Shown: positions 1 through 64,000 of the stretch, piece by piece | How positions within the stretch are numbered: the stretch's first letter is position 1 | How the letters are laid out: each line of letters starts with the position of its first letter | Assembly: GCA_035221665.1 (NCBI GenBank) | Contig: CM069134.1 | Span: forward strand, 31,434,001-31,498,000 | DNA from: Okamejei kenojei | Lineage: Eukaryota | DNA: 64,000 nucleotides | Direction of reading: 5' to 3' | Made by a program: the position numbers and the translations under genes | The notes under the pieces: model-generated | What the model saw: only the letters and a program-made list of their open reading frames with translations | The model's database searches: none | Told to the model about the DNA's origin: nothing

Positions 1-121
1 ATGGAAACTAAATGTGGGATTTTACCCACTACATTATTTAGTGCCCACTCTATAATAAATGTACTTAGGAGGGACAAATTTAGTTTCATTCAGATTATTT
101 TTACTGCTGAGATTTGTTGAA

Positions 122-420
122 GAGCTATAGAGACACGGATAACTTTCAGTGAATGAAGTATGCATCATTAATTTCAACGATAGACACAAAGTACTGGAGT
201 AACTCAGCGGTCAGACAGCATCTCTGGAGAAAAAGGATGGGTTACGTGTCGGGTCCCTTCTTCAAACTGATGAAGGGTCCTTCAGTCCAAAGAACGGTCC
301 CGACCCGAAATGTCACCGAGGTTCTGAAGGGCCCCTTCTTCTCCCGAGATGCTGCCTGACCTACTGAGTTACTCCATCACTTTGTGTCTAACTTCGGTGT
401 ATGCCAACATCTGCAGTTCT
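122..420. repeat. Penelope-derived short repeat as an inverted pair (representative)
   Basis: GACACAAA.TGCTGGAGTAACTCAGCGGG.CAGGCAGCATCTCTGGAG...ACCCTTCTTCAG followed by its reverse complement. Similar units at about 13436-13650, 14110-14460, 34200-34510, 48155-48510 and 54215-54435. Confidence 0.8.
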
Positions 421-531
421 TTTCTCCTCATTCATTTCAATGTCCATTTTTACTCTCCACTACAAACGCTGCCACAAAAAGCTACACATTTCATCAGCTG
501 CAGCTTGCACTTAATAAATAAACAGACTTAC

Positions 532-639
532 CAATGTAAATCTGTCTGTCAAATCGACCCGGTCTCATCAGTGCAGGGTCCAGGATGTCTGGCCGGTTCG
601 TGCCTGCCAACACCACCACATTGATGGCAGTGTTGAATC
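532..639 (-). CDS. AFG3L2: AFG3L2 exon 11 (AAA domain, SRH region)
   Basis: Encodes [37 protein letters not shown]; AG acceptor and GTAAGT donor; 108 nt. The gene continues beyond the left edge. Confidence 0.97.
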
Positions 640-1037
640 CTGTCAAAAACAACAGCAGTTCTAAACTAGCAGTCAAGAAAAACAAAGTCTGAAGATCACC
701 ACAATTTCTTTCCATGTCATAATCACAAAAGCGCTTGCATAGAATAGGAAGGCCGGGAAGATCAGAGGCTCAGCTACTTTCAAGCTTCACTTTCACATTT
801 GACTATTGCTTTTTAGTATGCAAATGCAACACTGTTATAACATTAATATACTGTTGCCACTCAATCACATTGTCTGAACAGGTAGACAAAAGTCCAATTT
901 TGTTTTAATTATATAGATTTTGATAAAATAGTGTTCTAAATTAGAGTGCTATCTACATAATTCTTGCCACTATGTTTGGTGAACAAACGGTTTCCGCAAA
1001 ACTGAATACAGATATTGTGGTTGGTTCTGAATTTGAC

Positions 1038-1125
1038 ATTCTGCTCTATTTTGGGGGCTATCTCATTACTATTAATGAAAAATTCTGCTCTATTTTGGGG
1101 GCTATCTCATTACTATTAATGAAAA
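1038..1125. repeat. Perfect 44-bp tandem duplication
   Basis: ATTCTGCTCTATTTTGGGGGCTATCTCATTACTATTAATGAAAA x2. Confidence 0.9.
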
Positions 1126-1330
1126 AGTATTAAACAGAACAGTTCACGGCAAGATCTGCATGTCTTTAGGATCTGGGGGGGGGGGGGGGGGGAAACCACA
1201 CATGGAATGGAGCGATATGGATCATTTGTAGGCAGGTAATATTAATTTAGCTTGGCGTCATGTTCGGCACTAACATTATGGGCCAAAGGGCCTGGTACTA
1301 TGTTGATTTTTTTGTATTCTGAACCAGAAC

Positions 1331-2000
1331 AGCAGCAGGCAGTGAAGAAAGCGAATGGTATGTTAGCTTTCATAGCAAAAGGATTTGAGTATAGGAGCAG
1401 GGAGGTTCTACTTCAGTTGTACAGGGTCTTGGTGAGACCACACCTGGAGTATTGCGTACAGTTTTGGTCTCCAAATCTGAGGAAGGACATTATTGCCATA
1501 GAGGGAGTGCAGAGAAGGTTCACCAGACTGATTCCTGGGACGTCAGGACTGTCTTATGAAGAAAGACTGGATAGACTCGGTTTGTACTCTCTAGAATTTA
1601 GGAGATTGAGAGGGGATCTTATAGAAACTTACAAAATTCTTAAGGGGTTGGACAGGCTAGATGCAGGAAGATTGTTCCCGATGTTGGGGAAGTCCAGGAC
1701 AAGGGGTCACAGCTTAAGGATAAGGGGGAAATCCTTTAAGACCGAGATGAGAAAGACTTTTTTCACACAGAGAGTGGTGAGTCTCTGGAACTCTCTGCCA
1801 CAGAGGGTAGTTGAGGCCAGTTCATTGGCTATATTTAAGAGGGAGTCAGATGTGGCCCTTTTGGCTAAAGGGATCAGGGGGTATGGAGAGAAGGCAGGTA
1901 CAGGATACTGAGTTGGATGATCAGCCATGATCATATTGAATGGCGGTGCAGGCTTGAAGGGCCGAATGGCCTACTCCTGCACCTAATTTCTATGTTTCTA
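1331..2000 (+). mobile_element. CR1 LINE 3' fragment
   Basis: LYRVLVRPHLEYCVQFWSP...QRRFTRLIPG...FFTQRVV.LWNSLP; 3' UTR hairpin and (TTTCTATG)-type tail. Confidence 0.93.
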
Positions 2001-2229
2001 ACGTGCAGAAGAAACCTACTCAGTCACAGTGCCAACCATAATGCCAATTTAAACTAATCTCATCTGCCTGCATATGGTCAATTTCTTCCAAATTCATGCA
2101 TCTGCCTAAATGCACCTCAAATGTTTCTATCATATCTGATTCCACCATTGACCCTGGCTGAGGGTCCCAACCACAGTGTGTAAAATAAAAAACTTGCCTC
2201 AAAATGTCTTTAAACCTAGCTCGACAAAA

Positions 2230-3510
2230 ACCTGGACCCACTGCAGTTCGTTTACCGCCACAACAGATCAACGGTGGACGCGATCTCGCTGGCCCTCCAC
2301 TCCGCTCTGGACCACTTGGACAACAAAACCTCATATGTCAGGCTGTTATTCATTGACTACAGCTCAGCATTTAACACAATCATCCCCTCCAAGCTGGTTA
2401 CCAAACTCGCAGAACTGGGTCTCTGCGCATCCCTCTGCAATTGGATCCTCGAATTCCTCATTCACAGACCACAGTCTGTTCGTATTGGTGGAAATGTGTC
2501 AGACTCGATAACAATCAGCACGGGAGCACCTCAAGGCTGCGTGCTCAGCCCCCTGCTGTACTCACTCTATACTCATGACTGCGTAGCCGGTCAAAGTGCG
2601 AACTCCATCATCAAGTTCGTTGACGACACCACTGTTGTCGGACGTATCACTGATGGGGATGAGTCGGAGTACAGAAGAGAGATCGAGTGACTGTCCATAT
2701 GGTGCCAGCACAATAACCTGGCCCTCAACACCAGCAAAAGGAACTGATTGTGGACTTTGGAAGGAGTAGGATGGGGACCCACAGTCCTGTTTATATCAAC
2801 GGGTCGATGGTTGAAAGGGTCAATTCCTGGGCGTGCACATCTGTGAAGATATTTCCTGGTCCGAGAACACAGATGCAATTATTAAGAAAGCTCATCAGCG
2901 CCTCTACTTCCTGAGAAGATTACGGGGAGTCGGTCTGTCAAGGAGGACTCTCTCTAACTTGAGAAATGAATCTGATTTTTGTTTAGTGGGTAAACTGGCA
3001 TAAGGAGCACAGTAGAAAGCTTGCTGACCGGTTGCATCGTGGCTTGGCTCGGCAACTTGAGTGCCCTGGAGAGGAAAAGACTACAAAAAGTAGTAAACAC
3101 TGCCCAGTCCATCGTCGGCTCTGACCTTCTTTCCATCGAGGGGATCTACCTCAGTCGCTGCCTCAAAAAGGCTGGCAGCATCATCAAGGACCCACGCCAC
3201 CCTGGCCACACACTCATCTCCCTGCTACCTTCGGGTAGAAGGTACAGGAACCCGAGAACTGCAACGACCCGGTTCAGGAATAGCTACTTCCCCACAGCCA
3301 TCAGGCTATTAAACCTGGCTCGGACAAAACTCTGAACATTAATACCCCTCCACCTGTTATTTGCACTTTATTAATTTATTAATTATTGTGTGTATTTAAG
3401 TATATAATTGTAGTCAATGCCTACTATGTTCTGTTGTGCTATGCAAAGAAAGAATGTCATTGTCCTGTCAGGGACACACGACAATAAACTCTTTTGACTC
3501 TGACTTTGAC
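2230..3510 (+). mobile_element. Rex1/Babar-type LINE, 5'-truncated
   Basis: RT motifs [33 protein letters not shown] and KFVDD; QRLYFLRRL; tail GACAATAAA plus short repeats. Confidence 0.85.
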
Positions 3511-4984
3511 TAAACTTACTCTCTACCCAATCTATGCCCCTCATAACTTTATACACTTTCCTCAGGTCTCCCCTTGATCTACAACACTCCAGAGAAAACA
3601 AACCAAGTTTGTTCTACTTTCCATGTAGCTAATATTCTCTCCAAAATTGCCATCTTTTTCCAGTAATGCAGCAATAAATCCAACCACACACTGTTACTCC
3701 AAATGTGGCCTGGTCAAATATTTATATAGCTTTAACATGACTTCCCAACTTTTATATTTGGTGCCTGACCAATGAAGACAAGTATGCCCAATCCCTTCCT
3801 CACCACTTTCTGGGAGATATGGACCTCATCCCAAGATCCTTCTGGACATCAATGCTCCTTAGCGTCTCACCATTAGCTGTAGACATTCCTCTTACATTTG
3901 ATCTTCCAAAGTCCAATGCCTCATACTTGACTCGAACCATGATTGTGGCTACAAACATCTCTGTCAATGTCCCAGCGATCTCTCTTATCTCCCTCAAAAA
4001 CCTGGGACAGATCCTATTAGGCCCTTTACATTTCTCAAAGGCCCTGCCCGATTTTAGCTTCCTATGCTTCCTTTCTGTTTTTGACTGTCCGTGAAATATC
4101 TTTTGTCAACCAAGGTTCCCAATCTTTGTCATCATCTTTCCTCTTCATAGGATCCAATAACATCATCTCCCAATCTGGCACAACCATTCAGTATACTGCA
4201 TGAAATTATCCTCATTTCAACCAACCATGTTTTGTCCAGTCCCCTCTGAAATAACAGATAAGTGCTCTTGTTTCCTAAAATATGAGCTGCACAGTGGCAC
4301 AGCTGGTAGAAATCAGAGACCAGAGAAACCCAGGTATGATCCTGATCTTGGGTGCTACCTTTGTGGAGTTTATACATTCTCCCTGTGACCGTGTGGGTTT
4401 CCTCCAGGTGCTCTGGCTTCTTCCCACAGCAGTGCTGGTCTGTAGGTTAATTTACTATTTATGCCTCTCATAATTTTTACATATTGCTAGTGCATCAATA
4501 TTCAAGCTTAAATATTGATGCACTAGATGATTCCGTGCTCACATGGTATTCTTTATCATGGGCCATCATATTATATTTGCAGCTTTAAACTATGTACCAG
4601 TGTCACACAATGTTAGAATTGAAAGATACTGTTTATCAACTACTGATGTAGTGCAAGTACTATATTTTTTTAAATAAAAAGGTGGCAGCTAGTGCAGCGG
4701 CTGCCTAATAGGGCCAGAGACCCCGCTTCAATCCTGTCCTCCGGTGCTGTTTTTGTGGAGTCTGCATGTTCTCCTTGTGACTGAGTAGGTTTTCCTCTGC
4801 ATGTTCTGGTTTATAATACAAAAAAATCAACATAGTACCAGGCCCTTCGGCCCATAATGTTGGTGCCGACATGACGCCAAGCTAAATCAATCTTATTTGT
4901 CAATACAGAGCCATATCCCTCCATTCCATGTGTGGTTTCCTCCCAGATTCGAAAGACATGCAGATTGGTAAGGTAATTGGCCTT

Positions 4985-5227
4985 TGTAGTGAGACCATTC
5001 AGGTTGAGCGAAATGATTTTTAATTTTTAATAAAAACAAACAAAAACCAGTGAAATCTGCGTGTCTGACTGCACTAACAATAGTAGCTCCTGTTGCTGGG
5101 AGGAGCGCTGACTAACTAACGGACACACTCCAAAAGCCCGCAAAAACCAACACCCTGCGGTCATATGACCGCACAAACCAATGAAGAGGATTCTGCCCTC
5201 TCCACCCCACCACTAGGTGCCACTACA
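4985..5227 (-). mobile_element. Solo LTR (Gypsy-like) inserted in a SINE
   Basis: TGTAGTG...CACTACA 7-bp inverted termini; CCTT TSD at 4981-4984 and 5228-5231; ATTAAA near the minus-strand 3' end. Confidence 0.8.
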
Positions 5228-6015
5228 CCTTTATAAATTGCTCCTAGTGTGCAAGTGAGTGGTGGATCTCAGGTGGGATGACTAGAATGTGGGAAAAATA
5301 AAAGATAGAACTAGTGCTTGATAAGCATAAATGGTAATATAATGATCCCTGAAGAAGGGTCCCGACCTGAAACGTCACCTATCCATGTTCTTCAACGATG
5401 TTGCCTGACGTGCTGAGTTACTCCAGCACTTTGTGTCACCTCATGGTTTACGCAGACTTGATGGGCTGGATGGCCTATTTCTGTGCGTTCTCTCTCTCTC
5501 TCTCTCTGATTCTATGACTGATTGATCATAGATCACTTAAGCAGTTAAGAAAATATTTTGAATTCCAGAAGTCAGTTGTAGCATTGGGCAATGATTGATG
5601 ATGCAACATGTTAAGTAATTCCTCAATTCTGCTGAAATAAGAAACTACCATTTGGGGAAGTCCAAGAGTGGAACAGATGAAAGTGGCAGAGTTATATGAT
5701 GACAAAGGTGGCTTCAGTTGAAGCTGTGCAGAATTATATTCAAGGACAAAAGCTTTACATTAACATTCCACCAAAGAGGCATGGACAGAAGTCGAGGGAC
5801 AAGAAACTGCAGATGCAGGAAGCTTGAGTAAAACACCATGTGCTTGTGAAATTCAAGGCCTTGAAGAGTCTGGACCCAAAACGTGCCCTCCACACATGCT
5901 GCCTGACCTGTTGAGTTCCTCCAGCACTTTGTGTTTGGACCTACAGAAGTCTCACGGCTTGCCCTACATGACTATTTAAAGCCTCAACAACACGTAACTC
6001 AGCCAGTGAGTTTTA

Positions 6016-6174
<159 letters not shown>

Positions 6175-7297
6175 CTAAAGGGGAGAGGCACAGGATGTAA
6201 ATTTTCTAAAATGTGTTTTATTTTTCTTTATCAATTTGTAAAATAAGAAAACCCGTGCATTTAAACAATGCTCTTCATAGTCTTTGGACACCCAAAGTTA
6301 GAAAAATACCTGATTGTAAGGTGAGATACATAAAGTTTCTAGATACAAAATAGCATCAAGGAACATGGAGAGAGGGCAGAATATAGTATAGAAATGGAGA
6401 GTTGGCAAAGATCATATTGAGGTTCAAAGGACCAAATGGCCATCACCTGCTTCTAATTTATAGGAACAGAACAGGTGGTGCAGCGGTAAAGTTGCTGCCT
6501 CACAGCGCCAGAGACTTAGGTTAGATCCTGATTACCTAAGTCTCGGTTTGTGGGGTTTTCCCCCCCCCCCCCCCCCCCCCCCGAGATCTCCGGTTTCCTC
6601 CCACACTCCAAAGACGTGCAGGTTTGTAGATTAATTGACTTGGTAAATTTGTAAATTGTTCCTGGTGTGTGTAGTCTTAATGTACGGGGATCGCTGGTCG
6701 GCGCAGACCTGGTGGGCTGAAGGGCCTGTTTCTATCAGGTCTCCCTGCAACCTCAAACATTCCGGAGAAAACAATCCAAGTTTTTGCAGGGACCGCTTCC
6801 TGTAGCTAATACTCTGCAATCCAGGCATCATTCTGGTAAACCTCCCCTGCACCCTTTTCAAAGCCTCAATCAACATCCTTCCGATTGTGTGGTGACCAGA
6901 ACTGCACAAATAATCCAAATGCAGTCTAACCAACTCCTGCATCATGACTTCCCGACTTTTAGACACAATGCCCAAATGAAGGCAAGTATACAATAAGCCG
7001 TCTTTACCATTCTATCTTGTGGCGGCCACTTTCAGGGAGTTATGGACTTGCCTTCAGGGGGTTATGACTTTTGTGAATCTCTGGCCTATGACAGCTTAAA
7101 GTAAAGGAGTGTTCTGGATGTTAATGAGATATGCCATAGAGAGCACACATAAGCAGCACACCACCTCACAAACTACATACCCACCTGGCCTGACAGCTGC
7201 CTCTTGCGTCTTCTGTGGAAGAACCTGCACTTCTGCATTGGCAGAAACTACCCAAAGCACAAAACTAGCAGTTGTAAGTCACCCACAATAATAAGTA

Positions 7298-7600
7298 CTG
7301 GCAGAGTGGTGCAGCTAATAGAGCTGCTGCCTCACAGCGCTAGAGACCCGGGTTCAATCCCCACCTCGGATTGTGTCTGTGCGAAGTTTGAATGTTTTCC
7401 CTGTGACTGCGTGGGTTTCCTCCCACATTTGGAAGATGTGTGGGTTTGTAGGTTAAATGGCTTCTTTGAATTGCCCCCCAAGTGTGCAGGGAGTGGATGA
7501 AACAGTGGGATAACATAGAATTAGTGTGAACGGGTAATCGATGATCAGAGTGGACTCAGTGGGCTGAAGGGCCTGTTTCCATTTTGTATCTCTAAATTAA
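7298..7600 (+). mobile_element. tRNA-derived SINE (HE1/V-SINE-like), representative near-complete copy
   Basis: Box A/B-like head (GTGGTGCAGC...GGGTTCAATCC) and CR1-like tail. Similar copies at about 4290, 4680, 6475, 25020, 25940 and 63360 (+) and 10860/12505, 18780/19950, 29490, 61012-61285 and 62065-62345 (-). Confidence 0.85.
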
Positions 7601-8320
7601 ACCAAAATAAGGGAGTACCCAAAAACAAGAACGTTCTGTCACAACAGTGCATTAACGCATGTTAGGAATCCAAATGACTTGGCACCCTCTGCAGGCCGTC
7701 TTGTATTGTACAAATAGGACAAGCAACTTGTCGGTCTCCCAGCAGTGAGAGATGTCAGTCAGGGAATGGTGCCTACTAGCCCATTCCTGACTGCAGGAGT
7801 ATACATCGAGAGATGCACTAAAGCTTGGTGCAGCCATCACCAACGCTCCGTGGGGGAGATCCACAATCTAATGTTTTCTGCTGTTAGACATTGAGGGGCA
7901 GAGTCTGGTGGGGACACCCCTCAAACAAGGGAAGGGCTGAAGAAAGGTTTTGGCCCGAAACGTTGCCCATTTCCTTCTCTCCATAGATGCTGCCACACCC
8001 GCTGAGTTTCTCCAGCACTTTTGTCTACCTTCGAATTTCCAGCATCTGCAGTTCCTTCTTAAACAACGGATATCACCCTAGGGGGCCACACGTGGCAGAG
8101 GTGCTTTAGGTAGGTGCAAACTATACGGAGAATAACACTATTGAATGTATAGACACTGTGAATGTATGAAGAGTTTTTGCGCAGTTTTTGTCTTGTATAT
8201 ACTCTTGATTCTGAATAGAGTTTATTTTTGAAATGAAAAACACTGGGCATCTCCAGTCACCAAGTACCATTGAACACAAAGTGCATGTTAGCACATCACC
8301 TCAACGTCAACATTTGACAC

Positions 8321-9187
8321 GATAGGGGCGCTGCACTGACAGCAGCCACTGCCTGTAGCCCGTTTGTTTTTCCTCTTTTTTTTAAATTTTTAGTCAGTTT
8401 AAAGTGTGTTTTTTTGGGGAATTTTGACTTTTATATGTGGGGGAGGGGGGCAGGGTAAGGGGGAAACTAACTCCCAGTCGCTTCCTGGCGGGGACGTGAC
8501 TATTTCTCCGAGTCGCGTCCTCGCCCCCCACCTCGTGGCCTACCTCCTGGATCAGAGCGGCCTTTCCTGCCGGGGACCGGGATCCGGACCAGAGCCGAAT
8601 CAGCAGTGGCGGCGTTGGAGTCACCGCGGAGCGGGCGATCCCTACCTGGGTCGCCGTTGGAGCTCCGGAGCGTTGGGCCGCTGCTCCAACATCGTGGAGC
8701 TCTGGTTTAGAGAGCTCCCAACGCGGGCGGCGCTGACCATCATCGTGGAGTCCTGGGGCCCTTTGCCGAGGGCCTCCAGCGTTGCATCTCCACCCGGCGC
8801 GGCCAGTGGACTTCGGGAGCCGCAGACTCCGGTAGCAGGGGGCCGACGCGGGGTCCAGGCCACTGAGGACATCCCCCAGCCCCGACGTCGGACTTACATC
8901 ACCCCGGGGAGCGGGCCTGAACATCGGGCCGCCCGTAGCGGCGACAGCGGAGGGCTCGGGGAGGCCCCGACCACGGGTGAACATTGGGGAGCATCGGGAA
9001 GAGACTGACTTTGGTGCCTTCCCTCACGGTGGGAAATTTTGATCCTGCTGTGAGGGGATGTTTTATGTTGAATTTCTGTCTACTCTGTGTTGTGTTCTTT
9101 ATTTTTGGCTGTATGGTGGCTTCATTTCACTGAGCCAATTGGCACATGTGACAAATAAAATCTATCTGTATCTGTATCTGTATCTGA
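8321..9187 (+). mobile_element. Non-autonomous CpG-rich retroposon with a Rex1-like 3' tail
   Basis: GC/CpG-rich body with no RT motifs; ends CACATGTGACAAATAAA(TCTGTA)n, resembling the tail of the Rex1-type LINE at 3470-3510. Confidence 0.6.
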
Positions 9188-9949
9188 TAATAATGAACAA
9201 AAGCTGGTGCAAATTGGCAATGATTATTACCATTGTTCAGATAGGGATTCATACCAGAATGGAAAGGCCCTAATTTTGTGTTATATTTTGTCTGTCACTA
9301 TCTTCCAACTACTGGAATCTATACAGCACTAAAACATTTTAATGGAGAGCCAAATAGCAACCTGCTTCTAGAAGAGAATGCATTTTCTAACTATAGTTTT
9401 AGGCTTTAGCATTTAGCTGGTTATTTGCAGAGCTACAAAGTTTTAACTAATCGCCTGTGAGCAATCATGGTACAGGTCCACCACCAATTATCAGGCAACT
9501 GGTGGTCCGGCACCTCCTTTAATCTGGACAACACTACGCGGGGGCACTGAATTCACACATGCAAGCCCACACAAAAATGTGGTGCCTCGGCCGGGTGAGG
9601 TGGCCGATCTTAACTTCATCGGGACTTCTGCAACCAATCAATGGATCCAATTTGCCTGGAACTCTGGAACACCAGCCCGGCCGGACCGGGCAGATCCGTA
9701 GCCATGGCCGACTTCTGAGGCAGACTTTGCAGGCCAGTATCTCTGTTCCGGTAGTGTTCAACACCTCTCGGAGGCCAGTGTCACTACCAGTTTTTCAGCA
9801 GATTTGGCAAATATCGGCTCAGAGGGGGTCAGCCCAGTAGTCCTGCCGTGAAATCGGCATCTTGGCCCCATGCGCGGTCGCCGAAACGACCTGCATCGGG
9901 ACATCCGAGCGCAACGCGTTAAATGCCGCTCTGGCATAGGGAAGGGAAG

Positions 9950-10258
9950 GGAAGATAGAGGGTAGGGAAGATTCAAACAAGAGGGCATGACATGAGAATT
10001 AAGGGACAGAGGTTTCGGGGTAACGTGAGGGGGAACTTCTTTACTCAGAGGGTGGTGGCTGTGTGGAATGAGCTTCCAGCAGAAGTGGTGGAGGCAGGAT
10101 CGATTTTAACATTTAAGAGTAAAGTGGATAGGTATATGGACGTGAAGGGAATGGAGGGGTATGGTCTGAGTGCAGGTAGATGGGACTAGGGGAAAACAAA
10201 TGGTCGGCACGGACTGGAAGGGCCGAGAGGGCCTGTTATATGGTTATATGGTTATATG
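9950..10258 (+). mobile_element. CR1 LINE 3' end, second family with (ATATGGTT)n tail
   Basis: RGNFFTQRVVAVWNELP; same family as the copy at 28050-29010. Confidence 0.85.
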
Positions 10259-10652
10259 GCTGCCCATGCAAGAAATGCAAGCTTCACTAAAATTAATTTA
10301 CATTGAATCTTTGTTTTGTTTAAGTTTCCCGCAGTCAATGGTGCTTTAATGACAAGGGAGGGATATCTGTACCTCTCCTATCCTTATTTCACACCTTTTG
10401 TCTTTTCATCTCTGGCCTTTGTTCAACCATCTGCTTGTCAAAAACCCCATCTGTATCAACCTATCACTAGCCAGGCTTTGTCCTGTTCCTCCTCTCTTCC
10501 AGCTTCTCCACCCCCCCCCCCCCCCCCCCCCCCACCAAACAAAATTCAGTCTGAGGACCCGAAATGTCATCTATCCATGTTCTCCAGAAATGCTGCCTGA
10601 CCGGCCGCTGAGTTGCTCCAGCACTTTATTTTTAAACTACTATATCGGTTTA

Positions 10653-10862
<210 letters not shown>

Positions 10863-11094
10863 CTAAAAATACAATGCTGAAACAGGCCCTTTAACCCAAT
10901 GAGGCCATGCCAGCCAATGATCACCCCGTACACTAACACTATCCTACATGCTGTGGATAATTTACAATATTATCGAAGCCAATTAAACTACAAATCTGTA
11001 TATCTTTAGAGTGTAGGAGGAAACCAGAGCTCCTGGATGAAACCCATGCGTTCACAGGGAGAACGTACAAACTCTATACACCGATAGCACCTGT

Positions 11095-12502
11095 AACCCC
11101 AATTTTTAAAAAGGGAGGGAGAGAGAAAACGGGGAATTACAGACCAGTTAGTCTAACATCGGTAGTGGGGAAAATGCTAGAATCAGTTATTAAAGATGGG
11201 ATAGCAGCACATTTGGAAAGTGGTGAAATCATTGGACAAAGTCAGCATGGATTTATGAAAGGCAAATCATCTGACGAACCTTATAGAATTTTTCTAGATG
11301 TAACTAGTAGAGTGGATAAGGGAGAACCAGTGGATGTGTTATATCTGGACTTTCAGAAGGCTTTCGACAAGGTCCCACATAAGAGATTAGTATACAAACT
11401 TAAAGCACACGGTATTGGTGGTTCAATAATGATGTGGATAGAGAACTGGCTGGCAGACAGGAAGCAAAGAGTAGGAGTAAACGGGTCCTTTTCACAATGG
11501 CAGGCAGTGACTAGCGGGGTACCGCAAGGCTCAGTGCTGGGACCCCAGCTATTTACAATATATATTAATGATCTGGATGAGGGAATTGAATGCAACATCT
11601 CAAAGTTTGTGGATGACACAAAGCTGGGGGGCAGTGTTAGCTGTGAGGAGGATGCTAGGAGGCTGCAAGGTGACTTGGATAGGTTGGGTGAGTGGGCAAA
11701 TGCATGGCAGATGCAGTATAATGTGGATAAAATGTGAGGTTATCCACTTTGGTGGCAAAAAAACAGGAAAGTAGACTATTATCTGAATGGTGGGCCGATT
11801 AGGAAATGGGAAGATTTCATTAAAGTAGGCATGCAGGTGCAGCAGGCAGTGAAGAAAGCGAATGGTATGTTGGCATTCATAGCAAAATGATTTGAGTACA
11901 AGAGCAGGGAGGTTCTACTGCAGTTGTACAGGGTCTAGGTGAGGCCACACCTGGAGTATTACGTACAGTATTGGTCTCCTAATCTGAGGAAAGACATTCT
12001 TGCCATAGAGGGAGTACAGAGATGGTTCACCAGACTGATTCCTGGGATGGCAGGTCTTGCATATGATGAAAGACTGGATAGACTTGGCTTGTACTCGCTG
12101 GAATTTAGAAGATTGAGGCTTATAGAGACTTACAATATTCTTAAGGGGTTGGACAGGCTAGATGGAGGAAGATTGTTCCCGATGTTGGGGAAGTCCAGAA
12201 TAAGGCGTCACAGTTTAAGGATAAGAGGGAAGTCTTTTAGGACCGAGATAAGAAAATCATTTTTCACACAGAGAGTGGTGAATCTGTGGAATTCTCTGCC
12301 ACAGAATGAAGTTGAGGCCAGTTCATTGGCTATATTTAAGAGGGAGTTAGATGTGGCCCTTGTGGCTAAAGGGATCAGGGGGTATGGAGAGAAGGCAGGT
12401 ACAGGATACTGAGTTGGATGATTAGCCATGATCATTTTGAATAGCGGTGCAGGCTCAAAGGGCCGAATGGCCTACTCCTGCACCTATTTTCCATGTTTCT
12501 AT
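11095..12502 (+). mobile_element. CR1 LINE RT fragment inserted in a SINE
   Basis: [32 protein letters not shown] and KFVDD; internal deletion near 11813; splits a minus-strand SINE (10860-11090 / 12503-12560). Confidence 0.93.
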
Positions 12503-13706
12503 GTAGTCAGGATCGAACCTGGGTCTGTGGCGTAGGAAGGCAACAATTCTACCGCTGTGTAACTCAGGTGCTTCCAAATCAAGCTCGTTTACTAAATCAC
12601 AGGTGTAATGTGTAGATCAACACAAAAGGTAACATGCTGGAAATATTTCATACACACTTACTACCTTACCAAATGCGAAACAAATGTTTTCATGCAGGCA
12701 ACAACATAAATTGTCCCACATATTCAAACATTAACTAGCTTAAAATAATAATTTTTAAAAACTGCTTCCTTCCTAGCATGCTGACTAAACATCATCCAAT
12801 TTTAATTCACTCAAAAGGCTGGTGAACATTGAGGGACTCACTGAAGCTTGGCACAGCCAACGCCAAGGCTCTGTGGGGGAGGACCTCAGTCTAGGATTCT
12901 GTCGCTGCGAGACATTGAGGGACAGAATCCAGTGGTGACACCCATCAAATGAAAGATATATCACTCCAGGTATTGGCACAAGAGTGGCAACGGTGCCCGG
13001 CTTAAATATAGTTGCAAACATGACCGAATATGACTAATGAATATATACACGCTGAGAATATCAGACGAGTTCTTGAACTTTTGTATATATTTTTTACATT
13101 TTTAATAAAGTTTTAACTGGCAAAGAAGGGTTGTGGAACTGACATAAAAGTCAGTTAAATTTATAGTTACAACAGATGCTGCTATGTTATCAGTGAAAGG
13201 CTGGAAGTGGTGGGGACATGAAGATATTGCAGACCACTTTAATTATTTCTGGTAAATGTCCAAGAAAACCATGTTTATATAGTGTACTGGTTGCCCATAT
13301 TAGCAGAATATTAACATTTCTTTTACCACTAAGTCTCAGTATAATACATATCTCAATGCCAAAATAAAACTTACAGGACTGGGTAATGGCACTACTTTCA
13401 ACAAACTACCAGTAAACCTTAATTATACCTTAAAAGGACACAATGTGCTGGAGTAACTCAGCGGGTCAGGCAGCATCTCTGAAGAACATGGATAGGTGAC
13501 GTTTCGGGCTTGGATTGAAGAAAGGTCCCCACCCGAAACGTAACCTATCAGAGATCAGAGCTTCAGAGATGCAGCCTGATCTGCTGAATTACTCCAGTAC
13601 TTTGTGTCCTTTTTTTGTAAACCAGTATTTGCAGTTCCTTGTTTCTAGTTGTTAATTATACCTTAATCAGCTTGGATGGATTTTGCCTGAAAACAAGGCA
13701 GCTCAC

Positions 13707-13980
13707 CTTTGGAATTTTTGCTCCAAGTTCTTGATACTGATTTGGATTCTTCAGAAAATTAACAAATTCCATTATTTCCAACTTTGCTTCCTCACAACCC
13801 GCAACATCCTTGAACTTTACATCAATTTCGTCCTTGAGAACCTTTGCTGTTGTTTCTCCCACACTGAACAGTCCACCCATTCCGCGCCCCGATCGGCCGA
13901 TGCCCGCTGATCCCCGTCTCAGGGCAAACAGCAGAAAGCCAATGATCAGCATAGTCGGAAGCATGTTCAACAGAAACGAG
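13707..13980 (-). CDS. AFG3L2: AFG3L2 exon 8 (TM2 and start of AAA domain)
   Basis: Encodes [23 protein letters not shown]...[34 protein letters not shown]; CAG/GTGAG; 274 nt. Confidence 0.97.
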
Positions 13981-16022
13981 CTGAGCAAAGGTGATGAACA
14001 AACAATTCAAATGTAACATGGGCAAATTCATTATCAAATTTTATGCACAAAATCCAATGTTTTGAAACATGCAAGCAATAAATAAAACGGCAATACAATG
14101 TTTTATAGAAGACACAAATTGCTGGAATAACTTAACGGGTCAGGCAGCATCTCTGGGAAAGCAATGATGGGTGACATTTCTGAGGAAGGGTCCTGACCCA
14201 AACGGCACCCATTATTTTTCTCCAGAGATGCTGCCTGACTCACAGAGTTCCTCCAGCACTTTGTGTCGTTTTTTTTGGTCAACCAGCATCTGCAGTTCCT
14301 TGTGTTAAAGAAGGAACTGAAGATGCTGGAAAATCGAGGGTACACAAAATGCTGGAGAAACTCAGCGGGTGCAGCAGCATCTATGGAGCGAAGGAGATAG
14401 GCAACGTTTTGGGTCGAGACCCTTCTTCAGACTGATGGGGGACTGCAGTTCCTTGTTTCTTCTTCTAATGTTTTATGGACATTTCTAATTAACAAAAAAT
14501 GCCCATTGTTGAATTGCTGAAACTTAATGGCACAAGATTCACAATCTAAAAGGTTGGAGTTCTAATTTCAATGGAAATTTATGCACACCAATCTGTTGTG
14601 CAACTGTTATCTTTGGATCCAATTTTTTTTTTTTTTTGATCTATGCATTTTGGAATTAAGTAACTGTCTACAATTCTTGCAGGTCAGGAGAACCTGTGAA
14701 AAAGAAATAGTTAACATTTCAGTTTTAATGTACGGTCTCTAACTGCTACTCATACACAGATTCTGCCCCACCTGGTGGGCAGTTCTAAAATGTACTAATT
14801 TTATTTCAGATTATGCAGAACAATGGCTCTGAAAGACTTGCCGCACAGATCTAATTGAATATCAGGTTCAAGACCAAGGAGCGATATGATGGGACAACTC
14901 TGGGAGGATGCAACAGTGTGACAGTTTGTTATTAGATTTGTTATCCAGAAACTGAGTCCAAATCCCACCACAGCTCTTGGAGAGACTGTACTCAATTTAC
15001 AAAGTGCTGGAGTAACTCGGTGAGTTTGGCAACATCCTTGGAGAACATGAATAGGTGATATTTTGGGTCGAGACCCTTCTTCTCACTGATTGCAGAGGAG
15101 GGTGGGCAGAAGAAAACTGGAAAAGGGGAGAGGCAGGTTAAAATGTAAAAGTTCAGGCCCCAGGTTGAGATCACAATCTGAAATGTTCCCTGAACATTAC
15201 ACTATTAGCGTAGGAAGGAACTGCAGATGTTTACACCAAAGATAGACACAAAAGGCTGGAGTAACTCAGCGGGTCAGGCGGCATACCATGATGCCAAACA
15301 TCACAGCTTCGATGGGGTGAGAGTTAAGCATGGAGACTGCTTGCATGGCTGGCAAAAGCAGCTGGAGGTTCCTCCTTGGCAATAAACCACTTGTCCTGGA
15401 CACCTGGACAACAGAGAGACGGCTACAAGGGGAACCTGCATATCTCACAGTGGTGTCACAGGCCGACAGCGTGGTCAGAAAAGGCTTTCGGCACATTGGC
15501 CTTCGTCAGTACTGAGTATAGATGATAGACACCAAATGCAGGAATAACTCAACGGGACAGGCAGCATCTCTGGAGAGAAGGAACGGCTGTCCTTTCAATG
15601 AGAATGTAATGTGTGAAAACGACAGAACAAAGCAGGCAATGATGAAGGAAATGTAGAATGGCTCATTACTGGCTGAGGGGAAGTCGACAACAAGGCATAG
15701 AAACAGTAACATTAATCAGGAGGACAGTGAAACTAGTCGGAGAACTGGGTTGAGAGAGGGACGGAGAGAAAGGGAAAGCAAGAGTTACTTGATGTTAGAG
15801 AAGTCAATATTAATGCCACTGGGTTGTACGCTGTTAGCTTACATAAAGATCCTGGTGTACATATATGGTTCCACAGGATGGCAGCTACAAAAAGAAAAGT
15901 GATGGCCCTTCTAACTACTCAATGTCTTTATTCTTGCGTGTGCAGGACTACATTGACTTTGCTTTTGTTACGCAGAACACATTTCCAAAGAGAAATTAGT
16001 AGCAAAGAAACCAAAAGCTTAC

Positions 16023-16147
16023 CCATCACTCTCGGTGGAATATACGACAGGTATCCTACTTTCACCTTCGATGCCCTGTTCCTGCTGTGCTGACTCCAGA
16101 TTCCGTTCAAAAGTATCCACACTGCCAATATTAAACCATACGTACTG
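16023..16147 (-). CDS. AFG3L2: AFG3L2 exon 7
   Basis: Encodes [42 protein letters not shown]; CAG/GTAAG; 125 nt. Confidence 0.96.
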
Positions 16148-17618
16148 CTGTAGAAACAAGCACACGAGCAACACACTCATTACACTCTCTTACAATGAAG
16201 GTGTATATTGCACCTTCAATTGATTTAATTAATTAAAGGTAATAAAAAGCAACTGCAGTTGCAGGTTTATATCAAAGATAGACACAACATGCTGGGGTAA
16301 CTCATCTGTTCAGGCAGCATCTCTGGAGAACATTGACAGGTGACGTTACGGGTCGGGACCCTTCTTAATAGAAGAGGTGAAAATTGTGGGCGTAAGTGCA
16401 AGCTTGGCTAGCTTACAACCCAATGGCATAAACAGTGGATTCTCAATTTTAGGTAACTACTATTCGGTAAACTATCGCCTGCCCCTTCCCTGTGCCCCAC
16501 GTGGACACACACCCATTTCTCCCCTTCCACGTATATTCCTTCCTCTGGCCTCACAATTCATACCTGTTCTATCCTTATCTCACACTTCTTGTCTTTTCAT
16601 ATCAAGCCTTTGTCAAATCATCTGCTGTCAAACATCCCCCTGGCCTGTATCCACCATCGCTTGCCAGCCTTCATCTTCTGTTACAGCTTTCCTGCCCCCA
16701 CTACAATCAGTCTGAAGAAGGGTCCCGACCCAAAACGTCACCTATCCATGTTCTCCAGAGATGCTGCCTGGCCCGCTGAGTTACTCCAGCATTTTCTGTC
16801 TCTTTTTCTCAAGAATGGAAGTGATTAGGATGAACAATTTTTCATGGCCTGTATATACAGGCCATAATTGGCCTGTACATTAGTTAAATTCCATCGGGAA
16901 GCTTTGTTGCAGTAATATGGTGAAAAAGATCAAGCATGACTCGTATGGCATCAAATTGAAGACACTGGATGTAAATGAATTTTAGGCAACATATCAATTT
17001 GAGAGGAAATGCTCAAAGTCCTTTGCAATCAACTATCAAAGGATTTTGCAAGGTCAAAGAAGTCCACATGTACTGATGGCATTGCTTCCATTCCCTTTGA
17101 AGTTGCCATGTGGTGAAGCCCATGCGTATTGTGGCTCACGATGAAAGCCACACTCAGTGGCTGGTGGCAGTCGAGGAAGGCCCTTGGGATGACAGAAGGG
17201 GTCTCTTAGCCTGTCCTTCCCAGATAAGGGAGATGAAGCCATTGATTACATTTGTCTCCATCATCTAAGTTTTGAAGTTGGGAGGTCATGTTGCAGTTGT
17301 ATAAGACATTGGTGAGATCGCATTTAGAGTATTGTGTTCAGTACTGGGCACCATGTTACATGAATGATGTTGTTAAACTGGAGAGGGAACAGAGAAGATT
17401 TATGAGGATGCTGCCAGGACTGAATCATTTATAGAATCCATCCTTTGCTGTTTTTATCTCCCGAGGCTCAGTAACACGTTTAGTTTGATAAGCATCTCAA
17501 AATATTTCATTACTGTAAAATGGTGGCATATAGACGTGTAAAACGCAAGTACTGTTAAATAGTGCACATTTCAATTCACAACAATCTTCAAAGTAGAATA
17601 TCGCATAAATGAACTTAC

Positions 17619-17693
17619 CCCATCCATGGTTAATTTATCTGGAGAAAAAACTACTCTAACATAGCGTTTGTTTACGACTTCCAGCCTGTCCAC
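17619..17693 (-). CDS. AFG3L2: AFG3L2 exon 6
   Basis: Encodes VDRLEVVNKRYVRVVFSPDKLTMDG; TAG/GTAAGT; 75 nt. Confidence 0.95.
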
Positions 17694-18289
17694 CTAGCAA
17701 GGAGAAAAGTTTTAGTTCATAACAAACTCTTTGACTCAACTCATCTTCATTTCACCAGGCCAACTGTGGTACAAGGCAACCATCTTCCATATAGTTATTA
17801 AATGTTCAAATGCAAGTACAAATGTTTATAATAAAGATAAAATAAATAACCTACACCAAACCCAAACCAATTAGGAGCAGACGAGGGCATTCGATCCAAT
17901 TTGTGATTCCAGCTACCAAGACAGATGTGTACAGCAATTCGTACTTTCCCGGCACAATTAAAGCATTGAATAATCTCCACCCTACTATCGTTACCCAACC
18001 AGATACAACTACATTTAAGGTCGCTCTTTCTTCCCAAAACCCCTTTCTGGCTTAAGTTCTCCCTCCACCACCTCCAGCTTAAATTCCATTTGGAATATTT
18101 TGGAGGACCAAGAAACCAAGAACCAAGAACATACATAAAATAATGTCGATACTTTGCAGTCAAGAATGGGGCTTTATTAATGGAAATAGCTGTTAACATG
18201 AAATACTTCCACAAAAATGATTCCCATACAAGTTTGAGAATGTTATAAAACTTTTATAGTTTGTCTCATCAGCATTTGCATAGAGTTTA

Positions 18290-18632
18290 GTTTAGTTTAT
18301 TGAATCTGGAGGTGTGCGTTTTCACACTTCTGTACCTCTTGCCCGATGGGAGAGGGGGGGAGAGGGAGTGACCAGGGTGAGACTGGTCCTTGATTATGCT
18401 GGTGGCCTTGCCAAGGCAGCGTGAAGTGTAAATGGAGTCAATGGAAGGGAGGTTGGTTTGTGTGATGGTCTGGGCTTCGTCCACAATTCTCTGCAATTTC
18501 TTGTGGTCTTGGATGGAGTCGTTTCCAAACCATGCTGTGATGCATCCCAATAAAATACTTTCTACAGCGCATCTGTAGACGTTGTGGAGAGTTGTTGGGG
18601 ACATGCCAAACTTTCTAAGCCTTCTAAGGAAT
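18290..18632 (-). mobile_element. Rex1/Babar-type LINE 3' fragment
   Basis: YRCAVESILLGCITAWFG...IIKDQSHPGHSL..PLPSGKRYRS. Confidence 0.8.
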
Positions 18633-18887
18633 TACATTTAAATTTCTGCAGGTTTCCAGAAAAACTGAATTGACCTAACCATTATTAAAGTTAATCAAAC
18701 CATTAGCCCATTTCATGGCACTTGAGAATCCAAATTTCCCATACACCAAATAGTAAAGATAACGTTTCAGTTTAGTTTAGAAATAGAGCATGGAAACCGG
18801 CCCTTCAGCCACCAAGTCCGCACAGACGATTGATCACCTGTTCAAACTAGTTGAATGTTATCCCACCTTCCTATCCACTCCCTGCAT

Positions 18888-19938
18888 CTGCTACAAACCC
18901 ACCTCTTCCCATGGCTATCTGGACTACATCTCTTCCCAACCTGCTTCCTGTAACCCAATTCCTCCGTCTACGCCAAATCTGCAGCCAGGATGAGGTGTTC
19001 CAAACCAGGGCATCGGAGATGTCCTCATTTTTTAGGGAACGGGAGTTCCCCTCTTCGACTATAGATGCGGCTCTCACCAGGGTCTCCTCTATATCCCGTA
19101 GCTCCGCTCTCACTCCCCATCACCCCACTCGTAACAAAGACAGAGTCCCCCTTGTCCTCACCTTCCACCCTACCAGCCGTCACATACAACAGATAATCTT
19201 CTGACATTTTCGCCACCTCCAACGGGACCCCACCAATGGCCACATCTTCCCATCTCCTCCCCTTTCAGCTTTCCGCAGAGACCGCTCCCTCCGTAACTCG
19301 TTGGTCAATTTGTCCCTTCCCACCCAAACCACCTGTCCCCTGGTACTTTCCCTTGCAACCGCAGGAAATGCTACACTTGTCGCTTTAACCCCCCTCGACA
19401 CCATCCAAGTACCCAAGCAGTCTTTCCAGGTGAGGCAGAGGTTCACCTGCACCTCCTCCAACCTCATCTATTGCATCCGCTGCTCTAGGTGTCAACTGCT
19501 CAACATCGGTGAGACCAAGCGCAGGCTTGGCGATCGCTTCGCCCAACACCTCCGCACAGTTCGCATTAAACAACCTGATTTCCCGGTGGCCCAGCACTTC
19601 AACTCCCCCTCCCATTCCGAATCCGACCTTTCTATCCTGGGCCTCCTCCATGGCCAGAGTGAGTCCCACCGCAAATTGGAGGAGCAGCACCTCATATTTC
19701 GCTTGGGTAGTTTACACCCCAGCGTCATGAACATTGACTTCTCCAATTTCATGTAGTCCCTGCTTTTTCACTCCTTCCCCTTCCCAGCTCTCCCACAGCC
19801 TACTGTCTCCACCTCTACATTTCTCCTTCCCGCCCCCCCCCATCAGTCTGAAGAAGGGTCTCGACCCGAAACGTCGCCTTATTCCTTCGCTCCATAGATG
19901 CTGCCTCACCCGCTGAGTTTCTCCAGCATTTTTGACTT
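18888..19938 (+). mobile_element. Penelope-like element 3' part (GIY-YIG) with terminal repeat
   Basis: QFLRLRQICS and IYCIRCSRCQLLNIGETKRRLGDRFAQH; flanked by CCTGCAT duplication (18881-18887 / 19939-19945) inside a SINE; hammerhead-like core at 19848-19875. Confidence 0.9.
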
Positions 19939-20659
19939 CCTGCATACTATTTTACAGTCGACATTTATCTATAAACCCGCACGATTTTGGAACGTGGAAG
20001 GAAACCAGAGCACCCGGAGGAAACCTACATCGTCAAATGGAGAATGTCAGAACTCTACACAGGCAATACCCGAGGTAAGGATAAAACCCGGGTGTCTGAC
20101 ACTGTGTTGCAGCAGCTCTACCAGCTGCGCCACCGTGCCACACTAAAGAAGCCAATAAAAGTGATTTTCCATTCCCCAAATGGCCTTAACTTGAGGTGAT
20201 TGCCTGTAGTCACCCTAGACGGCCATTTGAACAGACGTATGAAGCAGCAGCTATTCCCTGGCAATGAAATTAGTAACTTCAACCTTAAGTAAATCTATTA
20301 AAGTTTCTGAAATGTTACAGCCAACAAAATGTGTCAATGCTGTGTTTGTTTATAGAATCCTTGAAATACTTGACAATGTTTTTAAAGTATTACAGTGAAA
20401 AACTATATTTGTTACACATTTTACACTTACGTAAAGAATCGGGAATGTGATTCCCAAAACTACAGTGATGTCGTGAGATTAGAAGAACCTGTCTATGTAA
20501 TTATGCAGCTGCCTATTATAAAGCAAACTCTCAAAATAAAGAAAATTGAATACATGTTGACACTGCATTCGACAGAAGTACAGTATATATTAATTTTACA
20601 TAAAGAAAAGTGCAACAGGTTTTACAACAGCGAGACATATACAGTGATTCAACACTTAC

Positions 20660-20812
20660 TATTCCTTTCGATAGGTAGTTATTGACAAAGTCTTTCCACG
20701 TAACCTCACGACCAACATTCCTGAAGAAAAGATAATAAGTAACTGTTGCCCAAAATGCTGCTCCTCCAAGGAAGTAAAGCCGAAATTCTTTATCATCCCA
20801 TGGAATATCACC
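20660..20812 (-). CDS. AFG3L2: AFG3L2 exon 5 (TM1)
   Basis: Encodes [51 protein letters not shown]; TAG/GTAAGT; 153 nt. Confidence 0.96.
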
Positions 20813-22020
20813 CTAGAAAGTAAAAGGCTATTAAATATGAAATGATGTAAATAGTCCATTCGTTATTACAAATTAAGATGCAGTAGTTCTATGAAATAAA
20901 TATATGCCCTGCTGTAAATATAGAAAAATAAACCAATATTATGGCACAATACTAACAATGTAAATTTTGATTCTGAACACTAGACATACACGCGTTCCCT
21001 GACTTGAGTGAGGGTTATGTTGTATGAATCTTCTGTGACGCCAGATTTTGTGCAAGGGTTCACAGAGCGGCAGTTAAGCAGCATCAGGCTGCGTCCAGGA
21101 CACTTTCAGTGCCACGCGGCCTTCTGGGTAAGCACTGCCACCATTGCCGGCTTTTTTCTGATGTAAACGACTGATCGTACAGTGTTGAGGAAATGACAAA
21201 GTGCCTTGATTGCACTAGGGACCGAGTGCAGAATAAATTATGTCAGTGAGGGATTGCGCAAGTTGCCTATTGCGTGAATTGGGGAATGCCTGTATTCACA
21301 ACCGAATTCAGTCTTGAAATCAAATTCTACTTGATGCCCTGCACTTTTGACTCTTATCTGCCAGCACATAATTCATATCCTTCCATTCCCTGCATATCCA
21401 TGTGCCTATCCAAAAGTCTTTTACATGCCGCAAATGAACATAGAACATAAAATTCTATTGACAATTCTAATGAAAGCAAATGAAAACAAAGTTAAATTTT
21501 CAGTTAGTCATCAGGGGCAAGAACCCAATTGATTTTCTGTACCTCTGCTCTGGGAATAACAGATGAGCAATAAACGCTTGTCTTACCATCAGCACACACA
21601 TTCTAGTACAGAACTTTTAAAAGCCACTGTTGCAAATCAATAACCTTTAATCATAATAAATGTCCCTCATATTAAGTAAATACAGAAAACACTGGCAGGT
21701 CAGACAGCTTCTGAGGATAGAGAAACAAACCATTTCTGGTTGAAAACACTCCACCAGAAATATGAAAGTTGTGGAAAGGATGGGGAGAAATGGATAGGAC
21801 AACAGGAAGCTCTGTGTCAGTGAAGCCAAGGCTGCGATGGAATTACGGTGTTTAAATCATCTCATTAATTCCAATGTTAACCTGTTTGCTTCTCCATTGA
21901 TGCTGCCTGACTTGCTAAATGTTTCCAAAACGATATTTTACTTTTAATTTTAAAAAGTGTCAGGAACTCTGGAAACTGAAACTTGCAGGGCTGGTTGGAA
22001 GCAAAGTCCTCCGCAGTTAC

Positions 22021-22133
22021 CTTCTGCAACCTGGCCCACCAGGTAGAATCATCCTTTCGCCCTCCTTTCTTTCCACCGCTTCCACCACCTGAACCATTTG
22101 TCCCTGGACTCTGAGAATTTGTAGATTTTGTCT
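22021..22133 (-). CDS. AFG3L2: AFG3L2 exon 4 (Gly-rich)
   Basis: Encodes (E)TKSTNSQSPGTNGSGGGSGGKKGGRKDDSTWWARLQK; CAG/GTAAC; 113 nt, phase 1 to 0. Confidence 0.94.
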
Positions 22134-22199
22134 CTGTGAAAAAGACATCGATATCAAAGAGGAGCAAGTCAGTCTCTATCTTTAATTTGTTATGTTGCC

Positions 22200-22800
22200 A
22201 TACAGTGGGACTCGAGCGTAGACTCGGCCACCATTTTACCGAACACTTGTGCTCAATCTGCCAAGGCCTGATGCATTTCCTGGTTGCTAATCATTTTAAC
22301 TCCTCTTCCCATTCCCACCCTTACTTTTCTGTCCTGGGCCTCCTCCAATGCCAGAGTGAGGCCACGTGTACCCTGAAGGAACAGCATCTCATATTCCCCT
22401 TGGGTAGCTTACAACCCAATGGTATGAACATAGGATTCTCCAATTTTAGGTAACTACAAAACCTCCCCCTTCTTCCCCCACCCCCCACCCACCCATCTCA
22501 CCTGTGTGTAAATCATCTATTTCCCCCTCCCTTTCCTTCCTCCAGCTTCACAATTCGCAACTCCAATCCTTTTGTCTCACACCTATCTTTTCATCTCTGA
22601 CCTTTGTCCACCATCTACCTATAAACCCCACCCTCCCCTTACCTGTATCCACCTGCCAGGCTTTGTCCAGTCCCTCCTCTCCTCCATATTTCTTTCCCCC
22701 CCCTTTACAATCAGTCTGAAGGGTCCCGACCCAAAACAACACCTATCAATGTTCTCTGGTGAAGCTGCCTGACTCGCTGACATACTCCAACACTGTGTCT
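22200..22800 (+). mobile_element. Degenerate Penelope 3' fragment
   Basis: RRLGHHFTEH...VANHFNS..H...EQHLIF.LGSLQPNGMN, followed by the same terminal repeat family. Confidence 0.8.
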
Positions 22801-23020
22801 ATTATTGTATGGAATTTCTACACGGATGAATGGAATACACTTTATCTGGTCAGAAAACGTTTCCAAAAGGTGTAATTATCATACATAAGGCATGCTATGA
22901 CCATTTACCCACAAGAATCCATGTGTCCTGTTAATTTAGGCTCACTCGGAATTCAAAATTCATACAAATGATTATAATCATATAAATTGGGATATCTTTG
23001 CAATTAACTACTTGCAATAC

Positions 23021-23092
23021 CTTTTGCCTCATTGGATGATCCTTTGGATTCACTTGCTCTTTTGGATTTGTTTGGAAAATATTTTTCAAATC
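23021..23092 (-). CDS. AFG3L2: AFG3L2 exon 3
   Basis: Encodes (G)FEKYFPNKSKRASESKGSSNEAK; CAG/GTATT; 72 nt, phase 1 to 1. Confidence 0.93.
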
Positions 23093-23739
23093 CTGCAGAA
23101 ATATGAAGTTAATTCAAATGCTATACATTGTACGCATTATTAAACATTCTTAAATAATGGACTTTCAAATCCATAATTCACCATTGCATAGAACTAAATA
23201 GAGCGCATTATTTATCAAAATGTGAATTCAAAAATTAGAAGTTACAATAATTATATTTTGAGTTAAATCCATTTTGCTCGAAACAATTGCCCCGTTTCTA
23301 TTTCCCCCAGAGTGGTATCCGCCTTTGCAACAATTCCTATGGTAAGGTAAACAGGTAAGTGCACATATTCTGGTACAATGATGAAGACTTGTTCATGGTG
23401 ATGAATCCCATGCTGCTAATCCCACACTTACTTCACAAAACCAAGTTAAAACCAAATGCTTAAGAAAGAACTGCAGGTGCAGGTTTAAATCGAAGAGAGA
23501 CACAAAATGCTGGAGTAACTCAGCGGGACAGGCAGCATCTCTGGAGAGAAGCAATGGGTGACGTTCAGGGTTGGGACCCTTCTTCAGACGATTAAAACCA
23601 AATGCAGCAGGGAGCTGGCGAGTATGAGCATTGAATCAGGCCCTTCAGCCCAACAAGCGCATGCTTACCATCAAAGAATTGAAAAAAGATCTGACTGTCT
23701 ACCCTATCTCTGCCGCTCATAAAAATATGCTTATTATAC

Positions 23740-24735
23740 ACATCCCCTCAACTTCCGACATTCCAGAGAATACAATCCAAGCTTGTCCAATCGCTTCTTA
23801 TAGCCAATAGTCTCTAATCCAGGCATTGGTAAACCTCTCCTGCACCTTCTTCAAAGCACCCACATCCTTCCTGTAATGGGGCAACCAGAACTTCACACAA
23901 CAAATGCGACCTAACCAATGTCCTATAAACCTGCAACATGACTGTCTGACTCTTATTCTTGATGCCCCAATCAGTGAAGGCATACATAATATACGCCTTC
24001 TTCATCACTCCATCTACAGGGGATTATGGGCTTGGACACCAAGATCCCACTGTACATCAATGCTGATAAAGGTCTTACCATTAAGTGAATGCTTTCCTTG
24101 GATTAAATTCCATCTGCCATGTTGAAATCTCCCATAACAACTTTTAACTCTCGATTCAACTTGCACCTTATATCCAGGCTACTGTTTGGGGGCCTGTAGA
24201 TAACTCCCAATAGGGTCTTTTTACCCTTACAATTCCTCACTTCTATCCATACTGACTCTACATTTCCTGATTCTATGTCACCCCCCCCAACAGAGCTACC
24301 CACGCCCTCTGCCCACCTGTCTGTCTTTTCGATAGGACGAATACCCTTGAATATTCAATTCCCAGCCCTGGTCCTCTTGCAGCCATGTCTCTGTAATTCC
24401 CACAACATCATACTTGCCAATTTGTAACCGAGCCTCAAGCTCATCCACTTTTATTTCTTAAACTTCGTACATTCATATATAATACTTTTAATCCATTATT
24501 ACTCCCCTCACCCTTCACATCGATTCCTATTTTACTTGGCCATACTCTCCAATCCCTTCCTGAGCTTTCTGCCCTGTTAATTCTGGTGTCTTTCTTAACT
24601 TTTCTTATATTCTCTTTCCCTTTAACTCCATCCTTATATCTCCAGTTTGTCTCCTCCCTTCCACTGTTTAGTTTAAACCCACCCGTGTAGCAGTGGCAAA
24701 CCTGTCTGCCAGAATGCTGGTCCATCTCCAGCAAC
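23740..24735 (-). mobile_element. CR1 fragments (endonuclease start and RT 3' part)
   Basis: LKVLYMNVRSLRNK, ESVWIEV..GVIYRPPN and VMGDFN; adjacent degenerate RT C-terminus. Confidence 0.8.
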
Positions 24736-25341
24736 CCCAAATACCCCACCCCCCTATATATATATGTAACAATAAATAAACTGCTGTAAGATCTCAGTGA
24801 ATCAAGTAACATCTGTGCAGGTAAAGGGGATGGTCAATATTTCAGGCTATATAAAAGATTTTGAATGACCCAAAACATCAGCCACCCCATGGACTCCACA
24901 GATGTTACTTGACCTAACGAGTTCCTCCATCAGTTTATCTTTTGCTCTACATTCCAGCATCTGTAGTCTTCCTTATCTTCAAATAAAAACCGAATGAGGT
25001 TCACATTACTGTTAAAAACTAGCAGAAATCCAGGTTCAATCCTGACTACGGGTGCCGTCTGTAGGAAGTTTGCACATTCTCCCTGTGAGGGTGTGGATTT
25101 TCTCCGGGTGCTCCGTTTCCTCCCGCACTTCAAAGACATACAGGTTTGTAGGTAAATTGTCCCTAGTGTGTAGGATAGTGCCAGTGCACGGGGGCGATTG
25201 CTGGTCGGCGCAGACTCGGTGGGCCGAAGGGCCTGTTTCCATGCTAAAACCATAAGTCTAAATGAATGTTTCGGATGTTTGAAAAAACAGACTCAGTATT
25301 TAGTGATTAGGATACACAATTAGAATTATAAAGCACCTCAC

Positions 25342-25441
25342 CTTTTGGGGGTCTTGAGCAGAGGCGTCGGTAGGCACCTAGCACATTTGTCAGCAGACTT
25401 TTCCCTTCCAAATCCACACTGTTAAACGCACAACCAGAAGA
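25342..25441 (-). CDS. AFG3L2: AFG3L2 exon 2
   Basis: Encodes SSGCAFNSVDLEGKSLLTNVLGAYRRLCSRPPK(G), matching the recalled human [23 protein letters not shown]/GTGAG; 100 nt. Confidence 0.93.
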
Positions 25442-25979
25442 CTGTAAAATAATTGCATAAATCCTTCAACAATACATTGTATTTTTGTATCGTTCTTGTT
25501 GCGATGTTATACTATCTTGTTCATATTTGCTTGCTTTTTAACAATAAAACCAATTTAGTGCCATTGTGCTGCAACTAATACATTTGAAGCTATGTTAAAA
25601 AGTAATACTTTTCATAAATCATTTAGATTGTAGGACTTAGCCCAAAGGGAATTGTACCATCTAAAATTAACCTCAGCACAGGTAGTTCTGCTATAACACG
25701 GTAGACCAAGGCAAATTCCTTGTATGTGAATACTTGGCCAATAAACTTACTTACTTACCTGCCTAAAAAACCTTATGTTATAGAAAATCGCATTATAAAG
25801 ACAATTGGGTAAATGGGGGAAAGGGGGTTAGGAGAAAATCTGACTTGCAATAAAGGTCTTTTCTATAGAAATAAGTTTATTTTTGTTACTGCAAGCTAGA
25901 AATCTAAAGGCTGTATGTTACTTTGTTACAGTAGCACGCAAGGCAGCACAGTGGCGCAGATGGCAGAGCTGCTGCCTCA

Positions 25980-26654
25980 TGGGCCTGTCCCACTTAGGCG
26001 ATTTTTCAGTCGCCTGAAAAACCAGCAACTGGAACGGCGACTGTCAGAGTGGAACACACACACACATTGCTTCCTACCAGCCCGGTATGCAGGCGTGGGA
26101 CAGGGCAGGGGGGGGGGGGGGGGGGGGGGGGGGGCAGCATTGTCCCAGTGAAATTCACATAGTGTAAAGCCAAGCTGATACAGACACGCACTGCGATGAA
26201 CAGGAAGGTTGCCGCTGTAATTTTAACGGCTAAAGCAGAGTGTACGGTATTGGGGGAGAAATAGCGGAGACAACTTTTAAGAAGCCAGAGATACACGGCT
26301 GTGAAGCTTGGCGGACATTTAACATTACCGGTCGGTTATCCTTGGTTCTGAAAACTACTGCTTACATTTGTTTTCCCAATGAGCCAATGAAATTCACCGG
26401 TCAGCATCGGCTACAACCTACAAGAACCTACAACCTCCTGGCGACCCACCTACGGCACGTGAATTCTTGCTATTCTCCATGGCGTAAAATTTGCGGTGAC
26501 TATAATGAGGCCGCGACTAGTTCCCAGAATGTGAGAACTCCTCACGACCATGAAGGCGACTCCCCGGCAACCACCCGCGAACATGTAGCGACCATATGGT
26601 GACCACATAGTCTCCTGCAGTCGCTTAAAAAGTCGCCTAAGTGGGACAGGCCCA
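25980..26654. mobile_element. PIF/Harbinger-type MITE inserted in a SINE
   Basis: TIRs TGGGCCTGTCCCACTTAGGCGA / TCGCCTAAGTGGGACAGGCCCA; 3-bp flanks TCA/TTA; no transposase. Confidence 0.85.
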
Positions 26655-27747
26655 TTACGGAGACAGAGACCCGGATTTGATCCTGACTTTAAATGGCTTA
26701 AAACTAGGTAAAATACTCCAGGTATGGTCTTGCTTGCATCCTACAATTGTACAACACGGGTAGTTTTGCTTAAAGTTGTTTTCACAATGCAACTCGAATA
26801 TTACGTAATTGATGAATTGGGGATCACTATTTCTAGGCTGAATTGGTCACACGAGCTGTGTTATCTCACTTTCTTATCCACTCCCTACACAGTGGGGCAA
26901 TTTTACAGAGGCCAGTTAACCTTCAAGCCGGCACTCTTTTTGGAAGTGGGAGGAAACCAGAGGAACCCCCACATGGACACAGAGAGAACGTGCAAACTCC
27001 CGCAGACAGTGGGTTTCTTCTGGGTGGCCAATCATGAGCAGCTAGCTATAGCAGCAAGATCTATATTGGGGTCATTACAGTGTGGAAAACAGACCCTTCA
27101 GCCCAACTTTCCCACACCGAAAAACATGTCTCAGCTGCACTAGTCCAACCTGCCTGCTTTTGTCCCATATCCCTCTAAACCTGTCCTAGCTATGTACTAT
27201 ATTGTTTGGAGTTTAGAAAAATGAGGGGTAATCTTTAAGAAACGTACAAAACTTCTGAGGGGTCATGACAGGGCACATGTGGAGATGTTTCCATTAGAGG
27301 GTGAATCCCAAATGAGGTAAACTCTGATAATCACCTATTTGACGACTCAGAAATACTGATGCCTTGGCATCTGGAGCACCAAGCAATGATTACTTCACAT
27401 ATTTTTGAAATATCATGGTCCCGGTCTCAGCTCCCACTCTAACTCACCTGGGGGCCTGCTTCCATGCTGTCTCTAAACAGATATTATAGTGGCATTTAAG
27501 AGATGTTTGGATAGGCTTACGGATGTGCAAGGAAATGGAGGTACAGTATATGGATTGCGTGCAGGCAGATAAGAGTTGGTCTGGGCATCATGCTCGGCAC
27601 GGACATCGTGGGCCAAAGGGACTGCTTCTGTGCTGTACTGTCAAAGTTTTATGAGCAGGGGTCCATTACTCAAGCTCCTTTTAAACATACTAGGATTAAT
27701 GGGAAATCTATTATAATACTGTTTAACATCTGAAAAAAAAGGAATAT

Positions 27748-29072
27748 TGTGGCGGCACCCGGTGGTTGGGCCACGAGCTACACAAACCCTCCGCAGTCGA
27801 TCACGTGACTGGGCAATGGCAGGGAGGAGATGTCACGGGGTACAGGGGTATGTCCTGGGATATATAACGAACCCTGGGACAACCCTCTCTCTCTCTCTCT
27901 CTCTCTCCCTTACTTTGAGCTGACCAGCTCTCTTCTCTCTAGGGATGAGTGTCCTTCCACCTCAGCAGGGGCTCAGCTCGAGCCCACGAGGCAACAGCCT
28001 CGCAGCAGCAACAACAACTTTATGTTAGAGGACCAACGTGCATGTATTATGTCTGGATGATGGGGTGGAAAATTGGATAAGTAAGTATGCAGATGATACT
28101 AAGAAAGGTGGTGTTGTGGATAATGAAGTAGATTTTCAAAGTCTACAGAGAGATTTGGACATATGGAAAGTGGGCTGAAAGATGGCAGATGGAGTTTAAT
28201 GCTGATAGTGTGAAGTGCTACATCTTGGCAGGACAAATCAAAATAGGACGTACATGGTAAATGGTAAGGAATTGATGAATGTTGTGGAACAGAGAGATCT
28301 AGGAATAACTGTGCGTAGTTCCCTGAAGGTGGAATCGCATGTAGATGGGGTGGTAAAGAAAGCCTTTGGTATGCTGGCCTTTATAAATCAGAGCATTGAA
28401 TATAGGAGCAGGGAAGTAATGTTAAAATTGTGTACAAGGCATTGGTGAGACCAATTCTGAGTATGGTGTACAATTTTGGTCGCCTAATTATAGGAAGGAT
28501 GTCAACAAAATAGAGAGAGTACAGAGAAGATTTACTAGAATGTTGCCTGGGATCCAGCAGCTATGTTACAGAGAAAGGTTGACAAGTTAGGTCTTTATTT
28601 TTTGGAGCGCAGAAGGTTAAGGGGGGACTTGATTGAGGTTTTAAAATGATGAAAGGGATAGACAGAGTTGACGTGGATAAGCTTTCCCATTAAGGGTAGG
28701 GAAGATTCAAACAAGAGGGCATGACATGCGAATTAAGGGACGGATGTTTTAGGGTTACGTGAGGGGAACTTCTTTACTCAGAGGGGTGGTGGCTGTGTGG
28801 AATGAGCTTCCAGCAGAAGTGGTGGAGGCAGGATCGATTTGAACATTTAAAAGTAAAGTGGATAGGTATATGGACGGGAAGGGAATGGAGGGGGTATGGT
28901 TCTGAGTGCAGGTTAGATGGGACTAGGGGAAAAACAAATGGTCGGCACAGACTGGAAAGGATCGAGAGGGCCTGTTTCCGTGCTGTAATTGTTATTTGGT
29001 TATATGGTTATAAGAAACCTTTTATGCCTGAATAAAGTAACCCATTTGTTCACCACGTTTGGTGCCTCTACA
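27748..29072 (+). mobile_element. Solo LTR interrupted by a CR1 fragment (about 28040-29010)
   Basis: Termini TGTGGCGGCACC...GGTGCCTCTACA; TATATAA near 27861; AATAAA at 29031; flanks ATAT/ATGT. Confidence 0.7.
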
Positions 29073-29788
29073 ATGTAAAAATTGTGTTGGGGTTTGAATG
29101 GGAATAACATCCAATAGGCCTGAAGATCTGTGCGTCCCGCAAAATCCAGATCATCAAAGTTTTACTGTGGTTACACAAGATTAGTGGGCAGTCATTTTGA
29201 GATTCAGGCGCATGGAAAATTCATACAGTGGGTGGTGAATCTCTGGAATTCTCCATCACGGTGTGTTGCAGTGGCGAGATCATTGTTGGTATTTATAGAA
29301 GTTTATAATATTTCGAAAGATCAGACAAATGGGCTACAGGGAAATGGTACAAAAGACGAGAGGAGGCCTTGAGCAGATCAGTGTGGCTTAAGGTGCTGAG
29401 TGGTCTACTTCAGCTCTAATTTTCTATGTAATAAAAAGGAGAGGCAGATTCTAGTTTATTCCAAAGACAGACACAAAGTGCTGGTGTAACACTATCCTGC
29501 ACAATAGGGGCAATTTTAAACTTACCAAAGCTAATTAACCCACAAACCCATACGTCATCGGAATGTGGGAGGAAACCGTAGCACCCGAAGAAAACCCATG
29601 CGGTCACAGGGAGAACATACAAACTCTGTACAAACAGAACATACAAACTCTGTACAAACAGAACATACAAACTCTGTACAAACAGCATCCGGTTCTCTGG
29701 CACTGTAAGTCAGCAACTCTACCACTGTGCCATGTCAAGACACCTGCCCATTTTCTCCAGAGATGCTGCCTGACCCACTGAGTTATTC

Positions 29789-32572
29789 TGTGGCGCGTTT
29801 TGCATACAGCCTGTCACCACTGGCGACTCACAAGCAGCCTCAAGAGAAGGTCCAGCCACAAGAGCTGAATAACAACTCCAAAGTCAGACGCACTAATTGG
29901 CCTTATCTGCACACGGGTTATGATTGGCGAGAATGTAGATAAAAGGGGCTTCTGGAATAAACGGGACACAAGGTGTCTGGCTCAGCTGGGTGTTGTTTGT
30001 TCTTTGCTTTCTGTCATGGGATTCAGTAGATCCTACAACTGGTGACCCCGTTGCTACACGCTACCTTCCACTTAATCACAAAATGTATGACGATAAAGGT
30101 GACACGATAGACAAGTCTTTGCCCATAAACCAACGTCATGCTTGATGAAAGGCCAGATGAAACATTCAGAGATTAGTTTTATCGTAGCCTTCTTGCCCGG
30201 ATGCGACAATATGGTGCAGCGGCCCGGTCGTGTCAACCTCCTTGCTCCTTCTACAAACATCAACACCCGGGGAAACGACGAGGCCCGGCAGTAGAGGCGA
30301 CTGCTGCCCGTGGGCAAACTAGCCACCGTTTTTTTTGTCAGCGATTGTCTTTCGGGTATACACTATCTCATTGACTCCAGCGCCAAGTTATCGGCCGTTC
30401 CTCATAGTTCCCAAGAGTGTTTACACCCTAATCCCGGATGTGTTCTCACCTCTGCGAACAATTCTAGCATACAGACATTCAGTCAGAAATCAGTCACGCT
30501 CGACTTCAGTCTGCAGAAAACGTTTAGCTGGATTCTCACAGTTGCTGACATATCAAAACCCATTAACAGAGTGGATTTTCTTTCAAACTTTTATTTGCTG
30601 GTGGATTTAAGAAATCGCCGCTTAAGTGATTACTGCTCCCACGTACAGGTGAACTGCATCTGCCGTCCGGCAATGACTATCTCTCACCTTACCAGCCTCC
30701 AACCCAGCACCGGCCCATATCAGGAGTTACTTAAACAATTTCCATGACTAATAACTCCATCTTACCGGCACAAGGATATCAAACACGCTGTCACGCATCA
30801 TATTCAGACCCGCGGCCCTCCCGTTTCGGCAAGAACGCGCAGGTTCCCCGTAGACCGCCACAAAGTTGCAAAGGCCGAATTTGACCATATGTTGGAGCTC
30901 AGGATAATCAGCAGGTCTAGGAGCTGCTGGTTATCACATGGTCCAGAAGAAGTCTCCCGGAGATTGGCGATCTTGCAGCCACCACCGTTCAATAAACAAT
31001 GCCACTATTCCAGATCGATACAGCATCCACATTTGCAGGATTTCTCCGCAAGCCTACAGGGTAAGCAAGCATCGATCTCGTGCGCGCCTGTCGACATTCC
31101 CAATATCTCGTGCGTTTATCGAGCCTGCCGATATTCCCAAGATAGCCGTGGTCACTCCGCTCGGGACGTTCGGATTTCAACAGATGCCGTTTGGTTTACA
31201 GAATGCAGCACAATCGTTCCAGCGTTTCATGGACCACATACTCTCCGGCCTCGATTTCGTGTTGCGATAACTTGCGAGCTCCAGCGAAGACAAACTCAAG
31301 AAACACCTCGGATTACTTTTCCAGCATCTCGACGAATACGGTATTGTCATTAAGACGAACAAATGCGTGTTCGGCGTTCGAGAACTCACTTTCCTCAGGC
31401 ATGACGTGATGGAGAACGGCATCGTGCCCGGCGAATCAAAGGTGCAGGAAATCCGAAACACAGTGCCAAATCCGTTAAATGAATTATGCCGATTTTTGGG
31501 GATGATGAATTTCTACTGCCACTTTCAGGTCAGGTCGGGGGGAGTTCCCCCCGCCACGGGTACCTTGTAATCCCGTGCTACCTGCTCCACGATCGGATAG
31601 TCGGCGACTAAACTGTCTCCCCGACCTGGTTTGCCAGGTGAGGAGGGGGCTGTGGACCCCCAGCAGGATGACAGGATGCTATCCCAGTCATCAACATTTC
31701 AGCGGAAACAATTTGTTGACCGATGGATTTTGGTCTTTAGGGACCCAAGTATGATCACAACAGACCAAGGACCGCAATTCGAGTCTGCTCTGTTTCAAAC
31801 ACGAACCGACCTCGTGGGTACGAACCAGATTAGAACGACTGCGTATCATCCACAAGTGAATGGCCTGATTGAACGGTTCAATTGGCAGTTGAAAGCCGCT
31901 CTGGCAGCCAGAGTAGGCGCGTCGAACTGCAGTGAACAGTTGCCTCTGATTCAGCGTGACATTCGTACGGCGGTGAAAACAGACCAAGGATGCTCGTCGG
32001 CGGAAATGGTTTATGGCACAACTCTGAGGCTGCCCGGTGAATTTGTCGAACCAATCCCCACAGACAGGTCATATGACCCAAGCAGGTATGCTGACCTCTT
32101 CAGCAAGTATACAATGGCTCATTACAAAGCCATCCAATGCCTACTCAAATATTTTGTGATCTATCGGAACGGAAAAACTGACACCGTATCCGTCGACTGC
32201 TTAAAGCCAGCATGCGTCAAGAAGCAACCGACTACTTCACCCACCGAACTGGCGAAGTTACAAGACCCCAACACTTCCTGTCAAAGACCACCCACACTGT
32301 AGTACCAAACAAGATCAGGCTGTAAAATCAACCCGCCAGACTGGTACGGGGCAGGACAAAGCCAGGCAGTTGCCACCTTGTATGACTCAGTGGCTGAGGG
32401 GGAGCTGTTGGGCCTTCATGCCCACGTTGGTTTTGCATACAACCTGTCACCGCTGGCAACTCGCCAGCAGCCTCACGTGAAGGTCCAGCCACAAGAGCTC
32501 AATAACAACTCCAAGGTCAAACGCACTAATTGGCCTTATCTGCACACGGGTTATGATTGGTGAGAATAAAGG
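29789..32572 (+). mobile_element. Degenerate, rearranged Gypsy LTR retrotransposon
   Basis: 5' LTR 29789-30037; PBS TGGTGACCCCG at 30040; protease (YLIDSSA); RT (TPLGTF...MPFGLQNAAQSFQRFMD); integrase (ITTDQGPQFES, AYHPQVNGLIER); PPT at 32396-32404; partial 3' LTR from 32406. Confidence 0.9.
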
Positions 32573-32574
32573 TA

Positions 32575-33702
32575 CAGTGCCCTCCATAATGTTTGGGACA
32601 AAGACCCATCATTTATTTATTTGCCTCTGTGCTCCACAATTTGAGATTTGTAATAGAAAAAAAATCACATGTGGTTAAAGTTCACATTGTCAGATTTTAA
32701 TAAAGGCCATTTTTAGACATTTTGGTTTCACCATGTAGAAATGACAGCAGTGTTTATACATAGTCTCCCCATTTTAGGGCACCATCATGTTTGGGACACA
32801 GCAATGTCATGTAAATGAAAGTAGTCATGTTTAGTATTTTGTTGCATATCTTTTGCATGCAATGACTGCTTGAAGTCTATGATTCATGGACATCACCAGT
32901 TGCTGGGTGTCTTCTCTGGTGATGCTCTGCCAGGCCTGTATTGCAGCCATATTTAGTTTATGCTTGCTTTGGGGGCTAGTCCCCTTCAGTTTTCTCTTCA
33001 GCATATAAGAGGCATGCTCAATTGGGTTCAGATCGGGTGATTGACTTGGCCACTCAAGAATTGACCATTATTTTAACTTTGAAAAACTCCTTTGCTGCTT
33101 TAGCAGTATTTTGGGATCATTGTCTTGCTGTAGAATGAACCACCGGTCAATGAGTTTTGAGGCATTTGTTTGAACTTGAGCAGATAGGATGTGTCTATAC
33201 ACTTCAGAATTAATTATGCTACTACCATCAGCAGTTGTATCATCAATGAAGATAAGTGAGTAAGTACCTTCAGCAGCCATACATGCCCAGGTCATAACAC
33301 CCCCGCCACCATGTTTCACAGATGAGGTCGTATGCTTTGGATCTTGGGCAGTTGCTTCTCTCCTCCATACTTTGCTCTTGCCAGTACTCTGATTTAAGTT
33401 AATCTTCATCTCATCTGCCTACAAGACCTTTTTCCAGAACTGTGGTTGTTCTTTTAAGTACTTCTTGGCAAACTGTAACCTGGCCATCCTATTTTTGCTG
33501 CTAACCAGTGGTTTGCATCTTGCAGCGTATCTCTGTATTTCTGTTCATGAAGTCTTCTTCGGACAGTGGTCATTGACAAATCGACACCTGAGTGTTTCTG
33601 ATCTGTCACAGATGAGGTGGCATGCTTTGGATCTTGGGCAGTTCCTTCTCTCCTCCATAGATAAATGATGGGACTTTGTCCCAAACATTATGGAGGGCAC
33701 TC
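32575..33702 (-). mobile_element. Tc1/mariner transposon, internally deleted
   Basis: TA-flanked TIRs CAGTGCCCTCCATAATGTTTGGGACAAAG; transposase motifs KHGGGGVMTW, QQDNDPK and SPDLNPIE on the minus strand. Confidence 0.92.
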
Positions 33703-34912
33703 TATCTATACACTATGAATGGCTCGATGTAATCACGTATTGTCTTTCCACTGGTTGGTTAGCACGCAACAAAAGCTTTTCACTGTACCTCGGTACACGC
33801 GACAATAAATTAAACTGAACGGATCCTCAGGATCCAGACCCAAGTCTGGACAGGCCACAGCATTCACAATCCCAAACAACAATCCTAAAACAGAAATGTT
33901 ATTGTGAACTTTCACAGGCACAGATTACCTCGCAGACAAGAGAAAAGAATCAAACATGGTTACAAAAGCATCTTGAAAAAGGTGCAATATCCCCACTGGC
34001 TACTGGGGATCCCTGGCTACGGCCACTCAAAATAGAGGAGGAACACTCAAGGTGGCACGAAGCACGTCAGCTCCCTGCATCCGATGCACATAGAAGGTCA
34101 GTGTAAGTGACAGGAAGGGAGCATCGTCTCATAAATTACCCATCCATCAGCTGTCATTTCTGAGCATCAGCTACTCCACACCTGGAGAAAACGGAAAGGC
34201 ACAAAATTATGCAGTAACTCTGCAGGTCATCCAGCATCCCTGGAGAAAAAAGAAAGGTGATGTCTTGGGTTGGGACCCTTCCTCTGACTAATGTCTGCAT
34301 AAATACTAAAGAAGGGTCCCGACACAAAATGTCACCTATCCATATTTATTAATGCCTACTATATTCTGTTGTGCTGAAGCTAAGCAAGAATTTCATTGTC
34401 CTATCTTGGACACATGACAATAAACTCTCTTGAATCTTGTCCACAGATGCTGCCTGATCCACTGAGTTACTCCAGCATTTTGAATCAGCATCTGTAGTTC
34501 CTTGTTTCCACAATCTGGAAAAATCTCTAGATCCCACATTGGCCCCAACAATCACCTCAAAACTGGCGTCAAAGTTATGCTTGATCACTAGAGACCACCA
34601 AAGCAATGATTTGAAGCAAAAAACTTCCTTGTAATTGTACCCTTAAAGACACAATTAAAGCAGAACTGCTCCTGGTTCTTTAAAATCATTTTATTAACTT
34701 AGACTACACTTTCAAATTGGTACTTGAAAACTGCTCACTACATTAAAACAATTTTCATCAAAGTGAAAATGTTATATCAAGGTACTACCTGATATACAAA
34801 TATATAATCTGCTAGTACTAAAATGTCAACAAGGTATTTAACAACCAGTAAAAGGCAGCCATCATAACGTTAATCAATTTTCCCTTCATACTTTGCAAGA
34901 AATGATTCCCAG

Positions 34913-37900
34913 AAGACTTCCGGTGGCGCCATGGAGGGCTAGAGAGTAACGCCAGCCAGCTCCGTGAAAAAAACGAGGAAAAACCGGGGAGAAAAGAGCT
35001 ACCTGCTGCCTGATGTTTCTGCACCGGCTGCCGAGAGTGACGTCATCAGGCGTGCGACTCGTAATGGCAACACAGCGCAGCCCACCCGTGGATAAATAAA
35101 AACTTCGATATACAAGACAAAAAACGGCAGAACAAGAACAAGGCCCAACTGAAGCCTCGGGCTCAGGTAGGACACTATCCCAAGAAGATGTGTCGAAAAA
35201 ATCGAAAATTGAAGAACTTAAAGTTTTTTTTGTACAAGAAATGGTAGAGTTAAAGAAATAAATAAAGTTGGAATTAAAGACTGAACTGGCAAAAATGAAT
35301 TTTAAGGAAGAAATAGAAAAAATCAAGGAGGAGATGAAAGAGTTAAAGTCTGAAATCAATATCTCGGCCACGGAATTATCTGACACATTGCAAAAGGAAA
35401 TTGCAGAAATATTAAAGGATCGAGCTGCAAATATAGTAGTAGAGATGAATGATAAAATCCAAAGTAAGATGGAAACAGAGCTGGAACCTGTGGAGGAGAG
35501 AGACTCAAGGAGCAGTCGACAGCCATAAAGAACCTTGAAGATTTAGCCGAAACAAGTGCTCAGACTATGAAAACACTCTCAAGAAAATCAACATCTATCT
35601 GATTTTTACTGGGCAAAATAACTGATAAATGTACCGAGTTGGAAGGACGCCAGAGAAGACAGAACCTAAGGATCGTGGTATTTCGAGAAGGGAGAGAAAA
35701 GAATCAAGATACCGAGAGGTTTACTGCAAACCTATTGCAAAAGGTTTTATCTCTGGAACAAAAGCCTTTACTAGCCCGAGCACACAGAGTAATGGAGACG
35801 TTTTTCAAGGCAGGACGCCCCTCAAGACAAATGATAGTAAAAGTCCAGTATGATCATGTCCTGGAGGAGATGATGAACAAAATTGTAAAAAGTAGAAATC
35901 TTACATACGAAGAAGATTCGATCAGCATTTATCGAGACTACCCAGCAGAGGTCTCCAAGAAACGAAATGCGTTCAAGGAGACCAAAAGAATTTTGAAGGA
36001 AGTGAAGAATTTGAAGTGTTGAGGTACCCCAGCCACCTGAGAGTCACCTACAACCAGGAATTATTTCAAAAACCAGCGGATGCAATGAACTTTGCCCAGT
36101 GGGATTAAGGAACGAGAGGAAGACTGAATGAAATCTTCAAAGATGAACTATACCAACAAATAAATTGTATTTTCAGGATTGGAGTGGACTATGGACTTGT
36201 TGCACCTAAAGAAGATGGAGAAGGAAGCGGATTGGAGACTCGGATTGGAGATACGGATTGGAGACTCTCCTATGGATACTAACAATTAGAATAATAACAC
36301 TACTAATATTAATAACTAACAAATATTAAAATTTATACAGCGGTTTTATTATTAATTAAAGCTGATAACCAACAATTAATGATTAACAACTAATTATAGC
36401 TGATTTACTTAGAATTAGGTAAACAGTAAATATAATCACACAGAATATAAAGTTTGACTTCATTTATCCCCCCTGGCACTTTTTTTCCCCTCCCTTTAAA
36501 ATTTTTTTTATTTTAATTATATCTTTTAATATGTATTAAGTATAGATATTATCATATACTTGACCGATGGATCCTGTACACATCAGAGTTTTAATATTCC
36601 CGGTTAAATATTTTTATGGAATAACAATTTTAAGGAACCATGGAGATGGATAAGTTTGTAACATCGACTACGGAAGTCGGTAGATTGCTAGCCATGGTAG
36701 TATGGCTAACACTAACTACACTAATATTAGATGTTTTTTCTCTCTTTGTTGCACCCTATTAATCTCTTAATCTATCCTTTTTTATATATTATTCTTTGTT
36801 ATTATTATTTTATATTTGAATGGAGTTATAAATTAATACAAAGGAGATTATACGTGAAGAGATACCCAAGGGTCTTGAAATTCATCTATTCGGTGTTCGG
36901 GTGTAAAGTCGGGTATGTCGAGCTGAACCATTTGCTCTATTACATACCTCCTTAGATAAAAGATGCAAGACTAAAAACGAATACGGGGAATGGAGGAATA
37001 ACGTTTTGTAATGAATGTTAAAGGTATTGATACCATTTGAGAGGTATTAGCACATTTAAAAGCACTTAAAGTAAACGTGCATTTATCCAAGAGACACATC
37101 CAAAAAAATATGCCGAGCATAGATTAAAGGCTAAATGGATTGACAAAGCGTATCATTCTTCTTTTACACACAAATCTAGAGGTGTAGCAATTTAATTCAT
37201 AAAGGAATTTCATTTAAACACACTTCAACTATAACTGATAGATGGTAGATATATTATTGTAATAGGAGAATTATACACACAAAAAAAGATTTTTGTCAAT
37301 GTATATGGCCCAAATTTTGACAGCCCAGTTTTTTAAGAAAATATTTAATACTATCCCAGAATTACCACAACACAACCTAATAATTGGAGGAGATTTAAAT
37401 TGTACACTAGATCCTTATTTAGACAGATCATCAAGACAACGGAAAATTTTACATAACATTCTATGATCTGATAGCACCACGTTTGAAGACACTTTATGAA
37501 TATATTTATGCACAACAGAAATTACCAGAAACATTAAAATGAATCTATTATAACACTTATACCTAAATTAGATAAAGATCTGGATGATCCAGGGTCGTAT
37601 AGAGCCATAGCTCTTTTAAATACTGATCAAAAAATATTAACCAAAATACTAGCACAAAGACTAAATACAGTGATTAATAAAGTAATTCATTCAGATCAAA
37701 TAGGATTTATACCAAAACGATACACCTCATATAACCCGAGACGATTATTCAATATTATATACTCGAAAAGAAATATTAATAAAGATCTAGCAATTATCTC
37801 ATTAGACGCAGAGAAAGCTTTTGATCAGGTTGAATGGTCTTATTTATTTTCGGTTATGGAAACTTTTCAGTTGGGAGAGAAGTTTATAACATGGGTTAAA

Positions 37901-40586
37901 CTACTTTATATCCCTTCTATGAATATTCATGAGTATTCTAGAAACGTGATTGGTCAATCGGTATTCGATGAATAAAAAATAAATTGCACTAGCTCCGATT
38001 ATTTTTTGCTATTTTCTCCTGGACAGCACTGCGCATGCTCTTTTTACTAATTTCTTCCTTGGTAAAACTGCGCATGCTCAAAACTCGGAAGGGGTAAGTC
38101 GATTTATTTTCTGTACTTTTTATTTTTATTAGATGTTTTTGAAGGGATATAAACCAATATACCAAGATTTTAGTTCAAAGTATAGTGAAAATTATTATCT
38201 TCGGAGGGACTGTCAATAGTTTACTATTTTTTCCTCGGGGCTTCGCCCCTCGGAATAATATTGCTTTACTTGCCAGTCCTCTCAGATAGATTATTTTCCA
38301 CTATTCTTTCTCACAGCTTGGTATATTTGTATTTGTAGAACTATGCAACAAATCAAATGTTATCAACTAAATTTAAATTTATCCTGAGGCTGTAGACAAG
38401 GTTGTCCTCTATCGCCACTACTGTTTCGCACTGGCATTGAACATTAGCACAATCGAAGATTACATCTGAAATATACGGGTATGAAACCAAAGAAATGAAA
38501 TTAAAATTTCCTTATACGCAGGATGATGTATTATTTTATAGTATAAGCCTGAAAACTAGTATCCATAACTTATTAGATCTAATCTCAATTTGGCTTGTTT
38601 TCAGGTATAGAATTATTTGGATTTAATGTGAGTGCTTTTGAACATGCCAATAATGGGTATTTATACCCATCATAGTCGTCAACTATTACCTTTTCTAGAA
38701 ACTAAAAAAAAGGACTAGCAACATAGCATTCATATGATAAAATTCAAAATATCTTGGATTTAATGTATGTCAATAAAAGATATGATTCTTCTTTATATTA
38801 ATATAATTTTCCACCCCTACTGATAAAACTACTTAAGATATCCTGGATGGGAATAACATTACCTATCTATGCTAGTTAGAATTAAGATAAAAATTATTTT
38901 TTTCCGCATATTATTTAACTGGTTTCAACTGATCCCGATATTTATCTTACCAACATTTTAAGAAAGTGGACTCTATAGTTACTAATTTTTTTTGGGGATA
39001 TAAAAAATCATAGAATAAATAAAAAACATCTATTAAATAAAAAATAAATGGAGGTTTTGCCACTGCCAATTTTATGTTTTACTACTGGGCAGTTAATATT
39101 AAAAAAGTATGAATTTTTGCTGGAAGAATTAGATATGAAACAGCCAAACTGTCTTTTATATGGATGAAATAGCTTGTTCACCTTTTCGATTAAGCTCGAT
39201 TTTATTTTGCCAATACTAAAATAAGTTAAGAAAAAATTGTTATAGAGGAAAATCCAATATAGAAAGTAGGATACGTTATCTTGGAAACAAAGAAACATTT
39301 AAAATTGGAACGTATACGATGGCTTCTTTACCATTGTAAAAACAAACATCATCTTTAAACCCTCAATGAGGATTTTAATAAAAGGTTTTTTACAAGGTTG
39401 GAGACTATGGAATTAATAAGTTCTGGGTGATCTCTACAGGCGGAAAAGTCTCTTTCTTTCATTTGAATTTACAACAAAAATTACGGATTACATCAACGCG
39501 TACTTTAGATATTTTAACAAATTAGAGGACAATGTTAAATCACAAACAGGAATTTTAGAATAGGACCTAAAATTTTAGATGATGTCAAAGAGTAAATATC
39601 CGAAACGAGAAAATTAAATATGTTAGTTTTTTATTGAAAATATGTACAAGTCAGAAATATATAGGCAAGTATGGGAAAAAAACGAATTAGTCAAACCAAT
39701 TAGTCTAGAAGTAGGAATGAAAGTTTACAACTATATTACACACTGCTCATTAAATGCCAGACACTTTTGTTGACAATTTAGTTTACATACATTCGCACGT
39801 CTTTGCAAAATCCATATTAACAGTATCTTTTCAAATGTTTGTTTTGTGACTAAATGTCTGCATTTGGAAGGTAAAACTAAAGCACATTCAAAATTGTATA
39901 TAAAAATTTACTAATTTTTGGACCGAACATTTTTAAAGATAATCTGAATGTTGTAATGATATCTGACTCCAGACTCAAAATTAACTTATTTAGGAATATT
40001 AGAAATAGGATCAACTACTATCATAACAGAACAGATAATAATTTTATCGCGAATTATAGATAATGGTAAAAAAATAAAGATATTAAGATTTGGAAAGAGT
40101 CTACATCCCCCACAATCAAAATGTGGATTAAAGAAATGTCGGAGACACTTATCTGAAAGAAGATTGAAGACTTGTCCTTTTGGGACAAGCTAGATCTGTC
40201 AGAGGAATATATGGTCTCCATTTTTGAATATTTAAAGGGTCTAAAGGTGGCGGTGTCGAGGGCCTGAATGAAACCTGGAATGAAGGAATAGATGAAGAAC
40301 TATATATTATATAGACCCATGATATAATCTCCAATGAAGTATAGCCTGCTTTAATTAGTCCACTTTATTATTGTATTTTCTACTTTTTTTTATTTTCTTT
40401 ATTATTTCTCTTTACTATCTTCTTTCTGTTATAAATTATATAAAAAAGTATAGAAAGTTATAAATAAGATATGATTTAAACTTGTAAAATATTAAGAAGG
40501 TATGTGACGAATAAAATTATCTCTTTATTTTTATGTTTATTTTCCTTAATTATATTTACTTCTAATAAAAAATATTTTACAAAAAA
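34913..40586 (+). mobile_element. Full-length (end-to-end) degenerate L1-clade LINE
   Basis: 16-bp TSD AAGAAATGATTCCCAG (34897-34912 / 40587-40602); GACTTCCGGT 5' end; ORF1 coiled-coil and LEGRQRRQNLRI; ORF2 IGGDLN, SYRAIALLN, SLDAEKAFDQVEW and GCRQGCPLSP; AATAAA and A-tail. Confidence 0.92.
37908..38330. mobile_element. Unclassified non-autonomous insertion in L1 ORF2 (possibly Crypton-like)
   Basis: Interrupts the RT between WVKLLY and TNQMLS...GCRQGCP; paired CTGCGCATGCTC motifs and an internal inverted repeat ATATACCAAG/CTTGGTATAT. Confidence 0.5.
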
Positions 40587-41169
40587 AAGAAATGATTCCC
40601 AGCCATTGAAATAACCTCACACCTGCAGATTAAACTATCTTATTCTGAAAATATCAAAGTAAATATTCTCGGGTTTTATTTAAGCCTTACATACTGGGTG
40701 CTGCTTATTATGTGGAGAAGTTGGGGAGTTACACAATATGTCAATATCACAAACCATGTGTGGAGGCCACAACTCCGCCAGGAGTTCAATCTAAATCACA
40801 CTGAACATGACCCTAGCCAGAGCGGGTCAGAGGTTTCGGCACTGAGAGAATGGTGGGGGGGGTGAGGAGCTCAGAGACGGAGGCACAAGGGGTAAGGAAT
40901 GTGGACCTCGGGGGTTGGAGTGTGGGCCTTGGGGCAACAAGTGGAGGGTTACACTGGACACTAGGAGGGTCGGGCTTGGCACAGCACAGGGCACGGGTAC
41001 AGCAGAGCAACGATGGAGCATGGCACGGGGGTGGAAGCAATACGGGGGCCGGCTGGGCAGGCAGCAGGACATCTAGGCAGCCGAGCGCACAGAGCACCAG
41101 GTGGCACAGAGCTGGGGTGATATAGGGTATTGGGGGTAAAGGGGGACTGGGCCACAGGGGGCACGGGGA

Positions 41170-44100
41170 GGGTGCAGGGCAGTGGGGCACGGGGGGGGGG
41201 GGGGGAAGGAGGCACAGGGTTTAGGGGAGGATGGAGGACACGATGGGTGAAGGGCAGTGGGCACGGGGCGGGTATGGGAGGGCACGGGGGAGGGGGTGGA
41301 GGGCAGGGGGGAGGAGGCTTTTCTTAATAATGCGAGGGAGACGGGGGGAGGGTGGGAGGGGTGGATGGAGGGCATGGGGGGATGGGGTTGTTGAGGGGGC
41401 GGATGGAGGGCACGGGGAGGTGGGGAAGGTGGAGGGCCCGGGGAGATGGAGGGCCACGGGGATGGGGGGATGGGTGGGATGGATCGGGGGCATGGGGGGG
41501 GCATTGTCGTGGGAATGGGGGGAGTGGGTGGCATGGCATGGGGGGATTGGGCATGGGATGGGGGCATTGGGGGGGATGGGGGGCTGGAGGGGTGGGCATT
41601 GAAGAAGGGCATTGTGGTGGGGAGTATGGGGGGCATTTGGGGGGCATGAGGGTGATTAGGGGTGAGGATTGGGGATGGAGGTCATGGGGGGAGGGGCATT
41701 GGGGGGATGGGGGCATGGGGGGATGCGGCGTGGGGAAATGGGGGGGATTGGGGGGGGTGGAGGGTGGGGATGCTCAAGGGCATGCTCGGGAGGCAGGATG
41801 TGGGGGGGGCTGCAGGGCATTGGAGGTGATGATGGGGAGGGCATGGGGTGATGGGGGGGATGGAGGGCATGGGGGGATGGGCTGTAGAGGCATTGGTTGG
41901 AGGGTTGGGTGTGGGTGGGAGGGGCTATGGGTGGTTGGGGGGGTGGAAGGGAGGGTGTGAAGGGCGAAGTTGGAGAGCATGGGAGGGGGTGGAGGGCTCG
42001 GGGAGCTCATGGGATTGAGGGGGGGATTGTATGGTGGGATTGGGATGGAGGCGGGGGGGAAGGCATTGGCCCGGGATGGGGGGATGGAGGAGCATATGGG
42101 AATGGGCGCGTTGGGAGAGTGATGAGGCCTGGGGGGCAGGGGGGGCTGCATGTCATAGAGGAGGGGGGGCTGGGAGGGCCTTGGGGCATGGGAGGATGGA
42201 AGGAGGTAAGGGTGGAGGAATGGGGGCGGGGGGGAGGGGGGGGGGGGGGATGGAGGTCATGGGGAGGGGGAATTGGGGGGATGGAGGGCATGGGGGATGG
42301 GGGGGATGGAGAGGGCATTGGGGGCATGGCAGGGCGCATGAGGGGGATGGAGGGCATTGGGGCCATTGGGGGGGATGGAGGGCAGGCATCGGGGGATGGA
42401 GGGGCATTGGGGATAATTGGAGGGCATTGTGAAGATGGGGATGGAGAGCATGGATGTGTCGGGCCATGGAGGGCATGGGGGGCTGGAGGGGGTGGGGTGG
42501 GGGAGGGTGGGGGGGTCGAGGGCATGCATTTGGCGGTGGGGGATGGGGGGATGGAGGGCATGGGGGGATTGGAGGGGAATGAGGGGTGGGGATGGAGGGC
42601 ATGGGGGGGGGGCTTGGGGGAGGCAGAGGGCATGGAGGGGCATATGGGGGGAGGAGGGCATTGGGGGATGAGTGAGGGCAATTGGGAGGATGGGAGGGCT
42701 GGGGGGATGGAGGGCATGGGGGGGATGGGGATGGAGGCCATTGGGGGTGAGGGGATGGAGGCAGCGCGCGTCGTTAGAGGGGGATGTGAGGGCGCATGGG
42801 GGGGATGGAGGGCACTGGGGGTGATGAGCACTCGGGGGCTCTCGTGGAGGGGCATGGGGGGGGATTGGAGGGCATTGGGGGATGCGGGAGCGGCCATGGC
42901 TGGGGGATGGTGGCGCCATGGGGAGTGGCATTGGAATTGAGGGCATTGGGTGCATTGGGGGCGTATGGGGGCATGGCTACGGGCGGGGGGATGGAGGGCA
43001 TGGGCGGGGTAGGACGAGGCATGGGGGGGGTATGGCGTTGCAGTGGGGGGGTGGTGAGAGCAACGGGGCTCATGGGGAGATGTTGGAGGGGATGGGCGGG
43101 ATGGAGGGCATGGGGGGGATGGATGGGCATGGGGTGAGGTGGAGGCATGGTGGGGCTTTCTGGAGGGCTTTGGGGGGATGGGGGCATGGTGGGTGATGTT
43201 AGGGCCAGGGGGGGTGGGTGGCATGGGGGTGGGGGGTGGAGGGCCATGGGGTTGGTGGAGGCATTGGGGGGGGATGGGGGCATGGGCGGGTTGGAGGGCA
43301 TGGGGGGGGGGGGAGGGGCAAGTTGGGGGATGGAGGGATGGGGGGGTGGAGTGGCATTGGGGGATGTTGGTGGATGGGCGATTGGGTTGGATGGGCATGG
43401 GGGTGATGGATTGGAGGGCATGGGGGGGGTGGAGGGCATGGGGGGATGGATGGGCATGGGCGGGGGTGGAGGGGCATGGTGGGGGATGGAGGGCATGGTG
43501 GGGATGGGGGGGTGGAGGGGATGGGGGATGGATGGGTGGAGTGGCGGTATGGAGGGCAGTGGGGGGAATGGGGGGTGGAGGGCATTGGGGTAGGATGTGA
43601 TAGCATGGGGGGGGGGGGTGGCATGGGGGGGGTGGTGATATGGCATTGGGGGGAATGGACGGGGTGATGGAGGGGCAATGGGGGATGGGAGGGCACATTT
43701 GGGGTGGATGTGAGGCATGGGGGGATGGAGGGCTGGGGGGATGGAGGGACGATGGGGGTGTGGAGGGCATGGATGGAGGGCATGGGGGGCGGTATGGAGG
43801 GCATGAGGGGGTGGAGGGCATGGTGGGGGGGATGGGAGGGATGGGGGGTTGGAGGGCATGGGGGGGAGGGATGTTTGTGGGGCATGGGGGGATGGAGGGC
43901 ATGGGGGGTTGTATGGGGGGGGTGGAGGGCATGAGGGTGGGGGTGGGTGGAGAGGGCATGGGGGTGGTGGGAGGGCATGGGTGGGAATGGAGGGCATGGG
44001 GGGTGTAGATGGAATGGGTATGGGGGGATGGAGGGGGGGAGTGATGGAGGGATGGCGGGTGGAGGCAGGGCATTGGGGGGGTGGGGGTGGGGGGTGGAGG

Positions 44101-44690
44101 GCTATGGGAGGGGATCGAGGGTCTATGGGGGGGGGAGGGCATTGGGGGGGTGTTGGGAAGAGGCGATATGGGCTGGCGGTATGGGGGGCATGTGTGGAGC
44201 ATGGGTTGGAGGCAGGGGGGGGGATGGAGGGCATGGGGAGTGGTCGGAGGGCATGGGGGGGGGATGGCCATGGGGGGATGGAGGATGGAGGGCAAGTGGG
44301 AGGGTGGAGGGTTAGGGGGGTATGGAGGTCTATTGGGGGGATGGAGGGGGGGGTGCAAGCAGTGGAGGGCATGGGGGGTGGTAGGCTATGAATTGGGTGG
44401 GTGTGAGGGTCATGGTGGGGATGCGAATGAGTGGTGGAATGGAGGGCATGGGGGGATGGAGGGAGATGGAGGGCTGGGGAGGATGGGGGTGGGAGGATGG
44501 TATGGGCATTGCAGATGAAGGGCATGAGGGGTGTGTGCATTGGGGGGAGGGGCATGGATGGAGGGATGAGGCATTGGGGGGGATGTGGGGGTGGGAGGGC
44601 AGGGTTGAGACGGGTGGAGGGCATTGGGGGGGGGGCATGGGGGTGTGAGATGATGGAGGGCCATTCTGGAGGGGCAGGGGGGATGGGAGA
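41170..44690. repeat. G-rich degenerate minisatellite (GGGGGATGGAGGGCAT-like)
   Basis: About 3.5 kb of imperfect units of roughly 16 bp with extreme G skew; the source of many spurious Gly/Pro ORFs. Confidence 0.95.
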
Positions 44691-44732
44691 CGTTGGGCTG
44701 GTCTCTGGGCGGTGCGAGGGCCCGGGTCTTAC

Positions 44733-44834
44733 ACAAGCGCGGCAACAGCGGGCAGCGCCAGTAAAGTCCAGGAGGCTCAGGCGGCGGCTCGGGCCGGTTT
44801 AGGCGCGCGGTTACTGGGCGGGGGAGGAGGACAT
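44733..44834 (-). CDS. AFG3L2: AFG3L2 exon 1 candidate (mitochondrial presequence); frame disrupted as assembled
   Basis: Only CpG-island-like, non-repeat segment with an ATG (44834-44832) and a GTAAG donor (44732-44728) upstream of exon 2; 102 nt, phase 0. The 3' part reads SRRLSLLDFTGAARCCRAC, but two TAA codons lie in the ATG frame. Confidence 0.55.
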
Positions 44835-44960
44835 GACAGCGACGACCACCCGCTGCCCGCGGCCAGCGTCAGCGCTGACCGACGCTGACCGGCGTGTTAC
44901 GTCATGCGAAGCCCGCCTGCCCGCCTGCGTCTGACGTATTGTCGCCCTCCCACGTCGGTG
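44835..44960 (-). promoter_or_regulatory. Probable AFG3L2 CpG promoter/5'UTR
   Basis: CpG-dense and directly upstream of the exon 1 candidate; CRE/ATF-like TTACGTCA (44897) and TGACGTA (44932); GC-rich CCCGCC boxes. Confidence 0.55.
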
Positions 44961-45019
44961 TGGGGGGTGAGAGGCGCTATGCAGTTCCTTCTTTTAAAAC
45001 GGGAGTGGGGACTATGTGC

Positions 45020-47470
45020 AGCCTGGCTGAGGGGTGGGGGCACGGGGACTGTGGGGGCTGCGAGTGACTGCCTATTGGAGGGACTGTGGGGGACCGGGGA
45101 CAGTGGAGGGCGATGGGGGAGCAGATGGAGGGACTTGGGGGGGGGTGGAGGGCGTACTGTGGGGGCACGGGACAGTGGGGGCACGGGGCTGTGGGGCTCA
45201 CGGGGGCAGTGGTGGGACATGAGGGGTATAAATGGGGGGTGGGACACTGTGGCACAGTGGGGGGGGGCAGTGTAAGGTGGGACAGTGGAGGACGATGGGG
45301 TCTTGAACGGGGGCGGGGGTGGGGACACGCGGAGAGGGGACACGAGGGATGTTCTCACATGGGGGACACGCTGGACTGTGGCTATGCCGCACGGGGGATG
45401 TGGGGACGTAAGGAGTGGGTCACTCGTTGCTGTGCGTGTCCAGTGCCGGCGGTGTCATCCAGAGCGGCGGACTGGGGACACGGGGGCAGTGGGTACACGG
45501 AGACTGTGGGGACACAGGGGCTGTGGGTCCACGGGGACTGTGGCGGACACGGGGGCAGTGGGGGACACGGGGCTGTGGGGACAGTGGGACCGGTGAAGAC
45601 TGTAAGGGACACGATTTGGACTGTGGGGACCGGGGGGCTAGTGGGGACACCCCCCCCCCCCCGGGGGGGACGGGGACTGTGGTGACACGGGGCAGTGGGT
45701 ACACGGGGGACTGTGGGACACGGGGGCAGTGGGGACACAGGGGCAGTGGGGACAGTGGGGAACGGTGACTGTTTGGGACACGGGGACTGTGGGGACACTG
45801 GGGGGGATCTGTGGTACGGGATGACACGGGGCAGTGGAGACACGGGGGGGGGCAGTGGGGACACGGGGACTGTGGGGACACGGGGCGTGGGGACACGACT
45901 CGGGGGCAATGGGGGCACCTGTGGGGGACAGTTGGGGCACAGGGACTAGGGGGGACACGGGGGCAGTGGGGACAGTTGGGACACGGGGACACGGGGGCAG
46001 TGGGACAGGGGGGCAGGGACACGGGGGGCAGTGGGGACAGTTGGGACACGGGGACAGTGGGGACACGGGGTGTGAGATACGCTTTGTGCTCACAATCACT
46101 GCTCAAAGACTAAATCTTGGAAGCAAGAGATTCTTTATTTTTCACGAATCTGCAGAACCGGGTGCCTCTCCAAGTCGAGACACACCGAAGTCAGAGAAGT
46201 CATCCCCCTTTATACACACAATTTTACATTCAACCTCCCCTCCGGACCCTTCTCCAATCAGGGTCTGAGGTGCACAATCTGTAGGTACATCCCCCCAGTA
46301 CCTCCCATATCATACATCGCATGTCCAGACATGTTCAGGGTAATGAGCAGTTTCTTGACCAGGGATGTGTTGTAATATTCATTTATTTTATTAAGCATGC
46401 TCAGTTGCTCATGACCTACCCTAGTTTTACTCACCTCCAAGTGAACCCTCTCAGTTCTCCTATATCAGTACTAAAGCTAAGCTATAGTGACAAGGGTCCC
46501 ATCTATCACTCCATTCTACTGATAGAGATCTCTCTACATCACTCCCTTCTACCGCTATTCAATGCTATTACTTCTTACTCAAGGATGGGTCTGGTAACTT
46601 TTATACACAGCTGTGTCAGAACCCTCTCCCTGGCCCATATTTGAATCCTCTTTAAGACTCCTTACTATAATGGGGTTTAATCACTTTATCCCTCACACGG
46701 GGGCAGTTGGGACAGTGGAGACACGGGGACAGTTGGGACACGGGGACTGTGATAGTTGGGACACGGGGACAGTTGGGACACGGGGACTGTGACAGTTGGG
46801 ACACGGGTACAGTTAGGACACAGGGTGTTGGGACACGGGGACTGGGGCACGGGGACAGTTGGGGCACGGGGTGTTGGGACACACAGAGAGTTGGGACACG
46901 GGGACTGGGGCACGGGGACAGTTGGGACATGGGAACAGTTGGGACACGGGGACTGGGGCACGGGGACAGTTGGGACACGGGGTGTTGGGACACGGGGACT
47001 GGGGCACGGGGACAGTTGGGGCACGGGGACAGTTGGGACACGGGGACAGTTGGGACACGGGAACAGTTGGGACACGGGGACAGTTGGGACACGGGGACAG
47101 TTGGGACACGGGAACAGTTGGGACACGGGGACAGTTGGGACACGGGGTGTTGGGACACGGGGACTGGGGCACGGGGACAGTTGGGGCACGGGGACAGTTG
47201 GGACATGGGAACAGTTGGGACACGGGGACAGTTGGGACACGGGGTGTTGGGACACAGGGACTGGGGCACGGGGACAGTTGGGACACGGGGACAGTTGGGA
47301 CACGGGGACAGTTGGGACACGGGGACTGTGACAGTTGGGACACGGGTACAGTTGGGACACAGGGTGTTGGGACACGGGGACTGGGGCAGTTGGGACACGG
47401 GGACAGTTGGGACACGGGGCAGTTAGGACACGGGGACTGGGACACGGGGACAGTTGGGACACGGAGACTG
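45020..47470. repeat. GGGACACGGGGACAGTT-type minisatellite, split by a solo LTR
   Basis: Units of about 17 bp, degenerate at 45020-46070 and more homogeneous at 46698-47470. Confidence 0.93.
46071..46697 (-). mobile_element. Solo LTR (ERV-like or other family with 5-bp TSD)
   Basis: TGTGAG...CTCACA termini; CGGGG TSD on both sides; on the minus strand, GTATAAA (46215-46209) then AATAAA (46139-46134). Confidence 0.85.
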
Positions 47471-47499
47471 GGGCAACCCGGCCACTCACCCCCCCCCGG

Positions 47500-47741
47500 A
47501 CACGTGACGCTTCAGGCTTCAGGCAGTTGTTCCTCCCGAGCTGACGTCACGCCGTTGCCCCGCCCACGGAGACGTCACAGCGTGTGGCATCCCGCGCTGA
47601 CGTCACACAACATCTCCGCCCGCGATGACGTCATGCCGCAGCCGCTCCTGCGGTGACGTCGCCCCCGGACACAGTTACGTCACGGGCTCGCCCAAGCCCC
47701 GGGCAAAGTGCGGCCCCAGCCGGCCGCTGCTCCCTCTCACC
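47500..47741 (+). promoter_or_regulatory. CpG island with a phased CRE array
   Basis: TGACGTCA at 47542, 47598 and 47626; AGACGTCA at 47570; TGACGTCG at 47654; TTACGTCA at 47675. The first five are exactly 28 bp apart. Confidence 0.7.
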
Positions 47742-47888
47742 ATGTCCCTGATACTCTTCTGTCTGTGTCGCTGCTGCATGCTCTGCCCCTCCCTTTGCCT
47801 CTTCATCTTCTTCACGATCATTTTCTTTGTCATTTATCTGCTCGACTCCTACGAGTTCATAAACCTGCCGCCTGAAGAAATGCGCTGA
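47742..47888 (+). CDS. Putative 48-aa Cys-rich single-pass membrane micropeptide, or first exon of an unknown gene
   Basis: CACCATG context; MSLILFCLCRCCMLCPSLCLFIFFTIIFFVIYLLDSYEFINLPPEEMR*; lies in non-repetitive CpG-rich sequence after a CRE array; GTGAGC donor at 47929. Confidence 0.4.
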   Translation: MSLILFCLCRCCMLCPSLCLFIFFTIIFFVIYLLDSYEFINLPPEEMR

Positions 47889-50800
47889 CCCCCCCTTCAC
47901 TCTCGGCGGGCTGAGAAATCCTCAAATGGTGAGCCAAACGGCGGACACAAGGGAGATACCCATCAGGCCTGTCCAGCACCAGCCCGATGTTTCAGTGACA
48001 TCTGGAAAAGGTAGGGACAGGTCAGATCGTTGATGTACCTGACATGTACCTGATCAAATGATGTGCTGACATGGTGAAGCAGCTTCCACCATAGCTTCGA
48101 TCAGGCAACCCTGCCGTCATGCAATCCTCGAAAAAGAACAAGATGAAACCTGAGAGACACAAAATGCTGGAGTAACTCAGCGGGACAGGCAGCATCTCTG
48201 GAGTGAATAAAATGGGTGATGTTTCGGATTGCGACCCTTCTTCCGACTGAAAGTCACGGGGAATGGAAACGAGAGATATAGACAATGATGCAGAGAGATA
48301 TAGAACAAATGAATGAAAGATGTGGAAAAAAGTAACAATGATAAAGGAAACAGGCCAGTGTAATGTAGCTAGAACTAGATGTTTCAGTCTGAATAAGGGT
48401 CATGATCCGAAACGTCACCCATTTCTTCACTCCATGCTGCCTGTCCCGCTGAGTTACACCATTTTGTGTCTATCTTCGATTTAAACCAGCATCTACAGTT
48501 CTTTCTTACACAAGATGAAATCTGATATCAATTTACTAAGTAAATGCCAAATGTGCTGTTGGAATTACTCAGGTTAGGCAACATCTATGGAGCGAAAAAC
48601 AGACCTAGCAAACCAAATCAATAAAAAGTTAGATATAAAGAGATATAGGAAAAAATGATGGGGGGGGATGGAGATTCATAATTGAAGCTCCGAGATGGAG
48701 TGCAATGCAGGGGAGATCAAATGATGTAATATAAGACGATGCAAAGCCAAAAGGAATGGTGATAGGGCAAAATATTGTGAATCACTATCTAAAATAGTTA
48801 CGTTCAACATGTTCTCATGTGCACCCCGCTCATCAGACTGAGTGGAATATAGATTCAAAGGGAATAAGTCTTAACATTGGTATGTATCCCCAATGAGATC
48901 ATAATACAGATAATACTATCCTACCTAACCTGTAATTCCTTCCACTTTGAGAAACGAATTAATCTCCTGTTCCAACACGTACAATGAATTCAAACCTGCT
49001 GGACAACTTATTCCAAAGGTCCATGACTTTCAATGAAAAGTAATTCATAATATTTATTTTGATTGTCTGTTGTTGTATTATATTGTATTGTATTGTAACT
49101 ATGTCAGTGGATCAGTTCTGAGTTTATTTGAAATGCAAAATTCAAATAAATCCTTCATAGATGATTAGGAAACCCTCTGGAAGATTGTAATTTTGTTCAA
49201 ACTATTTTTTTGGGCTCCTACTACAAAAGATTTTGAACATACACACAGACCAAACTGTTTTACAAGGTAGAGAGTAGAAAACAATATTTACAAGTAGGGA
49301 TTGCGTCGAGAAAGGGATAAAAGATTTTTTCGAGGCCTGCAGATAGTATAACGTGATTGGATTAGCAATATAACAGTTTTCTAATGTAAAACATTTAGGT
49401 CAGTAAACAAAACCTCAAAGTACAATCTAATATGATTTGAAACTTTGAAACTAAGCAGACCATTTCAAATGGACAAAGACATTAGAATGTTGCATTCCAA
49501 ATTCCATTTGGATTGAAATAAAACTCAAACTGCTGGAGGAACTCAGCGGGTCAGGCAGCATCTGGGAAGGGAATAGACGTTTCGGCTCGGGGCCCTCATT
49601 TTTGAAACGTCGCCTGATCTCCCCCCCCCCCCCCCCAGATGCTGCCCGATCCGATTAATTTCTCCTACACTTCGTATTTTGCTCAAGATTCCAGCATCTG
49701 CAGAGTCTTGTGTCTCTATTTGGATGGATTGAATGAATAGCATATTTGTTACTGGGGCAGAATATTTTCCAATGAATTTTATGCGATTATGAGTCTGAGT
49801 GAGAGGTGTATGAGCGACGGGGATGGGGGGGGGGAGAGAACGACTGCGACTTATTACAAGAAATACTCGTGTTAGTAACGGTATCACCTACAGCTAACTC
49901 TACGCATTGGGTCTAATTGAAACCCTCACTCCTACCATTCTCCACCCTCTGTTGCTTTTAAAATAAAGTAGGATATAGCTAAGCGCAAGGCTTCATAACA
50001 TTTTTTAATAGCGATCTGGTAAAGAACACAAATTGCATTCAGAGTGTAAAAGGCGGGGACTCTTTAGCAGTACCTCCAACAAGTTTCCTTATAACTATAA
50101 CCAACCCACGTTGGTCAGCTGATCTGCACATTGACACATCGTTTGTGCGTATTGCGTCATGACGTAAACGCCCCCTCTTAGATAGTTAATTCATCATAAA
50201 CCTCATCTCCAGCTCAACAAAGTCATTTTGATCCCGACCCAAACCCTGAAATGACCTTTCTTGCTTCTCTGTTCTACCGTTTCTGCCGGCATTTGACTTT
50301 TTGTGTGATGGTGTTTATTTTCATTTTTGTTTTGGCTTTCCTGTTTGCTTTTGACTTAGAATCCCACTTGCCCGACTACCAAATATTTTAGTGGCTATTT
50401 GTCACAGCTAGGGCTGCCACCTGTCGATCGTTGTGCGTTGTGCGTGGTCGGGCTGCCAACTTCACGCCGAGAAATTGTGGAATGAGATATAAGGTAAGGC
50501 AAATTACAAACGCATCTAAATTCGAGTTTAATTTGGTTTAACCCGTTTTTGGATCATTGATGCCAAGATCAACTCTTATCTGCCTGCACACAATCCATAC
50601 CTCTCCATTCACTTTATATCCAGATGCTTACCCAAACATATTTTAAATGCCACTATCATATCTGCCACAACTATCAAATCCTGGCAGCTCGTTCAAGGCA
50701 CTCGTCTTGTTAAAGAAAAAAATAGGATTTTCCTGACTGAAAATAAGTTTTTGCTAGATCTTTAATCAGCATACTTAACAAATCGCAAAGAGTGTCAGGT

Positions 50801-52489
50801 GGTTATTTTGCAGAAACATTTTTCAGGGTACCAAATAATTATCACGCGTTGAACGCTTGTGAATCAGATTAATTTACACAGAATGAAGAACAAATAAACC
50901 GTGAATACAATACGGTAATAAACATCAACACTATTTAAAACAAACTGCGCAGACTAATCACCAGATATGAAATATCGGTTACTTTCTGGTGGGCCTCGTC
51001 CTTTGAGCTGCTCCTTTAACCCAACCAAGTCAGAAGTTAAACAAGTAAGAGGTTGGGTCGCAAAGCATAGAAACATAGAAATTAGGTGCAGGCCATTCGG
51101 ACCTTCGAGCCTGCACCGCCATTCAATATGATCATGGCTGATCATCCAACTCAATCCACCCCAAATCGTTCACGGATTTCAAGTCTATTCTTTTGTACGA
51201 ATAGGTTGTACTAACGCGTCCTCCTGACAGTAACAATAATCGTTTGAAATAAGTAAACTTAAAATGATGGATGTTTACTGAGTTCGGAAACAACATGTTC
51301 AAGGGTCAAGATTTCTTTAATGCCAACGATACAAGTGTCACATTTTATTTTTGCACAGGGAATATGCGAACGACATGGAGACGCAAGACAATGCAGATGC
51401 TGGGATCTGGAACAAAAAACAAACAGCTGAAGAACCTAGAAACAAACTGCTCGAGGACAAAAAGGCAAACTGCTGGAGGTACTTGCGGCAGACAAACGTA
51501 GACTGACTATTTCTCTCTGCAGAATTCCCCCAGTAGTTGATTTGCTCCAGATTCCAACATCTGCAGTCTCTTATGTCTCCAAACTCCTGAAGGAACCCGG
51601 TGAGTCAGGCAGCATCTGTGGGTGTTTTTGGGTCGCAAACCTGCATCAGAATCACCCCTCTACTTCTTCAGATGCCGCCCGATCCGCTGAGTCGTAGATT
51701 CATACAGCATGGTCATACAGACCCTTCGGTCCAACCTTGCCCCACCATATCCCATCTACACTAGTCCTACCTGCTTGCGTTTGGCCCACATCCCTCGAAA
51801 CCTTTGCGATCCGTGTACCTGTCCAAAGACAAACTGGGGCCTTCGGTTTGTCTTTGCATATAAGAATAACATGGGAAATCTTGAGTTAAAATAGCTAATT
51901 CTAGGAATTTAGAGAAGGGTCAGGCGGAGGCAAGAATGTTTTCAAGAGAGTTAGATTTAGCTCTAAGGGCTAAGGGAATCAAGGGAAATGAGGGAAAAGC
52001 CGGAACGAGGTACTGATTTTGGATGATCAGCCATGATCATATTGAATGGCGGTGCTGGCTCAAAGGGCCGAATGGCCTACTCCAGCACCTATTCTCTATG
52101 TTCTATGTTCTCATTTGCATCGAAATAATGACATTCTTACTTGCTGCAGCTTTACAAGGATGTCATTGTTCCAGCATTGGGGGTGTTGATCTGATGCACG
52201 AATGACTCAATATTGTCACAACAGATGCTGCACTAGCTGCTGGGACGTTTAAAGATTAATGTTCAGCTGTAACTGGAGCAATCGCGGGAGCATTGACAGA
52301 GATCACCGACAATTGTCAGCTGGACGAAATGTGTAGGAAGGAGCTGCAGCTGGTGGTTCACGCCGCGGCTGCTGGAGTAACCCAGCGGGACAGGCAGCGT
52401 CTCTGGAGAGGAGGAATGGGTTGTTGTCAGCTGGACTGGAGGCTGGTGCATGGGCAGCGCGTGCGCTCTGGAGCTTGAAGGACGGCTGG

Positions 52490-53040
52490 TGGGCGGGACG
52501 TGTGGATAATTGACAGGTGTACGGGGGGACATCCCTGCCGGCGAGGCGATGCGGGGAGAGTGACGTGTATGGGCGGGTCCTGCGGGGGATTAACAGTTCA
52601 TGTGGGCGGGGCGTTGCGGCGAGAGTGACGTATATGGGCGGGACCTGCGGGGGATTGACATATCATGTGGACGGGGCGATGCGAGTGACGTGTATGGGCG
52701 GGACCTGCAGGTGATTGACAAAGCATGTGGACTGGGCGACCCGAGTGACGTATATGGGCGGGTCCTGCGGGTGATTGACAAAGCATGTGGACTGGGCGAC
52801 CCGAGTGACGTGTATGGGCGGGACCTGCTTGTGGACGGGGCGACGCGGCGAGAGTGACGTGTGTGGGCGGGTCCTGCGGGTGATTGACATGTAGACTGGG
52901 CGACCCGAGTGACGTGTATGGGCGGGTCTTGCGGGTGATTGACATGTGGACGGGGCGACGCGAGTGACGTGTATGGGCGGGACCTGCATGTGGACGGGGC
53001 GACGCGACGCGAGTGACGTGTGTGGGCGGGGCGAGTGGGC
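52490..53040 (+). promoter_or_regulatory. PRELID3A promoter minisatellite (TGACGT + GGGCGG units)
   Basis: Nine copies of GAGTGACGTRTRTGGGCGGG at 52558, 52623, 52683, 52743, 52803, 52852, 52907, 52962 and 53011, ending about 120 bp before the ATG. Confidence 0.75.
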
Positions 53041-53148
53041 GATGGAAGTGCCGCGGGGGCGTGTGCTGTGATTGACGGGCGGCTCTGTGGGCGGGATGGC
53101 CGCGGCCTCCCAGCGGTGAGGGTCTGGCTCTGTGAGCGTAGCGGCGCC

Positions 53149-53180
53149 ATGAGGGTGTGGAGCTCGGAGCACTCGTTCAG
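53149..53180 (+). CDS. PRELID3A: PRELID3A (SLMO1) exon 1
   Basis: GCCATG Kozak context; encodes MRVWSSEHSF(S); AG/GTGAAG donor; 32 nt; inside a CpG island. Confidence 0.93.
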
Positions 53181-55009
53181 GTGAAGGTAACGCGAGGGGT
53201 GAGGGTCCATGAGGAGAGAGGGTCGCGCTGCAGGGCGATGGTTCTTCTGTCTCAGCCACAGTCTGGGATAGCGGTACTAGTTTCCTGCCCTCACCTTGGT
53301 GCATGGAGACCACGCCGCAAGAAGTCAATGGGTCAAGCAGCAACTGGCATGGTGCATGATCTGCACAAGACATGTCAGCTTACACCTGCCTCCACAGATG
53401 CTGCTTGAGCTGCTGAGCCCCCGACTTTCTGCATCTACAGTCTCTCTGGTGTGAATTGGGTTAAGACATGTGTTAGCCCATCTCGCAAGGGTTGGGATTA
53501 CTCTGTAGTTCTCTAGACCATGTTGTATAGATGTCTCGGGGTTGATCTATTTAGAATAAAGTGCGATGCATGATATCTGCTACAGTAGATTCTGTGTTGA
53601 GAAAGGACTGAATGCGTTTACGTGGGTGGAAAACAACAACTTGTTTTGCAAAGCATTTTAATTGTTTGGTGTATCTCTTTCGCAGCTGTGGCTAATTCAT
53701 TTGGGAAATAGCTTTAAAAATGAGCCTTTTAATGTGTTTTTATAATAGATTCAGGCTGCAGTGCCTGAATGAAGTTCAGTCCTCTATTTTTGTTTTATCA
53801 TTTTAGGTATGTTCCTTGAAATAATGAGAAACGTGATGCCATATTTTATTGTTATGTTGTTGCCACTTCTCTGGCCTCCCCTAGTATTATACAGAATGCC
53901 TTGAACTTAAGAGCAGAGAATATTTAGTAGACAGCGCTATCGTCCTGGGAGCTTAGTGTTTGTTGCAGTTGAATTGGACTATTTGGAACTGTATTTGACC
54001 CCAGAATGTGTTTTGGTTCATCACCAAGATTACCTACTTCAACATCTGTAAACACAGCTGGATGTATCCCTATCTGTCCATCCATGCTTCCATTGCCTTT
54101 AGGATTGACTGGTCCAACTCTCCAAGCCTTCCATCTTCCACCAAATTGATCTCATCCAAAATTACATTACCTCACTCACCAAATACTGGTCACACGTGTC
54201 CACTATCTTCAGGTAGACACAAAATGCTAGAGCAACTCAACGGGTCAGGCAGCATCTCTGGAGAGAAGGAATGGGTGACGTTTCGAGTCGAGACCCTTCT
54301 TCAGTCCACTATCTTCATTCTTGACTTCCAGTCCAATAATTATTTTTAGAACAAGAGTCCCGACCTGAAACCTCACCTATCCATGTTCTCCAGAGATGCT
54401 GCATGACCCGCTCTTATTCCAGCATTTTGTGTCCTTTTTAAAAAAATTATTGTTGTCAGTTTACAACCTTCTGAATGACCTTGATATGATGTGGCACCAT
54501 TCTTAATAACGTGGCACTCAACGTTGATATAAATTGTGGGGAAAATATAATCTTAATGAATTGATATGAATGTTAGGTTTTGGTATAGCGAAAGGAGGAA
54601 TACATTTTTTCTTGCCCTAAACGTTATTCACGCCACTACATTTGTTGTGCACCTGTACACTGCGGATAGCTCGATTGTAATCGTGTATCGTCTTTACGCT
54701 GACTGGTTAGCACGCAACAAATAGCAGGGGGCAATAAACTAAACTCTGAACTTTTTGGAGTTATTTACTGTGCAGTATTGCATTAAACATATCCCTTTTC
54801 CGAGAATATAAAAATTATAATTACTTATAGGGTTTGTGCATTTTAGATTGTTATTGGTTTGTGCAATCGTTTTGAAAGTTTTAAATCATTAAACCCATTG
54901 TCTTTTATGACATTCAATTCTTTTACGCCTACTTTTTTTCCAGTGTGCAACGATGTCAGTTATATGATAGATTTATTAATATCTAATTTTTATAAAACTA
55001 AATGTTTGA

Positions 55010-55240
<231 letters not shown>

Positions 55241-56287
55241 TAGTATTGTTTGTCCAAAATTATTTAACATTTTCATTTTCATAAATATGCATACTTCACA
55301 AAAGTTGTTATTTTGACAATAGGGTCAAGAGTCGGGAGTGGGTTTTCTTTTTTCATACGTTCCAAAACTTAACAAGAAATTCTTACTAGCAGCAGCAGCA
55401 GCAGCATAATAGATTTGTAAACATAGTTCTCAATGGATAATATAATAAATAAACAAAAATAAAACGATGTACCTTTTAGGAAGGAGATGAGGAGAAATGT
55501 ATTTAGTCAAGAGGATGATTAATCTGTGGAATTCATTGCCACAGACTGCTGTGGAGGCCAAGCCAATAGGTATTTTTATGGTGGAGATTGTCAGGATCTT
55601 TATTAGTAAGGATGTCAGGGGTTATGGGAGAAGGCAGGAGAATGGTATTGAGAGGGATAGATAGATCAGCCATGATTGAATGGCAGACTTAATGAGCCAA
55701 ATGGCATAATTCTGGTTACATAACATGAACATTAAAAAAATAAAAAATAATAATAAAATAAGCCTGTGAGGCAGCAACTCTACTGCTGCGCCACTGCCGT
55801 TCATAATTGGCATACTCAATTGGACAAAGGACCTGTTTTCACGCTTTATCTCTAAACTATACTAAACTACTTTGCAGTTAAATTTACTCTTCCCCCCTGG
55901 AAGCTGTCTGTCCAGATGGGGATTTCTAGCATCCATTTCCAGTGGAAATGTCAGTGTGTGCTGAAGAGAAATGCCCTTATTAGGCCCGCATCTCTCTAAT
56001 CCTTTCTTGTCCCTGTACCTGTCCAAATGCATTTTAAATGTTGTTCTAGTACCTGTCTCAACTATCTCCTTTCCCTCTCAGCTTAAATCTATGTTCTCCG
56101 GTTCTTGATTATTTGGGATTTAAAATAACCACAAAGCGTTGGTGTGGAGTCAAATACAGTTTGCTTTCAATGCTTTCATTGCATTCTGAGTTTGGATTCA
56201 ATGTTATTTGACATTTTATAGAATTTAAACAACAGTGCCACAGTGAAGTGTCTTCGCATGATTAACCTCATGATATGTTTTTGCTAG

Positions 56288-56377
56288 ATTCTGGGAACAA
56301 ACAGGACCACAACGTATATTAAAGAAAATTCTGTTGTTGATCCAATTGAACGTACTATGGAACTCTGTTCTTCTAAT
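56288..56377 (+). CDS. PRELID3A: PRELID3A exon 3
   Basis: Encodes [30 protein letters not shown]; TAG/GTAAGT; 90 nt. ILGT.RT and MELCS match the 3A rather than the 3B paralog as recalled. Confidence 0.95.
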
Positions 56378-57248
56378 GTAAGTAAATTGATCTGAAACAG
56401 CTAAGGATTATCTATGGTCACACCTAATGAAGATGGCTATGAGTGTTATCAGCCAGTTGTCAATCCAAGCCTCATTTAATCAATTTGTAGACTGGAGGTG
56501 CATGAGTGCAGATGCTGGAATCAGTGACAAAAAAGGGAGACTAGCTGAATTGAACACAGCAGACAGGCAGCCTCTGTGGAGGGGAAAAGGAGGAACACAG
56601 CAGGTCAGGCAGTCTCTGTGGAGGGGAAAAAGGAGGAACTCAGCAGGTCAGGCAGCCTATTGGGGGGAAATGGAGGACTTCAACTGGCCAGGCAGCATCT
56701 GTGGAGGGAAAATGGCCAGTCTAGGTCTCAGGTAGAGACTTAACCTAGAATGAAAGAGGGAAGGTAGCTTATGCAGAGGTTGGGGAGGGAAGGGACAAGA
56801 GCTAGCAAAGGATGGGTGGATAAAAGTGAGGACAGATTGGAACAGTAGGTAAGTCAGATGGGGCAGGAGTCAGAGGCTTCAATAACATTGGAAGTTATGA
56901 AACTGAACTATTCCCTGTAAAATCTTCAGCTAAAATGCCACACTCAAGTAGTGAAATGTTATTTTGAAAGGGCTGAAGATGGTTCTGCCAAGGATCATTC
57001 CCAAGGGAACATGTGAAGCAATGCCCTTGGGTTCCGATGAATGTGTTACAACATTAAAAGCTTGTTTTTAATTGCATTGGTTAGAACTCAATCCATCTGA
57101 ACCCTGTAATTATAGTTTAGACTGGGTTATGTATTTGGCAAAAAAACAAATTGGGTGATACTTAAGATTATTTTTTTAAAAAACACTCCACAATTAATCT
57201 CCTGCACCCTTATGGAGTTCAAACACGGTACACAGTTGTTTCCAATTG

Positions 57249-60200
57249 TATTTTACTTCGGAGTCACGTGAGTGACTTCGTGAAGACCCCGCCAGCACGC
57301 ATGCGCGACATATCGTCGCTCGCATTTGCAGTCGACAGCTGGAAGGGGGAGTGCGCTCCTCCACCGGCGCTTTAAAAAGGCCCTCGGGTAAGTTATACCA
57401 ACCTTGAGCTGGTTAGTTCCTGTAGGATTTTGTGCTTACGGGAACGATAGAGAAGACTAAAGTAAAGGCATCCAAGCATGCCTCCAAGGGCCGCGGGACT
57501 TCTGACAGGAGTCAGCGTCCGCAATCCCCGGAGCTGCTCGCTACACCGGCAGCACCCGCACCGCGGGCCGGGAAAAGAACGCGGAAGTCGGGGAGCCCAG
57601 TTCAGCGGCAGGACCCGATTCTCCATCACAGCAGGCCAGGGAGCTGCATGCTGGAAGGAGGTCCGCGCGGGAGCAGGGTCGGCAAGACCCTGACTCCCTA
57701 TCGCTTTCACCGGGACACCGGGCCAGTGGAAAGAAGGTGCGTAAAACGGTGCCCCCTTCAACGGTGCCCCCTTCAACGGTGCCCCCTTCAACGGCACGTT
57801 CCATTCCCCTCTGTTACAGGTCACCAGGTGTCATAAATGGACACCTTCCCCCAGCTCAACATGTACCTAACCGGAAATTTGCGCTTTCTCACAAAGAGAA
57901 AGTGGAAGGACATGCGGAATTGTTAAAGCTATACGCCAAGGGGGTAATAAAGAAAACGACACATGAACCTCTTGAGTTTGTATCTAACATCTTTACTAAA
58001 ACCAAAAAAGATGGTGGGTGTATCATAATTGATTTAACCCACTTGAATACTTTTGTACAATATACCCATTTCAAGATGGAGACATTTGAAACGGCTAAGC
58101 AACTGATTTCCAGAGGGTGCTTCATGGCCTGCATCGACCTAAAAGATGCATACTATTCAGTACCTATACGGAAACATCACCGGAAATACTTAAAATTTGT
58201 CTGGATGGGGCAGCTATGGCAATACAAAGCCCTACCTAATGGGTTTACAACAGCTCCTAGGTTATTTACTACAATTCTAAAACCAATATTGGCATTTTTA
58301 AGAAGACAAAACCACATAGTCATGGCATATCTAGATGACATCTTAATTGTGGGAAGGACTTTGGAATTAGCTAAATTAGCAGTAACAGCTACCAAAACAT
58401 TATTTGAGAAACTAGGATTTGTCATCCATCCAGACAAATCTAAGTTCAACCCTTCTGTGGTTATGGACTATCTGGGATTCACAATTAACACCAATCATAT
58501 GAATGTCACTATCCCAGAGAGCAAAGCAACAGACATAATAGAGGCATGTAACAGCCTTGCTTGCGCCAGGAAACCGACTATTAGACATGCTGCTAAGGTG
58601 ATTGGAAAGCTTGTAGCTACATTTCCAGCTGCACAATTTGGCCCATTACATTATCAAAACTTGCAAAGAGCAAAAATCTCAGCATTAAAAGCAAATGCTG
58701 GACATTTTGACAGGCCTATGCAGCTGCCAAATAAGGCGCAAATTGAGCTACAATGGTGGGTTAGCAATGTTTGTGATTGTTTTAAACCCATCATTATATC
58801 AAACCCATCAGTTGTGTTACAAACCGACGCAAGCGCCCAGGCTGGGGAGCTACCGACACTACTTCCAGTTGTGGCGGCAGATGGGATTTGCATGAGTCTA
58901 CTCTTCTTCAATCACAAGGTATAAACTATTTGGAAATGCTGGGAACATTTCACGGGCTGCGGGCTTACTGCACCAATCTGCATCATACGCATGTCCGTCT
59001 TCAAATAGATAATACCACTGTGGTGGCATATTTAAACCATATGGGTGGTATCAAGTCAATATCTTGTGATGAATTGGCAAATTTAATTTGGCTCTGGTGC
59101 ATTGAAATACAATCCGGGTAAGCTCAATACAGTACCAGGTCACGAGTATTCAATGACAACATTCGAGTGGATGTTGAACCCCCAAATATTTGCTAAAATT
59201 ATAGCCAAATATGGAACACCAGATATCGACCTCTTTGCGTCCAGGTTGAACCATCAGATACCAACATATGTCTCTTGGGAACCAGATCCTGGGGCATTGG
59301 CGATGGACGCATTCTTGCTACATTGGGGGAAATGGTTTTTCTACACATTTCCCCCATTCTGCCTCATCAGTCAGGTATTGCAGAAAATTCTACTGGATTC
59401 TGCAACAGGTATACTGATAATACCCGACTGGCCCACACAACCATGGTACGCGGTGGTCCTCAACATGATAAAAGAACCATGGGCACAGGTCACCAAATGC
59501 CCGAATTTGGACACCAATCCCATAACAGGGGAATATCATCCGTGCCATGGTCATCTGAACCTGTTGGCTTGCAGGTTCTGAGGAGACCACTACTGGAATT
59601 CGGGCTGTCATCAAGAACCATGGACATCATAACAGCATCGTGCAGAGAGTCCACAAGGAAGCAGTATCTCACCCACATCAGGAAATGGGAGGCCTTCTGT
59701 AGTCGGACCAAGAGCACCGACAACTCTGCTACGATCTCCAATGTGCTGGAATTTATCGCAGGCCTTCATTATGATGAGGGACTCAGTTACAGTGCCAGGA
59801 GTGCGCTGTCATCCTATCTCAACATTGGAGTGGGATCTCACCAGCTGGTATCCAAATTAATGAGGGGTATATTCAATTCCAACCCCGATATAATATCACC
59901 TGGAATATAGGGGTGGTGTTGATCCTACTCAGGAGCTGGTTGCCTATGACGGGATTACCACTGGACAAACTCACCTTTAAAGAGGTGATGTTAATGGCAC
60001 TGACCACTGCACAACGGGTCCAGACTCTACAGAAACTGAAAATGGATAGAATGGTCTCGACCCCCAATAAAGTGACTTTCTTTATAGATGAGTTGCTTAA
60101 ACAGCACAGACCTGGGACTACAGGACTGAAATTGGAATTTCCAGCATATCCCGTTGATGTAAGACTTTGTATAGCCATCCATATCTGACATTATATTAAT

Positions 60201-61011
60201 GTCACACACACCATCAGGAATATGGAGACGGGTCTGTTTATCAGCCATAAGAACCCACATCACAGGGTGACGGTGCAGACTATCTCCAGGTGGCTCAGGG
60301 TGGTATTGGGTGCAGCAGATATAGACACTAACATTTTTAAATCTCATTCTACCAGGGCTGCATCCACATCAGCGGCGGAGGACCATGGAGGTACCCATGG
60401 ATCATGTCCTCGAAACAGCGGGCTGGGCCAGTGAAACTACATTTCAGAGGTTTTATAATAAGCCTGTGGCCACTCCCGCAACGTTTGCGGAGTCAGTTTT
60501 AAGTGCTGTTCCCTAAACGTTTATCCCTGAGTTAGGGGTTTATTGTTTGTATTAATAAATACGTTATTTTTCAGCTTGTTCAAGTCTGAAATATGTTAAC
60601 ATACTTCCTCCATCAGTAATTACGGCAGTGTGTGAGCATGGACGTGGTCCAGGGCATGGAATCACAGAGCTTTGAAATCTTCATGAAGTCACTCGCGTGA
60701 CTCCGAAGTAAAATAGTAAGATTAAATGAGAACTTACCAGTTTGAAGTTTGATCCTTATTTTATGAGGAGTTACAATGAGGTATTTCGTGCCCTCCGCTC
60801 CCAACCCTCTACTATAAGGTCAACTGGTATATAGAGTCTCTTAAATCTTACTATCTTCAGTCATTGTTGTTATCTGTGATTCCACACCGCTGCTTTGAAG
60901 AATGTCGCGCATGCGTGCTGGCGGGGTCTTCACGAAATCCCTCATCGTAACTCCTCATAAAATAAGGATCAAACTTCAAACTGGTAAGTTCTCATTTAAT
61001 CTTACTATTTT
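57249..61011 (+). mobile_element. DIRS1-type tyrosine-recombinase retrotransposon
   Basis: RT (IDLKDAY, LPNG, YLDD), RNase H (TDAS, IDNTTVV), methyltransferase-like domain (IDLFAS, FPPF) and YR (HSTRAASTS, AGW, FY). Left ITR 57249-57311, ICR 60678-60790, right ITR plus extension 60902-61011. Confidence 0.95.
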
Positions 61012-61883
61012 AGTTTAGAGATACAGCAAGTAGGTCCTGCAGGTCCGCGCTGACCTATGATCACCCGTTCACACTAGTTCCATCCTACACACTAGGGACA
61101 ATTTACGGAACCCAATTAATTAACGAACCGCATGTTTTTGAAACGTGGGAGCAAACCGCAGCACCCGGAGAAAGCCCACGCGGTCACTGGGAGAATGTAC
61201 AAACTCCGTACCAACAGCACCCATAGTCAGGATCGAACCCGGGTCTCCGGCGCTGTAAGGCAGTAACTCTACCGCTGCGCCACCCCTAATTTTAATACAG
61301 ATTCCCAAACTTATTTTACGAGGGAGGAGAATTTTTATTGGCTATTACCCACCTTGCTTTAGCCCTGATTAAGGAGGACATAGAACAATTCCATTCTTTA
61401 ATCATGTTGTCATAGAGTGTGATAGCGTGAAAACAGGTCCGTTGGCCCAACATGTTCATGAGGATCAAGTTGCCCATCTAAGTTAGTCCCATTTGCCCGC
61501 ATTGTAGAAAGCTTCAAAAACCATTTGATTACCCAGAGCCCATTGTATCAATGTGTCTAAAACTATAAAGTGGTTAGGATCTCCTGTGCAGTTCCTCTTG
61601 CCCAGTAATTCTAAGAAGATGGAAGGTATGAATGCCTCTTCTTTCTTCACCATAGTGATCATTTACACCAAATACTCCTTCCCAATACTGGCGGAACATC
61701 ATGCCAGGAGTGCGTTTCTCACTAACTGATTTTATTGAGCACTAGCCACTAAGTTGAGTCGGATACTTTAATGTTTGAACAAAACTTGTTTTGCTGTTAC
61801 AATTTTTACAATTGACGCTGAAAAAAAAGTTTAGATTCTGTGATTGAGAATATACAATGTTAATCCAATGTATCTTTTTGCAG

Positions 61884-61954
61884 TTAACTCTTACTAATTT
61901 GGTGTCAGTAGATGAAAGACTGATCTATCGACCACATCCCGAGAATCCAGAAAA
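61884..61954 (+). CDS. PRELID3A: PRELID3A exon 4
   Basis: Encodes [23 protein letters not shown](K); CAG/GTGAG; 71 nt. Confidence 0.95.
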
Positions 61955-63801
61955 GTGAGCTGAATTAAGGATTTTACATATATTTTTGTGATATAATTAT
62001 ATTTTAATTATTATTTTTGGATGACTATTGGTATTTTGCCAATCTAAAGAAACAACATGTTGTTTAGTTTAGAGATACAGCATGGAAACAGCCCCTTCAC
62101 CCATCGAGTGCGCTGACCAGCGATCCCCGCACACAAATACTATCGTACACACTAGGGACAATTTACCAAAGCCAATTAACCTACAAACCTGTATGTCTTT
62201 TTTAATGTGGGAGGATACCGGAGCACCTGGAGAAAACCCACTTGGTCACGGGGAGAACGTACAAATTTCATACAGACAGCACCCGCAGTCGGGATCAAAC
62301 CCGGGTCTCTGGTGCTGTAAGACAGCAACTCTACCATTGCGCAAAAGTGCAGTCCCTATAATTTAACGATTGATGTGAAGCAATTTATATTAGTTATTGG
62401 CCCAGATTTTGCTGTCAGCAGCAAAAGAACAGCAATCATTGTTCACTCTACTGACAACTGCTCATATACGTTCAAAGTTTCAAAGGTACTTTGTTGTCAC
62501 ATATACTGAAGTACGGTGAAATTCATTTTTATATACAGTTCAGTACAACTATCACTATATATGTCTGAAGAAGGGTCTCGACCCAAAATGTCACCCATTC
62601 CTTCTATCCAGAGATGCCATTCCCACTGAGTTACTCCAGTGTTTTGTGTCTATCTTCGGTGTAAACCAGCATCTGCAGTTCCTTCCTACACTATACATAA
62701 GCAGTTAGATACAGTACAGGTGTATAGCAATAATACACTGAGCCATATACAGAGTCGCCAGATTTGGCGCCATTTTCAAATCCCAGTTGTTGTCAGTGCA
62801 TGGTTCTTGATCTGATCCATTAGGCCCATTGTCCTAGCGGTGTTGCAGGGTTGGCCTGGCTAAGTGGAGCCATGGTATCCTCCTTTATTGGGAACCTTTG
62901 AGCAAAGATTCATCAGATGTTTAGATAGACACAAAGCTGGAGTAAATCAGCGGGTCTGATAGTATCTCTGGAGAAAAGGAATAGACATTTCAGGTCGAGA
63001 AGATGCGTGATCCACATCAGCACCCTCAGTGGGATGCATGATGTACATCAGCTGGAAAGCAAAAAGGATGTTCTTCAATTCATCAGATTCAAGAATCTTC
63101 ATTGGAATTCACAATTTCTTTGTCATGGAACACAGAAAATAGGAAGTGTATATTAAATTTAGATTATGCACTAGAAAGCAAAATAAGATGAGGGAAATGG
63201 AATTCAGACAGTTTAAATTCAAATTGAATTTGGACAAATTAAAACAAAACCTCCAACGCCCCAATATAAATGATTCTGTGCAAGAATGAAACGCCATATT
63301 TGTAAGTTTTCTCAGCCATAGAGGTTATTTGGCATTTACTTTAACTGATCACAGTATAAGTGCGGCACAGTGGCGCAGCGGTAGAGTTGCTGCCTTAACA
63401 ATGCCAGAGGCTCGGGTTCGATACTGACTCTGGTGACTGTCTGTATTGAGTTTGTACCTTCTCCCTGTGACCAAATAGGGTTTTCTCTGGGTGCTCTGGT
63501 TTTCTCCCACATTCCAAAGACTTAACTAATGGACATCTGAGTGACCACGCTTTTTTGGTTACTTTAAATAGCTGATTAATGGATATTTGCCAGAACTTCA
63601 TAACCATAAGAATGTTCAATGTTTAATCTGTCGGTGCTATTGTAGTGCACCCTCTAGAAAAACAAGACTTTGGAATTTATCATTGATAAACTGTAAAACA
63701 TGTTTCAGCTTATTCAGCCAAATTATTTAAAAGCGTGAATGTTTCAATTTAATCAGAATTATATAACCAAAGATTAGTTTACTTGACCAAGTTTGAAGTA
63801 A

Positions 63802-63981
<180 letters not shown>

Positions 63982-64000
63982 TAACTATTCCTAATAGGAA

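Follow-up and report, generated by a model that had tools for sequence, protein, structure and literature searches.

Results

A CpG island between AFG3L2 and PRELID3A

A CpG island carrying six CRE-type octamers lies between AFG3L2 on the minus strand and PRELID3A on the plus strand, which stand head-to-head in the window (the whole 64-kb stretch of Okamejei kenojei DNA that was analysed); their distances from the island are 2.8 and 5.5 kb, respectively (Table 1). The two genes are recognised by their exons, those on the minus strand matching AFG3L2 and those on the plus strand PRELID3A, and one AFG3L2 exon is 100% identical to the Amblyraja and Leucoraja proteins. Each gene has a CpG island of its own with CRE-like and GC-rich motifs (CpG observed/expected, o/e, 1.15 and 1.17). 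A search for publications naming this locus in the title or the start of the abstract returned none, and the supplements of a little skate paper (PMC10115646) hold, in the parts covered, one AFG3L2 expression row and no PRELID3A row.

Table 1. Features of the AFG3L2/PRELID3A interval. Positions are those of the window; X7 and X20 are sequencing runs from two other organisms, and entries called candidate are predicted from sequence only.
Feature	Position	Strand	Description	Comparison or remark
AFG3L2 first coding exon	44688..44780	-	approximate; weak tblastn piece, E 0.17, residues 8-32	assembly error-rich
CpG island	47480..47940	.	GC 0.62, CpG o/e 0.97 over 461 bp	whole-window o/e 0.49
Candidate minus-strand donor	47484..47489	-	consensus GTGAGT	52 bp from CRE1
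Seventh ACGT core	47501..47509	.	E-box CACGTG at 47501 overlapping half-CRE TGACG at 47505; 42 bp before CRE1	X7: half-CRE retained, additional letters between it and CRE1
Decayed tandem array	47522..47682	+	five 28-bp modules and a shortened sixth unit	
CRE1	47542..47549	.	perfect palindrome TGACGTCA	unchanged in X7; alignment end in X20, reading insecure there
GC box	47560..47565	+	CCGCCC	middle G is T in X7 and X20
CRE2	47570..47577	.	AGACGTCA, one mismatch	unchanged in X7 and X20
CRE3	47598..47605	.	perfect palindrome TGACGTCA	unchanged in X7 and X20
GC box	47616..47621	+	CCGCCC	one change in X20
CRE4	47626..47633	.	TGACGTCA, perfect in this skate	one change in X7, three in X20; ACGT core kept
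CRE5	47654..47661	.	TGACGTCG, one mismatch	within 76-bp block 47633-47708 without a listed change in X7 or X20
CRE6	47675..47682	.	TTACGTCA, one mismatch; 21 bp after CRE5	unchanged in X7 and X20
Micro-ORF	47742..47888	+	48 codons; Cys-rich N-terminal part, one hydrophobic helix, acidic tail	
Candidate splice donor	47929..47934	+	GTGAGC	40 nt after micro-ORF stop
Candidate non-coding exon	50360..50493	+	pyrimidine-rich acceptor, donor GTAAGG	
Upstream PRELID3A exon	51359..51478	+	in frame with exon 2	part of RefSeq isoform X1 of Leucoraja erinacea
Canonical PRELID3A first coding exon	53149..53180	+	start at 53149	

The AFG3L2 promoter (44860-44945), where the assembly is error-rich, contains three CRE-like or half sites (44867, 44897 and 44932) and two copies of an 8-bp GC-rich unit. 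Around the first coding exon (44688-44840, minus strand) the sequence has frameshifts and stops relative to near-identical skate proteins, and the stretch from 41 to 46 kb resembles an unpolished long-read consensus. The canonical PRELID3A promoter (52558-53030) is a young tandem array; its nine units measure 49-65 bp, all have GAGTGACGT and GGGCGG, and four also have TGATTG. This younger GTGACGT/GGGCGG array indicates that promoter-proximal duplication is not rare at the locus. A common origin with the six-CRE array is unsupported: the best ungapped match reaches 11-17 of 29 positions in opposite orientation, and the distance from GC box to CRE differs between the two arrays. Between them, at 50050-50170, two overlapping near-CRE sites (~50152-50167) follow a GGCGGG in a segment with a CpG o/e of 0.79, possibly a fourth promoter element before the candidate non-coding exon.

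Repeats are frequent in the surrounding DNA. A 17-bp G-rich minisatellite of 45 copies (46709-47468) abuts the array, and the AFG3L2 promoter is flanked by related arrays at 45470-46070 and by a G-rich satellite of 3.5 kb (41.2-44.7 kb). Outside the array the window has one perfect CRE, in AFG3L2 intron 1 (35035-35045), just upstream of what we take, by resemblance, to be LINE-1-like ORF1 fragments (35262-36022). A further CpG-rich stretch (30000-32300, o/e 0.98) holds broken frames that presumably, again by resemblance, encoded retrotransposon-like protease, reverse transcriptase and integrase. The window contains no second copy of the six-CRE array, and an Rfam search of 44500-54000 gave no match at E values up to 1.

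The array is a decayed tandem repeat of a GC-box and CRE module

The original prediction described CRE palindromes at an exact 28-bp period with a sixth site 21 bp further on, and this description is accurate: start-to-start gaps are 28, 28, 28, 28 and 21 bp, three of the six octamers are perfect and three have a single mismatch, and CCGCCC boxes occupy two of the spacers, as it had said. CRE-type matches are not enriched in the window as a whole (21 against 16.2 expected), so only the cluster is unusual. Under a first-order Markov null of the 461-bp island the mean is 0.21 sites, and none of 20,000 draws had at least six; four equal gaps arose in 4 of 400,000 random placements. An 11-bp direct repeat, CCCCCGGACAC, stands before the ACGT core at either extreme of the array (47493-47503 and 47662-47672).

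The regularity of the array is explained by duplication. Each module runs from a variable 5' half through a CC(G/T)CCC GC/KLF-type box and 4 bp to the CRE octamer, and the five units can be aligned gap-free if each is taken to finish with its CRE. Pairwise identity then rises from 38% over the first ten bases, through 66% over the following ten, to 90% in the octamer, a gradient which identifies the repeated entity as the GC-box and CRE module. The four full spacers share on average 10.3 of 20 positions in pairwise comparison (~52%), against 6.6 (~32%) when shuffled (p=2e-5), and the array is thus a decayed tandem repeat, although Tandem Repeats Finder (TRF) does not report it at a score of 30. 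The proposal of an old tandem repeat with drifted spacers is therefore borne out, but calling the spacers largely different understates how alike they are. A hairpin or cruciform reading of the array was rejected because it folds no better than shuffled sequence (z=-1.65; 14 of 200 shuffles fold equally well).

The original prediction also saw selection on both the motif and its spacing. For the motif, a simulation of uniform drift reached the observed CRE identity with P=0.05 when matched to overall identity and with P=0.006 when set at approximately the spacer identity; since the array had been selected on account of its CREs, we regard this as moderate evidence that CRE columns have been kept better within the array than uniform drift would allow. 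For the exact 28-bp spacing the case is weak. The period has been retained without indels, but its retention through drift has a probability of ~0.05-0.10 under a rough indel calibration, and 28 bp amounts to 2.67 helical turns, which puts adjacent CREs 240 degrees apart and not on one face of the DNA. Helical phase is restored after three units.

Between-species comparison

Four of 24 listed sequencing runs were compared with the locus, and two of them, X7 and X20, yielded orthologous DNA at roughly 5% difference. Five differences near contig ends or gaps (one and one in X7, three in X20) could not be placed and were excluded from the counts, and the two runs share 20 of 38 variable sites and so are not independent of each other. 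In both, the array is free of indels. How many copies of the whole array exist was judged from these two runs and the window.

At this shallow distance the CREs are not more conserved than the spacers, contrary to the expectation that went with the selection argument: 3 of 48 CRE positions vary in the two runs combined versus 7 of 93 spacer positions (Fisher p=1.0). All three CRE changes fall in CRE4, which is near consensus in X7 and broken in X20. None of the 24 bases of the ACGT cores has changed (p=0.21 against the rest), and comparison of the five other octamers with the spacers gives p=0.10. Conservation of the array does not exceed that of the 192 bp beyond the candidate donor (10 of 141 against 15 of 192 variable sites, p=0.84), and the 76-bp invariant block has p=0.14 after scanning. 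Taking the array-internal and between-species data together, selection on the motifs is plausible from the repeat itself and unsupported between species.

CpG islands are commonly defined by GC above 50%, CpG o/e above 0.6 and length above 200 bp, and the island at the array exceeds all three values. Over 27 CpGs, two CpG transitions were found in one species and none in the other at ~5% divergence; the CpGs are thus not hypermutable, which points to an island that is unmethylated in the germ line. Together with the contrast in o/e between island and window, this speaks for a regulatory CpG island that looks unmethylated in the germ line. Retention of CpGs extends across the entire island and therefore says nothing specific about the CREs. 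In mouse, constitutive CpG-island promoters are characterised by CRE, SP1 and E-box motifs, according to the covered part of PMC2267717, and the island here carries CRE, SP1-type and E-box motifs. There is no TATA match in 47470-47760, and neither TATA nor AATAAA occurs between 47400 and 48200; the first AATAAA is at 48206 and the first TATAA at 48634.

A micro-ORF with a coding signature downstream of the array

Fifty-nine base pairs after CRE6 a 48-codon micro-ORF opens on the plus strand, with its ATG in a CTCACC context that places A at -3 (strong Kozak) and with the three perfect CREs 109-200 bp before it. Its GC3 is 0.75 against a GC1+2 of 0.35 (binomial p=1.5e-4), and this bias is present in all three thirds of the frame. 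Among the 257 ORFs of 40-80 codons in the window it ranks first in codon bias, the runner-up being its own antisense shadow, and second in hydrophobicity; the most hydrophobic ORF (50251) crosses the T-rich tract before the candidate acceptor at 50359. An ORF of at least 48 codons appears in 0.38 of Markov draws, and one as long and as hydrophobic in 0.0003.

In X7 and X20 the micro-ORF has no indel, its ATG and stop are kept and the frame is intact, with 4-5 nt deletions in the other species 8-9 bp upstream of the ATG. Its variable sites comprise three silent and four missense changes (I>L, F>L, F>I and N>T; silent excess p=0.18). From 47877 to 47933, across the candidate donor, no change is listed in either run, and changes resume at donor position +6. 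The original prediction had named the micro-ORF, or either flanking gene, as a possible target of the array; of these, the micro-ORF is the likeliest direct target.

Searches for relatives, which have little power for a 48-residue hydrophobic query, gave no Pfam family at E values up to 1, nothing in two protein searches and no usable match in the Atlas, and no homologue or annotation was found in protein collections that include the RefSeq proteins of three skates. One metagenome locus matching 16 residues at 61% was judged a chance hit. Two other readings of the segment were set aside: a minus-strand coding exon over 47741-47873, in which one of seven changes is silent, the GT donor is lost in X20 and no Pfam match is found; and an 87-codon extension from an ATG at 47625, which is lost in both other species with the frame broken. 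Two additional runs overlap the micro-ORF in ways that bear neither way on expression: X9, probably DNA, contributes one 166-nt contig at depth 2.6 over 47741-47906, and X6, which may be DNA or RNA, one contig from 47864 that is unspliced across the candidate donor.

Upstream PRELID3A exons

PRELID3A has an annotated exon upstream of its canonical start. In Leucoraja isoform X1, 28 of 28 residues match 51393-51476 and join exon 2, and the skate studied here has an in-frame ATG at 51375. PRELID3A isoforms of 150 residues that do not use the canonical start are annotated in Leucoraja and Amblyraja, and other batoids have other alternative N-termini. The Leucoraja exon implies that some PRELID3A transcription begins upstream of the canonical promoter; it could start at the six-CRE array, at the CRE-like element near 50150 or at the 51359 exon itself. 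The acceptor of this exon fails a filter of 16 pyrimidines in 20, and the exon itself, which would replace the first residues of the PRELI domain, looks by resemblance like what we assume to be an exonised SINE.

Discussion

We think that the array is probably a TATA-less CpG-island promoter for a plus-strand first exon that holds the membrane micro-ORF. A long-ago tandem duplication of one GC-box and CRE module would have generated the array, whose copies then drifted, mostly in their 5' halves, as the ACGT cores stayed. The array would now serve as the proximal promoter of a separate plus-strand first exon within the head-to-head AFG3L2/PRELID3A interval. CREB/ATF1/CREM dimers and Sp/KLF factors, acting on the six sites, may keep the island unmethylated, and TATA-less transcription would start at about 47690-47740. 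The exon, with its presumed single-pass membrane micro-ORF, would end at the candidate donor and is probably spliced toward the upstream PRELID3A exon. With such splicing, the micro-ORF would be translated either as the product of a small gene or as a strong uORF on long-leader PRELID3A isoforms.

Promoter output would be set by the number of CREs and not by the 28-bp period, which would be a relic of duplication. A library of reporters carrying as many as six CREs gave outputs that depended on how many sites there were and how near they lay to the promoter, with no visible effect of the predicted orientation of CREB, as far as the covered part of the report goes (10.1101/625434); the importance of number and closeness fits a period that is a by-product of duplication. 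In the covered text of PMC3091680, mouse CREB sites cluster near -150 of start sites, and SP1 is the motif found in CREM peaks that have no CRE. The same text suggests that a TATA box is needed for the cAMP response of CREB, not of CREM, with 1% of CREM-bound promoters depending on it. The array lacks the TATA box suggested for a CREB-type cAMP-inducible promoter. With no TATA and with CRE and SP1 motifs of the constitutive type, the cAMP-responsive cassette of the original prediction is a possible reading and not the default one.

A more ambitious version of the promoter model is tentative and has a minor chance of holding as a whole. The six-CRE promoter would drive an unannotated, skate-lineage membrane micropeptide of 48 residues on a transcript that runs into PRELID3A, between two mitochondrial genes. 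cAMP, through CREM, would switch PRELID3A to a long-leader isoform which makes the micropeptide and either represses the lipid carrier or alters its N-terminus. The most valuable lead from this work is the unannotated micro-ORF itself, which has a coding signature and may be linked to upstream PRELID3A transcripts.

Other readings of the array have to be weighed against the promoter model. The island could be a shared, enhancer-like element that boosts the AFG3L2 and PRELID3A promoters and has no stable transcript of its own, in which case the micro-ORF would be incidental. Both neighbours are mitochondrial genes with CRE/GC-box promoters, the CREs are palindromic, and the mouse intergenic sites bound by CREB include distal enhancers, according to the covered text of PMC3091680. 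We consider this unlikely: an enhancer does not account for an ATG in Kozak context, a codon bias that ranks first, a frame that is intact and a conserved donor.

That the array is a passive relic strikes us as quite unlikely. It would then be an ancient minisatellite whose surroundings escape methylation for unrelated reasons, and its CREs would have survived by chance and been noticed through ascertainment. The rates of change are equal in CREs, spacers and downstream DNA, CRE4 is altered in X7 as well as X20, there are tandem expansions around the site, and uniform drift at matched overall identity produces the observed CRE identity in 5% of simulations. Against this, all six ACGT cores have been kept in an array whose spacers are at 52% identity (P ~0.006 when calibrated on the spacers), identity climbs steadily toward the CRE within each unit, and five of six octamers have no listed change in two species.

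It is very unlikely, in our judgement, that transcription from the array runs mainly on the minus strand, where it would yield an antisense RNA or a short, non-coding exon at the start of AFG3L2. A consensus donor does lie on that strand close to CRE1, and the GC boxes of the PRELID3A promoter array read GGGCGG on the transcribed strand, as those of the six-CRE array do on the minus strand. However, the 12 skate-named or skate-like AFG3L2 proteins that were compared all start in the exon at ~44.7 kb, where there is a separate CpG island (an exon without coding sequence would be invisible in proteins), and X7 has an insertion just upstream of CRE1.

CRE repeats occur in retroviral U3 regions, and some viral enhancers are built from CRE modules in tandem between GC-rich flanks. 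By that analogy the array could be an LTR or other mobile-element enhancer, which is highly improbable given that it is single-copy in the window, unlike an element dispersed in many copies, that a search at 80% likeness (with a filter that omits records) gave one contig in X20 (whole run) and two end-to-end contigs in X7 (~88%), and that the TATA and polyadenylation signals of an LTR unit are absent from 47400-48200.

Comparison with known systems

SERCA regulins and SMIM proteins are small single-pass membrane micropeptides. The predicted product of the micro-ORF would be similar in having ~50 residues and one hydrophobic helix, a resemblance of architecture only. The locus points to an unannotated small membrane protein in skates.

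The nearest parallel to the array is the human TRIB3 promoter, in which a 33-bp VNTR repeats a C/EBP-ATF site and output increases with the number of copies, as set out in the covered part of PMC7425993. In both cases a bZIP site has been multiplied by tandem duplication of a promoter unit of ~30 bp, and the units of the array, like those of TRIB3, are head-to-tail at a fixed period with a site in each. TRIB3 units are, in the same part of that report, identical, young and polymorphic (1-5 copies), whereas the spacers here are 52% alike and the array draws no TRF call. The unit count is the same in three species, with no array indel in X7 or X20, and the multiplied elements are a palindromic CRE and a GC box instead of a C/EBP-ATF site. 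The array falls outside the TRIB3 class of VNTR, since its units are too dissimilar to count as near-identical and the number of copies is constant in the three species.

The array also resembles vertebrate CpG-island promoters in its CRE, SP1/KLF and E-box motifs, its high CpG o/e and its lack of a TATA box, but six CREs at a fixed period differ from the one or two scattered sites described for such promoters in the covered part of PMC2267717. In layout it is comparable to the synthetic reporters of 10.1101/625434, in which, in the part covered, as many as six CREs at equal spacing occupy the 150 bp next to a promoter, with a period of ~25 bp (sites 66 and 91 bp upstream); the array differs from these in being natural and TATA-less, with GC boxes mixed in and half of its sites imperfect. 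At both array ends CCGGA lies just 5' of an ACGT core, as in the ETS-CRE composite. The distances are 1 and 7 bp, and not the 4 bp of the CGGA-N4-ACGT rule given in the covered part of PMC3464117, and there is no CCGGAAG.

If functional, the array would be a late-stage case of a promoter that gained sites by tandem duplication and kept its motifs as the repeat decayed. A young array with the same motif classes lies 5 kb away, so that early and late stages of the process can be compared at one locus. The six-CRE array is an ordinary kind of element with unusual regularity, and its type of repeat is a familiar one; the small reading frame beside it is the lead worth following.
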